Part shown: positions 1 through 64,000 of the stretch, in pieces
Layout of the letters: every line of letters begins with the position of its first letter
How positions within the stretch are numbered: the first letter of the stretch is position 1
Sequence record: NC_047754.1
Reading direction: 5' to 3' (one strand)
DNA length: 64,000 nt
Source of the DNA: Escherichia phage phiAPCEc03
Position numbers and translations under genes: made by a program
Notes under the pieces: model-generated
Databases searched by the model: none
Told to the model about the DNA's origin: nothing
Seen by the model: the letters and a program-made list of their open reading frames with translations, nothing else

Positions 1-330
1 TATGAAAGTTCTGACCCGGCTATCTTTTCACTAATTAAAAACGGTGTACTGAAAACTTTTAGTATCGGATTCCGCTGCCTAGATGCAGAGTGGGATGAAG
101 CTACTGATATATTTATTATTAAAGATTTAGAACTATACGAAGTTTCGGTAGTTTCTGTACCTTGTAATCAGGACTCAACGTTCAATCTCGCTAAGAGCAT
201 GAATGGTCATGATTATACTGAATGGCGTAAATCTTTTACTGCAATAAGTTCTAAAGCTGTCCCAGCTCAAGAACGTAATCTTTCTGAACTAGAAAAACTT
301 GCGATAGCTTTAGGCTACGTTAAAGAATAA
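1..330 (+). CDS. Prohead protease, C-terminal part (5' end lies outside window)
   Basis: Open frame from position 1 to TAA at 328-330; sits directly upstream of the major capsid gene as in T5 (pb11 position). Confidence 0.55.
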   Translation, partial: YESSDPAIFSLIKNGVLKTFSIGFRCLDAEWDEATDIFIIKDLELYEVSVVSVPCNQDSTFNLAKSMNGHDYTEWRKSFTAISSKAVPAQERNLSELEKLAIALGYVKE

Positions 331-347
331 CGGAGAATTATTTAAAA

Positions 348-1721
348 ATGACTATTGATATTAATAAGCTGAAAGAAGAACTTGGTCTGGGTGATCTGGC
401 TAAATCTCTGGAAGGTCTGACCGCTGCTCAGAAAGCTCAGGAAGCTGAACGTATGCGTAAAGAGCAGGAAGAAAAAGAACTGGCTCGTATGAATGACCTG
501 GTTTCTAAAGCTGTTGGTGAAGACCGTAAGCGTCTGGAAGAGGCTCTGGATCTGGTTAAGTCTCTGGATGAGAAATCTAAGAAGAGCGCAGAACTGTTTG
601 CACAAACTGTAGAAAAACAACAGGAAACTATTGTTGGTCTTCAGGACGAAATTAAATCTCTGCTAACAGCTCGTGAAGGTCGTTCCTTTGTTGGTGATAG
701 TGTTGCTAAAGCACTGTACGGTACTCAGGAAAACTTTGAAGACGAAGTAGAAAAACTGGTTCTGTTGTCTTATGTAATGGAAAAAGGTGTATTCGAAACC
801 GAACACGGTCAAAAACACCTGAAAGCAGTGAATCAGTCCTATTCTGTAGAAGTTTCTAGTGAAAGCTATGAAACTATTTTCTCCCAGCGTATTATCCGTG
901 ACCTGCAGAAAGAGCTGGTAGTTGGCGCACTGTTCGAAGAACTGCCGATGTCTAGTAAAATTCTTACTATGTTGGTTGAGCCAGACGCTGGTAAAGCTAC
1001 TTGGGTTGCTGCTTCTACTTATGGTACTGATGCAACTACTGGTAATGAAGTTAAAGGTGCTCTTAAAGAAATCCACTTCAGTACTTACAAACTGGCTGCT
1101 AAGTCCTTCATTACTGATGAAACTGAAGAAGATGCAATCTTCTCTCTGCTGCCTCTGCTGCGTAAACGCCTGATTGAAGCACACGCTGTTTCTATCGAAG
1201 AAGCGTTTATGACTGGTGATGGTTCTGGTAAGCCGAAAGGCCTGTTGACTCTTGCTAGAGAAGATGATGCTAAAGTTGCTACTGAAGCTAAAGCTGATGG
1301 TACTGTTCTGGTAACTGCTAAAACTATCTCTAAACTGCGTCGTAAACTGGGTCGTCATGGTCTGAAACTGAGCAAACTGGTACTTATCGTATCTATGGAT
1401 GCTTACTACGATCTTCTGGAAGATGAAGAATGGCAGGATGTTGCACAGGTTGGTAACGATGCTGTTAAACTGCAAGGTCAGGTTGGTCGTATTTACGGTC
1501 TGCCGGTTGTAGTTTCTGAGTACTTCCCAGCTAAAGCTGCTTCCGCAGAGTTCGCAGTTATTGTTTATAAAGATAACTTCGTAATGCCGCGTCAGCGTGC
1601 TGTTACTGTTGAGCGTGAGCGCCAAGCTGGTAAACAGCGTGACGCATACTACGTTACCCAGCGTGTTAACCTGCAACGTTACTTTGCAAATGGCGTTGTA
1701 TCTGGTACTTACGATGCTTAA
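348..1721 (+). CDS. Major capsid protein precursor with N-terminal scaffolding (delta) domain, T5 pb8-like
   Basis: 457 aa, matching T5 pb8 size as recalled; first ~150 aa are charged and coiled-coil-like (EELGLGDLAKSLEGL...KEQEEKELARMNDL); SD GGAG upstream; strongest codon bias in the window. Confidence 0.9.
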   Translation: MTIDINKLKEELGLGDLAKSLEGLTAAQKAQEAERMRKEQEEKELARMNDLVSKAVGEDRKRLEEALDLVKSLDEKSKKSAELFAQTVEKQQETIVGLQDEIKSLLTAREGRSFVGDSVAKALYGTQENFEDEVEKLVLLSYVMEKGVFETEHGQKHLKAVNQSYSVEVSSESYETIFSQRIIRDLQKELVVGALFEELPMSSKILTMLVEPDAGKATWVAASTYGTDATTGNEVKGALKEIHFSTYKLAAKSFITDETEEDAIFSLLPLLRKRLIEAHAVSIEEAFMTGDGSGKPKGLLTLAREDDAKVATEAKADGTVLVTAKTISKLRRKLGRHGLKLSKLVLIVSMDAYYDLLEDEEWQDVAQVGNDAVKLQGQVGRIYGLPVVVSEYFPAKAASAEFAVIVYKDNFVMPRQRAVTVERERQAGKQRDAYYVTQRVNLQRYFANGVVSGTYDA

Positions 1722-1742
1722 TACAGGCTTTTCAGCCGATAA

Positions 1743-1766
1743 GGAGAGCTTCGGCTCTCCTTTTTT
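1743..1766 (+). terminator. Rho-independent terminator after capsid gene
   Basis: Hairpin GGAGAGC-TTCG-GCTCTCC followed by TTTTTT. Confidence 0.8.
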
Positions 1767-1780
1767 ATTGGGAAAAATAA

Positions 1781-2293
1781 ATGCAAATAATCACAGCTGA
1801 AGATTATAGATTATATGGCGGGTTAAAACGACCTGAACTAGAATCTGGAGTAGAGATGATGATTACTGCTGCCAATGCGCTGATTACTAGCCTTTTAGGT
1901 ATGGATGATGCTGATGCGGTAGACCAGTTAATCAATACAAAACCTACTCGTAAAAAATACTTTTTAAGTTCTCCCTCAGCTACTTCAGTAACCAAAATGA
2001 CTATTAATGATAAGGAGATAGATCCCGAACAGTATAAGTTGTACTCTGATGGGGTTATACTTCTTAAATTTAATCCTCCGGAAGGTTATATGGATGTAGA
2101 GTACACACAAGGTGGATTTAATCCAATACCTGAGGATCTCAAACTTGCAGCATGTATGCTAGTAGATCATTGGCATAAACAGGATTACCGTCAAGCTAAA
2201 ACAATTGGTGGAGAAACAGTTACTTTTAATAATACTAAGTCTGGTATTCCAGAGCATATTCGTACTATTATTGAAGTTTACAGGAGAGTATAA
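1781..2293 (+). CDS. Head-tail adaptor / connector protein (gp6-like)
   Basis: 170 aa; N-terminus ITAEDYRLYGGLKRPELESGVEMMITAANALIT resembles gp6-type head-tail connectors; position right after capsid gene. Confidence 0.5.
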   Translation: MQIITAEDYRLYGGLKRPELESGVEMMITAANALITSLLGMDDADAVDQLINTKPTRKKYFLSSPSATSVTKMTINDKEIDPEQYKLYSDGVILLKFNPPEGYMDVEYTQGGFNPIPEDLKLAACMLVDHWHKQDYRQAKTIGGETVTFNNTKSGIPEHIRTIIEVYRRV

Positions 2294-3060
2294 TGTCTCT
2301 TTCTGATTTAGCTACACAAATTATTAAGGAGCAACTAGATACTGTCGGACGTTCCGAGAACAATAAAAATACTGTTGTATACTCTGTTGAAACAGGATTA
2401 AAAGATCCTACTAGGGACGGTACTGTTGCTCAAGTATCTTTTAAGTTTTCAAAACCTGTATCACAAGATCTTCTTAATATTAGAACCGCTTCTATATTAA
2501 AAGCTGTATCCTCTAGTTTAGATCTTTCTGGAGATTTAGGTGCTCTAGAGAACTTAATACAAGCAACCGCTGGTAAAAAATCCTCAGTAGGTAAAAAACG
2601 TTCTACTGGTAGAGTGCAGGTAAATTTTGGGGATCCTAGAGACGTAGAAGATGGATATTCTGGTGCAGTAACAGGTGCTTCAGGACGTTTTGTATCAAAT
2701 AGCAATATGAAGGTTATTCTGGAGTTGGTTGCTAAAGAATACTTAATAAAGGATATGAAAAAAGCAGGAGCGCCATTAAAATTTAGAACTGGTCGCTTTG
2801 CAAACTCTTTAAAAATTAAAGATGTTATGCTTAGAGACGCAGAGACTAGTAAAGGTGCCCCAGAACTAAACGTAACATATAACTATATGACTCGTCCATA
2901 TTCTGTATTCAACCCCGCAGTATCTACATACAGAAGATTATCTCTACGACCTTATCCTGGCGCTAGAAACCCACAAAAACTTATTGGTGAGGCTATAGCA
3001 AAAGCTGCAAGAGACCTGATTCACTCCAGATATAAAATTAAGGTTAATCAAGGAACCTAA
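2293..3060 (+). CDS. Neck / head-completion protein (hypothetical)
   Basis: 255 aa ORF, start overlaps upstream stop (TAATG); function inferred from position only. Confidence 0.4.
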   Translation: MSLSDLATQIIKEQLDTVGRSENNKNTVVYSVETGLKDPTRDGTVAQVSFKFSKPVSQDLLNIRTASILKAVSSSLDLSGDLGALENLIQATAGKKSSVGKKRSTGRVQVNFGDPRDVEDGYSGAVTGASGRFVSNSNMKVILELVAKEYLIKDMKKAGAPLKFRTGRFANSLKIKDVMLRDAETSKGAPELNVTYNYMTRPYSVFNPAVSTYRRLSLRPYPGARNPQKLIGEAIAKAARDLIHSRYKIKVNQGT

Positions 3061-3063
3061 TAA

Positions 3064-3549
3064 ATGGACCATAGAACAAGTATTGCACAAGCTATGGTTG
3101 ACCGAATCTCTAAACAAATGGATGGTTCTCAACCTGACGAATATTTTAATAACCTATACGGAAACGTTTCTCGTCAAACTTATAAATTTGAGGAAATACG
3201 AGAGTTTCCTTATGTGGCAGTTCATATCGGAACTGAAACTGGGCAGTATCTTCCTTCGGGCCAACAGTGGATGTTTTTAGAACTTCCAATCCTGGTGTAC
3301 GATAAAGAGAAAACAGACATTCAAGAGCAACTTGAAAAACTCGTAGCGGATATAAAAACCGTTATTGACACAGGTGGAAATTTAGAATATACTGTTAGTA
3401 AACCTAATGGATCGACCTTCCCATGTGAGGCAACTGATATGATCATTACATCAGTTAGTACAGATGAGGGTCTACTGGCCCCATATGGTTTAGCAGAAAT
3501 AAATGTAACAGTGAGGTATCAGCCTCCACGTAGGTCACTTCGCAGATAA
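3064..3549 (+). CDS. Tail terminator / tail completion protein (T5 p142-like)
   Basis: 161 aa ORF immediately upstream of the tail tube gene; position and size agree with T5 p142 as recalled. Confidence 0.45.
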   Translation: MDHRTSIAQAMVDRISKQMDGSQPDEYFNNLYGNVSRQTYKFEEIREFPYVAVHIGTETGQYLPSGQQWMFLELPILVYDKEKTDIQEQLEKLVADIKTVIDTGGNLEYTVSKPNGSTFPCEATDMIITSVSTDEGLLAPYGLAEINVTVRYQPPRRSLRR

Positions 3550-3575
3550 GTTACAGATTAGGAGAAAATAATTAA

Positions 3576-4970
3576 ATGTCTTTACAACTATTACGTAATA
3601 CTCGAATCTTCGTGTCTACGGTTAAGACCGGTCACAATAAGACCAACACGCAAGAGATTCTAGTTCAGGATGATATTTCTTGGGGTCAGGACAGTAACTC
3701 AACAGATATTACTGTTAATGAAGCTGGTCCGCGTCCAACTCGTGGTTCTAAACGTTTTAATGACTCTTTAAACGCAGCTGAGTGGAGTTTCTCTACTTAT
3801 ATCCTGCCGTATAAAGATAAAAATACTAACAAACAAATTGTTCCTGACTATATGTTATGGCATGCACTTTCTAGTGGTAAAGCCCTTAACCTGGAAGGTG
3901 ATACAGGGGCACACAATAACGAAGCTAACTTTATGGTTAACTTCAAAGATAACTCCTATCATGAGTTAGCAATGTTACATATTTATATTCTGACTGATAA
4001 AGCATGGAGTTATATCGATTCCTGTCAGATTAATCAGGCAGAAGTTAACGTTGATATCGAAGATATTGGCCGTGTAACTTGGTCTGGTAATGGTAATCAG
4101 CTTATTCCTCTGGATAAGCAACCATTTGACCCAGATAAATTAGGTATTGATGATGAAACTTATATGACTATCCAGAGTTCTTATATTAAGAACAAACTTA
4201 CTATCCTGAAAATTAAGGATATGGATTCTGGTAAAGCATATGATATTCCTATTACTGGTGGTACTTTCACTATTAATAACAACATCACGTACCTAACCCC
4301 GAATATTATGTCCCGTGTAAATATTCCGATCGGTTCATTTACTGGTGCATTTGAACTAACTGGTTCATTAACTGCTTATCTGAATGATAAATTTCTTGGT
4401 TCTATGGAGCTGTACAAAGATCTTATCAAAACTCTGAAGGTAGTTAACCGCTTCGAAATTGCTCTAGTACTTGGTGGTGAATACAAGGAAGAACGTCCTG
4501 CGGCTATTCTGGTAGCTAAACAAGCACACGTTAATATTCCTACTATTGAAACTGATGATGTACTTGGTACTTCAGTAGAGTTTAAAGCTATTCCATCTGA
4601 TCTGGATGCTGGTGATGAAGGTTACTTAGGCTTCTCTAGTAAATATACCAAAACAACTATTAATAACTTGATTGTTAATGGTGATGGTGCTACTAATGCT
4701 GTAACCGCAATTACTGTTAAATCTGCTGGTGATGCTACTACAGTAAACAACTCGGCTACTCTTCAAATGAGTGTTGAAGTTACTCCTTCTCCCGCAAAGA
4801 ATAAGGAAGTTACTTGGGCTATCACTGCCGGTGATGCAGCTACTATCAGTGCAACCGGACTGTTGACAGCAGATGCTAGTAAAACTGGTGCAGTTACTGT
4901 GAAAGCTACTGCTAAAGATGGTTCTGGAGTTAAAGGTACTAAACAGATTACTGTAACAGCAGGTGGCTAA
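3576..4970 (+). CDS. Tail tube protein with C-terminal Ig-like domain (T5 pb6-like)
   Basis: 464 aa, matching pb6 size as recalled; C-terminus (VTAITVKSAGDATTVNNSATLQMSVEVTPSPA...VTVKATAKDGSG) is Ig/BIG2-like; SD AGGAGA upstream. Confidence 0.85.
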   Translation: MSLQLLRNTRIFVSTVKTGHNKTNTQEILVQDDISWGQDSNSTDITVNEAGPRPTRGSKRFNDSLNAAEWSFSTYILPYKDKNTNKQIVPDYMLWHALSSGKALNLEGDTGAHNNEANFMVNFKDNSYHELAMLHIYILTDKAWSYIDSCQINQAEVNVDIEDIGRVTWSGNGNQLIPLDKQPFDPDKLGIDDETYMTIQSSYIKNKLTILKIKDMDSGKAYDIPITGGTFTINNNITYLTPNIMSRVNIPIGSFTGAFELTGSLTAYLNDKFLGSMELYKDLIKTLKVVNRFEIALVLGGEYKEERPAAILVAKQAHVNIPTIETDDVLGTSVEFKAIPSDLDAGDEGYLGFSSKYTKTTINNLIVNGDGATNAVTAITVKSAGDATTVNNSATLQMSVEVTPSPAKNKEVTWAITAGDAATISATGLLTADASKTGAVTVKATAKDGSGVKGTKQITVTAGG

Positions 4971-4974
4971 TTAA

Positions 4975-5874
4975 ATGTACTACTCTCTAATGAGAGAGTC
5001 AAAAGTTATAGTTGAGTATGATGGTAGGGCATTTCATTTTGATGCCCTATCAAACTATGATATACAGACTTCCTACGAGGAATTCAAGACTCTTCGTAGG
5101 ACTGTTCATCGTAGAACTAACTATGCAGACTCTATTATAAATGCTCAAACTCCCTCTTCTATCTCTCTAGCAGTAAATTTCAGCAATACTCTTACTGAGG
5201 CTAACTTCTTTGAATGGTTAGGTTTTGATAGAAAAGGTAATACTTTCTTACTCCCACTATATAGTAATAATATTGAACCTATTATGTTCAATATCTATAT
5301 AGTAAACAAAGATAATAACTGTGTATATTTTGAAAACTGCTATGTATCTACAGTAGATTTTTCTTTAGATAAGAATATACCAATTCTTAATGTTGGTATT
5401 GAGTCTGGGAAATTCTCAGAAGTATCTACCTATAGAGAAGCCGCTTCTATTATACAGGGTGAAGTAATGTCTTACAGCCCAGTAATAGCTTCTACTAATG
5501 GCAGCATCTTACCCGGTCTTATTTCTGCCTCTTTATCTTTCCAACAGCAGTGCTCCTGGAGAGAGGATAAGAGTGTTTTTGATATAAATAAAATTTATAA
5601 TAATAAAAGAGCCTATGTAACTGAAATGAATGCTTCGGCAACCCTTTCTCTGTATTACTTAAAACGTTTTGCAGGAGATATGGTTTATAATATAGAACCG
5701 GAGATAGATGTACCTTTAACGATAAGAAATAATAATATTTCTATAGATTTTCCTTCAGCACGTATTACAAAACGCCTAGATTTCTCAGATGTGTATAGAG
5801 TTGAGTGGGATATTATACCTACTGCCTCCTCAGACCCAGTGAGAATAGATTTCTTTGGAGAAATTAAAAAATGA
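4975..5874 (+). CDS. Hypothetical tail-associated protein
   Basis: 299 aa ORF between tail tube and chaperone genes; AT-rich relative to neighbours. Confidence 0.4.
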   Translation: MYYSLMRESKVIVEYDGRAFHFDALSNYDIQTSYEEFKTLRRTVHRRTNYADSIINAQTPSSISLAVNFSNTLTEANFFEWLGFDRKGNTFLLPLYSNNIEPIMFNIYIVNKDNNCVYFENCYVSTVDFSLDKNIPILNVGIESGKFSEVSTYREAASIIQGEVMSYSPVIASTNGSILPGLISASLSFQQQCSWREDKSVFDINKIYNNKRAYVTEMNASATLSLYYLKRFAGDMVYNIEPEIDVPLTIRNNNISIDFPSARITKRLDFSDVYRVEWDIIPTASSDPVRIDFFGEIKK

Positions 5875-6275
5875 TTAATTTAAAAGATATTACTCTTGAT
5901 ACTCGTACTATTACTCTTTCCTACCCAGGTATGCCGAACTTTAAACTAGAACTTAACTATATGTCTCGTGCTACCTCTAAACGTGTTATTTCTTCTGCTA
6001 AACGCGATGAATGGGTTAACGGTACTTTGGTTCAGGTACAGGATGATGATAAGTTCATTGAAGCCTTCGTTGATGCTGCGATTAAAGGTTGGACTGGTTT
6101 GACTGTTGGTGACGTTGAAAAACTGATGCTGATTGAAACAGATGCTGATCCTGAGACTGAAGTTCCTTTTAGTCGCGATAATGCTGTAATGCTTATGCAG
6201 AACTCTTCTGCGTTTGATTCCTGGATCAACCAGACAGTGTTCCACTTAGACACTTTTCGTAGCTCAAAAGCGTAA
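5871..6275 (+). CDS. Tail assembly chaperone (G-like)
   Basis: 134 aa ORF upstream of the tape measure gene; start overlaps upstream stop (ATGA). Confidence 0.45.
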   Translation: MINLKDITLDTRTITLSYPGMPNFKLELNYMSRATSKRVISSAKRDEWVNGTLVQVQDDDKFIEAFVDAAIKGWTGLTVGDVEKLMLIETDADPETEVPFSRDNAVMLMQNSSAFDSWINQTVFHLDTFRSSKA

Positions 6276-6336
6276 AGAGTTACTAGATGCTGTTGCTGAT
6301 TTTGCAGACAAATGTATTAAAAGCTCAGCATCTAAA

Positions 6337-6705
6337 ATGACTAAACAACAATATTTAATACTTTGCGAGTCAATGGGTATAGAGCCTGATCCTAAGGCTA
6401 TGCCCGTTGAACTTGAGGATTTTCCACCTATTGTAGCTATTAGTATGAATATTTATAATAGTCTAGTTGACTGTTTCATACCTGGTGACTTCCCTATCTT
6501 TATAGGTAAAGACAAAGCTGCTTTAGGTGTTTTATTTGATATTTATGGGATTACTGATCCTATAGAAAAAGAATTTGTTCTACACATTATCAATATATTT
6601 GATGCTAAAGCTGTAGACGCTGCACGTAAACGTGCTGAGAAGCATAAGCCGCAAAACGGTAGAATACCTAACGTTAAGCCGCACGCCAGATCTCGAGCAC
6701 GGTAA
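6337..6705 (+). CDS. Tail assembly chaperone, second ORF (possible frameshift extension, frame open from 6250)
   Basis: 122 aa ORF with no SD; its frame is open back to 6250 and overlaps the end of 5871..6275 by 26 nt. Confidence 0.4.
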   Translation: MTKQQYLILCESMGIEPDPKAMPVELEDFPPIVAISMNIYNSLVDCFIPGDFPIFIGKDKAALGVLFDIYGITDPIEKEFVLHIINIFDAKAVDAARKRAEKHKPQNGRIPNVKPHARSRAR

Positions 6706-6740
6706 AAGTTTCCTCCAATGGGCGTTCCACGATGAGGCTT

Positions 6741-6771
6741 GGCTCTGGGTGATTTGCCCAGAGCCTTTTTT
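6741..6771 (+). terminator. Rho-independent terminator
   Basis: Hairpin GGCTCTGGG-TGATTTG-CCCAGAGCC followed by TTTTTT. Confidence 0.8.
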
Positions 6772-6788
6772 ATTGGGAAAAATAAAAT

Positions 6789-9700
6789 ATGACTGATAAG
6801 CTAATACGAGAATTACTAATAGACGTTAAACAGAAGGGGGCAACCCGTACTGCAAAGTCTATTGAAAACGTATCTGATGCATTAGAAAATGCTGCTGCTG
6901 CTTCCGAACTGACAAATGAACAGTTAGGTAAAATGCCCAAAACTCTATATTCCATTGAGAGGGCAGCAGATAGAGCAGCGAAAAGTCTTACTAAAATGCA
7001 AGCTAGCAGAGGTATGCTTAGTATTACTAAATCTATTAATGATATAGGAGCTAAGTTAGATGATCTCGCTATTACAATGATTGAAGTAGCAGATAAATTA
7101 GAAGTCGGATTTGATGGAGTTTCTAGATCTGTTAAAACAATGGGCAATGATGTTGCAGCTGCAACAGAGAAGGTTCAAGATAGGTTATATGATACTAATA
7201 GGGCTTTAGGAGGTACGGCTAAAGGCTTTAATGATACTACTGGTGCTGCTGGTAGAGCTTCTAGAGCTATTGGTAATACTTCTGGTTCAGCACGTGGTGC
7301 AACTCGTGATTTTGCAGCAATGGCTAAAATTGGTGGTAGTTTACCTATTATGTACGCAGCTCTTGCTTCCAATATCTTCGTTCTGCAATCCGCGTTCGAA
7401 CAACTTAAACTAGGTGATCAGTTAAATCGTCTAGAAAAATTTGGTGTTATAGTAGGTACTCAGACTGGTACTCCTGTTCAGTCTCTTGCTAGATCACTAC
7501 AAGAAGCTGCCGGGTATGCTATCTCCTTTGAAGAAGCAATGAGACAAGCATCCTCAGCGTCCGCTTATGGCTTTGATGCCGAACAACTTAATAAATTTGG
7601 TTTAGTAGCTCGTCGTGCTGCTGCTGTTCTTGGTGTTGATATGACTGATGCACTTAACCGTGTAATTAGGGGCGTATCTAAACAAGAAATCGAACTTCTG
7701 GATGAACTTGGTGTCACCATCCGTCTTAATGACGCATACGCTGATTATGTTAAACAGTTAAATGCTGCAAACACAGGTATAACATATAATGTTAATAGTC
7801 TTACCACTTTCCAGAAACAACAAGCATACGCTAACGCGGTAATTGCTGAATCTACTAAGCGGTTTGGCTACCTAGATGAAGTACTACGTGCAACTCCATG
7901 GGAGCAATTTGCTGCTAATGCAGATGCTGCACTAAGAAAAATACAACAAGCTGCTGCTAAGTATTTAGGGCCAGTAATTGATGCTATCAACACAGTATTT
8001 TATACATCTCAGGCTTCTATATCTGCTGAGGCAGCTAGAGCTCAAGAAAAAACTAATAGACAGATAGACCCTACCAACGTTGGTGCTGTTGCTTTAAGTT
8101 TAGCTGCTTCTGAAGAAGGCTATAATAAAGCTCTAGATATGTATAAGGAATCTCTTGATAAGCGTAATAAGCTAAAATCTGAGTTCGATAAACGAATGGA
8201 ACAAGCAGATTTCTATACAAAACTAGCTATACGTCAAGTTGGTGAAGGTATTCCTGTTGGTCTTGCAGCAGCAGGTGCTTCGGAGGCCAATAAGCAATTT
8301 GTAGCAGAAACTGCAGCTATGGGTTTACAAGTAACTAGACTTGGTAAAGAAGTAGAGGATTCTACTGAAAACCTCAATGCTTGGAAATCAGCGTATCAAG
8401 CTGCTGGAGCTGCTGCTGCAAAAGCTAACCCCGAGTTTCAGAAGCAAATTAATCTACAGAGAGATACTACTGATCCTGATGCTGTATACGATTTTAACTC
8501 TACTGTATTAAAAGGACTAACTGAGCAGCAGAAAGCGTACAATCAGACTAAGAAAACTGCTAGTGACTTAGCTAATGATATACAGAACGTTGCTCAGAAT
8601 ACAGATACTGCTGCTAAAACTAGTACTACGTTAGCAGATGCTATAAAAAACATAGAATCTCTATCTCTAGGTACGGGTAAAAGTGCAGATGAGTATGTTA
8701 AAAATCTTAATTTAGGCTATAATACGTTATCTGAGATGAAAACTGCTTCTCAGGCCTTGTCCGAGTATGTTAAACTAACTGGTAATGAAACTAAAAATCA
8801 GTTAGCAGTTCAACAGAAAATAGCCGATGTGTATAATCAAACTAAGGATAAGGAAAAGGCTCAGGAAGCTGGTAGACGTTTAGAGTTGCAACAGTTAGAA
8901 GAGCAAGAAGCTGCTTTACGCCGTGTTCTTCAAACAAACCAGGGAAATAAAGCTGTTGAGAAAGAAATTGAAAAAATTCAGCTGGAGAAACTTAAACTTA
9001 CCAATCAGGGTATGGAGGCCCAGAAGAAGATTAAGGATTATACAGATAAAATCCTGGGTGTAGATCGTGAGATAGCTCTTCTGAATGACCGCACTATGAC
9101 TACTACTCAATATAGATTAGCTCAGCTAAAACTAGAACTAACTATAGAGAAAGAGAAGTACGAATGGTATACAAAACAAGCGGACAAACAGAAAGAGGCA
9201 GAACAGTCTAGACGTGCTCAAGCACAAATAAGCAGAGAAATATGGGAAGCGGAGAAACAGGCAACTGCCTCACATGTATCAGCTCTCATGGATGCGCTAG
9301 AGGTCAGCCAAACGCAGAGGAATGTTACTGGTCAATCTCAAATTCTTACTGAAAGATTATCCATTCTGCAGCAACAGCTGGAGCTGTCTAAGGGCAATAC
9401 TGAGGAAGAAATTAAATATCGTAATGAGATTTATAAAACTTCGGCGGCCTTAGAGCAGCTTAGAAAACAGAGAGATATCCAGATGCAGCAACAGGTGGGA
9501 TCTTCTGTAGGTGCTGTATATACTCCTACAACTGGACTATCTGGGGAGGATAAAGATTTTGCTGATATGCAAAATAGAATGGCTTCTTATGATCAGGCAA
9601 TCTCTAAACTATCTGAATTAAATTCTGAAGCAACCGCTGTGGCTCAAAGTATGGGTAACTTAACTAACGCTATGATTCAGTTCTCTCAGGGATCCCTAGA

Positions 9701-10469
9701 TACTACCTCCTTGATTGCTTCTGGCATGCAAACTGTATCTTCTATGATTCAGTATAGTACTAGTCAACAGGTTAGTGCAATTGATCAGGCTATTGCAGCA
9801 GAACAGAAACGTGATGGTAAATCAGAAGCATCTAAAGCTAAGTTGAAGAAGTTGGAAGCTGAAAAGCTGAAGATTCAACAAGACGCAGCTAAGAAGCAGA
9901 TTATCATCCAAACTGCAGTAGCTGTAATGCAAGCGGCAACAGCTGTACCATACCCGTTCTCTATTCCTTTAATGGTTGCGGCAGGTTTAGCGGGTGCATT
10001 GGCGTTAGCACAAGCATCTTCTGCATCTGGTATGTCAAGTATTGCTGATTCTGGGGCGGATACAACTAGTTACTTAACCTTAGGAGAGCGTCAGAAGAAT
10101 ATAGATGTGTCCATGTCTGCTAATGCAGGTGAACTATCTTATATTCGTGGCGATCAAGGTATAGGTAGTGCCAACTCTTTCGTTCCTCGTGCTGAGGGTG
10201 GTAATATGTATCCAGGGGTTAGCTATCAAATGGGTGAGCATGGTACAGAAGTAGTTACCCCTATGGTTCCTATGAAAGCTACACCTAATGATGAGCTAAA
10301 AACCTCGTCTAACTCAACTTCAGGAAGACCTATCATCCTGAATATTAGTGCTATGGATGCTGCAAGTTTTAGAGAGTTTGCTTCTAGTAATAGTGGTGCT
10401 CTAAGAGACGCGGTAGAATTAGCTCTGAATGAGAACGGTGCTAGTCTGAAAACATTAGGAAATTCTTAA
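6789..10469 (+). CDS. Tail tape measure protein (T5 pb2-like)
   Basis: 1226 aa, long Ala/Gln/Glu-rich coiled-coil stretches, hydrophobic segment near residue 1050 (AVPYPFSIPLMVAAGLAGALALA); position before Dit and hub. Confidence 0.9.
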   Translation: MTDKLIRELLIDVKQKGATRTAKSIENVSDALENAAAASELTNEQLGKMPKTLYSIERAADRAAKSLTKMQASRGMLSITKSINDIGAKLDDLAITMIEVADKLEVGFDGVSRSVKTMGNDVAAATEKVQDRLYDTNRALGGTAKGFNDTTGAAGRASRAIGNTSGSARGATRDFAAMAKIGGSLPIMYAALASNIFVLQSAFEQLKLGDQLNRLEKFGVIVGTQTGTPVQSLARSLQEAAGYAISFEEAMRQASSASAYGFDAEQLNKFGLVARRAAAVLGVDMTDALNRVIRGVSKQEIELLDELGVTIRLNDAYADYVKQLNAANTGITYNVNSLTTFQKQQAYANAVIAESTKRFGYLDEVLRATPWEQFAANADAALRKIQQAAAKYLGPVIDAINTVFYTSQASISAEAARAQEKTNRQIDPTNVGAVALSLAASEEGYNKALDMYKESLDKRNKLKSEFDKRMEQADFYTKLAIRQVGEGIPVGLAAAGASEANKQFVAETAAMGLQVTRLGKEVEDSTENLNAWKSAYQAAGAAAAKANPEFQKQINLQRDTTDPDAVYDFNSTVLKGLTEQQKAYNQTKKTASDLANDIQNVAQNTDTAAKTSTTLADAIKNIESLSLGTGKSADEYVKNLNLGYNTLSEMKTASQALSEYVKLTGNETKNQLAVQQKIADVYNQTKDKEKAQEAGRRLELQQLEEQEAALRRVLQTNQGNKAVEKEIEKIQLEKLKLTNQGMEAQKKIKDYTDKILGVDREIALLNDRTMTTTQYRLAQLKLELTIEKEKYEWYTKQADKQKEAEQSRRAQAQISREIWEAEKQATASHVSALMDALEVSQTQRNVTGQSQILTERLSILQQQLELSKGNTEEEIKYRNEIYKTSAALEQLRKQRDIQMQQQVGSSVGAVYTPTTGLSGEDKDFADMQNRMASYDQAISKLSELNSEATAVAQSMGNLTNAMIQFSQGSLDTTSLIASGMQTVSSMIQYSTSQQVSAIDQAIAAEQKRDGKSEASKAKLKKLEAEKLKIQQDAAKKQIIIQTAVAVMQAATAVPYPFSIPLMVAAGLAGALALAQASSASGMSSIADSGADTTSYLTLGERQKNIDVSMSANAGELSYIRGDQGIGSANSFVPRAEGGNMYPGVSYQMGEHGTEVVTPMVPMKATPNDELKTSSNSTSGRPIILNISAMDAASFREFASSNSGALRDAVELALNENGASLKTLGNS

Positions 10470-10473
10470 AACT

Positions 10474-10503
10474 GGAGGAGGACTTTGAGTCCTCCTTTTC
10501 TTT
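10474..10503 (+). terminator. Rho-independent terminator
   Basis: Hairpin GGAGGACT-TTG-AGTCCTCC followed by TTTTCTTT. Confidence 0.75.
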
Positions 10504-10522
10504 ATGGAAAAATAAAAATTTC

Positions 10523-10551
10523 TTGATAAAATTTTCTAATACTATTATAAT
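10523..10551 (+). promoter_or_regulatory. Sigma70-like promoter upstream of Dit gene
   Basis: TTGATA at 10523-10528, 17-bp spacer, TATAAT at 10546-10551; followed by SD AAGAGGAGAAATTAACTATG. Confidence 0.55.
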
Positions 10552-10578
10552 AATTGTATCTAAGAGGAGAAATTAACT

Positions 10579-11193
10579 ATGAGATTACCAGACCCATACA
10601 CGAATCCAGAACTTTCAGGATTAGGATTCGAAAGTGTTAACCTGATTGATAATGACCCAGTAATTCGTGATGAGTTACCAAATGGTAAAGTTAACGAAGT
10701 TAAGGTATCTGCTCAATACTGGGGTATAAATATTTCTTATCCAGAATTATTTCCAGATGAATATAATGTTCTAGATGCTTTTATTCTAGAATACAAAAGG
10801 ACTGGTAGTTATATAGATGTTATATTACCCCAATACGAAGCTTTTAGAGTTAGAGGTAATACTAACTTAGTAAATATACCAGCAGGACAAAAAGGTTCCA
10901 ATATTACTATGGATACAAAAGGTGTTCTTACCGGTATCCCTAAACCAGGTGATTTATTTAAATTATCCAATCACCCAAAAGTTTATAAAATAACATCATT
11001 TAATAGATCTGGTAATTCATGGTCTATTAACGTATACCCTGATTTATTTGTAACGACTACTGGAGCTGAAAAACCAGTATTTAATGGGATACTGTTTAGA
11101 ACAAAACTCATGAATGGTGATGCTTTCGGATCTACATTAAATAATAACGGAACGTATTCCGGCATCTCATTAAATTTACGGGAAAGTTTATGA
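10579..11193 (+). CDS. Distal tail protein Dit (T5 pb9-like)
   Basis: 204 aa, matching pb9 size as recalled; strong SD; position between tape measure and hub. Confidence 0.8.
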   Translation: MRLPDPYTNPELSGLGFESVNLIDNDPVIRDELPNGKVNEVKVSAQYWGINISYPELFPDEYNVLDAFILEYKRTGSYIDVILPQYEAFRVRGNTNLVNIPAGQKGSNITMDTKGVLTGIPKPGDLFKLSNHPKVYKITSFNRSGNSWSINVYPDLFVTTTGAEKPVFNGILFRTKLMNGDAFGSTLNNNGTYSGISLNLRESL

Positions 11194-14039
11194 AAAAAAT
11201 ACTAGATAGTGCTAGAAACTACTTAAAAAATAATAGCAGAATAAAAACTGCTAGTCTAATTTCCCTAGAATTACCTGGCTCTACTGGTACTAGTACTGCT
11301 TTTATTTATTTAACTGATTATTTTAGAGATGTACTATATAATGGTATTTTGTACCAGGCCGGTAAGGTTAAGTCCATTAGCACACATAAACAAAATAGAG
11401 ATTTATCTATTGGCAGTCTATCTTTTACTATTACAGGTACAGCGCAGGATGAAGTACTAAAACTAGTGCAAAATGGTGTATCCTTCTTAGATAGAACCGT
11501 ATCAATTCATCAAGCAATTATTACTGAAGATGGTTCTATTCTACCAGTAGACCCCGATACAAATGGTCCTTTACTATATTTTAGAGGGAGGATTACTGGA
11601 GGGGGTATTAAAGATAACATTAGTACCTCTGGAGTAGGAACCTCTACAATTACCTGGAATTGTTCTAACCAATTCTATGACTTTGATAGAGTTAATGGTA
11701 GATATACTGATGACGCTTCCCATAGGGGGCTTGAAGTTGTAGCTGGACAGTTAGTACCATCTAATGGTGCTAAAAGACCAGAGTATCAAGAAGACTACGG
11801 CTTCTTCCACTCTAATAAAAGTATCTCTATCCTAGCAAAATATCAGGTTCAAGAAGAAAGATACAAGCTAAAATCAAAGAAAAAATTATTTGGTTTATCT
11901 AGAAGCTACAGCCTTAAAAAATACTATGAAACTGTCACTAAGGAAGTGGATATAGATTTTAACCTTGCTGCTAAATACATACCGGTGGTTTATGGAGTTC
12001 AAAAAATTCCTGGAATACCCATTTTTGCTGATACAGAACTACACAATCCCAACATAGTTTATGTCGTATACGCCTTTGCTGAGGGGGAGATTGATGGTTT
12101 TCTTGATTTCTCCTTTGGTGATAACCCTATGATCTGCGTAGATGCTAATGACAGCTCCGCTAGAACCTGCTTTGGTACTAAAAAAATAGCAGGAGATACA
12201 ATGCAGAGGATAGCATCTGGAACCTCTTCTAGTAGTCCATCCGTCCATGGTCAAGAGTATAAGTATAATGATGGAAATGGTGACATAAGGATTTGGACTT
12301 ATCACGGAAAATCTGATCAAACAGCCTCTGAAGTACTAGTAGATATAGCTAAAGAACGTGGATTCTACCTTCAGAATATGAATGGCAATGGGCCGGAGTA
12401 CTGGGATGCTAGATATAAGCTACTAGATACTGCATACGCAGTGGTGCGCTTCACTATTAATGAAAATAGGACTGAGATTCCAGAAGTTAGTGCTGAAATT
12501 CAAGGTAAAAAAGTAAAAGTCTATCATTCTGATGGTAGAGTAACTGCTAATAGTACTAGTTTAAATGGTATTTGGCAAACACTTGATTACTTAACCTCTG
12601 ATAGATATGGCGCTAATATTACCATTGATCAGTTCCCCCTTCAGCAATTAATACAGGAAGCATCTATTTTAGATATTATAGATGAATCCTATCAGGTATC
12701 TTGGCAGCCATATTGGAGATACGTTGGGTGGACTGATCCACTAGCAGAAAATAGACAAATAGTACAAATGAATACTATTCTGGATACATCTGAATCAGTA
12801 TTTAAAAATGTGCAAGGTTTGTTAGAGTCCTATGGTGGGGCTATTAACAATTTATCTGGCCAGTATAGGGTTACTGTAGAAAAATACTCTAATACTCCCT
12901 TAGAGATTAATTTTCTAGATACTTACGGTGATTTGGAGCTATCAGATACTACTGGTAGAAATAAATTCAACTCAGTTCAAGCATCTATCGTAGATCCCGC
13001 CCTTAGCTGGAAAACTAATTCTATTACATTCTATAATTCCAAGTATAAGGAACAGGACAAGAACCTAGATAAAAAATTACAACTATCTTTTGCTAATATT
13101 ACTAACTACTATACTGCAAGAAGTTTTGCGGATAGAGAACTTAAGAAATCCAGATACTCAAGAACACTTTCTTTCTCATTACCATACCAGTTCATAGGGA
13201 TTGAACCCAATGATGCTATTGCATTCACGTATGACCGTTACGGGTGGAACAGAAAGTATTTCCTAGTTGATGAGGTTGAAAACTCTAGAGAGGGTAAGAT
13301 AAATGTTACCTTACAGGAGTATGGAGAGGATGTATTCATCAACTCTGAGCAGGTTGATAATAGCGGTAATGATATTCCTGATATTAGTAACAATGTCCTT
13401 CCTCCTAGAGACTTTAAATATACTCCTACTCCTGGCGGTTTAGTAGGCTCTATAGGTAAAAATGGTGAGTTATCCTGGCTTCCGAGTCTAACCAATAATG
13501 TAGTTTACTACTCTATTGTGCACTCAGGCCATGCCGAACCTTACATAATACAACAGTTAGAGACCAATCCTAACGAACGTATGATCCAAGAAATAATTGG
13601 GGAACCAGCAGGTCTGGCTATATTTGAGATAAGGGCAGTAGATATTAATGGTAGAAGAAGTTCCCCGGTGACTCTGTCTATAGAACTTAACTCTGCTAAA
13701 AACCTTAGTGTAGTATCTAATTTTAGGGTAACTAATACGGCCTCTGGGGATGTAACTGAGTTTGTCGGCCCAGATGTAAAACTAGCTTGGGATAGGATAC
13801 CGGAAGAAGATATAATAGAGAGTATATTTTATACCCTTGAAATACACGATTCACAAAATAGGATGTTAAGAAGTGTACGTATTGAAAATCAGTATACTTA
13901 TGACTATTTATTAACGTATAATAAGGCAGATTTTGCTCTCCAGAACAGCGGTGCTCTAGGTATAAATAGAAAATTGTATTTTCGTATTAGGGCTGAGGGG
14001 AATGATGGAGAACAGTCTGTGGAGTGGGCATCCATTTAA
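11190..14039 (+). CDS. Baseplate hub / tail-associated protein (T5 pb3-like)
   Basis: 949 aa, matching pb3 size as recalled; start overlaps Dit stop (ATGA). Confidence 0.8.
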   Translation: MKKILDSARNYLKNNSRIKTASLISLELPGSTGTSTAFIYLTDYFRDVLYNGILYQAGKVKSISTHKQNRDLSIGSLSFTITGTAQDEVLKLVQNGVSFLDRTVSIHQAIITEDGSILPVDPDTNGPLLYFRGRITGGGIKDNISTSGVGTSTITWNCSNQFYDFDRVNGRYTDDASHRGLEVVAGQLVPSNGAKRPEYQEDYGFFHSNKSISILAKYQVQEERYKLKSKKKLFGLSRSYSLKKYYETVTKEVDIDFNLAAKYIPVVYGVQKIPGIPIFADTELHNPNIVYVVYAFAEGEIDGFLDFSFGDNPMICVDANDSSARTCFGTKKIAGDTMQRIASGTSSSSPSVHGQEYKYNDGNGDIRIWTYHGKSDQTASEVLVDIAKERGFYLQNMNGNGPEYWDARYKLLDTAYAVVRFTINENRTEIPEVSAEIQGKKVKVYHSDGRVTANSTSLNGIWQTLDYLTSDRYGANITIDQFPLQQLIQEASILDIIDESYQVSWQPYWRYVGWTDPLAENRQIVQMNTILDTSESVFKNVQGLLESYGGAINNLSGQYRVTVEKYSNTPLEINFLDTYGDLELSDTTGRNKFNSVQASIVDPALSWKTNSITFYNSKYKEQDKNLDKKLQLSFANITNYYTARSFADRELKKSRYSRTLSFSLPYQFIGIEPNDAIAFTYDRYGWNRKYFLVDEVENSREGKINVTLQEYGEDVFINSEQVDNSGNDIPDISNNVLPPRDFKYTPTPGGLVGSIGKNGELSWLPSLTNNVVYYSIVHSGHAEPYIIQQLETNPNERMIQEIIGEPAGLAIFEIRAVDINGRRSSPVTLSIELNSAKNLSVVSNFRVTNTASGDVTEFVGPDVKLAWDRIPEEDIIESIFYTLEIHDSQNRMLRSVRIENQYTYDYLLTYNKADFALQNSGALGINRKLYFRIRAEGNDGEQSVEWASI

Positions 14040-16096
14040 TGATTTCAAATAATGCACCAGCCAAAATGGTCTTAAATAGTATAATGACTGGATATACTTT
14101 GGCTTATGTCCAGCACTCCATTTATACTGATTATGATGTTATTGGTAGATCTTTTTGGTTAAAAATAGGAGAAAGTATAGATAGACGTGATTACACCGGT
14201 ATAGATACTTTCTTCGTAATGATTAATAATCTAACCCCCTCTACCTCCTATGAGATTCAGGGGGCTTTCTATGACTCAATTATTGACTCAGAGTTACTGG
14301 AAGCTAAGATTGGTATCAACCTCTCTAATGAAACTAATTTTAGAACAAAGGAAAAGCCAATAATTGTTGCAGCAAGATCTGAATCAGAACCCGTCGACGT
14401 TGGTGTTGGTGCTCCAATAGTTGTTGTAGAGACTGCTGGTGAAGCTAGTTACTGCACTATTGAATTAAAAAGTACTGCATCAGAAGACAGTGAATGGGTT
14501 AAGTATTATATAGGTGCGCTGGGACCTACTATCAAATTTGGTGGTGTTCCTGTTGGAGACTATAAGATCAGAATATCTGGTCAAGTTACGATGCCAGATG
14601 GTGTTACAGTTGACTCATCTGGCTATTATGAATATCCTAGCGTTTTCACTGTAGCTTATAATTTCGTACCACCTACTGCACCTACTAACATTGCCTTTAA
14701 AACTGCACGAATCGCAGACGGTAAGGAACGATATGATGTTAGAATAGAATGGGACTGGGAACGTGGTGCTGGTGCTAATGTCCGTGAATTTCTGGTTACT
14801 TATATAAACTCTGAAGAATACGCTAAGACTGGTTGGGCTAAAGCTCAAAAGATAAACGTTGGGGCTGCTAGAGCTGCAACAATTATATCATTCCCATGGA
14901 AAGTTGAGCATACTTTTAAGGTATCATCAATTGCCTGGGGACCAAATAAGCAAGATATAACAGAATCAGCTCCTGTAACATTTATATTGAATGAAGATAC
15001 TCCTCTAGACAACAGCTTTGTCAATGAGACGGGTATTGATGTTAATTATGCCTTTATTAAGGGCAGCATGAAAGATGGAGAAATCTGGAGACAGACATTC
15101 TTAATCGATGCAGCTACTGGTGCTATTAACATTGGTCTGCTAGATGAAGAAGGAAAAGCACCTATTTCTTTTGACCCTATAAACCGTGTTGTTAACGTTG
15201 ATGGTAAAGTAATTACTAGAGATATTAATGCTGCGAACTTTATCATGACTAACTTATCTGGTAAGGATAACCCAGCAATTTACACTCAAGGTAAATCTTG
15301 GGGGGATAATAACTCCGGTATTTGGATGGGTATGGATAATACCTCTGCCAAAGCTAAGTTAGACATTGGTAATGCCACACAGTGGATTCGTTATGATGGT
15401 GATGTGCTACGTATTTCTAGTGGAGTAGTTATTGGAACTCCTAATGGCGATGTAGATCTTGGTACTGGTATGCAAGGTAAGCAAACAGTATTTGTTTATA
15501 AGTTAGCAACATCTCTACCTGCTAAACCACTAGAACAAGATTATCCGCCTCCTGGTTGGTCAAAAACTCCACCTAACCGTACAGATATGACACAAAATAT
15601 CTATGCCACTACAGGTACACTTGATCCCGTTACTAACAAACTTCTTGAAGGTACTAGCTGGTCTGATGTAGTTCAGTGGAGTGGTACTGAGGGTACTATA
15701 GGACATGATGGACAACGTGGTCCTGGGATGTACTCCTTAGGTATTCCTGGTCTTGGAGGCTGGGATGATGGACAAGCTAATGCCTTCTTCCAGAATAACT
15801 TTGGTAGTCCTCCTGTTAGATATGATGTATTAACCGAATTTAATAGTAATGCTCCACAATCAGCATTTACCAGACAATGGAATGGATCTGGGTGGGTGAA
15901 CCCTGCAATGGTTCTTCATGGGAACATGATTGTTAATGGAACAGTGACGGCAGATAAAATTGTAGCAGGAAATGCTTTCTTGTCTCAAATTGGTGTTAAT
16001 ATCATTTATGATAGAAATGCTGCGTTATCCTGGAATCCTGAGGCATACTACAAGATGAAGATAGACCTAAATAGTGGGTATATCCATATAAGGTAA
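14024..16096 (+). CDS. Central tail fibre / baseplate protein (T5 pb4-like)
   Basis: 690 aa ORF directly after hub gene; size close to pb4 as recalled. Confidence 0.7.
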   Translation: MGIHLMISNNAPAKMVLNSIMTGYTLAYVQHSIYTDYDVIGRSFWLKIGESIDRRDYTGIDTFFVMINNLTPSTSYEIQGAFYDSIIDSELLEAKIGINLSNETNFRTKEKPIIVAARSESEPVDVGVGAPIVVVETAGEASYCTIELKSTASEDSEWVKYYIGALGPTIKFGGVPVGDYKIRISGQVTMPDGVTVDSSGYYEYPSVFTVAYNFVPPTAPTNIAFKTARIADGKERYDVRIEWDWERGAGANVREFLVTYINSEEYAKTGWAKAQKINVGAARAATIISFPWKVEHTFKVSSIAWGPNKQDITESAPVTFILNEDTPLDNSFVNETGIDVNYAFIKGSMKDGEIWRQTFLIDAATGAINIGLLDEEGKAPISFDPINRVVNVDGKVITRDINAANFIMTNLSGKDNPAIYTQGKSWGDNNSGIWMGMDNTSAKAKLDIGNATQWIRYDGDVLRISSGVVIGTPNGDVDLGTGMQGKQTVFVYKLATSLPAKPLEQDYPPPGWSKTPPNRTDMTQNIYATTGTLDPVTNKLLEGTSWSDVVQWSGTEGTIGHDGQRGPGMYSLGIPGLGGWDDGQANAFFQNNFGSPPVRYDVLTEFNSNAPQSAFTRQWNGSGWVNPAMVLHGNMIVNGTVTADKIVAGNAFLSQIGVNIIYDRNAALSWNPEAYYKMKIDLNSGYIHIR

Positions 16097-16102
16097 TAAA
16101 TA

Positions 16103-16525
16103 ATGAGTACTGAAAATAGAGTTATAGACTTAGTAATAGATGAGAAAGTACCTTATGGTCTAATGATGCAATTCTTAGATGTTGATGATAGTACTTATCC
16201 CCCTACAAACACCCCTGTTAACTTAACAGGGTATTCTCTAAAGGGTACTATAAAGAATAGCCTTGATGAGAATGCGGAAACTTTGGCATCTTTTACTACT
16301 AAAATTATTGATGCTGCTCAAGGTGCTATAGCTATAAGTTTACCTGTAGAGGCGGTAGATAATATTGGTGAAAAAGCCACCAAAGAGAGAGATAAGTATA
16401 ACCCTCGCCAACGTTTTGCAGGATACTATGATATAATTATGACACGAGATGTCATAGGATCAGCTATTAGCTCTTTTCGTATAATGGAGGGTAAAGTATT
16501 TATCAGTGATGGGGTAACTAGATAA
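16103..16525 (+). CDS. Collar protein (T5 p132-like)
   Basis: 140 aa ORF between pb4-like gene and fibre gene; size and position match p132 as recalled. Confidence 0.55.
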
Positions 16526-18972
16526 TGGCAATAACTACTAAGATTATTGTACAACAAATATTAAATATTGATGATACTAAAGCTACTGCTAGTAAATTTC
16601 CTAGATACACAGTAACTCTTGGAAACTCTATTAGCTCTATTACTGCTATAGAGTTAGTATCCTCTATAGAGGCCGCTGCTAAATCTGCTGCGGCTGCAAA
16701 AGATTCTGAAATAGCTGCTAAAACCTCAGAACTTAATGCTAAGAACTCTGAACAGGAAGCTGCTATTTCTGCTGGAGCTTCAGAAGCTTCTGCTAATCAG
16801 TCTGCTACCTCTGCTACTCAGTCCGCAGCGTCAGCCAATAAGTCTGCAGAATCCGCTGCCGCAGCTAAAATATCCGAGACTAATGCGAAGACTAGTGAAA
16901 CTAATGCGAAGACTAGTGAAACTAACGCGAAGACTAGTGAAACTAATGCTGACGCATCAGCTGCTGCTGCAAAAATTAGTGAGACTAATGCAAAGGCAAG
17001 TGAGACTAATGCAGCTCAATCAGCTGCTGATGCAAAACTTAGCGAGGGTAACGCAAAGGTCAGTGAGACTAATGCAGCTCAATCAGCAGCTGATTCTAGC
17101 GGTTTTAGGAATGAGGCGGAAATATTTTCTGGGCAAGCTGCTGCATCGGCATCTGCGGCAAAAATCTCTGAAACCAATGCAAAAACCTCGGAAACAAAAG
17201 CTAAGGCTAGTGAAACTAATGCTGCGGGATCTGCAACTTCTGCTAGCCAATCTGTAGCTACTATTCAAGGACTTAAATCAGATGTCGAACAGTTAAAATC
17301 TGATACCCAGGACATTAAAAATAGTGCTATAACAGAGACAACAGCTTTAAAAGCGGATGTCGAACAGTTAAAATCTGATACCCAGGCCATTAAAAATAGC
17401 GCTATAACAGAGACAACAGCTTTAAAAGCGGATGTTGAGCAACTAAAAACAGATACACAAGGTATTAAGGATAGCGCGGTATCTGAGACAACAACTTTAA
17501 AAGATCAAGCTGCTGCTTCTGCTGCACAAGCAGGTAATAGTGCTGTTGAGGCCGGGCAACAAGCTAGCAATGCTGCTGGTAGTGCAAATAGCTCTAAAGT
17601 AGAAGCAGACCGTGCAAAGGCAGAAGCAGACCGTGCGGAAGTTGCAGCTAATAGGGATCCTGATCTTCAACCATTCCCTGACGTATGGATTCCATTTAAT
17701 GACTCGCTTGATATGCTCGCAGGTTATTCACCCGGCTATAAGAAAATAACAGTTGGTGAAGATGTTATTACAATGCCTTCTGATAAGGTTGTTAGTTTCA
17801 CGCGTGCGTCAAATGCAACATACATAAATAAGCATGGTGAATTTTGTATTGCTAATATCGATGAACCCAGATTTGAAAAGCAAGGACTCTTGATTGAAGG
17901 CCAGAGGACAAATCACATTACTTTCAGTAATGACCCCGCTTCACTAAATACAGATAAGCACCGTAGTGATGTTACTTATAATGTTGATAAGTATGGTTTT
18001 GCATATGCAACGGCTACAGCTAACGAAAATTCACATGGTGAGTACCCTTCATTATTTTATTGTAAAACCGTGAATGCAATCAACTGTCAGCAAAATGAAT
18101 ATGTTTCTTTATCTATACGAGTAAAGGCAAACTCGGATATCTATATCACCCCACAATTTTATTTAGTAGGTAAGGATGGAGGTCTTATTCTCGGTGCTAG
18201 ATCTTTCATAAGTTGCGAAACCGGCGAAGTTTCTTCTGTAGTAGAAGGGAGGGGGACTATAGCACATAGAATATATAGAGAAGACAACGGATGGTTGAAA
18301 GTTGAAGCTATGTGTAAATTTGTAGAACGTGGAGGTAGTTCTATTGGATCTGTAAATTATTGTCGGAATAATGATCAACCTTCGCAAGTTGGGGATACAA
18401 TATCATTTTGTACTCCGCAATTTGAAAAGGGTTTTTGTGCATCCTCCTTCATTATTACGGGAAGCACTCCTGCAACAAGGGCTCTGGATTATGTTACTAT
18501 ACCTGCAAGAAATAATTTCTCAGGGACGAATATTTCATTCCTTGCTGAGGTAAGTATCAACTGGAATAGCTTTCAATTAGATAATATATACCCAATGATA
18601 GTGGATAACAACCACTACTTCGTAAGAGGAAAAGCATTTGTTGCGGAATTTGACAGAACCTCCGTTACACCTTACACGTATGTGGTAACTGAGGATGGAT
18701 CAACTATTCTGTCCAGAGGTTATTCATTTGAAAAACAATTTTCTCCACATGTATTTGGTTTTATTCTCAGTGGCGATGTAGAGGTCACCTCGTTTGTTAA
18801 TGGTAATAGTGGTGAGACCTCACACGGTTCTACCTGGAAAGGAACGGACTCGGACGCACTAGTAGAAATAGGCGGTAGACTTTCAGATTCAACTAAATTG
18901 TATGGTCATATTCGTAACCTTAGAATATGGAATAGAGTATTAACAGATAGTCAAATGCGGGAGAAAGTTTAA
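16525..18972 (+). CDS. Tail fibre protein A (side fibre shaft; repeat-rich N-terminal half, jelly-roll-like C-terminal domain)
   Basis: 815 aa; heptad repeats SETNAKT x4 and 25-aa repeats DVEQLKSDTQxIKNSAITETTALKA x3; C-terminal ~350 aa Cys/Trp-containing domain ending ...LYGHIRNLRIWNRVLTDSQM (lectin/LamG-like by impression); start overlaps upstream stop. Confidence 0.7.
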   Translation: MAITTKIIVQQILNIDDTKATASKFPRYTVTLGNSISSITAIELVSSIEAAAKSAAAAKDSEIAAKTSELNAKNSEQEAAISAGASEASANQSATSATQSAASANKSAESAAAAKISETNAKTSETNAKTSETNAKTSETNADASAAAAKISETNAKASETNAAQSAADAKLSEGNAKVSETNAAQSAADSSGFRNEAEIFSGQAAASASAAKISETNAKTSETKAKASETNAAGSATSASQSVATIQGLKSDVEQLKSDTQDIKNSAITETTALKADVEQLKSDTQAIKNSAITETTALKADVEQLKTDTQGIKDSAVSETTTLKDQAAASAAQAGNSAVEAGQQASNAAGSANSSKVEADRAKAEADRAEVAANRDPDLQPFPDVWIPFNDSLDMLAGYSPGYKKITVGEDVITMPSDKVVSFTRASNATYINKHGEFCIANIDEPRFEKQGLLIEGQRTNHITFSNDPASLNTDKHRSDVTYNVDKYGFAYATATANENSHGEYPSLFYCKTVNAINCQQNEYVSLSIRVKANSDIYITPQFYLVGKDGGLILGARSFISCETGEVSSVVEGRGTIAHRIYREDNGWLKVEAMCKFVERGGSSIGSVNYCRNNDQPSQVGDTISFCTPQFEKGFCASSFIITGSTPATRALDYVTIPARNNFSGTNISFLAEVSINWNSFQLDNIYPMIVDNNHYFVRGKAFVAEFDRTSVTPYTYVVTEDGSTILSRGYSFEKQFSPHVFGFILSGDVEVTSFVNGNSGETSHGSTWKGTDSDALVEIGGRLSDSTKLYGHIRNLRIWNRVLTDSQMREKV
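16873..16950 (+). repeat. 21-nt tandem repeat (about 3.7 units) inside fibre gene
   Basis: Unit ACTAGTGAAACTAATGCGAAG repeated head-to-tail, encoding SETNAKT. Confidence 0.85.
17281..17505 (+). repeat. 75-nt tandem repeat x3 inside fibre gene
   Basis: Units at 17281-17355 and 17356-17430 differ at 2 positions; third unit (17431-17505) is diverged. Confidence 0.85.
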
Positions 18973-19236
18973 GTGAAAGATATTAATTTACAATTCAAGG
19001 ATGAAAAACATTATCTGGATGTTGTCGTTGATAGTGGGTGGCTTAAGACAAACTACGGTAACGTGTTTATAGATGAAATTGGTTTTATCCCTGTGGTAGA
19101 CGACCCTAAAAGTAAAACCCCTGCTATTATTGGTAAAGAAGGTTATTACATAAATATAAGGGTAGGAGATAATATAGACTTGTCAGACATCGAACAATTC
19201 ATTATTAAGAATCCCGATGTACGCAAATGGGCATAA
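18973..19236 (+). CDS. Hypothetical small protein between fibre genes (GTG start)
   Basis: 87 aa ORF filling the gap between the two fibre genes exactly; GTG start directly after upstream stop. Confidence 0.35.
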   Translation: MKDINLQFKDEKHYLDVVVDSGWLKTNYGNVFIDEIGFIPVVDDPKSKTPAIIGKEGYYINIRVGDNIDLSDIEQFIIKNPDVRKWA

Positions 19237-19246
19237 GAGGTGATCA

Positions 19247-20989
19247 ATGACTACTTATACTAATATCCCCCAGGATATTACAAAACTTAAAGACGAAAAG
19301 ATGGATAAAAACAACAATTTATCCGATCTTGCAGACCGTGCAGCAGCATGGTTAAATGTGCGTCCTATTGGGTCCACCCCTCTTGCGGGGGATCCTGTTG
19401 GGGACTATGATGCCGCAACTAAACGTTGGGTAGAGAATAAGATTAACACCGGTACAGTCGGTCCCACTATGAATGGTGTTATGAATTACGGTGTTGGTGA
19501 TTTCCACCTTCGAGATAGTCGTGCGTATATCCAGCCGTACGAGGTGGTTTCTGATGGTCAGCTTCTTAACAGGGCTGACTGGCCGGAGCTTTGGGCATAC
19601 GCTCAAAGGGTTGGTGTTATAGAGGATTCGGTATGGTTAGCTTATAAATTCCAGCGTGGAAAATACTCTAATGGTGACGGAGCAACAACTTTTCGTGTTC
19701 CAGATAAGAATGGGGTGCAGGAGGGATCAATACGTGCTCTTTATGGCCGTGGAGATGGCGGGAATAGTGGTGCAAATGGGCAACTGTTCGAATCCGCTGC
19801 GCCTAATATTACAGGCTTTTTCACCACATATTCCGCTCAAACTTACGGCCAGGTATTAGGTATGACAGGTGGTTCTTTTACCACAAGTAATAAAATATTT
19901 CCGGAAGGAAAAGGAGACGGTATACCCCCAGGCACAGCGCCGCTCGCTGGGCGTTATAATACCTGCGACTTCAATGCCTCAATGTCAAGTCCGATTTACG
20001 GGGCATCAACTGATGAGATTCTTACACGAAACTTTGTCGGCGTGTGGGTAATACGGGCGTCCGGTGGTTTCGTTGCGGCAAATACATCATGGAGTGTAAT
20101 AAACGCTGATGCTGCCAAACCTCCTACTGGTACAGTTGTAAGGGGTGGTAGTGTGAAGTCAGAATACAAGATTGGCACAACTACTACGCATCAAGCATAT
20201 CTGCAATCTTACGGAAAGATTGATGGATTGACGTCTGAACAAGGTGCAGTTATATCAAACGGGGTTCAAGAGTGGTCATTTAATCAAGCTGGGACTTTGT
20301 ACTTCCCAAGCGCAGAAACTCAAATTGGCACGCTAAGGTCTGATGGCGCGCTACAGGTTAACGCATACGTACGAGCAAAAGACTTCGTTGCACAGCCATT
20401 AAACTCTGTTGGAGTTGCCGCTATAGAAAGAAACGCCATCAGAATGATTAACTACGCGAATGTGTCAGAAGGGTATTATGTAAACACTATAAGCGGCGAT
20501 TGGTACGATGGAAGCTGGATATTTGGTGGTATTCGCTCCGGTAATAGGTTGTTAGATAGGGTACAGCTTAATGTCTATAACGGAATCGGAGGAGCTGCAT
20601 CTTATATTTTTGGGACGGATGGTATAGCAAAAGGTCAAGAATGGAGAAACTTATCCGACAAACGCATTAAAAGTAATATTGAGCGTATAAACGATCCACT
20701 ATCTAAGATGCGAAACATTAAAGGGGTTAAATGGGTACTAGAAACAAACGGCTCAGTTGGGTATGGATTTATTGCTCAGGATGTAGAGAAAGACTTTCCT
20801 GAAGCAGTATCTGAAACTCAGTCATCACCTGTTACTCTGCGCGACGGTTCGACGTTGGATAACATAAAATCTGTTAATATGCCAGGTGTAGCAGCTGCAC
20901 TGCACCACGAGGCGATACTTGCTTTGATGGAAAAGGTGGAGAACCTAGAAGCAGAATTAGCTGCATTAAAAGAAGCGAATGGTTCCTAA
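19247..20989 (+). CDS. Tail fibre protein B with C-terminal intramolecular chaperone (peptidase S74-like) domain
   Basis: 580 aa; C-terminus NLSDKRIKSNIERINDPLSKMRNIKGVKWVLETNGSVGYGFIAQDVEKDFPEAV...LEAELAALKEA is typical of self-cleaving fibre chaperone domains; SD GAGGTGA. Confidence 0.75.
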   Translation: MTTYTNIPQDITKLKDEKMDKNNNLSDLADRAAAWLNVRPIGSTPLAGDPVGDYDAATKRWVENKINTGTVGPTMNGVMNYGVGDFHLRDSRAYIQPYEVVSDGQLLNRADWPELWAYAQRVGVIEDSVWLAYKFQRGKYSNGDGATTFRVPDKNGVQEGSIRALYGRGDGGNSGANGQLFESAAPNITGFFTTYSAQTYGQVLGMTGGSFTTSNKIFPEGKGDGIPPGTAPLAGRYNTCDFNASMSSPIYGASTDEILTRNFVGVWVIRASGGFVAANTSWSVINADAAKPPTGTVVRGGSVKSEYKIGTTTTHQAYLQSYGKIDGLTSEQGAVISNGVQEWSFNQAGTLYFPSAETQIGTLRSDGALQVNAYVRAKDFVAQPLNSVGVAAIERNAIRMINYANVSEGYYVNTISGDWYDGSWIFGGIRSGNRLLDRVQLNVYNGIGGAASYIFGTDGIAKGQEWRNLSDKRIKSNIERINDPLSKMRNIKGVKWVLETNGSVGYGFIAQDVEKDFPEAVSETQSSPVTLRDGSTLDNIKSVNMPGVAAALHHEAILALMEKVENLEAELAALKEANGS

Positions 20990-21070
20990 CAAATTTGAGC
21001 AAGAATTAATCGAACTGAAAAACTTGTGAACCAGCTCAATAATCCAGATAGATAATTATATACGCATAGT

Positions 21071-21110
21071 AAAAAGAAACCCCAGTGGACAAAATCCGCT
21101 GGGGTTTTTA
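21071..21110. terminator. Bidirectional terminator between convergent late (+) and early (-) modules
   Basis: Hairpin CCCCAG-N13-CTGGGG flanked by an A-run (21071-21079) and a T-run (21105-21109). Confidence 0.75.
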
Positions 21111-21112
21111 TA

Positions 21113-21376
21113 TTACTTGCTTCTACAACCTTCTATAATACCAAGATTATAGATAGTTAATAGTATTTTTAAATGCTCATTATCAGTATTAGTACAAAAT
21201 TCTACAAAACCTTCAGGATCCCAGAAAGTAACATTACCTTCTTTATCTGTTTTTAGCACAAACGTTTCTGGTTTAGTAGTTTTAATCTGATAAGCTGACA
21301 TACTAGTATCAATACCTACCATATTAGGATCACTAAAATTATTTGCTTCCTGAGCTTCCAAACCCGCCTTCCCCAC
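21113..21376 (-). CDS. Hypothetical protein (true start probably internal, near 21322)
   Basis: 87 aa ORF; 5' end overlaps dUTPase 3' end by 38 nt. Confidence 0.4.
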   Translation of the reverse strand: MGKAGLEAQEANNFSDPNMVGIDTSMSAYQIKTTKPETFVLKTDKEGNVTFWDPEGFVEFCTNTDNEHLKILLTIYNLGIIEGCRSK

Positions 21377-21785
21377 GATCAGTTTCCCCTAGTTCATCAA
21401 CAATTTCAAAATTATGTGTTGAGTAGTGTGGTACTACTACCAACTGGCAAAGTCTTTCAAAATTTTCCAGAGTTTGAATTTCAGAACCGTAGTTATAAAG
21501 GTTCATCTTAATAGTTCCACGATAGTCTGAGTCGATCACTCCTGCGGTATTTGCGATCATCAGATGACGCTTACCTAAAGAGCTGCGAGGAACTACCAAA
21601 CCGAACCAACCTCGCGGAATTTCCACCGCGACACCGGTGTCAATCATTAGGGATTTGCCTGGTGCAATAGCGCGTAAATCTGCAGCAGGGTTAGTACCAA
21701 AGAATGCTCGCAGGTCCATACCTGCGGCATCTTTGGAACCAATCTTAGGCATACAATCTGGATGAGTTAATTTAATTTTAATCAT
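21339..21785 (-). CDS. dut: dUTP diphosphatase
   Basis: 148 aa; motifs AGMDLRA, RSSLG, GVIDSDYRG, RGEGGFGSSG. Confidence 0.9.
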   Translation of the reverse strand: MIKIKLTHPDCMPKIGSKDAAGMDLRAFFGTNPAADLRAIAPGKSLMIDTGVAVEIPRGWFGLVVPRSSLGKRHLMIANTAGVIDSDYRGTIKMNLYNYGSEIQTLENFERLCQLVVVPHYSTHNFEIVDELGETDRGEGGFGSSGSK

Positions 21786-22657
21786 TGTTCTGCAATCTCC
21801 AAAATATCTTTTGTAAACTTATCTAATACATCTTGACCTACAGCAGCAATAGCATCCACACAGTAGGTAGGTAAATCAACCAGAATTAGGTTTCGATAAA
21901 GCAATTCTTCCGAAGCGTTTAAATTCTGTATATATTTCTGTTTTCCAGGTAGTGGAAGCTGATCAATAATATCCAGAACATTACCAAATTCACGAATAAT
22001 GTTATATCCTCGTTTCGCTCCAATACCTTCAACGCCACGGATATTATCCCCTAAATCACCCATAATTGCTTTCAGAGAGATAAACTGCTCTACATCGTCA
22101 ACATTATGGTGCTCATACATATCACGAAGATGATATTCACGACGTGTTGTGAAAGAGAAGCGAGAAACTTTATCAGTTAATAAAGTATCCCAGTCACCGT
22201 CAGTAGAAATCAACCAAACGTGGTCATATAGATGCCCGATGAGCTTAACAATATAAGCTGCCATATCATCTGCTTCTACACCACGAATAGTGAAAGTTGG
22301 AAATGTAGTTTCGCATAACTCGAAAGCATCTCTCAGATATTCGAAGAATTGTTCATCTAATGCTTTCTCCTCTTCCGTACGCTGTGAGTATTTCTCATCT
22401 CGATTCCCTTTATACTCGGGGAGATGCTCTAAGCGGAATGCAGACTTCCCTTTATCTCCTAAAACTATTGTAGTTCTAGCGGAATAAGATTTTGCTAGAG
22501 ACTGAATAGTGGAAACATAACTTGAGGCAAAGGGTTTTTTACTGTTATTATGTTTGAAGCGAAAGCCTAAGTTAGTTCCATCGACAATCATTAGGTTACG
22601 ACGGGAAGCCATTTCAGCTTCCTCTTCTTCAATAAATTTTCCCCAGGATTTACTCAT
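21782..22657 (-). CDS. Flap endonuclease / 5'-3' exonuclease (T5 D15-like)
   Basis: 291 aa, matching T5 D15 size as recalled; N-terminus LMIVDGTNLGFRFKH and acidic clusters typical of FEN family; start overlaps next stop (ATGA). Confidence 0.85.
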   Translation of the reverse strand: MSKSWGKFIEEEEAEMASRRNLMIVDGTNLGFRFKHNNSKKPFASSYVSTIQSLAKSYSARTTIVLGDKGKSAFRLEHLPEYKGNRDEKYSQRTEEEKALDEQFFEYLRDAFELCETTFPTFTIRGVEADDMAAYIVKLIGHLYDHVWLISTDGDWDTLLTDKVSRFSFTTRREYHLRDMYEHHNVDDVEQFISLKAIMGDLGDNIRGVEGIGAKRGYNIIREFGNVLDIIDQLPLPGKQKYIQNLNASEELLYRNLILVDLPTYCVDAIAAVGQDVLDKFTKDILEIAEQ

Positions 22658-23139
22658 TATTTAATTAAGTCCTCAACAGATGCATGATGTAGCCACGGCT
22701 CAAATAAACCAATTACGATTTCCATGTCTTTCTTATTTAACACCATATGGGTACGACTCATTAAGTTGTCAACCATCGGGTCTGAGCTATCCAAAGCTAT
22801 TAACCACTGTCCTCTGTCTTTTTTGAATATTAATGCAGGTTTGGAGTTCATCTGCTCACCTTCACGTGAGCACTGCTGCCACCACTTCTCTAGAGTGGAT
22901 TCACCAACATTAAATAAATTACTTGATATATTATCATCTTTATACCACTTAACTTCGAAGCAGTATTTACTAATGTGTCCGCTTTGTGGTGGAAGGTAGA
23001 TGTCACCTTTCAGTCCGTGGCTCTGGCCAAAAGCACCAGAGCCAGGAACACGTTCCCACTCAAGACCTGTACGCTCACGTAGAATATCTCTTACCTGATA
23101 TTCACCACGTTTACCTTTCTCTCTACTATCTACAGCCAT
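22657..23139 (-). CDS. Putative nuclease (T5 D14 position), function uncertain
   Basis: 160 aa; N-terminus REKGKRGEYQVRDILRERTGLEWERVPGSG; placement between FEN and SbcC-like genes. Confidence 0.4.
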   Translation of the reverse strand: MAVDSREKGKRGEYQVRDILRERTGLEWERVPGSGAFGQSHGLKGDIYLPPQSGHISKYCFEVKWYKDDNISSNLFNVGESTLEKWWQQCSREGEQMNSKPALIFKKDRGQWLIALDSSDPMVDNLMSRTHMVLNKKDMEIVIGLFEPWLHHASVEDLIK

Positions 23140-23142
23140 GTT

Positions 23143-24981
23143 TTATTCTAAGTAGGAAAATCCTTCTGCATCTTTTTTGACAGTAATCTTATGAGCTAAT
23201 GGATGCGTATGCCCATGAGAAACAATGATAGAATTTAGACTTTCTTCCCCATTTAATAGTTCAACGAGAGTATCAAGTCCTTTCGTATCAATAAAGCTAA
23301 TTACTTCATCAAGGAATAGAAGATTAATATTAACTTTACTAATAGATGTTAACAGCATCCGAATAGCTAACAGGGTTGCTAGATTAATTCGACTTTGCTG
23401 ACCAGTAGAGCAGTTCTCCATACTGGTACGATTTCCATCATTGAAGATTACTACTTGTAATTTTGTTTCATCAAGTTCAAATCCAAGTGCGAATTTACCT
23501 CCAGTCATAATAGAAAGGTATTTATTAATTAATTCTTCGAATACTTTCACACTATGCTCTAGTTTATATCCTACTAGATTCTTCAATGCAGCAATCAGAA
23601 TATCGAGATCAGCAACAGCTTCAGATACTCCATCCAGTTTGGAAGTAATCTCAGTCATTTCTGCTTCTGCTTTCTCAATCTGTTCTAACTTTGCTTTATA
23701 TTTTGCATTGGCTAATTCGACATTTGCATTATGCTCTTTGGCAATTGCAACCTTAGAGCGGCCATCAGCGATTTCCTGTTCTAATTGTCGGATTTGCACC
23801 TGTAGGATTTGCACATTGAGTTCTTCAAAAGAAGCATCACTCATTGAATTTTTGAACTCGTCTCTAGCTACCACTGCTTTATCCAAAGCATCCTTTGCTT
23901 TAGTATACGCAACGTACTCAAGTTGTTCTTTCTTCAACTGTTCTAGCTTAGCTTCAAGAGATTGCTTCTCTTTGAACAGAGGATCATATTCTATTCTAGC
24001 CATATCCATTGCTTTTTGAGCAGCAGTTGTATCCAGATGAGTACCACAAGTAGGGCATTCAGTATTTGAAGCCTCTTGCTTAAACTTCTGATAACGTTTC
24101 TTAACTTCGCTCGCACGTGAGGTCACAATCGTTAGGTCACGCGTAACACTCGAGATCTCTTCATTTTGGTCGGTGGGCGCGGGCAGATTTTTGAAAGGTT
24201 CGAAAGATTGTTCGGCAACTTGTACAGCTTTGTCCAAATTACGCAACTTAGTAATATTAGCCTCTTGAGACTTGGCTAATGCCGCCTTAATTTTCGATTC
24301 AGTAAGTTCTTGTGCTAATGGCTCTTCATCAAACTCCGGTACTTCTACAGGTTCCTGTAAACTCCCGAGATTATCTTTACTATTTAGAATCTTCGTAATT
24401 ACAGCCATTTGGCCCTGCAGATTACTTAATGTAGCTGCCACTTCTTTACGATCAGCTTTGATAGTCTCAGACATTTCTTTGTATTGTTCTTGATTGAATA
24501 AGTTAACAAGAAAAGCCTTACGTGTTGCATCTGTTGCTTTTAGAAAATCTAGGTTGGAACCCACTGATTGATAAATCAGTTTGGTGAATGTTTGAAAGTC
24601 ACCACCCATAATCTCTTCAATCATCTTGTATGTTTGGGTTGCCGTGTGTCCACTAATATCTTCCCCGTTCTTAATCAACGTTACTTTAGCAGTTGACTTG
24701 ACAACTTTATGCAGCTCATACTCATCATCGTCTTTTGAAAAGTAAGCGTGCATATCATATTCTTTCTTGGGGGCATTCCAAGAGAACAATGCATCCTTCT
24801 TGATACCTCGAGAGTTCTTGTTATAAAACAATTCCTCGATAACCGTAGCGATGGTGGATTTCCCTAGCCCATTGCCACCAATTAGTTGAGTAACTGGATT
24901 CTTATCGAAATGAATTACGATGTCCTTACCGTAAGACATAACGTTACTAAATTTTAGTGTCTTAATTGTAATCTTTGACAT
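23143..24981 (-). CDS. SbcC/Rad50-like recombination ATPase (T5 D13-like)
   Basis: Walker A GGNGLGKST near N-terminus, long central coiled coil with CPTC hook-like motif, C-terminal LLFLDEV; start set at internal ATG (MSKITIK) to avoid 100-nt overlap with upstream gene. Confidence 0.8.
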   Translation of the reverse strand: MSKITIKTLKFSNVMSYGKDIVIHFDKNPVTQLIGGNGLGKSTIATVIEELFYNKNSRGIKKDALFSWNAPKKEYDMHAYFSKDDDEYELHKVVKSTAKVTLIKNGEDISGHTATQTYKMIEEIMGGDFQTFTKLIYQSVGSNLDFLKATDATRKAFLVNLFNQEQYKEMSETIKADRKEVAATLSNLQGQMAVITKILNSKDNLGSLQEPVEVPEFDEEPLAQELTESKIKAALAKSQEANITKLRNLDKAVQVAEQSFEPFKNLPAPTDQNEEISSVTRDLTIVTSRASEVKKRYQKFKQEASNTECPTCGTHLDTTAAQKAMDMARIEYDPLFKEKQSLEAKLEQLKKEQLEYVAYTKAKDALDKAVVARDEFKNSMSDASFEELNVQILQVQIRQLEQEIADGRSKVAIAKEHNANVELANAKYKAKLEQIEKAEAEMTEITSKLDGVSEAVADLDILIAALKNLVGYKLEHSVKVFEELINKYLSIMTGGKFALGFELDETKLQVVIFNDGNRTSMENCSTGQQSRINLATLLAIRMLLTSISKVNINLLFLDEVISFIDTKGLDTLVELLNGEESLNSIIVSHGHTHPLAHKITVKKDAEGFSYLE

Positions 24982-25939
24982 ATTTCGCAGCTCTAGCCAA
25001 GATTCTATCAATGTCGCCTTGAGATAGCTTCTCGACTTCACGGAAGTAAAGTTCAAGTTCACCTAACATATCAAGATCGACAAGATTTAACTTAGCATCT
25101 TTAGTAACTCGATGGTTAATCTTCTTATCTAATAAATCAGAGTCTTTGATAGACTTTAATTGAACAACGTCACCAGTAACTTCGTAGACTACACGATCAT
25201 AATCACTAGGTTCCATCTCTTCACCAGCTCCGATTGTTTTACGAATCAGTTGTGGTAAATCACCTAGTTCAATCCATTCTACTTTTAATGTGTCGGTATC
25301 AATGATAAAGCAACCATTTGTACCTTTTGTGCGTTCTCTATGGAACGATGTGGTTAATGGAGACCCTGGGTAGAGAAGTCTAGTAGATCCAATAGTCTGG
25401 CTATTAGTATAAGAATGTAAATCGCCAGCAATTACAGTATCATAACAGTTGTACTTAGTTAGATCAATTTCTGGTTTTACATGTGGAGGGATTTCACCAC
25501 GAACATGCGTGAAACATAGTTTTGATTCAGCAGGTTTCCACTTGGGTTTATGAATCTCATCATAGGGGACAATATCAAATTCTGGGGAACGATATGGTTT
25601 GGTAATTACTTCCCACTTCCCACTAGTTACTTTATTAATAACTCCCGCATAATGGTATAGACATGAAATGGTTTTAGTTAACATTTCATGATTTCCAGTA
25701 AAGATTTTGCCTGGATGGTCAAGTCTTGACATAAACTGTTCAAGCAGTTCTATTTCTTCTGATGACGGGTCGGCAACATCAAGTATATCACCGCCAGCAA
25801 TATGAAGATCACAGTTATGATTATGGAATATATCATTTAACCGTTCTCCTAGCATCAGGAAGCGACGCTTCTGCCATTCCTTTGGAACTTTATCCTGTCC
25901 TAGTTTGATATGATGATCAGCACTAAATAATATTCTCAT
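24962..25939 (-). CDS. SbcD/Mre11-like nuclease (T5 D12-like)
   Basis: 325 aa; phosphoesterase motifs ILFSADHH, GGDILD, GNHE. Confidence 0.85.
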   Translation of the reverse strand: MRILFSADHHIKLGQDKVPKEWQKRRFLMLGERLNDIFHNHNCDLHIAGGDILDVADPSSEEIELLEQFMSRLDHPGKIFTGNHEMLTKTISCLYHYAGVINKVTSGKWEVITKPYRSPEFDIVPYDEIHKPKWKPAESKLCFTHVRGEIPPHVKPEIDLTKYNCYDTVIAGDLHSYTNSQTIGSTRLLYPGSPLTTSFHRERTKGTNGCFIIDTDTLKVEWIELGDLPQLIRKTIGAGEEMEPSDYDRVVYEVTGDVVQLKSIKDSDLLDKKINHRVTKDAKLNLVDLDMLGELELYFREVEKLSQGDIDRILARAAKYVKDYN

Positions 25940-25975
25940 TGGTTAAAAAGAAAGGGGCCGAAGCCCCTCTATTTA
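25940..25975 (-). terminator. Rho-independent terminator (- strand)
   Basis: Hairpin AGGGGC-TTCG-GCCCCT with T-run on - strand, downstream of 25976..26749. Confidence 0.7.
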
Positions 25976-26749
25976 TTAGTCATCCAGATCGCTTGCAGCT
26001 TCGTGGTCAATACCTTTCTGGGAACCAGCATTGCTGTTACCAGATTTGGCATCATCATCTTTATTCTCACGACCTTCCATGAAGGCTTGAATTGCTTCTT
26101 TCTGCTCTTCATAGGTAGGAACCGGATAGGTTTGTTCCAGAGAAGGAACTTTTTCGAACTTAATGATGTCGCCATCTTCGTCACACATAGCTTCACCAAT
26201 CAGATCTACATCCGCAGCATATTGCTTAGATTCTGCACTGTTAGGATCTTGCAGCTTAATCTGGAACTGCATAGCAGCAATCTGCTGTACATCATACTCA
26301 GTATCGAAACCTTTGCCTTTTTTCTCGATAGAAATATCAATATCAAACGGAGTTGCCAGATTCAACTGCTTCATGATAGACTGGATGCCTTTCAGAATAG
26401 TAGCTTTGACTTCCATTACTTTCAGTTTGTTATCGGAACGGTCGATAACAAAAGCGATATAGTTTTTCTTCGGTTTCAGCGGAACACGATTGCCATCTTT
26501 ATCCAGCTCTTTCTCAAAGAAGCCCATCTCATGAACCGGGTCAGCTTTACCACGAACAAAGCTCTCTTTGTCGCGGTTAAAACGGAGACATTCGAAAGGA
26601 GCTACGCTACCCTCTTTATTAGTCAGCCAATAGACATAACGTGGAAGAACACCAGAAACGATACGAACACGGGTGATACCGTTGTTGAACTTCAGGAATT
26701 CGATTTTATCGTTAGAACCGCCAGTAGTTTCGCCCCAAGACTTAGCCAT
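25976..26749 (-). CDS. Hypothetical replication-associated protein, possible ssDNA-binding protein (T5 D11 position)
   Basis: 257 aa with acidic C-terminal tail (...HEAASDLDD); SSB function is inferred only from the tail and gene context. Confidence 0.35.
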   Translation of the reverse strand: MAKSWGETTGGSNDKIEFLKFNNGITRVRIVSGVLPRYVYWLTNKEGSVAPFECLRFNRDKESFVRGKADPVHEMGFFEKELDKDGNRVPLKPKKNYIAFVIDRSDNKLKVMEVKATILKGIQSIMKQLNLATPFDIDISIEKKGKGFDTEYDVQQIAAMQFQIKLQDPNSAESKQYAADVDLIGEAMCDEDGDIIKFEKVPSLEQTYPVPTYEEQKEAIQAFMEGRENKDDDAKSGNSNAGSQKGIDHEAASDLDD

Positions 26750-27026
26750 ATTTTATTTCCTCTTTAAAGATTAATTTCGATTTGTTAATTGCGATTAGTG
26801 GGTTAGTGTCGATTACTAAACGTGGTATCCATACTGGAACATATTGTATGTCCAAACTAGGATCGTTTGTAAACTTGTATTCGGCATAATTTCGTAGACT
26901 TAAAATTCCTAGATATTCTGCCAGTTGTCTATTAGACAATTTATTTGGATTATCAACTATTGTTGATTCGTTCAAAATGAATGAGGAACCGACCAATAAT
27001 TGGTGAGCATCAGGCTCTGTAAGCAT
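26742..27026 (-). CDS. Hypothetical protein (weak; no SD)
   Basis: 94 aa ORF downstream of tandem promoters; no recognisable SD. Confidence 0.25.
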   Translation of the reverse strand: MLTEPDAHQLLVGSSFILNESTIVDNPNKLSNRQLAEYLGILSLRNYAEYKFTNDPSLDIQYVPVWIPRLVIDTNPLIAINKSKLIFKEEIKYG

Positions 27027-27134
27027 TCTTTTGAATAGCTTAATAATTAGGTCGGAATTTCCTCTAGCTAGTAAGTATAGCTTTTCATAATCGAAGAATT
27101 TAATTTTTGTTTTCTCCTCGAATTTATGTATATA

Positions 27135-27163
27135 TTATACTAGATTTCGAGAGAATTTAGCAA
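27135..27163 (-). promoter_or_regulatory. T5-type early promoter (- strand)
   Basis: Complement of TATAAT at 27135-27140, 17-bp spacer, complement of TTGCTA at 27158-27163. Confidence 0.65.
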
Positions 27164-27234
27164 CTAAAAGTTTTATTTTTCTGCTTCGGACTTTCTTATC
27201 AACCCGAAACTTTCTCTCTCAAATTTATGTATAT

Positions 27235-27263
27235 ATTATACATCATTTATGAGCTGTTGCCAA
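27235..27263 (-). promoter_or_regulatory. T5-type early promoter (- strand), tandem copy 100 bp upstream
   Basis: Complement of TATAAT at 27235-27240, 17-bp spacer, complement of TTGGCA at 27258-27263; shares the CTCTCAAATTTATGTATATATTATAC block. Confidence 0.55.
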
Positions 27264-28599
27264 ATGCAATTTTAGCTAATTGAACTGCTTTCTCCGGAGT
27301 CATAGTAATAGTTTTCCACCCGTTGTTACGATATACTGTCATACGTCCAGAAGCCTGTCTTAGCCCAGTGCCACCTTTCATAATTAGATCTACAACGATT
27401 GGGTCGAGTTTACCCTCGACAATACGTTGAACACGGCCTGCAAGCTGTTCAATTAGAGATTCATTATTAATGAGGCTTCCCATTATTAAACAAGACAGCT
27501 CGTTAAGTGAAATACCTTCAGAGAAGATGCTTTGAGCTGCTGCAAGCACACACGGCCCGCCTTTTGCTATATCTTCCTGAATTTTTAATCGGTCATCTAA
27601 GTGGGTTGCTCCTATAATTTCATAGGTTGTAACACCACGCTGTGTAAGAGCTTCTAGTATTGTTTGTATTAACTCTGTTCTATCACTTACAATGAGTACT
27701 TTATGTCCCATATTCGCATATAAATGTGCTAGGTTTATAATAGTCTCTCGGTATTCAGGATGGTTATACACATCGTTAGCACGTAATGCCCACGGTACGT
27801 TTTGGTTTCCTGATAGCTCAACAGGCACGGAATACCTATGTATTGTAGGAGCAACAGTATTATTAACCGGCGGGCTAAATATCTTATATCCAAAGAAATC
27901 TTTGAACATAAATTGTAAACCATCTTTTCGTTTTAATGTACCGGATAGTCCAATTTTATAGCGAGCACATGATATTTCTAGGAAATTAGTGAAAGTTGTA
28001 GCTACACAATGGTGAACTTCATCAACTATAACAGTACCGAATACTTTAGAAAGATTATTCGCATGTTTATTCACTGTTTGAATATTACTGACTACAATTG
28101 GTGGATCAATATTGTATTTCCCAGAACCTATAATGCCCGGTTCAAACCCAAACCATTTACGAACTTCTGCCGCCCACATTTCACGAATGGATGTATTCGT
28201 ACAGATTACCAAAGTTTTCTGGCCAAATTTATATGCAAGTGCAAGGGCTAGGATAGTTTTACCAAACCCAGGCTTACCATTAATAATACAGGTATCATCG
28301 CACTCTTCATATATTGGAAGCTGATCTTCTTCACGCAGTTTAAACGACGGTTTTGGTATATCTACCGGAGCTAATGTGCGTTTATCAACTAATTCGTATT
28401 TTATTCCTTTAGCATCTAGTAAGTCCAGACGCGTAATAGGAATCCACTTAATCTCTTTGGCAACAACACCACTATTCTTATACATAATAGGGTATTTACT
28501 AGTCATTGTCTCTATGTGATAAGTGGTTTGCTTACTACAATAGTCCCAAAGTTCATCATCGGGCTTGAAATAGGCTTTATTAGATATAACAACCTTCAT
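27247..28599 (-). CDS. SF2 DNA helicase (T5 D10-like)
   Basis: 450 aa; Walker A GKPGFGKT, motif II DEVHH, SGT motif. Confidence 0.8.
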   Translation of the reverse strand: MKVVISNKAYFKPDDELWDYCSKQTTYHIETMTSKYPIMYKNSGVVAKEIKWIPITRLDLLDAKGIKYELVDKRTLAPVDIPKPSFKLREEDQLPIYEECDDTCIINGKPGFGKTILALALAYKFGQKTLVICTNTSIREMWAAEVRKWFGFEPGIIGSGKYNIDPPIVVSNIQTVNKHANNLSKVFGTVIVDEVHHCVATTFTNFLEISCARYKIGLSGTLKRKDGLQFMFKDFFGYKIFSPPVNNTVAPTIHRYSVPVELSGNQNVPWALRANDVYNHPEYRETIINLAHLYANMGHKVLIVSDRTELIQTILEALTQRGVTTYEIIGATHLDDRLKIQEDIAKGGPCVLAAAQSIFSEGISLNELSCLIMGSLINNESLIEQLAGRVQRIVEGKLDPIVVDLIMKGGTGLRQASGRMTVYRNNGWKTITMTPEKAVQLAKIAFGNSS

Positions 28600-29093
28600 A
28601 ATTTTATTCTAAGTCTAGGAATTTCAGGCTCCTCTTGATGGACTTGATAAATAACAGGGCTATTATTTACCAGAATATAGCTTATATAAGCTGGAACGTA
28701 GGATAATACAAATGGATAAGGGACTTTAGCCACATAGCATTGGTATTTTCCATTATAAATTCTAGCTGAATGCAAAACTTTAGAGGTGACAACATCATAG
28801 AACGTAGTTTTCTTCCAATTAATAAGATTTCCATCAGAATCTATAAATTGGTTACGCTTTGACCCAACTAATTGAGACAACATTGATATTCTACCCCTAA
28901 TAGGATAGAGCTTGTATGGTAATTCTTTCCGTTTCTCAAATAGAATAAGCCTACGTTGAGAAAACGTGCCAGGCAACTTCCTGTTATCTAGCACATATTT
29001 ATTATATCTTGTTGTAATTACGGAATAATCACCTTCTTGCTCAATTGATACAAACGCCCGTAATGCATAGACGGGCAATTTGAAATTAAGCAC
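28596..29093 (-). CDS. Hypothetical protein between polymerase and helicase genes
   Basis: 165 aa ORF, no recognisable motifs. Confidence 0.4.
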   Translation of the reverse strand: MLNFKLPVYALRAFVSIEQEGDYSVITTRYNKYVLDNRKLPGTFSQRRLILFEKRKELPYKLYPIRGRISMLSQLVGSKRNQFIDSDGNLINWKKTTFYDVVTSKVLHSARIYNGKYQCYVAKVPYPFVLSYVPAYISYILVNNSPVIYQVHQEEPEIPRLRIKL

Positions 29094-31653
29094 CGAGAAT
29101 CCTTTTCACGTTATCCAGATCTTTACATACAGCAATAAACTTATCATCCTTGTACTTGCTGTGGTCTGGATGCTCTTTATCCATTGCTGCTAATTTCTTA
29201 TACTCGAAATCTGCATCAAGTAATACACCCTTGACATAACGAGTATATTCATCATCATCAATACAAGCGATTGATGGGTGCTGTTTCTTCATCTTACCAC
29301 AAGAATAGTCACGAGAACCTCCAGCTTCAGAATCTGAATCAATACCAATCGGACAGCCAGGAATACTGATACCACGGTCTTTCTGAATATTACGAATCAG
29401 GATTTCATTGTATTGGTCGATCAAATCCTCACGAACAATAGCAACTACGGAATCGTGAACCAGCATAACAATCTTCATCTCTTGTTCTAGGCCAAGAGAA
29501 ATGATCTCATTATCTGCATCTACAGCACCTAAAAGGAGACTATCAGAAGAAGCAGACTGAATGATTGCATTAAATCCAGAACGAATTTCTTCACCCTGAA
29601 CGCCACGGTCTTCGGAATGGATATTATGCAGACGACGTTTACGACCAAAGTGACTATAGATAAATCCATGATTCTTGATCTGATCGTGGCACTTATCAAT
29701 CCAACGCTTAAGCTGTGGGAACTGACTGAAGTAAGTTTCGATATAGTCCTTCGCATCTGCAACAGTACATTCAACAAACGGTTCGCCTGTTTTAGCAGAT
29801 TGTTCCAGAAGAGCTTCGTTAACAGAATGCGCTACTTTAGCCGGGCCAGAGCCGTATAGAATACCGAAGGTAATTGCCTTAGCGGCCTGACGCAGCGCTG
29901 GGAATAGCTTTTTAACATCACGGGGTTCGCATTGCAGCTTAAACACCATGTGTGCGATGTTAGAGTGGAAGTCAGGGTATTTATCAGGTTCATTTCTCAT
30001 GTTGATAAATACTTGTTGCATATTTCTATCACCAGATAGAACAGCAGCATAATAAACTTCCGCAGTTGTTAAGTCCCATGCGATTACACGGTATCCCGGC
30101 GGTGCAACTACACAACCCTTAATGATAGATTCATCACGAGGTAACTGTTGCAGGTTCAGTTTACCAGAAGAACTCAGACGACCAGAAGTAGTCATATGTT
30201 CGTGGAAACCTGTACGAATGCAACCATCTGCATCAATACTCAGAAGAATCTTCTCAACATAAGTAGAGATCAGCTTAGTCAGCTTACGAATCTCTAGAAG
30301 AGTTTTAGCAATCGGATGTTGGGTTGCCAACTCATTCAGAGCTTCTGCATCCGTAGAATCTGCACCAGTATCTGTTAATTTACCAGTTGGAGTCAAACCA
30401 ACATAATCGAACAGAAGAACACGAAGTTGCTTAACAGAGTTCGGGTTAAATGCTTCATTCTGATCTTGTTCTAGCTGTTTAACTTCTGGATAAGTATACA
30501 GTTTCTCACGGGCTTTATTCAGGTTATGAGTTAACTGATACTGAGCTTCTTTCAAACGATCAATAGAGATAGGTACTCCACGATCCTCAACACGTTGCAA
30601 GAATACGCAACCAGGCATCAAAACATCATAGTACAGACTGCAAAGTTTTTCATTCTTCTCAATTTTTGGTAAGAAGAAGTTGTGCAAACGTATGGTGGCA
30701 TCTGTATCTTTCGCAGCATATGGCCACATAATATCAAACGGAATTAAATCATAGGTGAAATCTTCTTTCTTGATTTTATGTGCTTTGCAGTAATCATCTT
30801 TGAACTTATCTAGTTCGAAGTCATAGTCACCCATATCGGTATACTTCATTGCTAGAGATTTCAAGCCATGAGTACCACGACGTTCATCTAGAACATAGTG
30901 CTGCAACATGGTATCATGGAGCCTGCGTTCTTTATGTGCTTTATCAAAAGTAAGTCCCAGATGGTACTTATAAAAGTGCATATCAAACTTCAAGTTGTGA
31001 AAAACAATAGTGTGGTTTTCACTATCCAGAATTTTCTGGAGATAATATACTGCAACTTCTGTGAGACAATCAGAATCGATATATACACCCTGATATTCTT
31101 GGTGAGATATAGAAACACCAAGCAGATAACCATCTCTACAGTATAGTGCTGAGGTTTCGGAGTCGAATGCGACAGGTCCGATAACCATATTATACACCAT
31201 CTTGATATATTCTTCTGCCTCATCAGGGTCAGTAATAGGACGGTAATCACCAGCTTTTGCAATCTTCTCACGACCATTGATAATATCGTGGATATTCTCT
31301 ACTGTTGCATCAAAAACTGGTTTCATCTCAGGTTTAAAGTGTAACTGGGCTGGGCTGATACTCGCAATCCAGTTAGCATATCCATTATACTCTACACGTT
31401 TACCGGTATAATCACCAATACCTTTCTTACCTGCAAAGTACAGAAAAGGTTCGGCACCTACCAGTATAACAAAATCATAATCATTCGGGTCAAATGGGTT
31501 TTCCGGAGTCCCGATAGTAATATGCTTTTTGAGCAAACGACCGGATAACTTCTCGTTACACATATGGAATACATCAACTTCCTCGCCGTATAGCTGGAAA
31601 TGTTTATCATAACGAGTGTTATTTAGGGCTTTATCAACTACTGCGATTTTCAA
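29086..31653 (-). CDS. DNA polymerase, family A, with 3'-5' exonuclease domain (TTG start)
   Basis: 855 aa, matching T5 polymerase size as recalled; exo motif VAFDSET; Pol A motifs RRLAKAITFGILYGSG and HDSVV; SD GAGGAG 7 nt before TTG at 31653. Confidence 0.9.
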   Translation of the reverse strand: MKIAVVDKALNNTRYDKHFQLYGEEVDVFHMCNEKLSGRLLKKHITIGTPENPFDPNDYDFVILVGAEPFLYFAGKKGIGDYTGKRVEYNGYANWIASISPAQLHFKPEMKPVFDATVENIHDIINGREKIAKAGDYRPITDPDEAEEYIKMVYNMVIGPVAFDSETSALYCRDGYLLGVSISHQEYQGVYIDSDCLTEVAVYYLQKILDSENHTIVFHNLKFDMHFYKYHLGLTFDKAHKERRLHDTMLQHYVLDERRGTHGLKSLAMKYTDMGDYDFELDKFKDDYCKAHKIKKEDFTYDLIPFDIMWPYAAKDTDATIRLHNFFLPKIEKNEKLCSLYYDVLMPGCVFLQRVEDRGVPISIDRLKEAQYQLTHNLNKAREKLYTYPEVKQLEQDQNEAFNPNSVKQLRVLLFDYVGLTPTGKLTDTGADSTDAEALNELATQHPIAKTLLEIRKLTKLISTYVEKILLSIDADGCIRTGFHEHMTTSGRLSSSGKLNLQQLPRDESIIKGCVVAPPGYRVIAWDLTTAEVYYAAVLSGDRNMQQVFINMRNEPDKYPDFHSNIAHMVFKLQCEPRDVKKLFPALRQAAKAITFGILYGSGPAKVAHSVNEALLEQSAKTGEPFVECTVADAKDYIETYFSQFPQLKRWIDKCHDQIKNHGFIYSHFGRKRRLHNIHSEDRGVQGEEIRSGFNAIIQSASSDSLLLGAVDADNEIISLGLEQEMKIVMLVHDSVVAIVREDLIDQYNEILIRNIQKDRGISIPGCPIGIDSDSEAGGSRDYSCGKMKKQHPSIACIDDDEYTRYVKGVLLDADFEYKKLAAMDKEHPDHSKYKDDKFIAVCKDLDNVKRILGA

Positions 31654-31714
31654 ATTTAATCTCCTCTTGGTAAGTAAGTATAACTTCAGTGTTTCTTCTC
31701 TAACTTACCAATAT

Positions 31715-31744
31715 ATTATACCAAATCTTTAAGCGATTCAGCAA
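31715..31744 (-). promoter_or_regulatory. T5-type early promoter (- strand) for polymerase gene, inside primase 3' end
   Basis: Complement of TATAAT at 31715-31720 and TTGCTG-like -35 near 31738-31744. Confidence 0.5.
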
Positions 31745-32606
31745 CTAAAATTTCAATACGTTTTGCTAACATATCAATCTCTTCTTTATTTAAGTCACCA
31801 GGGTCTTTACCTTCAGGCAGAAGAAAGTTAGCAACTACAGGTGTTAAACGCGTTTTTGTACGAATTAGCTTGGCCAATGCTTGTGCAGCTTTATTACCAG
31901 AAGCATCATTATCTAGTAAGATAACAACAACTTTTACACCGGCAATAATATAAGGACTGAACTTATCTGCAATGTTATCTGAAGTAAACTGATGTGTACC
32001 AAAGCAGCAGGAAGCATAGTCTATACCATTATCCTCTAGATTCAGCATATCAAAGATACCTTCAACTAGAATAAGAACTGGAGTATTATATCGTACAGGA
32101 AAAATTGGTGGTGAAACTTGTTTTGGTTTTACTAAGTATTTAGGAGGGGCAGAACTGTTTATAGAACGACCCAAAAATAGGATATTGCGTCCAACAGCAT
32201 CTGTGATTGGGAATACAATTCTGCCTTCCCAGTCTGCTTGGTGTTGGAAAGCAAAATATTTCTTCAAGGTCTTAGAACTTATGCCTCGGAAATCACCTTC
32301 GAAAAGGTAAGCAGATTCAGGAATTGCAAGATTCGTTGATCCATTCCTAATCTCTGAAATCTTTTTACGTACTTGCGATAGCCTTGGGGACTGTCGGTAC
32401 TGAGTCTCATTAAAATAATGGTAAATGCTCGGTATACCTTTACCGAATCCACAACTCAAGCAGTGCATAATACCTGTTTCAGGGTCAATACGCAAACTTG
32501 GGTGTTTATCGTCATGATCTGGATTGAGACAACATATAAGAATATCCCCGCCTGTATCCTTGTACTCAATTCCTTTTAGATCAAGTAACTCTGTTATTCT
32601 ACTCAT
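31716..32606 (-). CDS. DNA primase (DnaG-like: zinc finger plus TOPRIM)
   Basis: N-terminal CCLNPDHDDKHPS...CLSCGFGKG zinc-binding motif; TOPRIM-like VLILVEGIFD and VVILLDNDASG. Confidence 0.8.
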   Translation of the reverse strand: MSRITELLDLKGIEYKDTGGDILICCLNPDHDDKHPSLRIDPETGIMHCLSCGFGKGIPSIYHYFNETQYRQSPRLSQVRKKISEIRNGSTNLAIPESAYLFEGDFRGISSKTLKKYFAFQHQADWEGRIVFPITDAVGRNILFLGRSINSSAPPKYLVKPKQVSPPIFPVRYNTPVLILVEGIFDMLNLEDNGIDYASCCFGTHQFTSDNIADKFSPYIIAGVKVVVILLDNDASGNKAAQALAKLIRTKTRLTPVVANFLLPEGKDPGDLNKEEIDMLAKRIEILVAESLKDLV

Positions 32607-33136
32607 GAATTTAACTCCTCCAGTGAAGGATAATTAGATGTATCAAAAATTTCTATAACAGCACGTTCTCCATGTAACTTAGTCCTTAATATATTTGCTG
32701 AATTTACAGCTAGCTCTAGCTCTTCATACTTAAATCTGCCACCATTTTTAAGAGTGCTATTAGAGTCTCTTACTTGAACTCTCCATCTTTGTTTTTCTAT
32801 ATCCCAAGCAACTCCCAAATATCCAGACTTACTACATGCGGTTTTATTTCTACTATTTTCCTGGGCTGTGGCGTCTCTTAGATTACACCATCGGTTATCA
32901 AAGGGTATTCTATTTACATGGTCTACTTTTTCAGGTAACGTGTTTTCCATAAATAGGAAGGCCATACGATGGGCTTTATAATCACTACCATCTATACCGA
33001 TAATTATATAACCGTTTGAATCCTTTCTAGTTACTATACTCCCGGCTTTCTGGTTGCCTCTAGATACTTTTCTAATAAACTCCCCAGTCTCTGGGGAGTA
33101 GTCAAACAGTTCTTTTAGTCGTTCCTGTGTTATCAT
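32603..33136 (-). CDS. HNH homing endonuclease with AP2-like DNA-binding domain
   Basis: HNH motif VDHVNRIPFDNRWCNLRDATAQEN; AP2-like GYLGVAWDIEKQRWRVQV; sits between helicase and primase genes. Confidence 0.8.
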   Translation of the reverse strand: MITQERLKELFDYSPETGEFIRKVSRGNQKAGSIVTRKDSNGYIIIGIDGSDYKAHRMAFLFMENTLPEKVDHVNRIPFDNRWCNLRDATAQENSRNKTACSKSGYLGVAWDIEKQRWRVQVRDSNSTLKNGGRFKYEELELAVNSANILRTKLHGERAVIEIFDTSNYPSLEELNS

Positions 33137-34605
33137 ATATCGCTGGCCTGTTCACCTGTTGAATTTTCAGCTTTGTCTTTCTTAGCACGTTTAGATTGAG
33201 CTGGCTTATCCTTCTCAATAGGGATAACGAACTCAGCTTCCATTTGAGATATATCTTCCATTGCTAGGTTGGTAGTGTTATCCATCCGCAGGGTTTCCCA
33301 GTTCATTTTAGGCATAAACTTCACGCTATCAGAAGAACGAGTCTTAACGAAGTCAAACATAATAGCACCTTGACCATTATCAGCTTTTGCAGCATTAAGA
33401 TTAGCAGCCATGTCTGCGGAATCAAGAATCCCCTTTGACATACGTGTTCTACCATCTTGATCAATCTGGTAAGGAGCTACACCAGCCACGTTATGTTTCT
33501 GGCAGATAGATTTGAAAGACGAGCTAACAACCATCTGTTCTTTCCAGTCATACATATCAATGGTTTTAGAGTCTGGAAGTCGGGTTTGGTTAATATAGTC
33601 CAGTAAAGCTACTGTAACTTTATCCCCATATCTAGCAACTAATTTATTTAATTCTACGTCAACTGTTGTAATAGACAGCTCAGGATCATAAACAATAATC
33701 ATAGGAGTATGTAGCTCATATCCTTCTATTAGCTTACTTTCCATATCGTAGAAATCACTCATCTTAGCCATTGTGTACTGTTTAACGAAATTGTCGAAAA
33801 GCTCTTCACCACCGTTAAACATCCTAGCTCTAGTTCTGGCTAATCTCAACAGAGCTGCACCTTCTAGAGTATTATTACGCATTGCTAGTGCTGATACACC
33901 AGCTAGCATAGCTAGATTACGTCTAAATACTTCATGTTCTTTCATCTCAATTGAGAAGTATGGAGCAATATCTCCATTCAAATATTGCTGAACCTGTATG
34001 TTTGAACAGATAATGGATTTACCAGTACCACGCCAACCACCAAGCAGTAACGTTTCTGTGCGAGCTAAACCAATTTGAGCGTCGAACTCATTACAAATAC
34101 CAAGAGCGATTAAGTTCAGTTTGGTATCTTCTTCTCTCTGGAAAATACGCATGTTATCTGCGTTGAATACTTTTCCAGTATTCGTTACTTTCTCTTCTAA
34201 TTTTAAGTGAAGGGAGGCAACTCGGTTAAGAATTTCTCCCTGATCCAGCATTGTTAAATCTTGAAGCACGTCTGTTTCTAGAAGCTTCAGGAATAAATCC
34301 TGTGTATACTCGGCCTCTAGGACTTCAAGTGCCTGTTCCATGCTAACTTCTGGAATTTGAGTGTTAGCTAAGACGACTAGAGCTTGAGAAAGGCGGGCGT
34401 TCCTATTAGCTTCAAGCATAAGTGCGTCAATGGACGGCATTGTGTTATATTTTTTATAATAATTCTGGACGGCTTGGTAAATTGAGGAGAAAGCGTCATT
34501 AAAATGATCTTTATGCAGTTTTGAGAATGTTTCCAATGCTATTTGCTTCTGTTCGGAAGCTAGAAGCATCTTCAACACTACAGCTTGCACGTTAAACAAG
34601 GTCAT
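33133..34605 (-). CDS. DnaB-like replicative DNA helicase
   Basis: Walker A GGWRGTGKS in a RecA-like C-terminal half; start set at ATG 34605 with SD AGGAGA (the ORF-track start at 34656 lies upstream of it). Confidence 0.75.
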   Translation of the reverse strand: MTLFNVQAVVLKMLLASEQKQIALETFSKLHKDHFNDAFSSIYQAVQNYYKKYNTMPSIDALMLEANRNARLSQALVVLANTQIPEVSMEQALEVLEAEYTQDLFLKLLETDVLQDLTMLDQGEILNRVASLHLKLEEKVTNTGKVFNADNMRIFQREEDTKLNLIALGICNEFDAQIGLARTETLLLGGWRGTGKSIICSNIQVQQYLNGDIAPYFSIEMKEHEVFRRNLAMLAGVSALAMRNNTLEGAALLRLARTRARMFNGGEELFDNFVKQYTMAKMSDFYDMESKLIEGYELHTPMIIVYDPELSITTVDVELNKLVARYGDKVTVALLDYINQTRLPDSKTIDMYDWKEQMVVSSSFKSICQKHNVAGVAPYQIDQDGRTRMSKGILDSADMAANLNAAKADNGQGAIMFDFVKTRSSDSVKFMPKMNWETLRMDNTTNLAMEDISQMEAEFVIPIEKDKPAQSKRAKKDKAENSTGEQASDI

Positions 34606-34635
34606 TCTCCTTTGCACGCTTTCGTGCCTTCTAAA

Positions 34636-34680
34636 TGCAAAAAGGGGAAGGAGCATAGCCCCCTCCCCTTAGGTTTAATT
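34636..34680 (-). terminator. Rho-independent terminator (- strand)
   Basis: GC-rich hairpin GGGGAGGGGGCTATGCTCCTTCCCC followed by T-run on - strand. Confidence 0.6.
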
Positions 34681-34687
34681 TACCAGA

Positions 34688-35455
34688 TTATTCAGCAGCC
34701 GCAGCTTTTGCATCCAGTTTAGCACGCTTAGCGGCACCATCATAGTCCTTAGCAACCAGACCACGACGAGACAGCATAGATTTAACACCGCGCTCAGATT
34801 TACCAGTTTTCTCAGCGATCTCAGCAACAGTCATGTTAACCAGATCCAGACCTTCTAACAGATCTTCACGAGTTTTAGCACTTGAGGTTTCCTGTACCGG
34901 CATAGCAGCGATACGACCTTCACGAAGCAGGCTCAGAGCTTTACCACGGATCTGCTTAATATTGCGACCGAAGTGAGCAGCGATAGCTTCAATAGTAGCA
35001 CCAGCAACAACCTGATTAACAAAATCAGTTTCTTCATCCGGAGTGAAGGAACGAACAGCAGCAGCTTTTTCGGTTGGCTTAACAGAAGCGGTCATTTCCA
35101 GACTCAGGATCTTACCCTGTACCTGTTTAGCACCGAACTGACCACCAGCTACAGCAGCAGCGATTTCAGCATAGGTATACTGACCAGCATGAGCGTTCAG
35201 GAAATCAACCAGTTCAGCTTCCTGCTCAGGAGTCCATGGGGATTTCTGTACTTCGTTGGCTTTCTGTACTTCAAAACCTTCTTTACGCAGTTTAGAACCA
35301 ACAGAGCGGGCAGTAACATCTTTGCCAGTTTCAGCAGCCAGTTCAGCAGCGATAGCAGCTACTTGTTCTTGAGAGATTACAGAAACACCCAGAGCAGTGG
35401 CTTTTGCTTTCAGAGACTCGGTTACACCTTCTACGTTCCAGTTCAGTTTAGACAT
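34688..35455 (-). CDS. Ala-rich DNA-binding protein (possibly T5 D5-like)
   Basis: 255 aa with internally repeated segments (AEIAAAVAG / VAEIAEKTGKSERGVKSMLSRRG); most GC-rich, codon-biased gene of the early block. Confidence 0.45.
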   Translation of the reverse strand: MSKLNWNVEGVTESLKAKATALGVSVISQEQVAAIAAELAAETGKDVTARSVGSKLRKEGFEVQKANEVQKSPWTPEQEAELVDFLNAHAGQYTYAEIAAAVAGGQFGAKQVQGKILSLEMTASVKPTEKAAAVRSFTPDEETDFVNQVVAGATIEAIAAHFGRNIKQIRGKALSLLREGRIAAMPVQETSSAKTREDLLEGLDLVNMTVAEIAEKTGKSERGVKSMLSRRGLVAKDYDGAAKRAKLDAKAAAAE

Positions 35456-36218
35456 TATTATTTTTCTCCAATAGTTCTTTAATCGACAGGATTTCTATCC
35501 CATTCGTTTCGGCTTTCTTATAAGATGAGGAAGAACGTTTTGATTCATCCTCACAGATCAGGTATTTGACATCTTTGGTAACGGATTTCTTAACCGTATA
35601 TCCTAGACCTTCTAAATAGTTTGTTGCATCCGTTCTATTTGCAAAGTCTTGCAAAGATCCGGTAATACATACCGCGATTCCATTTGGCTGGGCAACTAAA
35701 TCATCAGTAACGACGGTTTTAGCTTTAGCACCAGTTGAGAATTTCCACGGTAATTCGATAACATCCTTGCCTTGTGGGGAATTTAGCCAGGCTTTATAGT
35801 TTTCTCCAGCCTTGCCGTCAGCCTTCACATCGTGGAAGCTAGTGCAATTTTGGGATAATTTCTTTGCTGCAACCTCTCCGATTAGAGGGATTCCTAAAGA
35901 ACCGAGAACTGAACCAAAGTCAATGTCTCCGCGAACTTTAGTATTTAATTCGCTAATTAACTTAGCGGCAACCTTGCTACCCACGGCTCTAACCAAATCT
36001 TCTTCGGTTAGGTAAAATAGTTCTGAAATCTTCGTCAGCTCCAGCTTCTCAATAGTTTTTGGACCAAAGCCCTTTAACTTAATTTTTGTACAGAAGTTCT
36101 CAATTAACTTACTTGATTGCGCTGGACAGTTGGACTTATTCCGACAGAATAATTGTCCGTTGACAAGATCTAGCTTAGAACCACAAGAGGGACATTGTGT
36201 TGGAATTTCGATTTTCAT
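35448..36218 (-). CDS. ligB: NAD-dependent DNA ligase, subunit B (Zn finger, HhH, BRCT)
   Basis: Cys4 motif CPSCGSKL...CRNKSNCPAQ, HhH-like GFGPKTIEKL, C-terminal BRCT-like VCITGSL...YLICED; ATG at 36218 with SD AAGGAAG. Confidence 0.8.
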   Translation of the reverse strand: MKIEIPTQCPSCGSKLDLVNGQLFCRNKSNCPAQSSKLIENFCTKIKLKGFGPKTIEKLELTKISELFYLTEEDLVRAVGSKVAAKLISELNTKVRGDIDFGSVLGSLGIPLIGEVAAKKLSQNCTSFHDVKADGKAGENYKAWLNSPQGKDVIELPWKFSTGAKAKTVVTDDLVAQPNGIAVCITGSLQDFANRTDATNYLEGLGYTVKKSVTKDVKYLICEDESKRSSSSYKKAETNGIEILSIKELLEKNNNV

Positions 36219-36248
36219 CAAAGTTCTTCCTTATCAATTTATATAAAT

Positions 36249-36277
36249 ATTATAGCAAGTATTTAAGCATTTAGCAA
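36249..36277 (-). promoter_or_regulatory. T5-type early promoter (- strand) for ligB
   Basis: Complement of TATAAT at 36249-36254, 17-bp spacer, complement of TTGCTA at 36272-36277. Confidence 0.65.
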
Positions 36278-36420
36278 CTACAATTTTAACTAACTTTGCT
36301 TACCCTCGCCATAACTTTCTATCCCTCAACTGAATGATAATAGTATATACCTAAGCGGCGAAAATGTCAATAACCACTTTATAATTCCGATATGGTAGAT
36401 GGGTAGCAAAGGGTTATGTA

Positions 36421-37392
36421 TTAATCGTATACTCGCTCTACTATACACGGGATTACACCACCAGCACGAATTACTCGAATCTGGCAACCGATCTCTAGAT
36501 CAAGAGAGTTAATATAATCAACGTTATTAAGAGTCGCCTTAACAATTGTAGCATCATCAATAATTACCGGTTCGAAATAACCAACTGGAGTTACTTTACC
36601 AGAGGCCCCTACCTGCCATTCAACTTTAGTAAGAGTTGTAATCTCGCCTTCTTCATCCTCTTTAATAGCGAAGGCTCCACGAGGGAATTTATTAGTCCAG
36701 CCCTCTCGGAAGAATTTGTTGTTATCATTAATACGAACAACTTTACCGTCCGTCGGAATCCATTTAAAGAAGGAACGCACATTAACAACTGTTAAGAAGT
36801 TCTCATTCTCTAGCCAAAGCATATCTTTTAAATATGCTTCTGTAATACCTACAGATTCAGCAGAACACTGGATACCGTATGCGACGAAGATTAAACCACC
36901 TTCCCCTATACGTTGTACGAAATCATCGCTATCTTTGAGGTTAATAGCACCAGAGGCAAAGTTACGTTTATTTTCTACTTCTTTTGTAATTAGAACTTCA
37001 CCAGTGATTTGAGTAGGTACTTTTTGGGAAATCTTTTGAGGGATGTTCAGCAATCTTACGTTGCTTGTGACATCATTCCCTAGAATACCATTACCACGAG
37101 TTAGTGCTTGAACAAATTCGCCATTAATATATAACAGAGAAATCGCACAACCATCTAACTTATCAGTTTCTACCTGACCTAACGGGTTGAACGGAGGTTT
37201 ATCTCCACGATTATAATAAACTTTCTGTAAAGAATACATACGATACAGATGTGGAATATCACCCTTAGGCCCGATCTCTTCTTCTAATGGAAATCTTTTA
37301 ATCAGACGATCATATTCTTCGTCAGAGATTAAAGACATACCTTGATAATATGCTTCTTGACAGCGTTTAATAAAGTCTTTTACATTAGTCAT
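36421..37392 (-). CDS. ligA: NAD-dependent DNA ligase, subunit A (adenylation and OB domains)
   Basis: N-terminal Ia-like region; adenylation motif KLDGCAIS (KxDG). Confidence 0.8.
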   Translation of the reverse strand: MTNVKDFIKRCQEAYYQGMSLISDEEYDRLIKRFPLEEEIGPKGDIPHLYRMYSLQKVYYNRGDKPPFNPLGQVETDKLDGCAISLLYINGEFVQALTRGNGILGNDVTSNVRLLNIPQKISQKVPTQITGEVLITKEVENKRNFASGAINLKDSDDFVQRIGEGGLIFVAYGIQCSAESVGITEAYLKDMLWLENENFLTVVNVRSFFKWIPTDGKVVRINDNNKFFREGWTNKFPRGAFAIKEDEEGEITTLTKVEWQVGASGKVTPVGYFEPVIIDDATIVKATLNNVDYINSLDLEIGCQIRVIRAGGVIPCIVERVYD

Positions 37393-37423
37393 TTATTTAT
37401 ATCTCTCATCAATTTATATAAAT

Positions 37424-37452
37424 ATTATATAATAAAACTGAGTTGAAAGCAA
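37424..37452 (-). promoter_or_regulatory. T5-type early promoter (- strand) for ligA
   Basis: Complement of TATAAT at 37424-37429, 17-bp spacer, complement of TTGCTT at 37447-37452. Confidence 0.65.
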
Positions 37453-37479
37453 ATACATTTATAAAGAAAAAGCCAAGAA

Positions 37480-37788
37480 CTAGGCATTCTTGGCTTTGAG
37501 TTCTTCAGCTCGTTTCTGTACTTCATGTAAAACCTCAGATTCGCTAAGAATCTGTGTAAACGCATAGAAAAGCTGTGATGTTGTTTCTAGGGTGTAAGGA
37601 AAAGAGAAGCCAGATTTCGTTGGAAACCATTCATCATTAATATCAAGAAGCCAGTAACGAATACCCATGTATAGATTCCCACGAAATTCAGATACTGTTA
37701 ATCTTACTTGTTCTCCCTCCTTCTCCCAAAGTATGATGGACTGGTCATCAACGTGTCCTTCATAGTTTTGATTTACCTGTTCGCTCAT
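37480..37788 (-). CDS. PC4/YdbC-like putative ssDNA-binding protein
   Basis: 102 aa; motif RLTVSEFRGNLYMGIRYWL...WFPTKSGFSF resembles PC4-type domains. Confidence 0.45.
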   Translation of the reverse strand: MSEQVNQNYEGHVDDQSIILWEKEGEQVRLTVSEFRGNLYMGIRYWLLDINDEWFPTKSGFSFPYTLETTSQLFYAFTQILSESEVLHEVQKRAEELKAKNA

Positions 37789-37814
37789 TTACATATTCCA
37801 AATACACAAAAAGC

Positions 37815-37840
37815 CCCATATAGGGGCTAATTGGTTTCTT
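37815..37840 (-). terminator. Rho-independent terminator (- strand)
   Basis: Hairpin AGCCCC-ATATA-GGGGCT with T-run on - strand. Confidence 0.65.
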
Positions 37841-38135
37841 ATCGGCCTACTGGAGAAGCACGATCTAACTCTGATTGGAGGCTAGTCACACGACGGACTT
37901 TCTCGACAGGAATAAAACGGAAGCTATCATTAGTACGAGAGAAGACAAGGATCTCATCATCTTTCGCTTTACGAATACGTTCACGTTTAATACGCTCAGC
38001 TAGATATTTATCTTGGGCTGGATCAAATTCCATTGTACCCTGAAGGTACGTGGTTCCTTTCTGACGAAGTTTCTCGTAATGAAGATAAAACTCACCAAAT
38101 TTTTCACATTGTGCGATAATTTCAGCTTTGGTCAT
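37839..38135 (-). CDS. Hypothetical protein
   Basis: 98 aa ORF in early operon. Confidence 0.45.
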   Translation of the reverse strand: MTKAEIIAQCEKFGEFYLHYEKLRQKGTTYLQGTMEFDPAQDKYLAERIKRERIRKAKDDEILVFSRTNDSFRFIPVEKVRRVTSLQSELDRASPVGR

Positions 38136-38171
38136 AACTGTGTTCCTTTTGTTGGTGGATTTATCTAAAAA

Positions 38172-38582
38172 TTACTTAGTGATAGCTCGGATTGCTTCTG
38201 CCAGATGAGCAGCCGCTTTACCGGTCAGTTTGTCGATAATTGCATCATCCAGAAAATCTGGTGCTAGGCCAGCATCAGAGAATGCTGAACGAAGGTCGGC
38301 GTGAGCTTGGGCTTTGGAGGTACGAGAACCACCGGAAGCTTTTTCTCCAGTAGATGCGCTAGATTTAGAAGCAGAGCCAGCAGCTTTCTTGATATACAAA
38401 CCTGCTTTAGTCAGCTTCATACGAAAACCGTTCGGAGTTACACCATTTTCCTGGGCAATTTCGCTAACAATTTCCATGCTAACACCCGGACGTTCATCCT
38501 CTGGGAATTGCTCCATACGAGCAACGTATTCGGAAGACATTTTTTCGAACAGTTCATCAGTCCACTGAGTTGGAGTAGTCAT
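38172..38582 (-). CDS. Hypothetical protein
   Basis: 136 aa ORF downstream of promoter at 38640-38668. Confidence 0.5.
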   Translation of the reverse strand: MTTPTQWTDELFEKMSSEYVARMEQFPEDERPGVSMEIVSEIAQENGVTPNGFRMKLTKAGLYIKKAAGSASKSSASTGEKASGGSRTSKAQAHADLRSAFSDAGLAPDFLDDAIIDKLTGKAAAHLAEAIRAITK

Positions 38583-38639
38583 ATTTTATATTTCCTTAAT
38601 TAAGAATTAAACAGAATAGTTCTTTCAAACTATGAGAAT

Positions 38640-38668
38640 ATTATATCAAGAATTATAAGATTAAGCAA
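38640..38668 (-). promoter_or_regulatory. T5-type early promoter (- strand)
   Basis: Complement of TATAAT at 38640-38645, 17-bp spacer, complement of TTGCTT at 38663-38668. Confidence 0.65.
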
Positions 38669-38688
38669 CTGAAATTTTTCTGTAATTG

Positions 38689-38976
38689 CTACACATCTAG
38701 CTCAACGATCTCCCAATCATCCGCCAGAGCTTCTTCTAGGGTTAGGGAGGTGGTTTTCCATGTTGCGTCTTTTATATCGAACTTGGTATACCCATCTTCA
38801 TTGGGCCACCAGGTAAACTCGACAATATCATTATTATCAACATCTACTTTTATAATAGTAGAGTAATAAGTACGAGCATCCCAGTTACCCCAGCTATCTC
38901 GCTGGAGATATTTTACATCTCCATCTTTGAGCAAATCTGTTAGTTTACTCACGGCGTTTTCCTTTTTCTTTATCAA
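38689..38976 (-). CDS. Hypothetical protein
   Basis: 95 aa ORF. Confidence 0.45.
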   Translation of the reverse strand: MIKKKENAVSKLTDLLKDGDVKYLQRDSWGNWDARTYYSTIIKVDVDNNDIVEFTWWPNEDGYTKFDIKDATWKTTSLTLEEALADDWEIVELDV

Positions 38977-39649
38977 GTTTCAGGGCAGCCTTAACAGCTT
39001 CGTTAATCAACGTAATAATTTCTTCACGAGTCCATTTATACCCCAGAGACTTTACGTCTACCCCTAACTTTTCCAGATGTTTAACAGAAGCCAGCTCGTA
39101 ATTCATATAATGAACGTTCTGTTGTTTGCCTTCTGATAGAAGCCATACACGGTAGCAACCAACAGGATTATCCATTGCTTTTTTGATTTCACCGATACAC
39201 TGGTATCCAGGAACCCAAACAAGCTCACCAACTGCAAATTCTTCTGCTACAGCATCATCAGGAATAATCGGAGGATTCAATGGATCTACAATATCATTCA
39301 AACGAAGTAGAGCACCGTAGCGTTCCAGAACAGATTTAACCATTGCTACAGAGCGATAATTACGATCGGCAATTTCTTCAAAAGAATCACCAGATAAATA
39401 CTGCTCAATAACGTTGGCTAACTCGATGCCTTCAATAAGTGTGCCACGTTTCTTTTTCTTCATTTCGGCAACTTGAATCTGGCGGTCTTGCCATTCTTCA
39501 ATCATCCTTTCCATAGTTGGGTTGGATGATACGCCGAGCATTTCACATGCTGCTTTCTTAGTACCACCGTTCTCCAGATGCTCTATAACTTTTTTAAAGA
39601 CTTCATCCGGGATTTCATGGATATGTTTCTTTCTGCGAGAACCAGCCAT
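38945..39649 (-). CDS. HTH DNA-binding protein, first gene downstream of PN25-like promoter
   Basis: 234 aa; HTH-like TKKAACEMLGVSSNPTMERMI; SD GAGAGGAG upstream. Confidence 0.6.
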   Translation of the reverse strand: MAGSRRKKHIHEIPDEVFKKVIEHLENGGTKKAACEMLGVSSNPTMERMIEEWQDRQIQVAEMKKKKRGTLIEGIELANVIEQYLSGDSFEEIADRNYRSVAMVKSVLERYGALLRLNDIVDPLNPPIIPDDAVAEEFAVGELVWVPGYQCIGEIKKAMDNPVGCYRVWLLSEGKQQNVHYMNYELASVKHLEKLGVDVKSLGYKWTREEIITLINEAVKAALKLDKEKGKRRE

Positions 39650-39680
39650 ATTTAAACTCCTCTCTCAAATTTATGAATCT

Positions 39681-39709
39681 ATTATACAGAAAAATTTTCC
39701 TGAAAGCAA
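39681..39709 (-). promoter_or_regulatory. Strong early promoter matching T5 PN25
   Basis: - strand reads TTTATTTGCTTTCAGGAAAATTTTTCTGTATAATAGATTCATAAATTTGAGAGAGGAG, which matches the PN25 sequence as I recall it. Confidence 0.8.
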
Positions 39710-39717
39710 ATAAATTT

Positions 39718-39951
39718 TTACGATTCCTTGAGCAAAGAAGAAAGTTCAGCATATACTTTATCTAACTCAAACCCTATGCGAAGAGATACGTTAGTCCTCC
39801 GTTGTTTAAGTAACCACTCGGATATGTTAGGGATGCCAGCTAATCTATGTGGTACCACCCTACATAGCTTTTCCGAAGTATCATAAACAGGAACTTTACG
39901 TTCTTTTACTGGAAACTTCCTTGTTTCCCATTTTTTATTCTTCACTGTCAT
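39718..39951 (-). CDS. Hypothetical protein (start uncertain)
   Basis: ORF 39718..40059 overlaps HNH gene 3' end; shortened to internal ATG. Confidence 0.3.
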   Translation of the reverse strand: MTVKNKKWETRKFPVKERKVPVYDTSEKLCRVVPHRLAGIPNISEWLLKQRRTNVSLRIGFELDKVYAELSSLLKES

Positions 39952-40465
39952 ATCTCTCCGAGGGATTAAATTCACCAAACAGCTCTTTAACTCCCCTAAG
40001 GTATAGCTGATGGGCTTCTTCCGGGGTATCTCGTCTACCAAAAATATGTTGCTTTCCATCGCAGTAAGCGTAGGCCATATACCTATTACCTCGTTTTACA
40101 ACTCCAGTGAATCCGGTAGAATTAGTAGAACACTTCTTATTCTTTCCATTTTCGGAATAGGTAGCCTTACGTAAATTATCCCACAAGTTGTTTAAACTAT
40201 CACCGTCTTTATGGTCAATAGTTTTATCTCCAGGATCTTCACCTGTCTTTATAAACCAGATTATTCTATGGGCTAAGTAAGCTGTCCGCTCCCCATTTAT
40301 CATAAACTCTAGCTGTCTCCCAGTTTTCATTTTGGAGCCCGCTACTTTTCCCTTCCTTGGGCCAGATAACCAAATTAAGTCCCCAGTACTTTCGTCATAT
40401 CTAAGCTTTTCTAGGATAAATGCCATAGGAGGCATTGGTTTATGCATCTTCATTAGTTGCTCCAA
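39935..40465 (-). CDS. HNH homing endonuclease with AP2-like domain
   Basis: HNH motif IDHKDGDSLNNLWDNLRKATYSEN; AP2-like TGFTGVVKRGNRYMAYAYCDG. Confidence 0.75.
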   Translation of the reverse strand: MEQLMKMHKPMPPMAFILEKLRYDESTGDLIWLSGPRKGKVAGSKMKTGRQLEFMINGERTAYLAHRIIWFIKTGEDPGDKTIDHKDGDSLNNLWDNLRKATYSENGKNKKCSTNSTGFTGVVKRGNRYMAYAYCDGKQHIFGRRDTPEEAHQLYLRGVKELFGEFNPSERYDSEE

Positions 40466-43304
40466 GTTCGGACAGTACTTCTTCTGCCATAGCCTTCTCT
40501 TCCTCTGTCATGAATTTGAAAGGAATTGGCATACACTCGATTTTACAATAGGTTCTGTACCAGTCTACGATATTTTCAGTGTTCATATCCTTACCAATAC
40601 CCATCATACCAAGATACATTCTAGCATATTTTGGGTTAGCACTCTGACCTGTTTTAAGGAAGAAATCTTTCTTCTTACCTTTCAGAGCTTCTATGAATGG
40701 TTTGATAGTAACATTTGAACACTTCTTAATATCTTCCCAGAACATCTCGTGCATCTTATGGAAGAATGCAGCTCGATCATTAGGTTTATCTTTGATATAT
40801 TGTTCAACATGCTCAACTGTTACATCTTTAATAGACTCAAGATGATAGTAGCGAACAAGAAGTAGTTTAGCTTCGTACGCATCTGCATGGCGTGGAGCAC
40901 AATAATCAGGAGTTGAATATAAAATAGCTTTGATTCGCTCTTCCGTATACTCTTTTCCTGCACCTTCGATAGTTCCCCAGCTTTCACTGAAAATATCAAT
41001 AGTTGCACCCTGATCAAGCAAGTAATAACGTAAAGTACTAGTATAGTTCCTAGACTCCAGCTCCCTACGACGTGCGTATAATTGCTGTGCTAACTCCAGC
41101 CAACCTTCATCAATGTTATATTGTTCAGAACCTGCGGAGAATCCACTCGTAGATTTATCAATGAAATAATAAATGTTCTGAGCGCCACGGTCGCGCCTGA
41201 TTGCTTGGAAACGCATGTTTGGCGCTTGGTTACTAGTTCTAGTAATAACGAATACGTTATCAAAGTAGTTAAAGTCAACTCCACTCGTTACGGATGGACT
41301 ACATAATAAGCAATCAATTTGTTGATCAATTAGCTCATTAGTTGTGTAATCCAGAATACGTCTAATATCCACATCAGACGTAGAGTTTGAGTGGATTTCC
41401 TTAACTAACGCACCCGTATTACGACGCAACGCCATGCCCTTCTCATTCAGTTCATCTGGTCCACAGTCAGATACTAGGATAGATTTCTCACCCATCTCTA
41501 GAGATGTCTGAAGTGCAACCCAAATACTGGATTCATCAGGAAACTCATAAGCATGAGCTTTTGACAGCATTCTACGGTGATGATTATAAAATGCAACCGG
41601 TTTATCAAACTCAATCAAGGAACCATATGCTTCAATTGTTTCTGCACTAATATCACCATCAGATAATATAATGATTTTTGCAGTTGCAAGAATGTCCCGA
41701 AGAACCTGAATACATTCACGACGTTGTTTAACAACCGGGGCGAATAATAGGTCATTCATTACAGCGTCACATTCATCGATAAAGATTGCATCAATTTGAC
41801 CAATAAAACTCTTGAACTTATGCAAAGAGTGAATAGTTGTGGACATACGGTCAATAGCACCACGCTTAAAATTGAGCATATCTACAGACTTATCATATTG
41901 TCCTGCACTAAATTTCTTGGCATTTGAAGATACCAGTGCTCTAGTATTGGTAATTGCTAAGAAATTACCTTTAATAACTCCTGAGTCTAACCAACGCACA
42001 ACCGCCGTGGTTTTACCTGTACCTAGACTTGCTTTTACAAAAGTCATATAACCTTCTGGTGGCACAGTATTTAATTTCAAGAAGTTATCAGTTTCTAGAG
42101 AATTAGTTTCTAGCTTTTTAAGTGGAATACCTTTTAAAACATCTGGTATATCACGTTTAGAATTATTAACAAACGCTTTCAGAGCCTGCTTACGACCGTT
42201 GTTAAAATAATCTTGAATATTACGACTATTATCTTTAGTTGCAATATACTCAGATAAAGCTGGGCGGATCTCCTTCTCTAGCCAACCAAAATCTACACCA
42301 TCCTCTAGTGCTCGGTGATAGAGTTTAGGAATAATACGTAGATATACACCATCCTCAGCTTCTTCTAACTCGCTGATGGTTTCTTCTACTTTATCAGAGG
42401 CAGCCTTTTTACCTTTAATTTGATCGAGTAAGGAGTAGAACTCCTCTTTAAACTCTCCTCTAGTTGTTTCATAGTCAACTAGATTATTGGGTAAATTTAC
42501 TTTTGAGCCTTTAACAAATACCAGACGTGAAGCACCCTCCGCTTTAAACGGATCTACTATACCATCAGTAAATAAAGGATCTGCAAAGTAATGGAGCTGT
42601 ACGGAAGAGTAATAAGCTAAGTCGGCAATATCAAAGCCATACTTTTGTCTACTACTTTCGTTGATAGATGTAAATAAGAACTTGATTTGACCCTGAGTTA
42701 CTTTAACATTAGATTCTAGTATTAAGTGCATTCGGATACCTGGTTTTAGCCCAGCCGAAGACGATGCATGAGCAATAAACCCTGCATCAAGAGGAAACAT
42801 GTCCTCACTAATACTATTTAACATTCTAATAATATGTCGAGCCATGCCAACAAGATCAAACTTGTTACAACCACCTGTATCTACAATACCATCCACGTCC
42901 ATTGCAATTATATGACTTGGGTTAGATACATTAAAGTTGCCCTTCTTACGTCGCACATTATTTTTAGGTGCAAGACATCGACCTCGTACCGCAACGATAT
43001 GAGGGTCAGACGTTAAACGTCTCATAAGAGGAAGCATTTCTACTAGGGTTTGAGGATCAACTTCATCAATTACATCAAACTTGAAGGGCATTGAAGCTGG
43101 TTTACCTTCAGGATGCTTTGAGGAAAATCTTTTAGCAAAAAGATAGTCTTCTGCTTTAACTTCTCGCCAATTGCCTGTGGCTAAATCGCGATGAAATCCT
43201 GCATGACCTTGTAGGATTGAGAACACAACAATACTCCTGTGTTGGAAATGAAATAAGTTTTCTTTAGGACTATTCAGAAAGAATAGAACAACTGTTACTG
43301 TCAA
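40440..43304 (-). CDS. Large replication protein with P-loop NTPase/helicase domain (start uncertain: TTG at 43304 or ATG at 43091)
   Basis: Walker A SLGTGKTT and Walker B IFIDECD in central region; 954 aa as listed. Confidence 0.55.
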   Translation of the reverse strand: MTVTVVLFFLNSPKENLFHFQHRSIVVFSILQGHAGFHRDLATGNWREVKAEDYLFAKRFSSKHPEGKPASMPFKFDVIDEVDPQTLVEMLPLMRRLTSDPHIVAVRGRCLAPKNNVRRKKGNFNVSNPSHIIAMDVDGIVDTGGCNKFDLVGMARHIIRMLNSISEDMFPLDAGFIAHASSSAGLKPGIRMHLILESNVKVTQGQIKFLFTSINESSRQKYGFDIADLAYYSSVQLHYFADPLFTDGIVDPFKAEGASRLVFVKGSKVNLPNNLVDYETTRGEFKEEFYSLLDQIKGKKAASDKVEETISELEEAEDGVYLRIIPKLYHRALEDGVDFGWLEKEIRPALSEYIATKDNSRNIQDYFNNGRKQALKAFVNNSKRDIPDVLKGIPLKKLETNSLETDNFLKLNTVPPEGYMTFVKASLGTGKTTAVVRWLDSGVIKGNFLAITNTRALVSSNAKKFSAGQYDKSVDMLNFKRGAIDRMSTTIHSLHKFKSFIGQIDAIFIDECDAVMNDLLFAPVVKQRRECIQVLRDILATAKIIILSDGDISAETIEAYGSLIEFDKPVAFYNHHRRMLSKAHAYEFPDESSIWVALQTSLEMGEKSILVSDCGPDELNEKGMALRRNTGALVKEIHSNSTSDVDIRRILDYTTNELIDQQIDCLLCSPSVTSGVDFNYFDNVFVITRTSNQAPNMRFQAIRRDRGAQNIYYFIDKSTSGFSAGSEQYNIDEGWLELAQQLYARRRELESRNYTSTLRYYLLDQGATIDIFSESWGTIEGAGKEYTEERIKAILYSTPDYCAPRHADAYEAKLLLVRYYHLESIKDVTVEHVEQYIKDKPNDRAAFFHKMHEMFWEDIKKCSNVTIKPFIEALKGKKKDFFLKTGQSANPKYARMYLGMMGIGKDMNTENIVDWYRTYCKIECMPIPFKFMTEEEKAMAEEVLSELGATNEDA

Positions 43305-43725
43305 TTTCTCAACAAATTAATTGCAAATACTGAAGTGGGGTGGCAACTTCCACTTTCACGCTGCGCTGCTGCTTTGCTATACCGCACAAATCCTTGAGGA
43401 TGGCCGCTAAGCCAGATTTGCTCACCTAATGCTTCATATACTAGCTCATACTAGATGCAATATAACTTACAGAATCACGTCTCGGAGTTTTTCACTCCTC
43501 CCGTCTCACTTCACAACCACCTCTGTCTAGGTTGCTTCGAGGCCTTACCAGGGTTCCTACGGGACGCAGATCGCTAAGTATTCTATTAACTATTTGTTTA
43601 AAAACTAACACGTAACAGTTAAAACAACCCTTAATGGGGCAGCCTAACTGTTCCGTATCGCGGATTGTAAACAAGAAAAATTAGCAAAATCAATTTTTAC
43701 TAATGTCTCTCAATTCAATATAAAT

Positions 43726-43754
43726 ATTATATCAAGATTTTGGGCATCCTGCAA
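43726..43754 (-). promoter_or_regulatory. T5-type early promoter (- strand)
   Basis: Complement of TATAAT at 43726-43731, 17-bp spacer, complement of TTGCAG at 43749-43754. Confidence 0.6.
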
Positions 43755-43845
43755 GTAAAATTTTCCGGATGGTGCTATCATTGGTCTTGAGTACGGATAA
43801 AACCGAGCCAAAATGACTCGGTAATCAGAGTTCAGCTAATAAAAA

Positions 43846-44238
43846 TCATTCATCATTTAGGCCTGGAACATAAATCCCAACACGATTTAATTGTTCTTTA
43901 GCTTCTGCGAGAATATCTGGAGTGTACTCCCAAATATCATCTTCCACCTGTAAAAGATGGGGCGAACAACCATCATCCGGCACACGACATATGGCCAAAC
44001 CACGTGGATGGAATATAGAGAAGTTTAGGGCAACAATTAAACCCATAGCGGATAATTCATTCCAGTCCAATTCCCATTCCCCCGCGTAGCCGGATAGGAA
44101 AACACCAACACAGGGATCATCTATTTGCTGCTCCGGAAAAGTGAAGGAGGCTTGTCTTACCCCCAACCAACGTTGTAGCAGCTTCTCCGCACGTTTCACC
44201 AAACTAGGATCAATCTGACGCCAATATACTTGTTCCAT
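43846..44238 (-). CDS. Hypothetical protein, paralog of 44248..44676
   Basis: 130 aa; shares PC[VI]G, W.EL..MGL..ALN and Y.P....PGL blocks with the adjacent gene. Confidence 0.55.
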   Translation of the reverse strand: MEQVYWRQIDPSLVKRAEKLLQRWLGVRQASFTFPEQQIDDPCVGVFLSGYAGEWELDWNELSAMGLIVALNFSIFHPRGLAICRVPDDGCSPHLLQVEDDIWEYTPDILAEAKEQLNRVGIYVPGLNDE

Positions 44239-44247
44239 TATGCCCTC

Positions 44248-44676
44248 TTAAGCAGTTAAACCTGGGATCATATACCCGAAACGTCGAAGTTTCTGAATCC
44301 CCTCATCTACTTCTTCCGGTGAGTAAGACCAACCATAACGTTCATTAACCTGAAAACCAGGAGATTCACTAGTTTTATAGTTAACAACGAGGCGATGCTT
44401 AGCAGGCATAAACAGCTTATAGTTTAACGCAAAAACTAAGCCCATTTCATCTAACTCTTTCCAGCCGACAATCTCTTCAAGACCCTCCTCTACCTGAACA
44501 ATTAAACCAATACAGGGGGCCTCATCAATATCATCTTTAAAAGCAAAGGAGATTTCGTTATTCTCACACCATATTTTCAAAGAGTTAATAGCCTCATTAT
44601 ACAGGCTAGCTGGGAGAGTACGCCAAAAGTTAACCAAAATTGGGTTAGCTTCTTTAGAGAATACATTATTGAACAT
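44248..44676 (-). CDS. Hypothetical protein, paralog of 43846..44238
   Basis: 142 aa; same conserved blocks as neighbour. Confidence 0.55.
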   Translation of the reverse strand: MFNNVFSKEANPILVNFWRTLPASLYNEAINSLKIWCENNEISFAFKDDIDEAPCIGLIVQVEEGLEEIVGWKELDEMGLVFALNYKLFMPAKHRLVVNYKTSESPGFQVNERYGWSYSPEEVDEGIQKLRRFGYMIPGLTA

Positions 44677-44678
44677 AT

Positions 44679-45194
44679 TTACACCTTAAATTGTTGCAAG
44701 GATTTACACATTTCAAGATCTGGGCTAAATTCTAGCATATAGCTAACAGCTTTTAAATCTTGAAGATTTATCCCAGTCCTACCGTTGACTATAACCGTTG
44801 GATACTGATACATCATAGCACCCGCATCATCAAGCACACACCAATGTTTGAGCTTATGCTTTTCAACGAAGCGAAGAACAGAATTACCCCTAGATAATCC
44901 ACCACCAGTAAAATCCGTTGTACCAAGAAAACGATCGATAAGACCTAATCCGGTCATAATCTGAACGTTCTCCATCTCATTTCTGACAGAAAACCAAGAT
45001 GATACTCCGACAATCATTATCGGAGAAGGACGAATAAAGTCCTGAAAAGCCTTGAGAAGCGGTTTGAAAACCCAGTCACTTCCAAAGAAAATCTTTTCAT
45101 CATCAGGTGCATGATGGTGGGAGATGCTCGAATTGAGCACCCCATCAATGTCTAGAAAAATAATTGGAGTATTACTTATTTCCACCAGTAGCAT
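44679..45194 (-). CDS. HAD-superfamily phosphatase-like protein
   Basis: Motif I IIFLDIDGVLN (DxDG) near N-terminus; start trimmed to internal ATG to limit overlap. Confidence 0.55.
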   Translation of the reverse strand: MLLVEISNTPIIFLDIDGVLNSSISHHHAPDDEKIFFGSDWVFKPLLKAFQDFIRPSPIMIVGVSSWFSVRNEMENVQIMTGLGLIDRFLGTTDFTGGGLSRGNSVLRFVEKHKLKHWCVLDDAGAMMYQYPTVIVNGRTGINLQDLKAVSYMLEFSPDLEMCKSLQQFKV

Positions 45195-45357
45195 CCCACG
45201 TCCAGACTTTAACTTCATCAGTAAAAGGAACCGGAACCTTCAATTCACCCTTACCCCACATAACAGACAGGAACAGAGAATAAATGGTAATCATACCAAT
45301 TAGGTTGACAAACCATACTAGACCTTTCCAGATACCCTTAAAAATCTTCTTTATCAT
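45172..45357 (-). CDS. Small membrane protein
   Basis: 61 aa with one hydrophobic helix (GLVWFVNLIGMITIYSLFLSVMW); ATG overlaps upstream TGA. Confidence 0.45.
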   Translation of the reverse strand: MIKKIFKGIWKGLVWFVNLIGMITIYSLFLSVMWGKGELKVPVPFTDEVKVWTWDATGGNK

Positions 45358-45524
45358 TCGTTCTCCTCTAGGAACGTATCATACTCAACCGTATCAACAT
45401 ATATGACACCATAGTCATCGGATTTATAGTCCATTTCCCACAGCTCACAGCGATAGCACCAACTACCATCCGCCCATACAAATATATCATCGGGATGTGT
45501 ATACACAGATTTAACTATGGACAT
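45358..45524 (-). CDS. Small Cys-containing protein (not in ORF track), paralog of 45515..45700
   Basis: 55 aa: MSIVKSVYTHPDDIFVWADGSWCYRCELWEMDYKSDDYGVIYVDTVEYDTFLEENE; stop overlaps next start (ATGA). Confidence 0.4.
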
Positions 45525-45700
45525 ATCTGTTTCCCCTCATCTCCAGAGGATAACCATATGTTCTCTGTAGTATAGATAATTTTATATGTGTTGCCCAACC
45601 TTTCTTTAACATTAGGAAATCTATAGGCAAACCTATAACACCACGTGCCAGACTCAGTTATAAAAATATCCCATTCATTATTTCTTGCTTCCCGACACAT
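45515..45700 (-). CDS. Small Cys-containing protein, paralog of 45358..45524
   Basis: 61 aa; shares DIF..(S/T)G(S/T)WCYR and Y.(V/I)IY.T blocks. Confidence 0.4.
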   Translation of the reverse strand: MCREARNNEWDIFITESGTWCYRFAYRFPNVKERLGNTYKIIYTTENIWLSSGDEGKQICP

Positions 45701-46496
45701 AAGGTCTACCCTCTAAATGAGCTTCTACACGAGCAATAAAATCAGGATCACTGAAAGCATCTACCGCACCTTTACTCCAGTAAGGGATACCGCGTTCTTC
45801 CAGCTGGTACATCTCACTACGAGTCATACCTTGATAGCCCGGTTCCGCCGCTAGGGCACTATCATAGTAGTTAACAACCATTAGCTTGGCAGCAGTCAAA
45901 TTAAGAACAGGAAATAATTCCCAGTAGAAGTTAATTACTTGGTTAGAGCAACCAATCACAACGATCATATCTTGACTGGTAATACCATCAAAAACATTGT
46001 ACATTTCTGCGTATGCAGGAGCATGCTCTCCAAAGAAGATTACATTAGGTTTAACCCATTTATAATCATCTGGATCAATAGAATTATATCCTACATCAAT
46101 AATCCGTTTATTACTACTACTGTAGCTATCCGCTACAACAACCTCTTTTAAGTATCCATGAATGTGCAGAATGTCACTATGTGGAACTCCAGCACGCTCA
46201 ATAAGGTCATCAACGTTGGTAGTCAAGTTTACTATTTGACCGGGATATTGTTTATACCATTCGCCAATACGCAAATGCGCAAGATTGGGTTCAACAGTTT
46301 TTAGCTCTTCACGACGCTTGTTGTAAAACATATGGGTTTTATGATAAAAATTACCACGAAAGGCATGAATATTACATACTTCTTCTAGATCATAATCATC
46401 CCACAGTGCTTTACCACTAGCAGTATCAGTACGGAAGGCTCGTACACCACTTTCAACACTCAAACCTGCACCGCTAATAATAATTAATCTACGCAT
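45678..46496 (-). CDS. Sir2-family (sirtuin/CobB-like) NAD-dependent protein lacking the zinc-ribbon module
   Basis: 272 aa; GAGLSVESGVRAFR, FYNKRREEL...EPNLAHL, NLTTNVDDLIERAGV and HIHG align block-for-block with CobB from memory; no Cys pairs where the Zn ribbon normally sits. Confidence 0.75.
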   Translation of the reverse strand: MRRLIIISGAGLSVESGVRAFRTDTASGKALWDDYDLEEVCNIHAFRGNFYHKTHMFYNKRREELKTVEPNLAHLRIGEWYKQYPGQIVNLTTNVDDLIERAGVPHSDILHIHGYLKEVVVADSYSSSNKRIIDVGYNSIDPDDYKWVKPNVIFFGEHAPAYAEMYNVFDGITSQDMIVVIGCSNQVINFYWELFPVLNLTAAKLMVVNYYDSALAAEPGYQGMTRSEMYQLEERGIPYWSKGAVDAFSDPDFIARVEAHLEGRPYVSGSKK

Positions 46497-46710
46497 TTTT
46501 CACCTGTTCTCTGAAGTTTTGCCCAATACTGCCTAATAGCTCAGCTAATTCTTTATTGCCTTTCTCCATTAAGGTATTAGCAATAACTTCTAGCATAGTA
46601 GCGCAGGATTCAACACCATCCTTATAGCCAGTTTCCCAGTGCTGCATTAATGCATTTTCCAAAGCGGCGTTTAACCCCTTATCTGGTAGCATCGGCTTCG
46701 AGAATGCCAT
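46489..46710 (-). CDS. Hypothetical protein
   Basis: 73 aa ORF in same operon. Confidence 0.4.
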   Translation of the reverse strand: MAFSKPMLPDKGLNAALENALMQHWETGYKDGVESCATMLEVIANTLMEKGNKELAELLGSIGQNFREQVKNA

Positions 46711-46882
46711 ACAGTTTCTCCTCTAGTTCCATAACACGATTTTCATAAGAGGCACGCAACTTTTCAATTGCCAGCGCACGCACTGTAACCTCATTAGAAT
46801 TAATAGCTAATTGGGCCAGATCTTCTGTTTCCATACGTCCGTTGTAAATTAAGCGATATTTAAGATGTTTTACGTTTTTCAT
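46679..46882 (-). CDS. Hypothetical protein
   Basis: 67 aa ORF in same operon. Confidence 0.4.
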   Translation of the reverse strand: MKNVKHLKYRLIYNGRMETEDLAQLAINSNEVTVRALAIEKLRASYENRVMELEEKLYGILEADATR

Positions 46883-47238
46883 ACTTTTAGCTCCGCTCCA
46901 ATATCCTCATAGAAGTAATCGTAGTAAACCTGCTTAATATGATGTTTAATAACAGAAGAGAAATCCTCTGTGCCGTTAGAGGTAACATTAAATACTTGTA
47001 AGTGGTTCCAATATACAAATTCTAGAGTCTCTTTTAAGTCTTCAGGTTCTTCATATATAGGATTATAGACAGTAATATCTAATTCTTGCTCTACGAAGTC
47101 ACCTAGTAATGTAGGATATCCAATACCTCCTAGCAATGAGTAATCACCTGTAGCAGCAAAAATAGCTTCCTGAATAGTATCTACTCCTAAGTGATAATGT
47201 CCTAACTTAGATACAACAATAAATGGTTTTAGGTCCAT
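46879..47238 (-). CDS. Hypothetical protein (first gene of operon)
   Basis: ATG at 47238 preceded by SD GAGGAGGG; ORF-track start at 47253 lies upstream of the SD. Confidence 0.5.
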   Translation of the reverse strand: MDLKPFIVVSKLGHYHLGVDTIQEAIFAATGDYSLLGGIGYPTLLGDFVEQELDITVYNPIYEEPEDLKETLEFVYWNHLQVFNVTSNGTEDFSSVIKHHIKQVYYDYFYEDIGAELKV

Positions 47239-47265
47239 ATACCCTCCTCTCAAATTTATAAATCA

Positions 47266-47294
47266 ATTATACATAAGTTTTAGCTCGAAAGCAA
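47266..47294 (-). promoter_or_regulatory. T5-type early promoter (- strand)
   Basis: Complement of TATAAT at 47266-47271, 17-bp spacer, complement of TTGCTT at 47289-47294. Confidence 0.65.
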
Positions 47295-47299
47295 ATAAA

Positions 47300-47336
47300 A
47301 TAAAAGCCAGGTCGACTAGCAACCCGGCTGATTAGC
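47300..47336 (-). terminator. Probable terminator downstream of nrdD (- strand)
   Basis: Hairpin GCCGGG-N13-CCTGGC with T-run on - strand. Confidence 0.5.
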
Positions 47337-49211
47337 TTATTTAGCTCGAATATCCTGATGCTTCACTCTGCCCATCACCTCGTGCTGTTTGCCGGGGTTA
47401 AATGGACGAGCACCCGGATTTCCAAGATACCCACAAACTCTACGAGTTACTTCAAGAGTTTCGGGGTCATGATTACCACAGATAGGGCACTTAAATCCAT
47501 CTTCGGATGCTATTGTTTCACCTAAGAATCCACATTTACCACAAGAATCCACTGGAGTATTAATACCGAAGTAATGAACCTTACTAGCAGCATAATTAAT
47601 AACCCATTCCAGTGCATCTGGGAATCGTTTCATATCCGGTAGTTCTACATAGGAAATGCACCCACCAGAAGCAATCGGAGTAAAGTTAGATTCATAATCA
47701 AATTTTACGTTAGGAGCAACTTTACGTTCCACATCAAGGTGATGAGAGTTAGTGTAGTATCCTTTGGACAGAATATCTTCATGCTCCGAGAAATATTCAC
47801 GGTCTAGACGACAAAAACGGTCACATAGGGATTCTGATGGTGTAGCATACAGGCTATAACCTAACTTAGTTTCTTCCTTCTTCTGATCGACTCTATCCCG
47901 CATGTACTGCAATACACGCTGAACAAACTTGATGCAGGTCTCGGACATTGTGTCTACATCTTTGCCAAACATGAACTGTAGCATTTCATGGCAACCAATA
48001 TACCCTAGAGATACAGAAGCACGGTTATAGAAGTGATCGAATACATATTCATCAGGCTCCAAGCGCAGTCCAAAGGCTCCTGACATATAGAGGATGGGCG
48101 CAGCTTTAGCTTGAATGTATTTTAAGCGATCAACTCTCCACTCCAATGCTTTTAACGCTGTATCCACACGTAGCTCAAGCAAATCAAAGAATAGATCAAT
48201 ATTTCCTTCAGCTTCGATAGCAATTCTAGGCAAGTTTACAGAAACAACACCTAAGTTATTACGACCGGCAGTTTCACCATCTTCTGTAGCAGCTAGGAAT
48301 GAACGGCAGCCCATAGAAACTTTATAGTCGCCAGTAACTTCCACAACCTTGTCATAGCTGATATAATCTGGATACATACGTTCAGACGTACATTTCATAG
48401 CTAACTTCTTGATGTCATAATTAACATCTCCTGGTTTCATGTTAACGCCATCACGAAGCACAAATACTAGTTTCGGGAAGATAGCTGTACGTTTATTGAT
48501 ACCTAAACCATCCATACGTACTTTTAGTATTGCTTTCTGTACTAGACGTGCCTCCCAAGAAGTTCCTAGACCAAAACCAAAGGTAATAAATGGACTCTGA
48601 CCATTAGAGTTGAACATGGTATTGATTTCATATTCTAAACCCTGACAAGCGTCATAGACTTCTTTCTCAGTCATCTCCGTAGCCATTACGGATGCTTTGG
48701 CTTCATCCTTAGTCCAACGTTTTGCAAACGCATGATTTTTGTCATAGGATTTACGAACATAAGGGGCTAATACTTCATCAAGGCGGTCTACAGAAGTACC
48801 ACCATACTGATGGGAGCTAACTTGAGTGATAATCTGAGCAGTAATAGCCGCCGCAGTAGTGATAGAGTTTGGAGTGCTAATTTCAGCATTACCAACCTTC
48901 ATACCATTCTTCAACATATCTTCCAGAGCTACCAGACAACAGTTAGTCATGCCTAATGCAGCATAATCAGCATCATGGAAATGAATATCCCCAATCATAT
49001 GAGCATTTCGAATCTGAATTGGCATTTCTTCTAGAATCAGATACTTACTCAATTCACCTGCAAGCATATCCCTTTGTGTAGGGAAACGTTCTGAGGGTTT
49101 ATTGGCATTATTAAACAGCAGCTCTTCATCTGCTGACCCTTCGATAATCTCTTTGCAGTTTCTAATTAACGCCTGCATTTCTTTATACTTTAGTTCTTCA
49201 TTGCGATTCAT
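47337..49211 (-). CDS. nrdD: Anaerobic ribonucleoside-triphosphate reductase (class III)
   Basis: 624 aa; C-terminal Zn site CGKCGF...CPICGNHD and glycyl-radical motif RVCGYLG. Confidence 0.9.
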   Translation of the reverse strand: MNRNEELKYKEMQALIRNCKEIIEGSADEELLFNNANKPSERFPTQRDMLAGELSKYLILEEMPIQIRNAHMIGDIHFHDADYAALGMTNCCLVALEDMLKNGMKVGNAEISTPNSITTAAAITAQIITQVSSHQYGGTSVDRLDEVLAPYVRKSYDKNHAFAKRWTKDEAKASVMATEMTEKEVYDACQGLEYEINTMFNSNGQSPFITFGFGLGTSWEARLVQKAILKVRMDGLGINKRTAIFPKLVFVLRDGVNMKPGDVNYDIKKLAMKCTSERMYPDYISYDKVVEVTGDYKVSMGCRSFLAATEDGETAGRNNLGVVSVNLPRIAIEAEGNIDLFFDLLELRVDTALKALEWRVDRLKYIQAKAAPILYMSGAFGLRLEPDEYVFDHFYNRASVSLGYIGCHEMLQFMFGKDVDTMSETCIKFVQRVLQYMRDRVDQKKEETKLGYSLYATPSESLCDRFCRLDREYFSEHEDILSKGYYTNSHHLDVERKVAPNVKFDYESNFTPIASGGCISYVELPDMKRFPDALEWVINYAASKVHYFGINTPVDSCGKCGFLGETIASEDGFKCPICGNHDPETLEVTRRVCGYLGNPGARPFNPGKQHEVMGRVKHQDIRAK

Positions 49212-49240
49212 TATACTCTCCTTCTCTAACTAAGACTACT

Positions 49241-49269
49241 ATTATAACTCATTCGAGGGCGGATGTCAA
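49241..49269 (-). promoter_or_regulatory. Promoter for nrdD (- strand)
   Basis: Complement of TATAAT at 49241-49246, 17-bp spacer, complement of consensus TTGACA at 49264-49269. Confidence 0.65.
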
Positions 49270-49320
49270 CAATATTTTACTATAAAGTTCTGTAACATGA
49301 TCTGAGTCAAAAAATTTTAT

Positions 49321-49349
49321 TTGCCAATCTCTATTAAAAATTGTATAAT
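49321..49349 (+). promoter_or_regulatory. T5-type early promoter (+ strand), distal
   Basis: TTGCCA at 49321-49326, 17-bp spacer, TATAAT at 49344-49349. Confidence 0.6.
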
Positions 49350-49461
49350 CACGCACTCGTGTACGCGATATAAAATGATTATCTAGTATCACACATCTCA
49401 CGTTAAAAGCAAGCAAATTTTTTATTTAAATGCAATATCATAGGCTTATTTAAAATTGTAG

Positions 49462-49490
49462 TTGCTTTTTACTGTATATATTGGTATAAT
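49462..49490 (+). promoter_or_regulatory. T5-type early promoter (+ strand) for phoH
   Basis: TTGCTT at 49462-49467, 17-bp spacer, TATAAT at 49485-49490. Confidence 0.65.
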
Positions 49491-49554
49491 ATATTTGTAA
49501 GTTGATAAACAAGATCTTTTTGTTGATCCTCTGTTAGCGAAGTACACTATAGGA

Positions 49555-50316
49555 GTGTTATTTATGGGAAAAGCACGTCAAAAAAGAGAGAACCGCAATG
49601 GTTCAAGAAAGCGTGGCAACAAATATGAGAACAACGTAATTCAGGCTGATTTTTCTAATGATTACGCTAATCCAGTTGCTAAATCCCTAGTAGGTAAAAA
49701 CCGCGAGCAAAAATCATATATCAATATGATCAAGAACAACACAGTGACCGTGGGTATCGGTGAGCCGGGTACTGGTAAAACCTTTATTCCGTCCGTTCTT
49801 GCAGCTCAGGAACTCGTAGACATTCACTCAGATATTGAGCAAGTGATTCTCGTACGTCCTAATGAACCTCTAGGTAAGTCTCTTGGTATGCTTCCTGGTG
49901 ATCTAGCGGAAAAGCTAGAGCCTTGGTTGGAGCCAATAGCTGATGGTATGAAATGGGCCATCGGCGATCATGCATATAAAGGATATGTCGAACGTCAGAA
50001 AATTAAATTTTTGGCTGTCGAACATGCTCGTGGCAGAACTTTCAACAACTCCTATGTAATTGTCGATGAAGCTCAGAATATTTCCGTTGAGGCAATGATT
50101 TGTCTCCTAACTCGTGTAGGACAAGACTGCCGTTTAATTATCTGCGGAGATATAGCTCAGAAAGACATTAAAGGTGACTCAGGTCTAGCACTCCTTATGG
50201 AAGTCTATGAAAAATACGAAAATGCCCCATTCTCAATGATCGAATTGGTTGATAACGTTCGTTCTGTTGAGTCTAAAGCATTCTATGATATTTTTAAAGA
50301 CATGGGGAAGGTGTAA
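49555..50316 (+). CDS. phoH: PhoH-like ATPase
   Basis: 253 aa; Walker A GEPGTGKT, Walker B-like VIVDEAQN. Confidence 0.85.
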   Translation: MLFMGKARQKRENRNGSRKRGNKYENNVIQADFSNDYANPVAKSLVGKNREQKSYINMIKNNTVTVGIGEPGTGKTFIPSVLAAQELVDIHSDIEQVILVRPNEPLGKSLGMLPGDLAEKLEPWLEPIADGMKWAIGDHAYKGYVERQKIKFLAVEHARGRTFNNSYVIVDEAQNISVEAMICLLTRVGQDCRLIICGDIAQKDIKGDSGLALLMEVYEKYENAPFSMIELVDNVRSVESKAFYDIFKDMGKV

Positions 50317-50317
50317 T

Positions 50318-50539
50318 ATGGGAAACGTCGTTCATCTGAGCCGTAAAACTAAAATACATCGTACCTCACTGAGTGCTGCTAATATGATTACACGTAAAGA
50401 AGGGGAAGAAAGTCCTAAGACAACCCTAGCGTGGAAAATTGTAACCTCAAATCCAAATAAACCATTCAATTATAACGAGCTGAGCACCTCTATAGATATT
50501 CTATTAAAAGAAGTAGCTAGAGCTAAAGTAATTGAATAA
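50318..50539 (+). CDS. Hypothetical small protein
   Basis: ATG at 50318 overlaps phoH stop (TAATATG); 73 aa. Confidence 0.45.
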   Translation: MGNVVHLSRKTKIHRTSLSAANMITRKEGEESPKTTLAWKIVTSNPNKPFNYNELSTSIDILLKEVARAKVIE

Positions 50540-50614
50540 GCTAAAAAGCTAGACTGGTAGTATACAGGGCCTGGGTATGAAAATACTCGGGCCTTTTCTA
50601 TCAGAAAATTTTAT

Positions 50615-50643
50615 TTGCCTAATGACCAATAATAATGTAGAAT
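50615..50643 (+). promoter_or_regulatory. Promoter for nrdA
   Basis: TTGCCT at 50615-50620, 17-bp spacer, TAGAAT at 50638-50643. Confidence 0.55.
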
Positions 50644-50681
50644 ATTCCTTAAATCCTGATAACTATAAAAAGGAAAGCCAA

Positions 50682-53012
50682 ATGAGCCATCGCATTGAAA
50701 AAGTAATTAAACGTGACGGTACTGTAGAAGACTTTGCTCCTGAAAAACTCAATGGTTGGGCAGAGTATGGTTGCAAAACAGTTGATGTAAGTTGGTCAGC
50801 CATTACTATGGCTGCTCAAAAAACTCTGCCTAAAGGGGTTGTAGATTCCGACACTCTGATGGATGCATTAATTAAAGCTGCTGAAAGTCTTATTAAAGAT
50901 AATCCAGCATACGATGTGCCAGCAAAGGAATTACGTCTTGCGCAAATGCGTAAGCGCCTTTATGACTCTTTCGAACCACCTTCTCTACGCTTCTTCCATG
51001 ATCATATGGTTAGTGTAGGTGCATGGGAAGACATGAGTGCATGGATTACCGATGAGCAGTTTGAGGCTTTGAATCAGGTTATTGACCATGATCGTGACCG
51101 TCTTTTCACTAGTGGAGGACTGAAACAATTCTTTGATAAGTATTCTCGCCGTAATATAGCAACTGGAGAAATTTACGAAACTCCGCAATTCGCCTATATG
51201 GGTATGGCAATGGCGATGTTATCTCAACCTAACTGGACAATTCTAGATGCAATCGACCTCTACAATGCAATGTCGCTCCACAAAATCAACGTTCCTACGC
51301 CGCCATTGGTTGGCTTGCGCTCTAGTGATCGTGGATTTGCTAGTTGTTGCCTCGTTGATTCCACTGACACATTGGATTCAATCGACACGGCCGAACACAT
51401 CGTCTTCAAAATGGTTGCAGCCAGAGCGGGAATCGGGTATCATCTTGAAAGCCGATCAATTGCTGATCCGGTGCGAAATGGGGCATTCCCGCATTCCGGA
51501 AAACTGCCATATTATCGACACATTGACCGCTCAGTAAAGGCCAATACTCAGCAAACTCGTGGTGGTTCTGCTACAGTGTCTTATCCATACTTTGATCCTG
51601 AGATCATTCAATTGATGCAGGTTAAGCAACAACGTGCTACAGATGAGAATAAAATCGATAAGATGGATTATTCTCTGAGCTTCAACAATCTTTTACTAAA
51701 ACGTTATCTGAAAAATGAAGATATTACGCTAATGTCATACTTCTATGCTCCAGAAGTTCATGAAGCGTTTTATAGTGATGACGAGGCTAAATTTGAAGAA
51801 ATCTATGTGGCAGCGGAGAAACGTGTGGCATCTCTTACAAAGATCGACCACGAAGGAAAAACAGTTCCAGCAGCTCCTAAAGTCTCTGCAAAAGAAATCC
51901 TAGATACTTGGCTACGTATCCGCATGGAAACAGGACGTATGTATGCACACCACATTGCAGAATCTAATCGTCATGGTAACTTCCTTGACCAGATTCGTAT
52001 GACTAACCTTTGTGTTGAAATTACTCAACCTACACGTCCATTCCATCACATTACAGAACTGTATAAGACAAAAGAGCAGCTTGATCAAATGAAGCCGGAG
52101 GATATTGGTGAAGTATCTCTGTGTAACTTAGGGGGTGTTGTACTTGGACGCATGGAATCTCTGGCTGAGTGGGAAAAAACTTGCTACATCCTTCTGAAAT
52201 TCGTTGATACAATTATCGAAATTCAGGATTATCCGTTCCCAACTATGGAATATACGGCTAAGAAACGTCGTAATGTTGGTATTGGCCTAATGAACGCAGC
52301 AGGTGCAATGGCCGCAGAAGGTCTGGCTTATGAAGGTATTGAAGCCCGTAACTGGATTCACCGTGAGGCTGAAAAACTGTCCTACTTCCTGCATAAAGCC
52401 TCTGTACGCCTAGCTAAAGAACAGGGTGCATGTGAGTGGTTCGATCGTACTAAACCATCTAAAGGAATTCTGGTAATCGACACGTACAAGAAAACTGTTG
52501 ATGAACTGGTATCCGTAGGTCTAGAAATGGATTGGGAGTCTCTACGTGCAGATATTTTGAAATATGGTATGCGTAACTCTGTTCTGACTGCTCAGATGCC
52601 GGGAGAAAGTTCTTCTGTTCTGTTAGGTGTTACTAACTCTATCGAACCACCACGTAAGATTGTATCTATCAAGGGTAGTGCAGTGAATAAAGTAATTGCA
52701 ATTGCTCCAGGTGCAACCGATTGGGAAACGTTAATGAGCTATAAACTGGCTTATGATGTAGATCGTATCGAGTGGATCAAATGGGTAGCAACTATGCAGA
52801 AATTCTTCAGTCAGTCTATCAGTACGAATATGTACTATGACTACACCAAGTTTGAGAATGAAATCATTCCTGGCCCAGTAGTAGTTCGTGATTTCATGAC
52901 TGCTGTTAAGTATGGGTGGAAAACTTGGTATTATGCTAACTTCAACACTGCAAATGGTGGAGGTGCTGGAGAAGAAGCAGCCGGTTGTGCATCCGGTGGT
53001 TGTACTATTTAA
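50682..53012 (+). CDS. nrdA: Ribonucleotide reductase class Ia, large subunit
   Basis: ATP-cone N-terminus (HRIEKVIKRDGTVEDF), catalytic core with NLCVEI and C-terminal Cys pair CASGGC; start set at ATG 50682 with SD AAGGAAAG. Confidence 0.9.
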   Translation: MSHRIEKVIKRDGTVEDFAPEKLNGWAEYGCKTVDVSWSAITMAAQKTLPKGVVDSDTLMDALIKAAESLIKDNPAYDVPAKELRLAQMRKRLYDSFEPPSLRFFHDHMVSVGAWEDMSAWITDEQFEALNQVIDHDRDRLFTSGGLKQFFDKYSRRNIATGEIYETPQFAYMGMAMAMLSQPNWTILDAIDLYNAMSLHKINVPTPPLVGLRSSDRGFASCCLVDSTDTLDSIDTAEHIVFKMVAARAGIGYHLESRSIADPVRNGAFPHSGKLPYYRHIDRSVKANTQQTRGGSATVSYPYFDPEIIQLMQVKQQRATDENKIDKMDYSLSFNNLLLKRYLKNEDITLMSYFYAPEVHEAFYSDDEAKFEEIYVAAEKRVASLTKIDHEGKTVPAAPKVSAKEILDTWLRIRMETGRMYAHHIAESNRHGNFLDQIRMTNLCVEITQPTRPFHHITELYKTKEQLDQMKPEDIGEVSLCNLGGVVLGRMESLAEWEKTCYILLKFVDTIIEIQDYPFPTMEYTAKKRRNVGIGLMNAAGAMAAEGLAYEGIEARNWIHREAEKLSYFLHKASVRLAKEQGACEWFDRTKPSKGILVIDTYKKTVDELVSVGLEMDWESLRADILKYGMRNSVLTAQMPGESSSVLLGVTNSIEPPRKIVSIKGSAVNKVIAIAPGATDWETLMSYKLAYDVDRIEWIKWVATMQKFFSQSISTNMYYDYTKFENEIIPGPVVVRDFMTAVKYGWKTWYYANFNTANGGGAGEEAAGCASGGCTI

Positions 53013-53020
53013 TAAAAACA

Positions 53021-53047
53021 AGGAGATCTTCGGGTCTCCTTTTTCTT
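53021..53047 (+). terminator. Rho-independent terminator after nrdA
   Basis: Hairpin GGAGA-TCTTCGGG-TCTCC followed by TTTTTCTTT. Confidence 0.75.
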
Positions 53048-53058
53048 TGAAATTTTAC

Positions 53059-53087
53059 TTGCTAATCGCTATCAGATTTGCTATAAT
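53059..53087 (+). promoter_or_regulatory. T5-type early promoter
   Basis: TTGCTA at 53059-53064, 17-bp spacer, TATAAT at 53082-53087. Confidence 0.7.
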
Positions 53088-53113
53088 ATCTCCATTAGTT
53101 AAGGAGATTAGTT

Positions 53114-53629
53114 TTGATAACACAAGATGAATTAAAAAGGATTCTGGAGTATAATCCAGATGAAGGAACATTTACTTGGTTAAATAACCAAGAAGTACAC
53201 AATAAAGTAAGAGGACTACCTGCTGGTTGTTTAAAACCACACTCAGTAGACCCTAACCGAAAAGACTTAGTGATACAAATCAAGGGTAAGAAGTACCCTG
53301 CACAAAATATTGCTTTCCTGTACATGACAGGAAACTTACCTAAAGTTATGGTTGACCATATAGATGGAGATTCACTAAACTATAAGTGGACTAACCTAAG
53401 AGAAGCAGACTGGCAGTTAAATAGTCAAAATAGAAAAACCAGTAAAAACAATATATTGGGTACTAAGAATATTCGGAAGAAAGGGTCTGGATTTCAAGTT
53501 AGAAAATCTATTAACGGAAAAGAATACGTGAAAACTCTTCCAACTCTAGAAGAGGCAATAGAGTATCGAGATTCTTTAATCCTCTCTATAACCAAAGATC
53601 CAACACTACTTAGAAACACAGATAAATAG
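53114..53629 (+). CDS. HNH homing endonuclease with AP2-like domain, inserted between nrdA and nrdB
   Basis: HNH motif VDHIDGDSLNYKWTNLREADWQLN; AP2-like GSGFQVRKSINGKEYV. Confidence 0.8.
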   Translation: MITQDELKRILEYNPDEGTFTWLNNQEVHNKVRGLPAGCLKPHSVDPNRKDLVIQIKGKKYPAQNIAFLYMTGNLPKVMVDHIDGDSLNYKWTNLREADWQLNSQNRKTSKNNILGTKNIRKKGSGFQVRKSINGKEYVKTLPTLEEAIEYRDSLILSITKDPTLLRNTDK

Positions 53630-53637
53630 GAGAACTA

Positions 53638-54783
53638 ATGACAACTTTACTTAACTTAAACTGGGATCATACCAATAAAGATCTATTTCTCGGTGATTCT
53701 CTTGGTATTGCAGATTATGTACGAGTAGCCCATCCAGAGCTGGAAAGGCTGGCGTTATTAGCTCGCTCTCAATTTTGGACTGAAACTGAAATCAGTCTGG
53801 AAGCAGATAAGAAACAATGGCCCAACCTCCCACGTGAAATTCAGGAAATTACACTCCTGAACTTAGCATGGCAGACCCAAACAGATTCTTTCATTAGTCG
53901 CGCACCTGAAGCAGCTATTATGCCGCTTGTAAGCCGCCCTGAACTGGAAGGAATGCTAAAACAGTGGAGCTACTTCGAAGACCTGCATAGCCGTGCGTAT
54001 AGCAACATTATCCGTAATGTGCTGACTGATCCGGCAGAATTTATTGATTCTGTAACTAAAAACCAAGAAGCATTTGCACGTATCGCAGATTCTGTTGAAC
54101 TGTTTGATGAACTGTACCAGTTAGGTCAGTATTTCATTGCAGTACGTGATCATCGTGGTGACAATACATATCCAGAAACTGAGTTCCCTGAAGTTAAGCG
54201 TGAAACTCAGGCTAAACTGTTAGATGCTTATTTTGCAATCTACGGTCTGGAAGCAATGCAGTTCTACGCATCCTTTGCATGTACCTTTGCGTTAGCAGAG
54301 AACGATATTCTGCAAGGTATTGCTAAAAATCTGCAATTGATTGCTAAAGATGAAGCCCTACATACTCAGATGTCTAAAACAATCATCCAGATTATGTTCC
54401 AGCAGTTTGACAAAGATCTGGTAGATGAAGCAGTGGCTAAAGCACCAGCACAGCTCCTGAAAACTCTGAAAACTGAAATTGAATGGGGTCATTTCATTTT
54501 CAAAGGTCGTAGTCTGATTGGCTTGAATGCAGAACTTCTAGAAGAATATCTGTACTTTGTGGGGCGCAATGCATTTATGCACATCGGTGTAGAATGGCCA
54601 AGTAATCTGCCGGTAATCACCAAAAACCCTATTCCGTGGATCATGAACTGGTTGGATACTACTTCTCTACAGCCTGCTCCGCAAGAAATCCAGATTGGTG
54701 CAGCTTACCGTGTAGGTCAGGTAACTGAGACCTCTACTGATACTCTGAAAGATCTGGGTAATGAATTTGGAGATTTCTTATGA
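53638..54783 (+). CDS. nrdB: Ribonucleotide reductase class Ia, small subunit
   Basis: 381 aa; di-iron/tyrosyl radical motifs (EDLHSRAYS, FYASF, KDEALH). Confidence 0.9.
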   Translation: MTTLLNLNWDHTNKDLFLGDSLGIADYVRVAHPELERLALLARSQFWTETEISLEADKKQWPNLPREIQEITLLNLAWQTQTDSFISRAPEAAIMPLVSRPELEGMLKQWSYFEDLHSRAYSNIIRNVLTDPAEFIDSVTKNQEAFARIADSVELFDELYQLGQYFIAVRDHRGDNTYPETEFPEVKRETQAKLLDAYFAIYGLEAMQFYASFACTFALAENDILQGIAKNLQLIAKDEALHTQMSKTIIQIMFQQFDKDLVDEAVAKAPAQLLKTLKTEIEWGHFIFKGRSLIGLNAELLEEYLYFVGRNAFMHIGVEWPSNLPVITKNPIPWIMNWLDTTSLQPAPQEIQIGAAYRVGQVTETSTDTLKDLGNEFGDFL

Positions 54784-55313
54784 TTACAGCAATATATGCA
54801 GTTGGGCCGAATGGGGAGTTCGGCCTCCGCGGTAAACTTCCATGGGGTTCCTTCAAAGAAGAACTAGATGCTTTCTATTCTCAACTGGACGTGTTGAATC
54901 CAGATAACATCATCATTGGTGCTGGTACTTATTTAGCTCTTCCATACGCCGTTAGGGAACGTATGATTGGAGCTTCTGATCTATTTATTCGTGCTGATCG
55001 TCCACTGCCAGACGATATTACACATGATATTTACACCCCAATTTCTAAGATTGGGGATACATTGCCCACGTTCTTAAAAGATCAACAGACAGTGGTTTTA
55101 GGTGGCGCAACATTACTGTACGAAATGTATATTCATGGTCATATTGAAAGTGCTTTCGTATCCACAATCTTTAGTAATCAAAAACTAGAGGCAGATGTAC
55201 ATCTGGATAATACGATTCTAGATTACAACTATGAATCTACTCGTTTAGTTTACGCAACTGGCGCAAACAGTGATAACAGCCTGCGATTTGTACAGGAATT
55301 GGTTACTTATTAA
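54780..55313 (+). CDS. frd: Dihydrofolate reductase
   Basis: 177 aa; N-terminus ITAIYAVGPNGEFGLRGKLPW; start overlaps nrdB stop (ATGA). Confidence 0.85.
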   Translation: MITAIYAVGPNGEFGLRGKLPWGSFKEELDAFYSQLDVLNPDNIIIGAGTYLALPYAVRERMIGASDLFIRADRPLPDDITHDIYTPISKIGDTLPTFLKDQQTVVLGGATLLYEMYIHGHIESAFVSTIFSNQKLEADVHLDNTILDYNYESTRLVYATGANSDNSLRFVQELVTY

Positions 55314-56152
55314 TGCAACAATACTTAAAAATTTTGACAGATGTAATTTTACTAGGTGAACCCCGTAATGACCGTACAGGAACAGGCACAGTTTCAATTT
55401 TTGATTCCTATGCTAAGTTCGATCTACGTGAGGGATTCCCTGCCGTAACCACTAAACGTCTAGCTTGGAAATCGGTAGTTGGAGAACTCTTATGGTTCCT
55501 ATCTGGGTCTACAAATCTCCATGATCTGCGTATATTCACATTTGGGCGTGACGAAGGACAGTGGACTATCTGGACCCCAAATTATGAAGACCAAGCTATA
55601 AGCATGGGTTATGCCAATGGTAATCTAGGACCAGTATATGGTAAACAATGGCGCAACTTTGGCGGACGAGATCAGATTTTAGAACTCATTGAGGGACTCA
55701 AGAATAATCCACATGGTCGTAGACACCTAGTATCTGCATGGAACGTTGCTGAACTGGATAAGATGGCACTACCACCATGTCATTATGGTTTTCAGTGTTA
55801 CGTAAGTAATGATGGATACTTAGATCTTAAATGGACACAACGTTCTGTAGACTGTTTTCTAGGCCTACCTTTCAATATTGCTAGTTATGCTTTATTAACG
55901 CACATATTAGCAAAACTGACAGGATTAAAACCTCGTTATCTTATCTTTAGTGGCGGTGATACTCATATCTATAATGACCACATGGAACAGGTAGAAGAAC
56001 AGGTAAAACGTAAACCTCGTCCTCTACCGACTCTAGTAATGCCAGAATTTGTAGATTTTTACGACTTACTAGAAAATAATACGGCAGCTTGGTCATTCCA
56101 TTTAGAGGGGTACGATCCTCATCCAGCTCTTAAAGCTAAAATGTCCTCTTAA
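55313..56152 (+). CDS. thyA: Thymidylate synthase
   Basis: 279 aa; signature DRTGTGTVSIFD, active-site region LPPCHYGFQCYV. Confidence 0.9.
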   Translation: MQQYLKILTDVILLGEPRNDRTGTGTVSIFDSYAKFDLREGFPAVTTKRLAWKSVVGELLWFLSGSTNLHDLRIFTFGRDEGQWTIWTPNYEDQAISMGYANGNLGPVYGKQWRNFGGRDQILELIEGLKNNPHGRRHLVSAWNVAELDKMALPPCHYGFQCYVSNDGYLDLKWTQRSVDCFLGLPFNIASYALLTHILAKLTGLKPRYLIFSGGDTHIYNDHMEQVEEQVKRKPRPLPTLVMPEFVDFYDLLENNTAAWSFHLEGYDPHPALKAKMSS

Positions 56153-56157
56153 CTTAA

Positions 56158-56175
56158 ATAGCCCTTCGGGGCTAT
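56158..56175 (+). terminator. Rho-independent terminator after thyA
   Basis: Hairpin AGCCC-TTCG-GGGCT followed by AT-rich tract. Confidence 0.6.
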
Positions 56176-56191
56176 TATATTTAAATTTCAT

Positions 56192-56220
56192 TTGCTTATT
56201 TAGTGAAATTTAAATATAAT
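56192..56220 (+). promoter_or_regulatory. T5-type early promoter
   Basis: TTGCTT at 56192-56197, 17-bp spacer, TATAAT at 56215-56220. Confidence 0.7.
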
Positions 56221-56245
56221 ATATTTTATAAATTGGAGGTATACA

Positions 56246-56527
56246 ATGATTTCAGCCAAAGAAGCCCAAGAACTTGCAGGATTAACAGAAGTACCCGCAT
56301 TTCTAAAGTTTATAGAAGAAAAGATTGTAGAAGCTGCTAAGTCTGGAAATACAGAAGTAATTATTCGAGATAATCCTTACGCTAGGTGGTTATATAATCC
56401 TAGAGAAATGCCAGGAGCAGCTAAATCGGTACTAAAAACCTTATCGGATAAGGGGTATCATCTCTCACAATACTACCGAGAAGCCGCCTTTGTAGACATG
56501 GGTCTTAAAATTAGTTGGGAGGTATAA
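56246..56527 (+). CDS. Hypothetical protein
   Basis: 93 aa ORF with SD GGAGGT upstream. Confidence 0.5.
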   Translation: MISAKEAQELAGLTEVPAFLKFIEEKIVEAAKSGNTEVIIRDNPYARWLYNPREMPGAAKSVLKTLSDKGYHLSQYYREAAFVDMGLKISWEV

Positions 56528-57003
56528 TGTCGGTTTTCCACATTTATACAGATGGTGCTTGTAAGTCTAACCCAGGTCCAGGTGCTTGGGGTTTTATTGT
56601 CTATGATGATAACGACGATCGTTTAGGTTCTAAATCTGGTTATAATCCTAAAACTACAAATAATGAGATGGAACTCACAGCTATCGTAGAAGCCCTACGT
56701 TGGTCTGTTAAAAAAGATAATAGACCAATTGCTATCTATACTGACTCTGCTTATTGCAAAAATGGTATGGAAAGTTGGATGTTTTCTTGGCAAAGGAAAG
56801 GCTGGAAGAAAGCAGATGGTGAAGTTCCTCTTAATCTAGAACTTTGGCAGGAAGCATTTAAATTAACACAGCAGTATATCAACTTTCATAATACTAATCC
56901 TACCTTTATTAAGGTTAAAGGGCATTCTGGTATTAGTGGTAATGAAGCTGTAGATGCCTTATGTAATACAGTTATTACTGAAGCTGAAATGGCTGAGATG
57001 TGA
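56527..57003 (+). CDS. rnhA: Ribonuclease H (RNase HI-like)
   Basis: Motifs IYTDGAC, ELTAIVEAL, IYTDS, final VKGHSG...NE.D; start set at ATG 56527 overlapping upstream stop (TAATG). Confidence 0.85.
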   Translation: MSVFHIYTDGACKSNPGPGAWGFIVYDDNDDRLGSKSGYNPKTTNNEMELTAIVEALRWSVKKDNRPIAIYTDSAYCKNGMESWMFSWQRKGWKKADGEVPLNLELWQEAFKLTQQYINFHNTNPTFIKVKGHSGISGNEAVDALCNTVITEAEMAEM

Positions 57004-57024
57004 TAAATAAATTAAAAAATTTTC

Positions 57025-57053
57025 TTGCTTAAAGCCCTCTAATTTAGTATAAT
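57025..57053 (+). promoter_or_regulatory. T5-type early promoter
   Basis: TTGCTT at 57025-57030, 17-bp spacer, TATAAT at 57048-57053. Confidence 0.7.
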
Positions 57054-57080
57054 ATTCGTATTGAAAGTGAGGAGGGCTTT

Positions 57081-57359
57081 ATGCGGATTTATAACCCAAA
57101 TTCACTAGGATTTAAACCATTGAGAAAACGTGCACAATCACCCCGTCAGATAAGAAAGGCTAATATTGGTGAGCCAGAAACACGTCTTCCACCTCCTCCA
57201 GAACAACGTTTAGTTTATCTGGACGAAGAATTAGCTGAACGCGAAAGAAAAGCTCAAGAAGAGATTGAGCGTAAGAAAATGTGTACTGCTCCAGCGTATA
57301 ATAAAGGAGCGTATCAATATGTCTCAGATGCCGAACAAGCTAAGATGGTTGGTAGATAA
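57081..57359 (+). CDS. Hypothetical protein
   Basis: 92 aa ORF, SD GAGGAGGG upstream. Confidence 0.5.
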   Translation: MRIYNPNSLGFKPLRKRAQSPRQIRKANIGEPETRLPPPPEQRLVYLDEELAERERKAQEEIERKKMCTAPAYNKGAYQYVSDAEQAKMVGR

Positions 57360-57375
57360 TTTTTAAAAAATTCAT

Positions 57376-57404
57376 TTGCTAAACGCTTCAAATTCTCGTA
57401 TAAT
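57376..57404 (+). promoter_or_regulatory. T5-type early promoter
   Basis: TTGCTA at 57376-57381, 17-bp spacer, TATAAT at 57399-57404. Confidence 0.7.
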
Positions 57405-57442
57405 ATACTTCATAAATTGATAAACAAAAAGGAAAATAAATA

Positions 57443-57958
57443 ATGGCTAAGCAGAAAAACGCAAAAACTCAAGCAGCTCCGGCAGTTAAAACTTTCCCGA
57501 AGACTGAGGCTAATCGCAAAGCTCGCCTGGAACGTCACCTGCGTAAGCATCCTACCGATGCTCAGGCTGCACAAGCACTGAATAATCCGGCTCCGATTCG
57601 TCAAAAGCCGAAGGCTAAGAACGCAACTCGTTCTGTAGCCCGCCTTGTGACCTATGTACAGGGTTACGGTCACAAATCTGTTCCAGTAGTACTGAGTTTC
57701 AATGCTGGAGCAGAATTGTTCCCTCGTAATGGCATGGCCATGAAAGATTACGAGAAAGCAGTTAACCAGAAGCGTAAACCAACAGCAGATGTATTGCGTG
57801 ATACTCGTGGACAGTTTGGTTCTGTTAAGCCAAATATCTTTGGCGTAGAGTATAGTAAAGATAATGTTCGTGCTCTGTGTTACGGTATAGGCATTAAGTT
57901 CACTGGTGATTCTGCTTGTAAATCTGCTAAACCAGCTCGCAAGCGTAAAGCGAAGTAA
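57443..57958 (+). CDS. Basic, Lys/Arg-rich putative nucleic-acid-binding protein
   Basis: 171 aa, basic N- and C-termini (KQKNAKTQ..., ...KPARKRKAK); SD AAGGAAA. Confidence 0.5.
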   Translation: MAKQKNAKTQAAPAVKTFPKTEANRKARLERHLRKHPTDAQAAQALNNPAPIRQKPKAKNATRSVARLVTYVQGYGHKSVPVVLSFNAGAELFPRNGMAMKDYEKAVNQKRKPTADVLRDTRGQFGSVKPNIFGVEYSKDNVRALCYGIGIKFTGDSACKSAKPARKRKAK

Positions 57959-58021
57959 TAGATAAATAGGGGCTTCTGCCCCTACAATCTACTAATTCTC
58001 TAACTAATCAAGGATATTTTT

Positions 58022-58237
58022 ATGTTCTCTAAGAAACCACGTTCTGTTACTGAAATCGTTGCTTCCTTTACCACTATCACTGATGAGCTTCAAGCTCGTA
58101 TTGAGGCTGATCAAAAAATCGCTGCTGATATTCAGAAACAGCAGGAAGAACTCGCTTTAAAGTTGGCTGAAACCAACAAGAGTGAAAAATCTGCCCAAAC
58201 TATTATGGAAAATATCCTTAAACTGCTGGGCAAGTGA
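58022..58237 (+). CDS. Hypothetical small protein
   Basis: 71 aa ORF followed by hairpin GGGGGCGAAAGCCCC. Confidence 0.45.
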   Translation: MFSKKPRSVTEIVASFTTITDELQARIEADQKIAADIQKQQEELALKLAETNKSEKSAQTIMENILKLLGK

Positions 58238-58278
58238 TTTAAATCAGGGGGCGAAAGCCCCTCTTATTTGGAGAAACT

Positions 58279-58515
58279 ATGCGTAATTTTGTAGCAAAGA
58301 ATGATTTTAACCGTGCTAGCACCCATAAGTCAGCTAGGGATTATACACGACTTTCTAGTCATGAGGTAATGGATACCTGTTATGAAGAGCTGGAAGGTAG
58401 CTGGAATGAATGGCCCGACTTCTCTATGGAAGAGAACTGGGATATCAGTGAGGATATGCTTCCTGGTTTTAAAGACCCCAAGAAGTGGGAGTCTATTAAA
58501 GAGACAGCTCTTTAA
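58279..58515 (+). CDS. Hypothetical small acidic protein
   Basis: 78 aa ORF with SD GGAG upstream. Confidence 0.45.
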   Translation: MRNFVAKNDFNRASTHKSARDYTRLSSHEVMDTCYEELEGSWNEWPDFSMEENWDISEDMLPGFKDPKKWESIKETAL

Positions 58516-58543
58516 TAGTTTTCTACACAATAAAGGATAAGTT

Positions 58544-59245
58544 ATGAAAGTAAAACCATTTGGTATGCTAGATATTGAATCTCTAGGAACTCCAGGAGAT
58601 TGTGGTACTACTCATATCGTAATGCCTTCTTTCGCTTTTGTGGCTATGCATGGGGTTGATAAAGACCCTGACTTAGTATTTGTTACTTTGGATGTGCAGG
58701 ATCAGCTTAATTCTGGTGCCAAAGTTACAGCATCTACTCTAGCATTCTGGATGGATCAAGCTAAAAATAGCCCGTCTGCTATTCACATTATGGAAGCTAT
58801 GAACGAGCGTAATCCAAAACTGATTGCCTTCCAAAATGGTAAACATCATTGTACTAATAAACTTGGCTCTAACTATGCTGCCTTCTCTATGGCTCAAAAT
58901 ATTATGAAGTTGGCTCTAGGCGAAAATGCTTTGTATTATGGCAATGGCCCAGAGTTTGATATGACTATCTACTCTGCAAACACGTTCCATGCTGGAACCA
59001 ATGAAGAGGTAATTCCGTGGAAATTCTGGAATTTGGGTAATGTTCGATCTCTTCGTAATCTCTGGATGCAAGCTGGATACAGTTATAAGGCTCTAGAGAC
59101 CGAAGGTATTAGCTGGGCAATAGCTAAAATGGAGAAGATGGACACCATTCGTTATGGGATATATCCGGTTAAGCACGACCCAGCATTCGATGCCTTAGTT
59201 GAGAGCTATTGTGTTGCGGCTATGATCGAAAAAATGAAAATTTGA
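58544..59245 (+). CDS. DEDDh-type 3'-5' exonuclease-like protein
   Basis: 233 aa; candidate Exo I MLDIESLG, Exo II FDMTIY, Exo III H-x4-D (HDPAFDALV); SD AAGGATAAG. Confidence 0.55.
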   Translation: MKVKPFGMLDIESLGTPGDCGTTHIVMPSFAFVAMHGVDKDPDLVFVTLDVQDQLNSGAKVTASTLAFWMDQAKNSPSAIHIMEAMNERNPKLIAFQNGKHHCTNKLGSNYAAFSMAQNIMKLALGENALYYGNGPEFDMTIYSANTFHAGTNEEVIPWKFWNLGNVRSLRNLWMQAGYSYKALETEGISWAIAKMEKMDTIRYGIYPVKHDPAFDALVESYCVAAMIEKMKI

Positions 59246-59246
59246 T

Positions 59247-59275
59247 TTGCTTCCGGCCCCAAAATTCTGTATAAT
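59247..59275 (+). promoter_or_regulatory. T5-type early promoter
   Basis: TTGCTT at 59247-59252, 17-bp spacer, TATAAT at 59270-59275. Confidence 0.7.
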
Positions 59276-59315
59276 ATATTCATAAATTTGAGAAAACAAT
59301 AAAAGGAAAACAAAT

Positions 59316-59498
59316 ATGCCAGTATCTAAAAATGTTCGTAAAAATGGTAAGAAAGCTACTCGTAATCTGGGTATCCGTCGTATGGCTGAACGTCAATCAG
59401 GTGTCCAGAAAATCTTTGATCTGCTAAATCGTGCTAATCCTAAAATTGATAACAGTAACGATACTGTTCTGCGCACTCTGCTGGCAATTGGTCTGTAA
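59316..59498 (+). CDS. Hypothetical small basic protein
   Basis: 60 aa ORF with SD AAGGAAA. Confidence 0.45.
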   Translation: MPVSKNVRKNGKKATRNLGIRRMAERQSGVQKIFDLLNRANPKIDNSNDTVLRTLLAIGL

Positions 59499-59551
59499 TA
59501 GATCAAATTTAAACAAATTCAAATCTCAAACTTCATATAAGGAAGCAAATA

Positions 59552-60190
59552 ATGACTACTCGTATTTCTAAAACTCGCGCTCTGGCAACTATCAAATCTC
59601 TGGAAGCTAAAATCCGTAAAGCTACTGAACAACAGCTTCTGATCGCTGTTGGTGAAGGTAAGGATAAAAATAAGGTTGTAGTTGGCGCTGCAATCGAAGT
59701 AGACGATCTATCTGCTCGTATTAAGGCAGATTTCCAATCTCTCCTAGATATGATGTCCCAGCGTGATCGTATCAAAGCTGCTCTGATTAAGAGCAATGCG
59801 GAAACAATCGTTGAGATTGGCTCTCGTAAGATGACTGTTGCGGAAGCAATTGAAGCTAAGCGTTCTATGGAGCTTAAAGCTCAGCTGCTGGCTAACATGC
59901 GTAAGCAGTTCCATGCCGCTACGGTTAAGTTTAATACGCAGAAAGCACAGTTTGATGCTAAATATGAGCGTTTGCAGGATAGCATGGCTACCCGCGATAA
60001 GAAAACTTCCGAAGATGAAGTTAAAATGCAGCTCAACCTGCTGGAACTCAAGAATACTCCATTCTTGATTGATCCGCTGGAACTGGAGAAGCTGATTAAG
60101 CAGCATGACGAGGAATACCAGGACTTTGCAACAAATGTTGACTTTGTTCTGTCCGAGTCTAACGCCTCTACCTTCATTGAAGTAGAGTAA
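59552..60190 (+). CDS. Hypothetical protein
   Basis: 212 aa ORF with SD AAGGAAG; preferred over the antisense ORF 59744..60331. Confidence 0.55.
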   Translation: MTTRISKTRALATIKSLEAKIRKATEQQLLIAVGEGKDKNKVVVGAAIEVDDLSARIKADFQSLLDMMSQRDRIKAALIKSNAETIVEIGSRKMTVAEAIEAKRSMELKAQLLANMRKQFHAATVKFNTQKAQFDAKYERLQDSMATRDKKTSEDEVKMQLNLLELKNTPFLIDPLELEKLIKQHDEEYQDFATNVDFVLSESNASTFIEVE

Positions 60191-60573
60191 TAATTTAAAA
60201 GCTAGTAAATCGGTAGACGAAAGCCCAAGCATCTTACCTCGCACCAGCGGTTGAAATACGAGGTTAAATAAGACCGCTGACCATACTATAAAGTATAATC
60301 TATTGGAGATTATGTTTATTACATCAGACATTTAATCTGACACGTAAAAACAAAGCGTCGTTGATATTACCGACACAACTTCAAAGATCAACATTTAAGT
60401 ATGAAAGCTGAAAAGTTTAAAGAACTCAAACTTCTAAACTTCTAAAGCTAAAAGATGCAAAGTATTCGTTGATGATTCAAACCCTAGATCAAAGGTACAT
60501 GGCTCATAAGATATGGCCTGTGGCGCCTCTAGGCTGTTTATCGGTTTACTAGTTTCACAATTTAAAAATGTAT

Positions 60574-60602
60574 TTGCTAATTTATTAAGTTATCTGTATA
60601 AT
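60574..60602 (+). promoter_or_regulatory. T5-type early promoter
   Basis: TTGCTA at 60574-60579, 17-bp spacer, TATAAT at 60597-60602. Confidence 0.7.
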
Positions 60603-60632
60603 ATATTTTTAAATTGATGAAACGAGGCTATT

Positions 60633-60950
60633 ATGACTTTTCATATTTTGATTGATGATGTGCGTAATCTTCACGGAATGGACATTATCATTCGAACCCC
60701 AGAAGCCGCTGTAGAGTTTCTGAATAAAACTGATACCACAGGCCACTTCGTTTATATGGATAATGACTTGGCTGTAGATGGTATGGAAGGTTATCAAATT
60801 CTTCGTTTACTCTTAGAATTTGGGCAGAGACCAAAGAAAGTGGTACTAGTAACCTCGAACCCAGTAGCTAAGCAACATATGCGTAATGATTTGCTTGACT
60901 TAGGGTACAAAGAAAACCCCAATCGTGTTGAATATGATTGGCAGGAGTAA
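60633..60950 (+). CDS. Small protein with receiver-like (CheY-like) fold signature, function unknown
   Basis: 105 aa; beta-alpha pattern HILIDDVRN...DIIIRTPEAAVEFL...FVYMDNDL...KVVLVTSNP. Confidence 0.45.
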   Translation: MTFHILIDDVRNLHGMDIIIRTPEAAVEFLNKTDTTGHFVYMDNDLAVDGMEGYQILRLLLEFGQRPKKVVLVTSNPVAKQHMRNDLLDLGYKENPNRVEYDWQE

Positions 60951-60955
60951 AAAGA

Positions 60956-61405
60956 ATGAAGGCAGCTTTGCTTTTAGTAGCTGCCCTTACCTTCAGCTTT
61001 AGTAGTCAGGCATCGCACGATGCAAAAGAAATAGATTGCATTGCTAAAAATATCTATTTCGAAAGTCGTGGTGAGGGCATAAAGGGAATGACGGCGATTG
61101 CACACGTTACTAAAAACCGTGTAAACTCCGGTAAATTCCCAGATTCCTACTGTAAAGTAGTATATCAGTCTAACCAGTTCTCTTGGGTATCTAAGAGACC
61201 AAAAGTTGATAAAACTGATGAGGCTTGGCAAACCGCTAAGAATTTAGCTAGAGTGATATACTACGTTGATTTACCACAAGATCCTACATATGGAGCACTA
61301 TACTTCCATAGTGGTAAAGATAAACCTTACTGGACAAAGAAGTTTAAGAAAACAACTAAGATTAAGGGACATACGTTTTATAAACCTGTTGTCACTAAAA
61401 CTTAA
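60956..61405 (+). CDS. Secreted SleB-like cell-wall hydrolase
   Basis: Signal peptide MKAALLLVAALTFSFSSQA, then CIAKNIYFESRGEGIKGMTAIAHVTKNRVNSGKFP...QFSW resembling SleB/CwlJ-type domains; ATG at 60956 with SD GGAG. Confidence 0.6.
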   Translation: MKAALLLVAALTFSFSSQASHDAKEIDCIAKNIYFESRGEGIKGMTAIAHVTKNRVNSGKFPDSYCKVVYQSNQFSWVSKRPKVDKTDEAWQTAKNLARVIYYVDLPQDPTYGALYFHSGKDKPYWTKKFKKTTKIKGHTFYKPVVTKT

Positions 61406-61413
61406 AAATTTAC

Positions 61414-61442
61414 TTGCTTAAATACTTAAATTTCCGTATAAT
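61414..61442 (+). promoter_or_regulatory. T5-type early promoter
   Basis: TTGCTT at 61414-61419, 17-bp spacer, TATAAT at 61437-61442. Confidence 0.7.
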
Positions 61443-61473
61443 ACTTCCATGAATTAATGAGAGGAAGCGAAAT

Positions 61474-61644
61474 ATGAAATCAGTTGTAATTATTGGTGTT
61501 AACACTCGCGGTATTCGTACTACGAAAACTGTTAAAACTTCTAACGTTGCTGAAATCACTACGAACCCTAAAAAGTTTGATTTCGCCAAAGTCTCAGCAG
61601 TTATGACAGAACAATCTTTTAACCAAGCGTTAGGAATGAAATAA
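61474..61644 (+). CDS. Hypothetical small protein (below ORF-track cutoff)
   Basis: 56 aa ORF (MKSVVIIGVNTRGIRTTKTVK...) with SD GAGAGGAAG; stop overlaps next start (TAATGG). Confidence 0.4.
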   Translation: MKSVVIIGVNTRGIRTTKTVKTSNVAEITTNPKKFDFAKVSAVMTEQSFNQALGMK

Positions 61645-62087
61645 TGGAAGAGAATATTTTAGATGTTTTGCGTAGAGCTTTGCAGGATTCTAAGTTTAAT
61701 GGTTCTGATAAAGAAGTCGCTAAAAGCTATCAGACCATAATCGGGGATCTTCAGCGTATTAATAAAGATTTCATCACTTCTGAACAATTTGTGTCTTATC
61801 TCAAAGCTCAACTAAAAAGCATTAACCAGATGAAAGCTAAACTTCATGGTCAAGATCTTGATAGTTATAGCTTGCAGTCCGCTCAGTATGAATACATTCT
61901 AAATAAGTGGTTGCAGGAGTATCTGCCTCCTCAGTTATCTGATACTGAAATTCGTGAGTATTTTGCAGAACTGGTTAAGTTAAACCCAGGTATTACCAAA
62001 GCTCTATTAATGAAAACTATTAAGGCAGAATTTCCTGGACGTTATGATGGTAAAACAACTGCTTTGATTGCTAGTGAATTTTTCTAA
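61644..62087 (+). CDS. GatB/YqeY-domain protein
   Basis: 147 aa; C-terminus EIREYFAELVKLNPGITKALLMKTIKAEFPGRYDGKTTALIASEFF resembles YqeY/GatB C-terminal domains. Confidence 0.55.
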   Translation: MEENILDVLRRALQDSKFNGSDKEVAKSYQTIIGDLQRINKDFITSEQFVSYLKAQLKSINQMKAKLHGQDLDSYSLQSAQYEYILNKWLQEYLPPQLSDTEIREYFAELVKLNPGITKALLMKTIKAEFPGRYDGKTTALIASEFF

Positions 62088-62095
62088 AAATTCAT

Positions 62096-62124
62096 TTGCT
62101 AAATGCTTATAAATTCTGTATAAT
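62096..62124 (+). promoter_or_regulatory. T5-type early promoter driving the tRNA/ncRNA region
   Basis: TTGCTA at 62096-62101, 17-bp spacer, TATAAT at 62119-62124; no protein-coding ORF follows for ~900 nt. Confidence 0.7.
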
Positions 62125-62339
62125 ATATTCATAAATTAGGGAACAGCGAGCCGATTACGCTGAGTGCATAATCCCAACCGGAGCGCATTGAATAGAGTCG
62201 GTGGGTTAGTTGTAAAACTAGTACACAGGGGGCGGCAATCCCGGTTAGTGGCTAGAACGTGTAAAATGAGGCGTCTGAAACCTCTCCCCTAAACTCTTCT
62301 CTAATTTATAAATAGTGGGGTGTGGAAATCACTTATGTA

Positions 62340-62420
62340 GTAACACTGCCGTCCTAGTATAATTGGTATTATTAAGCCGTAACTGGTGGAAGATGTAGGT
62401 TCGAATCCTACGGTCGGTAA
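62340..62420 (+). ncRNA. tRNA-like element with canonical T-arm (possible degenerate tRNA)
   Basis: Canonical T-arm GTAGG-TTCGAAT-CCTAC at 62395-62411 and D-loop-like TAGTATAATTGGTA; I could not fold a full cloverleaf by hand. Confidence 0.3.
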
Positions 62421-62498
62421 GAACTGGATAACTGGTGCTTTTAACGTAAAAGCTTCCGAGGTTAGTTGCGCACTGCCTAAACCACGCGGTAGTTGGTT

Positions 62499-62520
62499 CC
62501 AGACTAACCAACCAGTCTGC
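62499..62520 (+). other. Stable hairpin in ncRNA region (processing site or terminator)
   Basis: CAGACT-AACCAACC-AGTCTG inverted repeat. Confidence 0.35.
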
Positions 62521-62921
62521 TGAATAGTTTTATTACGATTTAACTATGTCCAGGCTAAAGAAGAACTTTAGAAGGTATTCTAGGATAGTGAAGTTCTTTC
62601 TCCATATCGGAGTAGTTTTTCAAGCTATCCACAAAGTGGGAAATGCTGACATGAGAGATGTCACTAATGGTGCACAATAGCACAGGTAATTCGCGATAAC
62701 TCCTGTTGAGTAGCAGCAAAAGGCGGGAAGTCATGACCCCAAGCCTAACCGAGTCCTCAATATACCGCAGGACATAACCACTAAGTCACCCTGACTTAAA
62801 CTGGAAAATAATAGACGTTACTGTATTTTGTCTTGAAATACTTAATGAGTGAGACTTAGGACTCTCCCGGTATCGTCTGTATTTTTAAGAGTTTTTACGA
62901 GAGTTCTTAAAAATACTTAAA

Positions 62922-62996
62922 CGGGGTGTAGTCTAAGGGAGAGGCAGGAGTCTTCTAAATTCCTTTATGCAGGTTCGAATCCTGTCACCTCGGCCA
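62922..62996 (+). tRNA. tRNA-Arg (anticodon UCU), CCA encoded
   Basis: Hand-folded cloverleaf: acceptor CGGGGTG/CACCTCG (one G-U), U8, D-stem GTCT/AGGC, anticodon stem GGAGT/ATTCC with loop CT-TCT-AA, T-arm GCAGG-TTCGAAT-CCTGT, discriminator G then CCA. Confidence 0.7.
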
Positions 62997-63030
62997 ATTT
63001 TATTAACTGTAACTAAAACAAAGGAAATAT

Positions 63031-63978
63031 ATGTTTAATACTAAAAATATGAAAGAACTGACTTCTGAGCAGAAAGTAATTCGTACTATTAAACGTTGGG
63101 GTATTGGTGCTGTAGTTGGTTTAGCAGGCTTGATTCTAGCCTTTAATTCATATACTATTGTTTCTGATGGTACGGTTAAAACCCAAACATTCCTGGGTAA
63201 AGTAGATCCTAATCCAGTATTGCCTGGTTTCCATCTTGTAAACCCGTTTGCATCTTTCGATACTTTTAGTACAAAAGATATTGCTGTAAAATTAGATAAA
63301 CTTCAGGTTCCTAGCCAGGATAAGTTTAAATCCACTGTTGACCTGACTGTTATGTTGCAGTTTGATGGTTCTAAGGCACCGATTAACCGTATTAATGCAG
63401 GTACTCAGGATCAAGCGTTAGACAAATATGTAACTGAAAAATTACTGTCTACTATTCGTGAGTTTGGTAAGTCTGTGCCTAAAGCACAAGATTTATTTGA
63501 TGCTAAAATCCAGGCTCAATTGCAAACTGCAATTCAACAAGAAGTTGAAGAGTATGCACGCCCATATGGTTACACAGTTAAGCAGGTATTCCTTCAGGAT
63601 ATTACTCTGCCACCAGTAATCATGGAACAGGTACAGAATACCAAAGTTCGTGAAGAACAAGTTAATGCTGCGAAAGCTGAATTGGCTCGCGTTGAACAGG
63701 AAGCACAGCAAAAAGTTAAACAAGCAGAAGCAGACCGTGAAGCTCGCAACAACCAAGCTATTGCCAATGAACGTGACGCAGATGCTAAACTGTATGCAGC
63801 TAAGAAAGAAGCTGAAGCTAACGCCGCGCTGCAACGTACCATTACTCCTGAGATGATTCGCTGGAAGCAACTAGAAGTTGAAATGATTCGTGCTCAGAAG
63901 TATCAAGGTGGTGTACCGCAGACTGTGGTTGGCACTGGTTACGATGGCCAGATGATTATGGATATGCGTAATAAGTAA
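63031..63978 (+). CDS. SPFH/band-7 (prohibitin/HflK-like) membrane protein
   Basis: 315 aa; N-terminal TM helix (GIGAVVGLAGLILAF), SPFH-like core, C-terminal Ala/Glu/Gln-rich coiled coil; SD AAGGAAA. Confidence 0.6.
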   Translation: MFNTKNMKELTSEQKVIRTIKRWGIGAVVGLAGLILAFNSYTIVSDGTVKTQTFLGKVDPNPVLPGFHLVNPFASFDTFSTKDIAVKLDKLQVPSQDKFKSTVDLTVMLQFDGSKAPINRINAGTQDQALDKYVTEKLLSTIREFGKSVPKAQDLFDAKIQAQLQTAIQQEVEEYARPYGYTVKQVFLQDITLPPVIMEQVQNTKVREEQVNAAKAELARVEQEAQQKVKQAEADREARNNQAIANERDADAKLYAAKKEAEANAALQRTITPEMIRWKQLEVEMIRAQKYQGGVPQTVVGTGYDGQMIMDMRNK

Positions 63979-64000
63979 TACCCACGCGTAATATTCAAAG

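Follow-up and report, generated by a model that had tools for sequence, protein, structure and literature searches.

The closest known counterpart of the protein considered here is exonuclease A of phage T4 (DexA; PDB 8kel and 8ken), a DNA exonuclease of the Pfam family PF16473 that assembles as a homo-oligomer (dimer/tetramer), scavenges host DNA in T4 and discriminates 5hmC from C. Its catalytic residues were reported by Kang et al. (NAR 2025, PMC12153337; the legend there prints 'E12' where the sequence has E9), who also reported that W152 contacts DNA bases. The founding member of PF16473 is Rv2179c of Mycobacterium tuberculosis (PDB 4hec), a bacterial protein with a 155-residue chain that has been described as an exoribonuclease. 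Another protein of the DexA family with conserved catalytic residues is the 'HREX' defence nuclease EcD, whose likeness to the T5 protein we take from the published description; unlike the phage-encoded T5 exonuclease it is a host-encoded defence protein that attacks 5hmC-containing phage DNA (PMC12153337). The classical DEDDh exonucleases E. coli RNase T, the epsilon subunit of Pol III (DnaQ), ERI1/3'hExo and REXO2/Orn have the fold and the Exo I, II and III motifs with H-x4-D in common with the T5 protein. A literature search returned no paper matching T5.087, the T5 gene of interest here, or PF16473, and Rv2179c appeared only in mycobacterial papers outside the subject of this enzyme family.

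The window, that is, the whole stretch of 64,000 nucleotides from Escherichia phage phiAPCEc03 that was analysed, is a segment of a T5-like siphovirus genome (Tequintavirus, Demerecviridae). Over the 2.2 kb around the exonuclease gene the identity to Escherichia phage VEc33 is 98.5%, and 439 phage records match this region. The features that define the setting of the gene are the following.

~0-21 kb, plus strand: late structural genes
~21-49 kb, minus strand: replication genes
21782-22657, in the minus-strand replication block: 5'-3' flap nuclease
29086-31653, minus strand: family-A DNA polymerase ORF of 855 codons with its own PF01612 3'-5' exonuclease domain
~50-64 kb, plus strand: early nucleotide-metabolism genes
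57376..57404, plus strand: candidate sigma-70-like promoter, TTGCTA-17-TATAAT, ahead of the T5.089 ortholog (consensus scan, 10/12 positions)
57443..57958, plus strand: T5.089 ortholog, the conserved upstream neighbour of the partner/nuclease pair (Pfam DUF7022, 1.3e-76)
58532-58537, plus strand: AAAGGA, Shine-Dalgarno sequence for the exonuclease, 6 nt ahead of the start codon
58544..59245, plus strand: exonuclease coding sequence, ATG start, 233 aa and stop

The exonuclease ORF was correctly delimited in the earlier note, with an ATG, 233 codons and AAAGGA 6 nt upstream, and its counterpart in T5 is the orthologous gene T5.087 (YP_006915.1, 94% identity). It follows the orthologs of nrdA/nrdB-frd-thy-rnh-T5.090-T5.089-T5.088 in the early block, as its description as lying among small early genes implied. 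The replication block, which also contains an SMC-like ATPase, holds the polymerase with its own PF01612 domain, and the proposal that the enzyme is separate from the polymerase proofreading domain is thereby borne out. It is the only stand-alone 3'-5' exonuclease that we found in T5-like phages in this analysis. According to the T5 record, the early promoter P-H207 sits just upstream of T5.089; the candidate at 57376..57404 is probably its equivalent and is likely to drive transcription of the exonuclease gene.

The T5.089 ortholog keeps its position in the loci L004, L005, L012, L013 and L015-L018. Between it and the T5.088 ortholog the window contains an extra ORF of 71 aa (58022-58237, plus strand), coiled-coil-like and belonging to phrog_2380, to which PHROG assigns no function. 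The T5 reference has no annotated gene at this place, and the ORF, which is flanked by terminator-like GC-rich hairpins (57966-57985 and 58247-58262), looks like a small inserted gene cassette. Several relatives have in the same interval an unrelated gene of 64-65 aa, with the DUF7022 gene on one side and the partner/exonuclease gene on the other (L004 5498-5695; L015 360-554; L014 1-56). It matches PF21825, which precomputed tables name 'Sequestin' and the copy of Pfam that we searched names 'crAss001_48 related protein'. One metagenomic T5-like relative carries a NADAR-domain gene (PF08719) directly after RNase H (L004 3619-4107), and none was seen at that position in the window. Downstream of the exonuclease gene lies the T5.085 ortholog (59552-60190, plus strand; 212 aa, helical and charged), which RefSeq and PHROG 1491 label 'tail fiber protein', a doubtful label since the gene sits among early genes and far from the structural module. 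Two tRNA genes downstream of the early block (62348-62419 and 62922-62993, plus strand; Rfam RF00005, 35.9 and 49.3 bits) are consistent with the T5 tRNA region.

Active site and family of the exonuclease

The residues on which the assignment turns lie in three motifs.

58565..58588, plus strand: Exo I motif MLDIESLG, aa 8-15, with D10 (58571-58573) and E12 (58577-58579); invariant and aligned with DexA D7 and E9
58955..58972, plus strand: Exo II motif FDMTIY, aa 138-143, with D139 (58958-58960) inside an invariant GNGxxFD block; aligned with DexA D119
59174..59200, plus strand: Exo III motif HDPAFDALV, aa 211-219, with H211 (59174-59176) and D216 (59189-59191), of the 'h' type H-x4-D and not Y-x3-D; aligned with DexA H186 and D191

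The pentad D10/E12/D139/H211/D216 is invariant in an alignment of 23 homologs with identities down to 35%, and it stays invariant in an alignment of 19 sequences extending as far as T4 DexA (18% identity); the three motifs are therefore not a product of chance. Although the two proteins belong to a common family, their identity is only ~16-18%, and BLASTP against T4 DexA gave no significant alignment, while hhalign gave a marginal one (E 2.5e-4, probability 43%, residues 8-172). In an alignment bridged by intermediate sequences taken from an exhaustive HMM search, D10, E12, D139, H211 and D216 nonetheless correspond to DexA D7, E9, D119, H186 and D191, and W162 corresponds to DexA W152. Because the bridged alignment matches the whole pentad to that of DexA, the motif reading of the earlier note is right in every detail and the ORF encodes a DEDDh 3'-5' exonuclease of the Rv2179c/DexA family PF16473, its class and active site being computed. 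The protein scores 32.4 bits against PF16473, for which the gathering cut-off is 27 and T4 DexA scores 79.9 bits; most homologs have a precomputed match to the same profile, and PHROG 255 'exonuclease' matches with an E value of 4.1e-52. The enzyme is thus of a known kind that RefSeq, Pfam and PHROGs already recognise. In the exhaustive HMM search the T5.087 clade proved small, with 12 representatives (at 50% identity) at E<=1e-30 and 33 at E<=1e-10, and it grades into a larger set of Rv2179c-like proteins of ~170-200 aa (734 at E<=1e-3).

PDB sequence searches with the single protein and with the 23-sequence profile returned nothing or spurious armadillo-repeat matches, and they do not link the T5 protein with Rv2179c; a comparison of folds was therefore needed. 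The structure prediction that had been proposed as a check gave an RNase H-like alpha/beta nuclease fold which can be superposed on solved DEDDh members, and the best structural match of the model is the DNA exonuclease T4 DexA. Compared with Rv2179c, the modelled T5 protein carries extra insertions at a beta-hairpin (92-106), a loop (150-166) and a helix (181-199). The term 'DnaQ/RNase T-like' used in the earlier note holds for the DEDDh fold and for H-x4-D, as found in RNase T and DnaQ, but not at the level of sequence profiles: the Pfam RNase_T profile (PF00929) does not pick up the protein at E<=10, and the likeness to the RNase T family is structural only. The T5 protein further differs from the classical DEDDh enzymes in not being part of a polymerase or holoenzyme.

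Origin of the metallopeptidase label

Public records of the gene are divided between 'exonuclease' (the RefSeq re-annotation and PHROG-based pipelines), 'metallopeptidase' and 'hypothetical protein'. The T5 record carries the note 'identified by match to InterPro family IPR000834', and the record of Serratia phage Slocum cites YP_006915.1 as 'putative metallopeptidase'. A large share of the public records that we sampled in GenBank and UniProt use this name. IPR000834 is the zinc-carboxypeptidase (M14) entry, built with two short PROSITE patterns, of which signature 2 reads H-[STAG]-x(3)-[LIVME]-x(2)-[LIVMFYW]-P-[FYW]. A regular expression written from this pattern matches the protein at one segment, and just 12 of 20000 shuffles of the exonuclease sequence match it as well.

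58988..59020, plus strand: HAGTNEEVIPW, aa 149-159, match to the signature-2 pattern

This match, the IPR000834 note in the T5 record and the frequency of the label among the sampled records make up the case for a metallopeptidase, a reading to which we give virtually no credence. The pattern is short and is kept in only 7 of 22 homologs, and the segment forms the lowest-confidence loop of the structure model. Zinc-carboxypeptidase signature 1 and HExxH are both absent from the sequence, and no Pfam peptidase profile matches at E<=10. With a nuclease fold, no peptidase profile and an unconserved pattern, the metallopeptidase reading is refuted computationally. The label is a probable false positive of a chance pattern match at aa 149-159 that has since been propagated, and it should be retired from the records of T5-like phages and from UniProt.

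Linked partner gene and conserved hairpin ahead of the exonuclease

Two further elements stand immediately before the exonuclease gene.

58279..58515, plus strand: T5.088 ortholog, 78 aa; an invariant basic motif at the N terminus is followed by an acidic, Trp-rich tail, pI 4.7 (PHROG 4586; weak DUF7230 match)
58486..58525, plus strand: mRNA hairpin with an 18 bp stem and the 4-nt loop ACAG, overlapping the last codons and stop of the partner gene (dG -19.7 kcal/mol, z -4.3)

The partner occurs in 543 phage records and the nuclease in 585, and a partner-type gene stands directly before the nuclease in every lineage inspected, namely T5, Slocum, Priunavirus PR1 and eight divergent metagenomic lineages. 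One continuous ORF encodes both in Klebsiella phage Sugarland (CPT_Sugarland_122, 334 aa) and in four other protein clusters; the fusion proteins in our homolog set are P0015, P0019, P0021, P0022 and P0027. One fused protein is identical on contigs of three independent samples, so the fusion is not a sequencing error. The fused genes keep an internal AAAGGA-N6-ATG before the nuclease part, and the PHROG 255 profile covers both parts, with the partner at profile positions 75-147. A programmed frameshift joining T5.088 to the nuclease was considered for this window and is excluded by the in-frame TAA at 58538-58540, directly before the ATG. Fusion is the arrangement of Sugarlandvirus-type phages, and T5.088-like partner/exonuclease coordinates in relatives are L008 2228-3232, L005 6001-7005, L004 6001-6975 and L015 601-1578. 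A third arrangement, besides separate and fused, is seen in Providencia phage PR1, where the partner-like gp121 overlaps the 5' end of the annotated exonuclease gene gp122 by 59 nt in another frame (L009 1774-2067 and 2009-2737).

The N-terminal motif of the partner, in consensus form RNxVxKxDFNR..HKS..DYxR, has R2, N3, V5, D9, N11, R12, H16, D21, Y22, R24 and E29 invariant and K7, F10, K17 and S18 nearly so, and it is followed by a variable, very acidic and Trp-rich stretch. In an AF2 model of a natural fusion the nuclease core reaches a pLDDT above 90, whereas the partner part, for which the alignment was shallow, has a single helix and a pLDDT of 35-62; the prediction contains no folded N-terminal domain. 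Given this low model confidence, the partner looks like a flexible tail or a short linear motif and not like a folded domain. The N-terminal motif has no paralogs in the 64-kb window. Beyond Demerecviridae our search for the linkage of motif and nuclease gave only a weak match in Phapecoctavirus, which is not Pfam DUF7230 and beside which no exonuclease lies. What sets the T5 clade apart from T4 is the upstream hairpin together with a DUF7230-like protein that is an obligate companion of the nuclease, separate or fused; in T4 the ORF upstream of DexA, dexA.1, is unrelated and gives no alignment with T5.088 at E<=100.

The hairpin ends 18 nt before the exonuclease ATG, and across loci the distance to the start codon is 13-21 nt. 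We found an equivalent in all 15 T5-like loci examined, including those in which it lies inside a fused ORF. The stem is conserved at its base (GGGA.TCTA / TAGA.TTTCT) and variable further in. Among nine distinct non-fused sequences, 93.7% of cells are paired; sliding the 3' partner by 1-3 columns lowers this to 35-52%. Changes on both sides are seen in 8 of the 18 pairs, and the observed covariation score was reached by none of 500 shuffles. Five fused-type sequences gave a similar picture, with 92.3% pairing against 29-46% when slid. The covariance model scores 58.9 bits on the plus strand against 23 bits on the minus strand, and this asymmetry, together with conserved G-U pairs, indicates that the hairpin is a structure of the sense-strand RNA. 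It has no match in Rfam, and the covariance model revealed no second copy in the 64-kb window. The next best match (19.6 bits, 43674-43710, minus strand; rough E 0.014) is AT-rich and probably due to chance. A role as a simple intrinsic terminator was considered and is unlikely, since the stem itself takes up the U-run and since the continuous fused ORFs, which have no U-run, contain the hairpin too. The most natural guess for its role is translational control, or else processing or stabilisation of the nuclease cistron.

It is conceivable, though in our judgement quite unlikely, that the disordered partner, the covarying hairpin and the DEDDh enzyme form a module specific to Demerecviridae. 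In such a module the partner would target or restrain the nuclease, either as a DNA-mimicking acidic inhibitor that guards the nicked genome of T5 or as an adaptor that leads the enzyme to a target in the host or its immunity, and the hairpin would be an operator by which the pair sets nuclease dosage.

Substrate and role during infection

Taken as a whole, the protein is very probably a stand-alone two-metal-ion DEDDh exonuclease with a role of the replication/repair or clean-up type, substrate and role being those that its relatives and setting suggest. By analogy with solved family members, D10 and E12 (Exo I), D139 (Exo II) and D216 (Exo III) would hold two Mg2+ ions, and H211 would act as the general base that activates the water attacking the last phosphodiester of a substrate with a free 3'-OH. 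Judged from fold and residue conservation, 5'-mononucleotides would then be released one by one. The gene is an early, second-step-transfer gene, most likely co-transcribed with the T5.089 and T5.088 orthologs, and its ribosome-binding site is closely preceded by the structured mRNA hairpin; the enzyme in all likelihood acts jointly with the small T5.088-like protein to which it is fused in some relatives.

The sequence does not discriminate between sugars, and substrate preference cannot be read from it; DNA is the substrate of DexA, the nearest structure, but RNA is that of Rv2179c and RNase T. The main rival is accordingly an enzyme that acts mainly on RNA or oligoribonucleotides, like Rv2179c or Orn/REXO2, with RNA 3' tails, primer fragments released by RNase H or nanoRNAs as substrates. 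We regard this as rather unlikely, for the single best structural match is to DexA, W162 occupies the place of the DexA residue reported to contact DNA bases, and PF00929 fails to match even at the permissive threshold used. For the DEDDh exonuclease of the preferred reading, the likeliest substrates, as for T4 DexA, would be the 3' ends of ssDNA in tails, nicks, gaps and oligonucleotides. The enzyme may serve the replication, recombination or repair of phage DNA, or the clean-up of oligonucleotides, alongside the phage 5'-3' flap nuclease, an SbcCD-like pair and RNase H.

The earlier note had also offered host DNA degradation, nucleotide scavenging and destruction of nucleotide second messengers as possible functions. 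The first two would make the protein the T5 equivalent of DexA in host takeover, finishing the breakdown of host DNA to mononucleotides for scavenging, as the common family, the structural match to DexA and the adjoining nucleotide-metabolism genes might suggest. We consider this very unlikely. Host DNA in T5 infection is half degraded in ~4 min by pre-early A1, which is reported to be essential and sufficient, and the products are dephosphorylated by Dmp and excreted while nucleotides are synthesised de novo (Annor et al., bioRxiv 10.64898/2026.04.02.716235). Half-degradation by A1 precedes the second-step transfer that delivers the exonuclease gene, and this timing, together with excretion and de novo synthesis, argues against both a primary role in host DNA destruction and scavenging of the DexA type. 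Both proposals thus fit T5 poorly: unlike T4 with its scavenging DexA, T5 does not recycle host DNA, and the enzyme is probably not a host-DNA-scavenging one. Nor does the discrimination of 5hmC from C by DexA have an obvious counterpart here, since T5 DNA is unmodified.

The third proposal is not plausible for cyclic messengers, which lack the 3'-OH end that the chemistry requires. A broader version, in which the nuclease with its small partner counters host defence by destroying 3'-ended immune nucleic acids (linear oligonucleotide signals, retron msDNA, guide or primer molecules), strikes us as highly improbable. PADLOC, including its CBASS-associated nucleases such as Cap18, and NCBIfam gave no match for nuclease or partner, and the anti-retron activity of T5 has already been assigned to Rad/ORF071 (PMC10644984). 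The near-universal conservation of the gene and its fixed place beside replication and nucleotide genes are moreover more like those of a housekeeping function than of an accessory anti-defence gene.

The enzyme itself is an ordinary exonuclease of the DexA/Rv2179c type, and the value of the present analysis is mainly corrective. What it adds is an explanation of the metallopeptidase error, the DUF7230-like protein as an obligate companion of the nuclease, separate or fused, and the hairpin with its covarying pairs. The linked partner and hairpin offer concrete handles on how a phage controls a non-specific nuclease. As T5 leaves its DNA unmodified and does not reuse the nucleotides of its host, a study of its exonuclease would reveal the work of a DexA-type enzyme beyond the T4 model.

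Follow-up and report, generated by a model that had tools for sequence, protein, structure and literature searches.

Large structured RNAs of unknown function are rare in bacteria and phages, and the hosts of the described examples, GOLLD, ROOL, OLE and raiA, are mostly difficult to manipulate. GOLLD and ROOL are phage-encoded, often lie near tRNA islands and form homo-oligomers; in GOLLD, tRNAs are sometimes present in the linker, and a variable 5′ region precedes a conserved 3′ region (10.1101/2024.12.08.627333; PMC5737381).

In the reference genomes of phages T5 (NC_005859) and DT57C, the interval between promoter P16-17 and tRNA-Arg is annotated as a misc_RNA, rnaX, with the description 'stable RNA with unknown functions' (locus T5s08, 40848..41566 in T5). 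The same genome region and annotation class hold the other T5 'stable RNAs', RNAI, RNAIII, RNAIV and RNA2H, and the tRNA-like RNA1, RNA2 and RNA3; these measure 73–172 nt, much below RNAX, and some are described as tRNA-like. The T5 rnaX entry gives no structure and makes no mention of an embedded tRNA-like domain. A literature search on the expression, processing and function of RNAX and the T5 stable RNAs returned nothing beyond database annotation, and the 'stable RNA' status of RNAX is a matter of GenBank annotation alone.

The locus is thus already known as rnaX; the architecture of the RNA and the breadth of its family, which we describe here, appear undescribed in the literature searched. 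RNAX is 0.65–1.3 kb long, covaries clearly, has invariant motifs and an embedded tRNA mimic, and belongs to the genetically tractable T5/E. coli system. It is carried by T5 and hundreds of its relatives with E. coli, Salmonella and Klebsiella as hosts, phages to which deletion, complementation, RNA-seq, pull-downs and cryo-EM can routinely be applied.

Locus identity and coding potential

The window, by which we mean the whole 64,000-nucleotide stretch analysed, comes from a T5-like phage (Tequintavirus), with 93.9–99.4% identity to T5-like phages across the region. Judged by sequence and gene order, positions 62131–62921 of the + strand are orthologous to the RNAX of T5 and DT57C (Table 1). 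Identity to T5 is 91.7–98.6% over 62292–62996, the rnaX genes of T5 and DT57C are 94–96% identical to the window over the shared parts, and the synteny is that of T5, with promoter P16-17 and a T5.081 homolog upstream and tRNA-Arg(UCU) immediately downstream. We place the 5′ end near 62131 from the position of the −10 element, and the 3′ end just before tRNA-Arg, where RNase P presumably cuts. The resulting ~790 nt compare with 636–719 nt in T5 and DT57C: of the three, the window alone has a ~150-nt 5′ domain (62143–62291), without which T5 and DT57C form P1 as a plain hairpin. T5 RNAX has an extra insertion of ~82 nt with a duplicated 23-nt motif at its flanks.

A sequence-only reading of this DNA had proposed a promoter, a tRNA-Arg(UCU) and the absence of any protein-coding ORF from the promoter up to 63031, and all three proposals hold. 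The promoter matches the consensus at 10 of 12 positions, a score that alone is not above chance (4 sites found against 4.8 expected from shuffles); the site nevertheless coincides with the annotated P16-17 of NC_005859 and is kept in all homologs. The tRNA-Arg was found both by ARAGORN and by the Rfam tRNA model. In 62125–63030 the longest + strand ORF measures 45 aa and its − strand counterpart 60 aa, each + frame contains 21–23 stops in 265 codons, and all window ORFs gain stop codons or vanish in homologs, leaving no conserved ORF. Between two and five 'hypothetical proteins' are assigned to the stretch in several GenBank records, and the window does contain ORFs of 42–60 aa of the kind annotated in many records. 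Hidden small protein genes are nonetheless scarcely credible: every one of these ORFs is broken by stops or missing in homologs, homolog indels disregard the reading frame, and substitutions compensate RNA helices.

Scanned against Rfam at the gathering score and at E ≤ 10, the window matched no family except tRNA, as did seven divergent homolog loci. We set aside sub-threshold matches at E ≤ 10 to SpF41, Hrs13 and mir-3167, which fall far under the gathering scores and are mostly due to the tRNA-like T arm. Other known identities were rejected in turn: tmRNA (found by neither ARAGORN nor Rfam), group I and II introns (no Rfam match at E ≤ 10, and RNAX lies between genes, not inside one), and RNase P, 6S, riboswitch, T-box and Y RNA, whose Rfam models gave no match. 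A test for antisense targets showed no excess of 12–14-nt complementarity to RNAX in the other 63 kb of the window.

Table 1. Features of the RNAX locus, in window coordinates
Feature	Position	Strand	Details
σ70 early promoter (T5 'promoter P 16-17')	62096–62124	+	−35 TTGCTA 62096–62101, 17-nt spacer, −10 TATAAT 62119–62124
RNAX, large structured non-coding RNA, ~790 nt	62131–62921	+	T5/DT57C orthology; no conserved ORF; Rfam, tRNA only
Variable 5′ domain, closed by P1	62131–62309	+	P1 62131–62143 with 62297–62309; RNAalifold consensus
5′-domain hairpins	62144–62148/62158–62162; 62186–62191/62198–62203	+	
Motif A1, GUGG	62315–62318	+	Inside invariant GUGGGGUGUSGAA
Helix P2, 12 bp	62328–62436	+	62328–62331/62433–62436, 62333–62336/62428–62431, 62338–62341/62423–62426
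tRNA-like domain	62348–62419	+	Rfam tRNA 35.9 bits (gathering score 29)
Acceptor stem	62348–62354/62412–62418	+	Covaries
D stem	62357–62360/62369–62372	+	GG in D loop (G18 G19)
'Anticodon' stem	62376–62378/62385–62387	+	3 bp, hexaloop GUAACU
T arm	62395–62399/62407–62411	+	Loop UUCGAAU; covaries
Hairpin h1, then UUCC	62437–62457	+	62437–62442/62448–62453; UUCC 62454–62457
Variable linker of local hairpins	62460–62632	+	Sequence comparison by eye
h2	62460–62465/62473–62477	+	GGCAG/CUGCC vs GACAG/CUGUC
Motif A4, CUAAACCAC	CCAC at 62482–62485	+	3′ of h2
h3	62492–62498/62506–62512	+	GUUGGUU/AACCAAC vs GUUGAUU/AAUCAAC
h4	62524–62529/62542–62547	+	
hA	62555–62560/62566–62571	+	
hC	62583–62588/62625–62630	+	Inner 62589–62592/62619–62622 and 62600–62603/62609–62612
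Domain II	62636–62781	+	Probably closed by A5 GUGG (62636–62639) : A7 CCAC (62778–62781)
Domain II hairpin	62647–62652/62658–62663	+	Covaries
Domain II hairpin	62683–62686/62702–62705	+	Loop with CGCGAUAAC
A6 hairpin	62725–62727/62738–62740	+	Loop palindrome GUCAUGAC 62730–62737
Domain II hairpin	62753–62757/62769–62773	+	
3′ domain	62784–62878	+	Conservation among homologs
Conserved hairpin AGUCA-CCC-UGACU	62784–62796	+	
Motif UAAACUGGAA	62797–62806	+	
3′-domain junction	Closing helix ~62813–62821/62870–62878	+	Hairpin 62823–62828/62836–62841; conserved CUUAAU 62841–62846
Terminal long A/U-rich hairpin	62879–62916	+	62879–62895/62900–62916; 5 nt before tRNA-Arg
tRNA-Arg(UCU), CCA encoded	62922–62996	+	ARAGORN; Rfam 49.3 bits; annotated in T5 and many relatives

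Distribution among phages

RNAX matches 574 phage records and is kept in three Demerecviridae lineages, Markadamsvirinae, Mccorquodalevirinae and Sugarlandvirus, the carriers being Tequintavirus, Epseptimavirus, phages of Pantoea, Erwinia and Enterobacter, Klebsiella Sugarlandvirus, and the Pectobacterium phages My1 and DU_PP_V. A specific RNAX motif found no match in 185,579 bacterial and archaeal genomes; the 18 matches to a looser motif fell in unrelated phyla and were fewer than estimated for chance, and a scan of IMG/VR and metagenomes returned T5-like contigs only. Providencia phage PR1 and the first match in My1 were discarded as sharing only the T5-type promoter, the true My1 homolog being a different match.

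In relatives the homologs are 650–1300 nt long and have a block structure of conserved motifs separated by variable inserts, and the region is a hotspot for insertions of homing-endonuclease and other ORFs and for module swaps. An HNH-endonuclease ORF occupies the place of the 5′ domain in three homologs (fuchur, mar003J3 and L027), two ORFs lie in a gap of more than 500 nt between RNAX and tRNA-Arg in Klebsiella phages, and downstream genes vary by lineage. The upstream gene, the YqeY-like T5.081 homolog, considered as encoding a protein partner of RNAX, is a weak lead: its Pfam score is 19.7 bits against a threshold of 27, and it is missing beside RNAX in Klebsiella and My1-type phages.

Architecture of RNAX

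RNAX is a single large modular non-coding RNA: compensatory substitutions preserve many of its helices, which surround unpaired motifs that do not vary. Its modules are, in order, a 5′ domain (P1), domain I (P2 and a tRNA-shaped domain), a variable linker, domain II and a 3′ domain. The hairpins that the sequence-only reading had noted across the region are borne out, with helix covariation well beyond slid and shuffled controls; its suggestion that they might represent several degenerate tRNAs or small RNAs gives way to one large conserved RNA, as no second tRNA-like element appears at E ≤ 10. The G·U pairs in the helices are consistent with the + strand. Folding energy is not unusual: the z-score of the complete RNA is −1.17, and taken separately the 5′ and 3′ parts score +0.34 and −2.39, respectively.

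The strongest numbers come from P2, in which 98.7–99.4% of cells are paired and 5–7 of the 12 pairs are changed on both sides; the upper count was obtained in a repeat with more divergent phages (98.7%, 7/12). Conserved G·G and C·C mismatches interrupt this helix. In slid controls, 31–43% of cells were paired for the whole tested structure. Taken jointly, P2, the acceptor and T stems of the tRNA-like domain and h1 are paired in 94.4% of cells (shuffles, 86.5%; slid controls, 33–42%), and both sides have changed in 13 of their pairs (shuffles, 8.3). Hairpin h1 by itself is 93.8–95.7% paired, with both-sided changes present. P1 has no both-sided changes in the RNAalifold test set; compensatory changes in it are seen by eye in My1.

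Among the invariant motifs are two GUGG/CCAC pairings. A1 probably pairs with A4, closing domain I, the alternative partner being A7. In My1 and DU_PP_V, ACGG goes with CCGU at all four motifs, and in Enterobacter phage KKP_3711, A1 (AUGG) and A4 (CCAU) are changed jointly and A5 and A7 are not. RNAalifold applied to the whole core instead pairs A1 with the A7 region; the double change in KKP_3711 and the domain-level fold lead us to favour A1:A4 with A5:A7 over the other scheme, A1:A7 with A4:A5. A further helix, Px, would pair the UUCC after h1 with GGAA at 62324–62327 and form a three-way junction with P2. It is 57.9% paired in the fixed alignment register, and we keep it as tentative only, because it is consistent (GGAA/UUCC versus CGAA/UUCG) solely if a shift of 1 nt is allowed. 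A pairing of GGUGU with ACACU was rejected, since it is invariant and would demand a sterically implausible pseudoknot across P2.

The linker helices, read by eye from the versions in the window, fuchur, KKP_3711, Klebsiella phages and R2-01, are local hairpins, and other lineages have different modules at this position. In domain II, 8 of 12 pairs have both-sided changes (RNAalifold, 15 diverse sequences). GTCATGAC is found in 47 of 48 unique homologs, and the same proportion, 47 of 48 sequences, keeps the A6 hairpin loop with its 8-nt palindrome GUCAUGAC unchanged; the chance of a palindromic 8-mer among about ten conserved motifs is roughly a few percent. In the 3′ domain, the closing helix of the junction is tentative: its sequence is lineage-specific, and complementarity appears, by eye, to be retained. 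The terminal hairpin has 18 pairs, 7 of them compensatory on both sides (RNAalifold), lacks a U-tract, and remains at the RNAX end even where ORFs intervene before tRNA-Arg.

RNAX might also be a passive leader or spacer: a processed 5′ leader of tRNA-Arg, made of a decaying tRNA pseudogene and mobile-element scars, that only delivers the tRNA. The position of tRNA-Arg directly 3′, the insertion and module-swap hotspot, the unremarkable whole-RNA z-score and a D-arm deletion in one variant would fit such a leader, as would the loss of entire domains; that large parts are dispensable in nature (the 5′ domain in T5 and DT57C, the tRNA-like domain in L029 and L030) also speaks against an autonomous role. 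We hold a passive leader to be decidedly unlikely. Invariant motifs and compensated helices persist between subfamilies that are at most ~70% identical elsewhere in the region, the core and terminal hairpin are kept when ORFs part RNAX from tRNA-Arg, as in the >500-nt gap of Klebsiella phages, and the changes in three arms of the tRNA-like domain are compensatory, not degenerative.

A tRNA-shaped domain at the tip of P2

At its tip, P2 is joined through the internal loop AACACU/AAGA to a domain of tRNA shape. A canonical T arm had been recognised here from the letters alone and judged not to fold into a cloverleaf; the arm is real, and the judgement does not hold, as it sits in a cloverleaf-like element that exceeds the Rfam tRNA threshold. 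The acceptor stem, the D arm with G18 and G19 and the T arm with a UUCRANY loop are those of a canonical tRNA, and covariation of the D stem is visible by eye (GUAU/AUAU, AGUU/GACU, GUCU/AGAC). The canonical anticodon arm (5-bp stem, 7-nt loop, U33, purine 37) is lacking, the covariance model leaves the arm unaligned, and ARAGORN rejects the element. CCA is not encoded; the acceptor is followed by AAGA, which belongs to the internal loop below the stem, and the flanks are paired as P2.

The 'anticodon' arm is hypervariable, and relatives have a GNRA loop, a pentaloop or a 10-bp rod in its place; a tRNA-Pro(UGG)-like loop occurs in Erwinia phage KEY only. In two homologs, L029 and L030, the tRNA-like domain is replaced altogether and the remainder of RNAX is kept. 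The metagenomic variant L076 has a D-arm deletion in the domain.

Bacterial Y RNAs (YrlA), and MALAT1 and MEN-beta with mascRNA, likewise carry a tRNA-shaped module on a longer non-coding RNA, and in MALAT1 an RNase P cut at the module defines the RNA ends. The RNAX domain resembles these modules: it has the shape of a tRNA (T and D arms, acceptor-like stem) but no anticodon loop fit for decoding, and it caps a long helix of a larger RNA. Unlike YrlA-type Y RNA, it has no match among the Rfam Y RNA families.

Such a domain, or perhaps all of RNAX, could act as a decoy that titrates or misleads host factors acting on tRNAs (anticodon nucleases, other tRNA-targeting defence toxins or tRNA-processing enzymes) and so protects the phage tRNA supply. 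The elbow (D-loop GG and T loop UUCGAAU) and the acceptor/T stack are under selection, RNAX borders the T5 tRNA island, and the 'anticodon' arm behaves as an exchangeable cassette in pairs of phages that are nearly identical otherwise (KEY versus AAS21, L070 versus the window, Sealy versus KpnB01), hypervariability of this kind being typical of arms-race loci. A precedent exists in a T5 tRNA that is reported to neutralise the tRNA-cleaving PARIS system (PMC11464382). We nevertheless judge an anti-defence decoy unlikely. Most arms (6-nt, GNRA or pentaloop) do not have the geometry of an anticodon loop and would therefore be poor mimics for anticodon nucleases, lack of constraint explains the hypervariability equally well, and RNAX is not known to counter any defence system. 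Moreover, L029 and L030 keep the conserved core without the tRNA-like domain, so the core cannot serve its display alone.

Comparison with GOLLD and ROOL

Like GOLLD and ROOL, RNAX is phage-encoded, is longer than 500 nt, has many helices and lies at a tRNA island; like GOLLD, it sometimes has a tRNA inside, and a variable 5′ part is combined with a conserved 3′ part. It is not a member of either class. The GOLLD and ROOL covariance models have no match even at E ≤ 10 in the window or seven divergent homolog loci, and with a match in sequence and structure absent, the analogy is ecological only. The hosts also differ, RNAX being found in lytic Enterobacterales phages and GOLLD and ROOL mainly in Firmicutes, Actinobacteria and environmental phages. 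GOLLD and ROOL oligomerise; for RNAX the only hint is the invariant self-complementary A6 loop, which could mediate self-association.

Processing and possible function

Most likely, RNAX is not an mRNA, a cis-regulator or a set of degenerate tRNAs. The best explanation, which we consider reasonably probable, is a stand-alone ornate phage RNA that is co-transcribed with tRNA-Arg and freed by tRNA-processing enzymes. The strong early σ70 promoter would give a single transcript comprising the ~790-nt RNAX and tRNA-Arg(UCU), from which RNase P cleavage at 62921/62922, the 5′ end of the tRNA, would free RNAX. The ends would then be sequestered, by P1 at the 5′ end and by the terminal hairpin, which would protect it, at the 3′ end; having both ends in helices would account for the 'stable RNA' label given by the T5 annotators. 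The tRNA-like domain may also be a handle for RNase P or tRNA enzymes.

RNAX might alternatively be a cis-regulatory leader that senses a ligand, a tRNA or a protein and so governs whether transcription reads on into tRNA-Arg and the downstream SPFH/Band-7 gene; toggling between the two GUGG/CCAC schemes could be one such mechanism. The two GUGG and two CCAC motifs covary jointly and allow two pairing schemes, and tRNA-Arg and the Band_7 gene do lie downstream. We regard a leader of this type as very improbable, since there is neither an intrinsic terminator nor an anti-terminator (the terminal hairpin has no U-tract), lineages differ in their downstream genes, 650–1300 nt far exceeds known bacterial leaders, and the riboswitch and T-box models find nothing.

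Returning to a stand-alone RNA, its function may, by analogy, be architectural, as a T5-family counterpart of GOLLD and ROOL. RNAX would be a folded scaffold that engages tRNA-binding or translation machinery early in infection, possibly with self-association through the palindromic loop. If an autonomous function is true, the question of why phages put giant RNAs beside tRNA genes becomes testable. A bolder version, which we offer as a speculative possibility, is that RNAX represents an unrecognised class of self-assembling ornate RNA of Enterobacterales phages, whose conserved tertiary core would dimerise or multimerise via GUCAUGAC, display an exchangeable tRNA-shaped domain on P2 and act early on the host tRNA or translation machinery or on tRNA-directed defences. 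If self-assembly is true, RNAX would be a functional analogue of GOLLD and ROOL.

On the practical side, RNAX is covered by no Rfam family and is mis-annotated in many deposited genomes. In many T5-like entries the stretch bears protein calls that are spurious ('hypothetical proteins') or tRNAs assigned a wrong type (Ser, Sec, Leu, Pro or 'OTHER').

RNAX is a conserved non-coding RNA gene

Comparative analysis showed RNAX to be a conserved, non-coding, multi-domain RNA gene that adjoins a tRNA gene and carries one embedded tRNA mimic. The ~1-kb stretch around it shares 99% identity with many T5-like phages of Salmonella and Escherichia, and a 1-kb query matched 574 phage records, 307 of them with query coverage of at least 80%. 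In the T5 reference (NC_005859), to whose standard map the window runs antiparallel, the orthologous interval holds 'promoter P 16-17', the misc_RNA rnaX and, directly after, tRNA-Arg. The label there is 'RNAX, stable RNA with unknown functions' (719 nt), DT57C carries the same rnaX annotation (636 nt), and the adjoining T5 tRNA island has seven further 'stable RNAs with unknown functions'. The locus was thus annotated but uncharacterised before the sequence-only reading, which rediscovered it, and its bare finding is not new. The window copy is a new ortholog retaining a 5′ domain absent from the T5 lab strain, and an RNAX family is absent from Rfam 15. Set against the literature searched, the architecture, the seat of the tRNA mimic on helix P2 and its cassette-like variability, the GUGG/CCAC motif set, the palindromic loop and the spread over three Demerecviridae lineages appear new.

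The promoter that the sequence-only reading placed before a gene-free region matches the consensus no better than chance (4 sites found versus 4.8 expected); it is borne out as the annotated T5 promoter, kept in every homolog. From the arrangement ...TATAAT AGATTC ATAAATT..., which we take to be common to T5 early promoters such as PN25, we infer a transcription start near 62131. The 13-mer ATATTCATAAATT, which lies just past the −10 box in the start region of RNAX, recurs at ~59276 in the window; there it probably marks a further early promoter of the T5 type whose transcripts begin alike.

The claim that no ORF occurs until 63031 held: the longest before it have 45 aa (+) and 60 aa (−), and each + frame has 21-23 stops across the RNAX region. 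None is conserved in RNAX, every window ORF being stop-interrupted in relatives, and that hidden small proteins are encoded across it is scarcely credible. Many GenBank records of the interval (e.g. MT233524, OR515477, MK770119) place 2-5 'hypothetical protein' CDSs within the non-coding RNA and label its tRNA-like domain tRNA-Ser, -Sec, -Leu, -Pro, -OTHER or pseudo; both are probably annotation artefacts.

ARAGORN and the Rfam tRNA model also confirmed the predicted tRNA-Arg(UCU). Its acceptor stem has a G3.U70 wobble, the classic identity element of alanyl-tRNA synthetase, and its tRNA-model score is 49.3 bits versus 69-73 bits in Klebsiella, Pantoea and Enterobacter relatives.

A tRNA mimic at the tip of helix P2

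On comparative grounds, P2 is the most strongly supported structural element of RNAX. It is 99.4% paired in 27 sequences, with both-sided changes in 5 pairs, and 98.7% paired in 19 more diverse sequences, with both-sided changes in 7 of 12 pairs. In a control that slid the pairing partners by 1-3 columns throughout the tested structure, pairing was 31-43% and double changes were almost nil. Because P2 carries the tRNA-like domain, joined through an internal loop (AACACU/AAGA), the domain sits at the end of a long arm and does not stand as a gene by itself.

The domain scores 35.9 bits with the Rfam tRNA model (threshold 29 bits), its anticodon arm unaligned, and ARAGORN rejects it as a tRNA. 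The orphan T arm of the sequence-only reading, around which no cloverleaf could be folded by hand, belongs to this element. The acceptor and T stems covary, the D stem occurs as GUAU/AUAU, AGUU/GACU or GUCU/AGAC among homologs, and the elbow nucleotides are retained (D-loop GG, T-loop UUCGAAU). Hypervariability among relatives marks the 'anticodon' arm: in the window it has 3-4 bp and the loop GUAACU, whereas AAS21 has a stub capped by GNRA, R2-01 a pentaloop on a 6-bp stem, L070 and Sealy-type phages a rod of 10 bp, My1 a palindromic hairpin and Erwinia phage KEY, alone among them, a canonical-looking tRNA-Pro(UGG) loop. This variability is why annotators and ARAGORN name the domain Ser, Sec, Leu, Pro or 'OTHER'. 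At two homologous loci (L029 and L030) the same stem base bears, in place of the entire domain, an unrelated hairpin of ~45 nt. We consider it unlikely that RNAX mimics tRNA as a decoy against host systems that target tRNAs. A natural variant (L076, metagenome contig OLXE01000031.1) has lost the D arm through a 10-nt deletion, with RNAX otherwise intact.

Further helices and covarying motifs

Covariation tests also support hairpin h1, the terminal hairpin (7 compensatory pairs), the hairpin at 62647-62663 and domain II itself, which contains a covarying hairpin and a hairpin with loop AGUCAUGA and has 8 of 12 predicted pairs compensatory. P1 and two 5′-domain hairpins are conserved, and none of their pairs changed on both sides among the sequences tested; in My1, P1 has compensatory changes, read by eye. 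The linker hairpins differ in a compensatory manner among the window, fuchur, KKP_3711, Klebsiella and R2-01 versions (read by comparison).

Four motifs (A1, A4, A5 and A7) covary together. In My1 and DU_PP_V all of them read ACGG/CCGU; since KKP_3711 alters only A1 (AUGG) and A4 (CCAU), the sequences favour A1:A4 and A5:A7 pairing, which would make two closed domains. RNAalifold on the whole core paired A1 with A7 instead. A palindrome occupies a loop in 47 of 48 unique sequences. Folding z-scores do not stand out (−1.17 for RNAX as a whole, +0.34 in its 5′ part and −2.39 in its 3′ part), and the structural evidence is therefore comparative, not energetic. The remainder of the region is hairpin-rich and structured, as had been suggested, but the degenerate tRNAs or other small RNAs also envisaged did not materialise: a permissive Rfam scan found no further tRNA-like or known RNA besides the tRNA-like domain and tRNA-Arg.

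Features of the RNAX locus (window coordinates)
Feature	Position	Description
Upstream gene	61644-62087	
Promoter	62096-62124	TTGCTA-17-TATAAT
RNAX	62131-62921 (+), predicted ends	
P1	62131-62143/62297-62309	closes 5′ domain
5′ domain	62143-62291	
A1	62315	GUGG
P2	62328-62341 with 62423-62436	12 bp + conserved G.G and C.C mismatches
tRNA-like domain	62348-62419	
h1	62437-62453	hairpin
Linker	62460-62632	hairpins
A4	62482	CCAC
A5	62636	GUGG
Domain II	62636-62781	probably closed by GUGG 62636-62639 with CCAC 62778-62781
Supported hairpin	62647-62663	
Palindrome	62730-62737	GUCAUGAC, in loop
Covarying hairpin	62753-62773	in domain II
A7	62778	CCAC
Terminal hairpin	62879-62916	
tRNA-Arg(UCU)	62922-62996	

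Homologs and modular build

RNAX homologs, gathered from the phage collection, IMG/VR and metagenomes, span 649-1301 nt and occur in Tequintavirus and Epseptimavirus, in unclassified Markadamsvirinae of Pantoea, Erwinia and Enterobacter, in Klebsiella Sugarlandvirus and in the Mccorquodalevirinae phages My1 and DU_PP_V. A specific RNAX motif was not found in 185,579 bacterial and archaeal genomes; a looser one gave 18 matches in scattered unrelated phyla, fewer than the chance estimate. The alignments consist of highly conserved blocks with lineage-specific inserts between them. T5 and DT57C lack the 5′ domain and keep P1 alone, as a hairpin; an HNH-endonuclease ORF takes the domain's place in fuchur, mar003J3 and L027, and P1 is followed by an additional domain of ~200 nt in Klebsiella phages, L029, L046 and R2-01.

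A candidate scaffold RNA

RNAX and tRNA-Arg would be transcribed together from the early promoter, and an RNase P cut at 62921/62922 would free RNAX. Both ends would then be buried in helices, P1 from the putative +1 and the terminal hairpin to 5 nt before the cut, which may account for the stability noted in the T5 annotation. Several phages have ORFs inserted between RNAX and tRNA-Arg, and the same long terminal hairpin ends RNAX in them. A cis-regulatory leader is very improbable.

The unpaired motifs are invariant, the helical framework is compensated and the peripheral elements are freely exchangeable, a pattern that, by analogy, is like that of ribozymes, RNP scaffolds and 'ornate' RNAs and unlike that of decaying spacers. 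There is little likelihood that RNAX is a passive leader holding a tRNA pseudogene; we think it more likely than not that tRNA processing releases it as an RNA with an autonomous structural or scaffold role. Its closest analogues, by comparison of known features, are GOLLD and ROOL, phage and prophage RNAs of >500 nt near tRNA islands that were recently demonstrated to assemble into homo-oligomeric cages of RNA alone; in GOLLD the linker sometimes holds tRNAs, and a variable 5′ region is combined with a conserved 3′ region (10.1101/2024.12.08.627333; PMC5737381). RNAX has no match to the GOLLD and ROOL models and is therefore not a member of either. Its palindromic loop offers a possible route to self-association. 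As T5 and E. coli are highly tractable, RNAX offers experimenters a good starting point for explaining why giant phage RNAs and tRNA islands go together.

Mobile ORFs and possible module exchange

The locus is a hotspot for mobile ORFs, with sites in its relatives (L007 1073-1552, L008 873-1355, L027 3488-3970, L077 3176-3721 and L080 ~2240-2760). In some Epseptimavirus phages an HNH_3 endonuclease gene directly after the promoter exactly replaces the 5′ domain, My1 has a T5orf172/MUG113 (GIY-YIG-like) ORF between RNAX and tRNA-Arg, and Yersinia phage R2-01 has an unannotated stretch whose beginning is similar in sequence. The upstream gene is a 'tRNA amidotransferase' in many annotations; its product falls below the Pfam YqeY threshold (19.7 versus 27 bits). 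This protein is merely 53-62% identical between phages whose RNAX is ~94-99% identical, which points to mosaic recombination at their border.

Within RNAX, T5 (L003 ~3081-3170) and one metagenomic relative (L069) have a ~82-nt insertion that bears terminal inverted repeats (TACTTACTT...CATAAGTAAGTA) and lies between direct copies of a duplicated 23-nt motif, AGTCACCTTGACWTAAACTGGAA. In appearance it is a MITE-like or small hairpin element whose insertion duplicated the target. The 5′ domain has two alternative hairpin modules, GAGGCGUCUGAAACCUC and GGGAGCUGUCCC (window 62265-62292 versus L005, L011, L080 and L081). Their distribution, independent of phage kinship, suggests cassette exchange by recombination; KpnB01 and Sealy are unlike in this module and near-identical elsewhere.

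Follow-up and report, generated by a model that had tools for sequence, protein, structure and literature searches.

The window analysed here comprises 64,000 nucleotides of Escherichia phage phiAPCEc03 (NC_047754.1), a T5-like phage (Tequintavirus), in which the DNA flanking the gene under study is 97-98% identical to that of phages HK6, phiP4, SE11 and slur09. The ORF list contains an intact ORF of 315 aa at positions 63031..63978 of the (+) strand, with an ATG start and the stop codon included; a Shine-Dalgarno sequence, AAAGGA, is located approximately 8 nt 5' of the ATG. The encoded protein has 99.4% identity with the phage T5 protein T5.080 (YP_006908.1) and was matched by PHROG 200 (E 1.7e-86) and by the Pfam family Band_7 (PF01145; residues 52-225, E 2e-17, 64.2 bits vs a gathering score of 23.6). 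We identify the ORF as T5.080, which encodes a true SPFH (Band 7) protein. The following features, all on the (+) strand, were located at the locus and within the gene:

62096..62124, (+): sigma-70-like promoter TTGCTA-17-TATAAT, equivalent to T5 P16-17 (promoter scan, 10/12 matches; mapping of T5 features)
62138..62921, (+): region equivalent to T5 rnaX, a stable RNA (T5 annotation; blastn coordinate mapping)
62922..62996, (+): tRNA-Arg(TCT), T5t25 in the T5 annotation (ARAGORN; Rfam tRNA, 49.3 bits)
63031..63978, (+): CDS of the T5.080 homologue, a prohibitin-like SPFH/Band 7 membrane protein (ORF list, T5 match, Pfam, PHROG, Foldseek, dN/dS)
63097..63159, (+): codons of the single N-terminal TM helix, about residues 23-43 (hydropathy; helix 12-39 in the AF2 model)
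63148..63606, (+): codons of the SPFH domain proper, about residues 40-192 (AF2 secondary structure, Pfam, invariant alignment columns)
63613..63900, (+): codons of the coiled coils CC1 (195-270) and CC2 (273-290), the predicted cage wall (AF2, composition, family indels)
63922..63966, (+): codons of the C-terminal beta hairpin, residues 298-312, the predicted cap or crown of an SPFH cage (AF2, conservation)

The gene does adjoin a tRNA, as the sequence-only reading had noted: tRNA-Arg(TCT) ends 34 nt 5' of the ORF. No promoter-like site was found by the scan between this tRNA and the ATG, and the P16-17 equivalent was the sole good promoter match 5' of the CDS on the same strand in the region scanned. 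We infer that tRNA-Arg(TCT) and T5.080 are co-transcribed. In the T5 annotation, T5.080 maps to the early region and is the last gene of a unit which runs from promoter P16-17 to an annotated terminator, and which it shares with tRNA and stable RNA and not with lysis genes. A further tRNA-like element was detected at 62348-62419, inside the rnaX-equivalent region (Rfam tRNA, 35.9 bits, gathering score 29).

An N-terminal TM helix, an SPFH-like core and a long Ala/Glu/Gln-rich coiled coil had been read from the sequence before, and each was recovered here. The single hydrophobic segment at residues 23-43 (Kyte-Doolittle 19-mer mean of 1.79) is preceded by a basic tail (residues 1-22, 6 K/R, net charge +4). 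The SPFH domain, where the Pfam match lies, includes the strand-loop motif VPSQDKFK (residues 93-100), conserved as invariant columns of the family alignment. Residues 205-275 are rich in Ala, Glu, Lys and Gln (A18, E11, K7 and Q7 of 71 residues), and in the AF2 monomer model, which consists of TM helix, SPFH domain, CC1, CC2 and beta hairpin (pLDDT 77.7), CC1 is one continuous Ala/Glu/Gln-rich helix of 76 residues. The hairpin strands (298-302 and 308-312) were modelled with low monomer confidence (pLDDT ~50); the C-terminal sequence, including these strands, is very highly conserved in the family alignment. All elements of an SPFH cage subunit are present in T5.080: basic tail, TM helix, SPFH domain, long coiled-coil wall helix, second helix and hairpin. 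A match to PHROG 11227 'protease' (E 0.001, residues 185-288) was set aside, as it falls within the low-complexity coiled coil.

The SPFH fold, with which the earlier reading stood or fell, was strongly supported by both profile and fold searches. In Foldseek, the AF2 model aligned end to end with cage subunits (probability 1.00, approximately 260-310 columns), with E values of 1.8e-13 for erlin1/2, 4e-12 for PHB1/2, 2.8e-11 for HflK/C, 3e-11 for stomatin and 1e-9 for QmcA; flotillin was also among the matches (probability 1.00). When the PDB was searched with the single sequence, QmcA was the best match (E 1.8e-6) and PHB2 was found at E 8.6e-5. With the family profile, QmcA was matched at E 2.4e-7, mostly over the coiled coil (residues 155-254), and PHB1/PHB2, the only other PDB family retrieved, across residues 40-237 (E 1.4e-4 to 3e-4), thereby spanning the SPFH domain.

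The SPFH identity of T5.080 is already recognised by databases, where the protein is often mislabelled 'lipoprotein'. Some relatives are named 'prohibitin family protein' or 'PHB domain-containing protein' in public sources, and a cluster look-up of distant representatives returned almost no names. As for the lipoprotein label, it comes from the product names of PHROG 200 and RefSeq YP_006908.1, and this propagated annotation is all that speaks for it. The protein contains no cysteine at all and hence no lipobox, and a lipobox-like motif was present in 0/39 family members checked. We reject the label, which is practically untenable; the widely propagated product name is wrong, and 'SPFH/prohibitin-like membrane protein' would be a better one.

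A likeness to HflK/C- or prohibitin-type scaffolds had also been proposed. The scaffold type was borne out by Foldseek; orthology with HflK/HflC was not, and we rejected it. HflK/HflC equivalog models are expected in NCBIfam, and the NCBIfam scan of T5.080 returned no family at E<=1. In hhalign, the probability was 11% against E. coli HflK and 66% against HflC, over 42-48 columns covering the TM helix and the first strand only. HflK (419 aa) has a long N-terminal extension which the 315-aa T5.080 lacks, and whereas hflK and hflC lie in tandem in E. coli, such a pair was absent, with a single gene in all T5, T4-like, N4-like and cellular loci examined. Because specific similarity to HflK/HflC is not detectable, interaction with FtsH cannot be deduced from homology. 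HflK/HflC-FtsH is the host's own periplasm-facing SPFH cage and has the same subunit architecture as T5.080, and it provides the natural model for a phage SPFH cage that affects membrane proteolysis.

Among the known systems close to T5.080 are PHB1/PHB2 and erlin1/2, which are its best structural matches and share with it both the domain order (basic N-tail, TM, SPFH, CC1, CC2, C-terminal cap) and the predicted orientation (N-in, domain non-cytoplasmic). Sequence identity to them is only 15-19%. Prohibitins and erlins differ further in being hetero-oligomers of two paralogues, T5.080 being a single gene, and in having partners (m-AAA protease, RNF170) without an established counterpart for T5.080. 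The prohibitins reside in the mitochondrial inner membrane and the erlins in the ER, whereas the viral T5.080 would act in the Gram-negative inner membrane.

The orientation of T5.080 was judged by the positive-inside rule. By this count, 4 K/R precede and 2 follow the TM helix in the protein studied here. The K/R count of the N-flank exceeds that of the C-flank in 24/39 family members; phage members show the bias most clearly, with a consistently basic N-terminal tail (3-5 K/R directly ahead of the TM helix), and in the cellular clade it is weak. The N-terminus is thus probably cytoplasmic, with the SPFH cage predicted to face the periplasm. The SPFH domain is on the non-cytoplasmic side in HflK/C, prohibitin and erlin, and QmcA faces the cytoplasm. 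The opposite arrangement (N-out, C-in) would make T5.080 a stomatin/QmcA-like scaffold that organises phage or host proteins at the cytoplasmic face, for example replication or assembly factors. The weak charge bias of the cellular clade would fit such a scaffold, as would the rank of QmcA as best single-sequence PDB match (first with the profile, too) and the strong structural matches to stomatin and QmcA; the QmcA (YbbK)-YbbJ system also offers a protein of similar length with a similar Ala/Glu-rich coiled coil of 11-residue repeats. However, the profile match to QmcA is mostly coiled coil, erlin and prohibitin outrank both stomatin and QmcA structurally, and the phage N-tails are basic, whereas the QmcA alignment starts near the QmcA N-terminus. 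The charges flanking the TM helix are opposite in the two proteins and lead to opposite predicted topologies. Moreover, QmcA and stomatin are paired with NfeD, and no NfeD partner was annotated or detected among the neighbours in T5, T4-like and N4-like phages or in cellular loci. We therefore regard a cytoplasm-facing scaffold as unlikely.

Like all of its structurally solved relatives, T5.080 likely forms a ring or cage on the inner membrane. This analogy is drawn because the top structural matches are all cage subunits, because the C-terminal strands are conserved, and because of the indels: the 23 coiled-coil length variants among 133 homologues show differences of -11, +11 or +22 residues and no others, and changes confined to multiples of 11 residues fit cage-wall helices that pack in register. 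As neither a second SPFH gene nor an NfeD gene accompanies T5.080, the assembly would be a homo-oligomer. In the phage and cellular loci examined, neither a paralogue nor a protease gene lay next to it.

T5.080 is a member of a separate prohibitin-like clade whose genes stand alone. Native chromosomal members occur in Methylococcales, Methylophagaceae, Desulfocapsaceae, Myxococcota and Morganellaceae, the cellular members thus including methylotrophs, and phage members occur in unrelated virulent lineages (T5-like, T4-like and N4-like). The T4-like and N4-like copies are direct homologues of T5.080 with 35-79% identity, T5-like and T4-like copies being 72-79% identical. A homologue is encoded in 724 phage records, 342 clusters (50% identity) score E<1e-10, and dN/dS values of 0.009-0.063 point to strong purifying selection; the number of records and these ratios also place the reality of the ORF far beyond chance. 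Reports of SPFH domains in the T4-like and N4-like copies date back to 2006 (PMC1524935). Viral SPFH/Band 7 genes include 44RR ORF098c, Aeh1 ORF064c and RB43 ORF139c and are present in RaK2-like and Vi01-like phages as well. Structural relatives of T5.080 were found in Vibrio, Rhizobium and Streptomyces phages and in Tupanvirus, Marseillevirus and Pandoravirus.

In eight Methylococcales loci, the clade gene is followed on the same strand by a gene for an NDH-2-type quinone reductase, and in other cellular loci a Mqo-like enzyme is encoded 3' on the same strand. Only one bacterial order shows the NDH-2 neighbour, and inherited synteny may account for it. A conserved partner gene was sought in two ways: PHROG scans revealed no family common to the neighbours in four phage lineages, and BLAST clustering of the neighbours in 57 cellular and phage loci gave lineage-specific synteny only.

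In the T4-like phages GAP161, leE and Roth27, the homologue is located directly 3' of rI and rI.-1, and the neighbouring rI encodes an antiholin (PHROG lysis inhibition, E 6e-29). This is the one hint in favour of the lysis-timing role suggested by the earlier reading, in which the cage would act on the holin/antiholin system in the periplasm or inner membrane and tune the time of lysis. In T4 lysis inhibition, RI and the holin have periplasmic domains, and the predicted compartment of T5.080 would be the same. However, these T4-like carriers are syntenic, and their adjacency to rI probably reflects one insertion into the variable tk-rI-nrdC.11 region. The immediate neighbours in Aeromonas T4-like phages are different ones (PHROG 9870 and a pilin-like ORF), the annotations of T5 and of the N4-like Vibrio phage show no rI-type lysis-inhibition gene in the vicinity of the homologue, and the T5 copy sits in its tRNA and stable-RNA unit, not among lysis genes. 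The rI adjacency was consequently judged weak evidence, being confined to syntenic genomes where a single insertion explains it equally well, and a lysis-timing role appears quite improbable.

Experimental information on this gene comes from a CRISPRi-ART screen, whose fitness call for the T5.080 knock-down was 'Not Fit': the knock-down had no effect on fitness, and the gene is dispensable in the laboratory (PMC11879866). The phages of a HIDEN-SEQ essentiality preprint are T4, Bas37 and Bas54, none of them T5-like. Natural variants exist: JLBYU43 carries a duplicated TM segment, and in NG_S8 the gene is nearly completely deleted. Given these variants, any benefit of T5.080 must be conditional. 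In other viruses, the role of SPFH proteins has been called 'unclear' or 'poorly understood' (PMC13239085, PMC7760394). One jumbo-phage study detected an SPFH protein in virions (PMC7760394), and the like is not reported for T5. In the literature searched, no viral SPFH copy had an assigned function; phage SPFH proteins appeared there in genome annotations and in speculation but in no functional study, and a full-text search retrieved no mention of T5.080 by name.

An accessory gene of the early region that is dispensable on the laboratory K-12 host might serve counter-defence, the cage trapping or neutralising host abortive-infection effectors that permeabilise the inner membrane. The patchy distribution of the gene and its natural loss variants would be typical of arms-race genes. 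Its extreme conservation (dN/dS 0.01-0.06; the identity between T5-like and T4-like copies given above) is unlike that of fast-evolving counter-defence genes, though, and PADLOC models gave no family at E<=0.1 for T5.080, nor was a link between SPFH proteins and anti-phage systems found in the literature searched. This makes counter-defence a rather remote prospect.

The same early position in a unit driven by P16-17 and the same dispensability in single-phage laboratory assays, which is typical of exclusion genes, would also suit an envelope barrier. Such a periplasmic cage would block or disturb the entry of secondary genomes (superinfection exclusion), or seal the breach that the phage's own channel for DNA injection leaves behind. 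It would be analogous in purpose, not in structure, to T4 Imm/Sp or T5 Llp. The predicted periplasmic orientation agrees with this, as does the occurrence of the gene in several unrelated virulent phage families with common hosts, and a role in adsorption or DNA entry has been speculated upon in one paper (PMC13239085). Against this, T5.080 has no similarity to any known exclusion protein and no PADLOC match, no known SPFH protein works in this way, and the native cellular homologues are found in housekeeping contexts, which argues for a general membrane-organising role. An exclusion function thus seems unlikely.

We favour, tentatively and at a probability of about 0.35, a role in membrane proteostasis, in which the T5.080 cage would shield membrane proteins from FtsH or corral FtsH itself and so sustain an energised membrane; the earlier reading, too, had suggested modulation of a host membrane protease. 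HflK/C cages are described as enclosing FtsH and controlling its access to membrane substrates (PMC12048511), and loss of HflKC is described as lowering the stability of IspG and TonB and reducing respiration, in parallel to prohibitin defects (PMC12005517). As a gene of the early region, T5.080 would be made in a cell no longer able to renew its own proteins. Its cage would fence off patches of the inner membrane and limit the access of FtsH to membrane proteins (host respiratory and transport complexes, or phage membrane proteins), or else confine the protease. Membrane function and energy supply would thereby be preserved through the latent period, an accessory function that would be invisible to laboratory plaque or fitness assays. 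In weighing this role, the NDH-2/Mqo-like neighbours in the cellular clade and the terminal position in the P16-17 unit were counted for it, and the CRISPRi-ART null, the natural variants, the weak bias of the cellular clade and the QmcA best PDB match against it.

The proteostasis role can be carried further, into a more doubtful generalisation: T5.080 and its relatives might constitute a viral 'prohibitin', a homo-oligomeric periplasmic cage that takes over inner-membrane proteostasis after host shut-off. It would either corral FtsH or protect respiratory and transport complexes, and the cell would stay energised until lysis. If true, T5.080 would give viral SPFH cages their first functionally defined example, and the repeated capture of SPFH genes by large virulent phages and giant viruses would be explained.

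SPFH scaffolds (prohibitin, HflK/C, stomatin, flotillin) are found throughout life, yet they are poorly understood, and their deletion is often without phenotype, as exemplified by the nine SPFH genes of P. aeruginosa (PMC13086221). Viruses acquire such genes repeatedly. T5 is a tractable model, and T5.080, besides being short and highly conserved, is dispensable, so that a phenotype found under particular conditions would give a clean handle on an SPFH cage of the bacterial inner membrane.

The position and tRNA adjacency that the sequence-only reading had claimed for the T5.080 homologue proved exact, the ORF being intact and preceded by a tRNA gene. In the window, the locus comprises the following features:

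60938-61405 (+): T5.083 homologue, 155 aa
62096-62124 (+): sigma-70-like site
62348-62419 (+): tRNA-like element of 72 nt, inside the rnaX-equivalent region (62138-62921)
62922-62996: tRNA-Arg(TCT), detected with ARAGORN and Rfam, 34 nt upstream of the ORF
63031-63978 (+): T5.080 homologue, 315 codons, ATG start, AAAGGA ribosome-binding site

Flanking DNA was 97-98% identical to T5-like phages HK6, phiP4, SE11 and slur09, and the protein was 99.4% identical to T5.080 (YP_006908.1) of phage T5; by its sequence, the window is a segment of a Tequintavirus genome.

The proposed SPFH fold was borne out by profile and structure searches alike. Pfam Band_7 (PF01145) matched residues 52-225 (64.2 bits, threshold 23.6, E 2e-17), and PDB sequence searches returned QmcA and prohibitin-1/-2. 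The AlphaFold2 model, computed from a 22-sequence family alignment (pLDDT 77.7), contained:

residues 12-39: TM anchor helix
residues 40-192: mixed alpha/beta SPFH domain
residues 195-270: single unbroken helix
residues 273-290: second helix
residues 298-312: C-terminal hairpin

In Foldseek, almost the entire chain superposed on subunits of solved SPFH cages, with matches to erlin1/2 (E 1.8e-13), PHB1/2 (E 4e-12), HflK/C (E 2.8e-11), stomatin (E 3e-11), QmcA (E 1e-9) and flotillin (E 2e-8). Judged from sequence and predicted structure, T5.080 is an SPFH protein. The identification itself is already known, since near-identical T5-like proteins are named 'SPFH domain / Band 7 family protein' in several GenBank entries; the SPFH domain of T4-like copies has been on record since 2006 (PMC1524935). 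Of the suggested resemblance to HflK/C or prohibitin, the SPFH/prohibitin-like part holds, while membership in HflK/C does not: an NCBIfam scan of the protein found no family, and when the family profile was compared with E. coli HflK and HflC in hhalign, just 42-48 columns aligned, near the first strand and the TM helix (probability 11% for HflK, 66% for HflC).

The name 'lipoprotein', given by PHROG 200, RefSeq YP_006908.1 and many derived records, was rejected. The protein has no cysteine, most family members checked also lack any, and a lipobox-like motif was present in 0 of 39. Automated annotation has spread this label to T5, T4-like and N4-like phage records, once as 'lipopritein'.

Homologues were detected by tblastn in 724 phage records, with the following identities:

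T5-like phages of Escherichia, Salmonella, Shigella and Proteus: 90-100%
T4-like phages of Klebsiella, Enterobacter and Cronobacter: 73-79%
T4-like phages of Aeromonas: about 60%
one N4-like Vibrio phage: 35%

In an exhaustive profile search with clusters defined at 50% identity, 342 fell below E 1e-10 and 1966 below E 1e-3. By our estimate these numbers are low, given how widespread the SPFH superfamily is, so that the T5.080 family looks like a distinct clade.

Among genomes sampled at one per prokaryotic species, chromosomal relatives were found in Morganella and Providencia (57-59% identity) and in Methylococcales, Methylophagaceae, Desulfocapsaceae, Myxococcota and other MAGs (31-41%). 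In the NJ tree, the phage group had the methylotroph/MAG group as its sister and included the Morganellaceae copies within its radiation. Their nearest relative was P0113, the homologue in a divergent T5-like phage whose local order is that of T5 (RNase H ... Hydrolase_2 - YqeY - gap - Band_7). This nesting suggests phage-host gene exchange, and from it, together with the shared local order, a transfer of the gene between Morganellaceae and T5-like phages is likely, whichever way it ran. The Morganellaceae copies (locus extracts L007-L019, e.g. CP173058.1 2338911-2349837) are chromosomal and non-prophage, occur in many species, and have different flanking genes in Providencia and Morganella.

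Cellular homologues lie in ordinary housekeeping contexts, for example downstream of trpFBA-accD-folC in Methylophagaceae, or between DUF2782 and an NDH-2-type oxidoreductase in Methylococcales, and neighbour conservation was confined to individual lineages. At all phage and cellular loci examined, no second SPFH gene, NfeD gene or protease gene adjoined the homologue. Membership in a stomatin-NfeD pair was rejected, as the T5, T4-like and N4-like phage neighbourhoods contain no NfeD partner.

Purifying selection on the gene is strong, as indicated by Nei-Gojobori dN/dS of 0.009 against T5 (differences at 26% of synonymous sites and 2/315 residues), 0.048 against JLBYU43 and 0.063 against Stitch. 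Across 133 homologues, the coiled coil, delimited by a conserved anchor at either end, was 65 residues long in 110, 76 in 21, and 54 and 87 in one each, all indels thus being multiples of 11. Indels in hendecads are expected if adjacent helices in a barrel wall must keep register, as in solved SPFH cages; the rule supports a ring or cage assembly, though it is no proof.

The positive-inside rule makes an N-in/C-out phage protein probable, with a predicted periplasmic SPFH domain: the 22-residue N-terminal tail carries six K/R (net +4), as against two in the 15 residues past the TM helix. A dibasic motif just N-terminal of the helix is kept across the phage clade, and cellular members show only a weak K/R bias. 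HflK/C, prohibitin and erlin share the N-in/C-out orientation, while QmcA has the opposite one; a cytoplasm-facing, stomatin-like scaffold is unlikely. In the T5-like Escherichia phage JLBYU43 (OK272477.1; locus extract L068, 1501-2517), the version is 338 aa long and has 23 residues of the TM segment duplicated perfectly in tandem, with TIKRWGIGAVVGLAGLILAFNSY repeated. A second membrane span would then be predicted, placing the SPFH domain on the other side of the membrane, and this copy is possibly a naturally occurring variant with lost function or changed topology.

The T5 annotation gives the order promoter P16-17, rnaX (a stable RNA), tRNA-Arg, T5.080, major nick site and bidirectional terminator, the last two falling just past the window end. 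The sigma-70-like site, the only good one upstream on the strand scanned, maps onto P16-17, and the scan found no such promoter in the 34 nt between tRNA and ATG; the homologue is therefore most likely the last cistron of the tRNA-containing transcript. The classical T5 map would place this region among the early genes. In a published CRISPRi-ART screen, T5.080 knock-down was scored 'Not Fit', i.e. without fitness cost (PMC11879866, supplementary files 8 and 16). In the T5-like E. coli phage NG_S8 (LC788711.1, 28690-28815), just the last 42 codons (residues 274-315) are left, a natural deletion remnant. This remnant and the JLBYU43 duplication are consistent with dispensability of the gene.

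The rnaX-equivalent region is about 150 nt longer than in T5. Its tRNA-like element matched the Rfam tRNA model (35.9 bits, gathering score 29, E 1.3e-5) with no ARAGORN call, and some GenBank records of close relatives list tRNA-Ser or 'tRNA-OTHER' there; hence stable RNA X of T5 may harbour a tRNA of degenerate or unusual form. The T5.083 homologue, with an apparent signal peptide and matches to endolysin PHROGs, appears to be a secreted cell-wall hydrolase; its counterpart in the divergent T5-like phage matches Pfam Hydrolase_2 (SleB-like), and the order Hydrolase_2 - YqeY-like - gap - SPFH is retained. The SPFH gene of Aeromonas T4-like phages is directly followed by an ORF of 75 aa whose N-terminus is pilin-like (PHROG 3433 'pilin', E 6.7e-6), e.g. 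gp069 of phage 60AhydR15PP (L003, 5026-5253; also L072, 3391-3615). This agrees with the 44RR neighbours ORF097c (N-terminal methylation motif) and ORF098c (SPFH) listed in PMC1524935; the ORF is possibly a partner peculiar to this lineage.

What phage SPFH genes do is described in recent papers as 'unclear' or 'poorly understood' (PMC13239085, PMC7760394), or is a matter of speculation on HflKC/FtsH and lysogeny. The sequence-only reading had suggested modulation of a host membrane protease or of lysis timing. As for the latter, the order tk - x - rI - rI.-1 - SPFH is conserved in GAP161, leE and Roth27 (rI confirmed by PHROG); however, these genomes are syntenic, immediate neighbours differ in Aeromonas T4-like phages, and the annotations of T5 and the N4-like phage show no rI-type gene close to the homologue, making a lysis-timing accessory very unlikely. 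A PADLOC scan of the protein matched no defence-system model; counter-defence against membrane-acting abortive-infection effectors is likewise very unlikely. A role as envelope barrier or in superinfection exclusion also seems unlikely.

As for the protease, we propose, with a probability of roughly one in three, that T5.080 would assemble as a homo-oligomer into a cage at the periplasmic side of the inner membrane, produced once the host is unable to renew its own proteins. Such a cage would restrict FtsH access to inner-membrane proteins, or corral FtsH, so that membrane function and energy supply would be kept through the latent period. The proposal draws on analogy with HflK/C and prohibitin, plus weak genomic context. 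HflK/C cages surround FtsH and govern its substrate access (PMC12048511); without HflKC, IspG and TonB are less stable and respiration drops, paralleling prohibitin loss in mitochondria (PMC12005517). The context is a quinone reductase gene immediately downstream of cellular clade members in two lineages. In eight Methylococcales loci (L021, L022, L025-L028, L031, L033), a type-II NADH dehydrogenase-like flavoprotein gene directly follows on the same strand, overlapping the homologue in L022, and in L032 (Methylophagaceae) a malate:quinone-oxidoreductase-like gene follows, likewise on the same strand. A link of the clade to respiratory quinone reductases is possible, or this may be inherited synteny.

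What is added here is the correction of the 'lipoprotein' label, a stand-alone clade with cellular relatives, the 11-residue indel rule and the strength of purifying selection, along with a topology and function model open to testing. The gene would be of greater interest only if the viral-prohibitin hypothesis is true.
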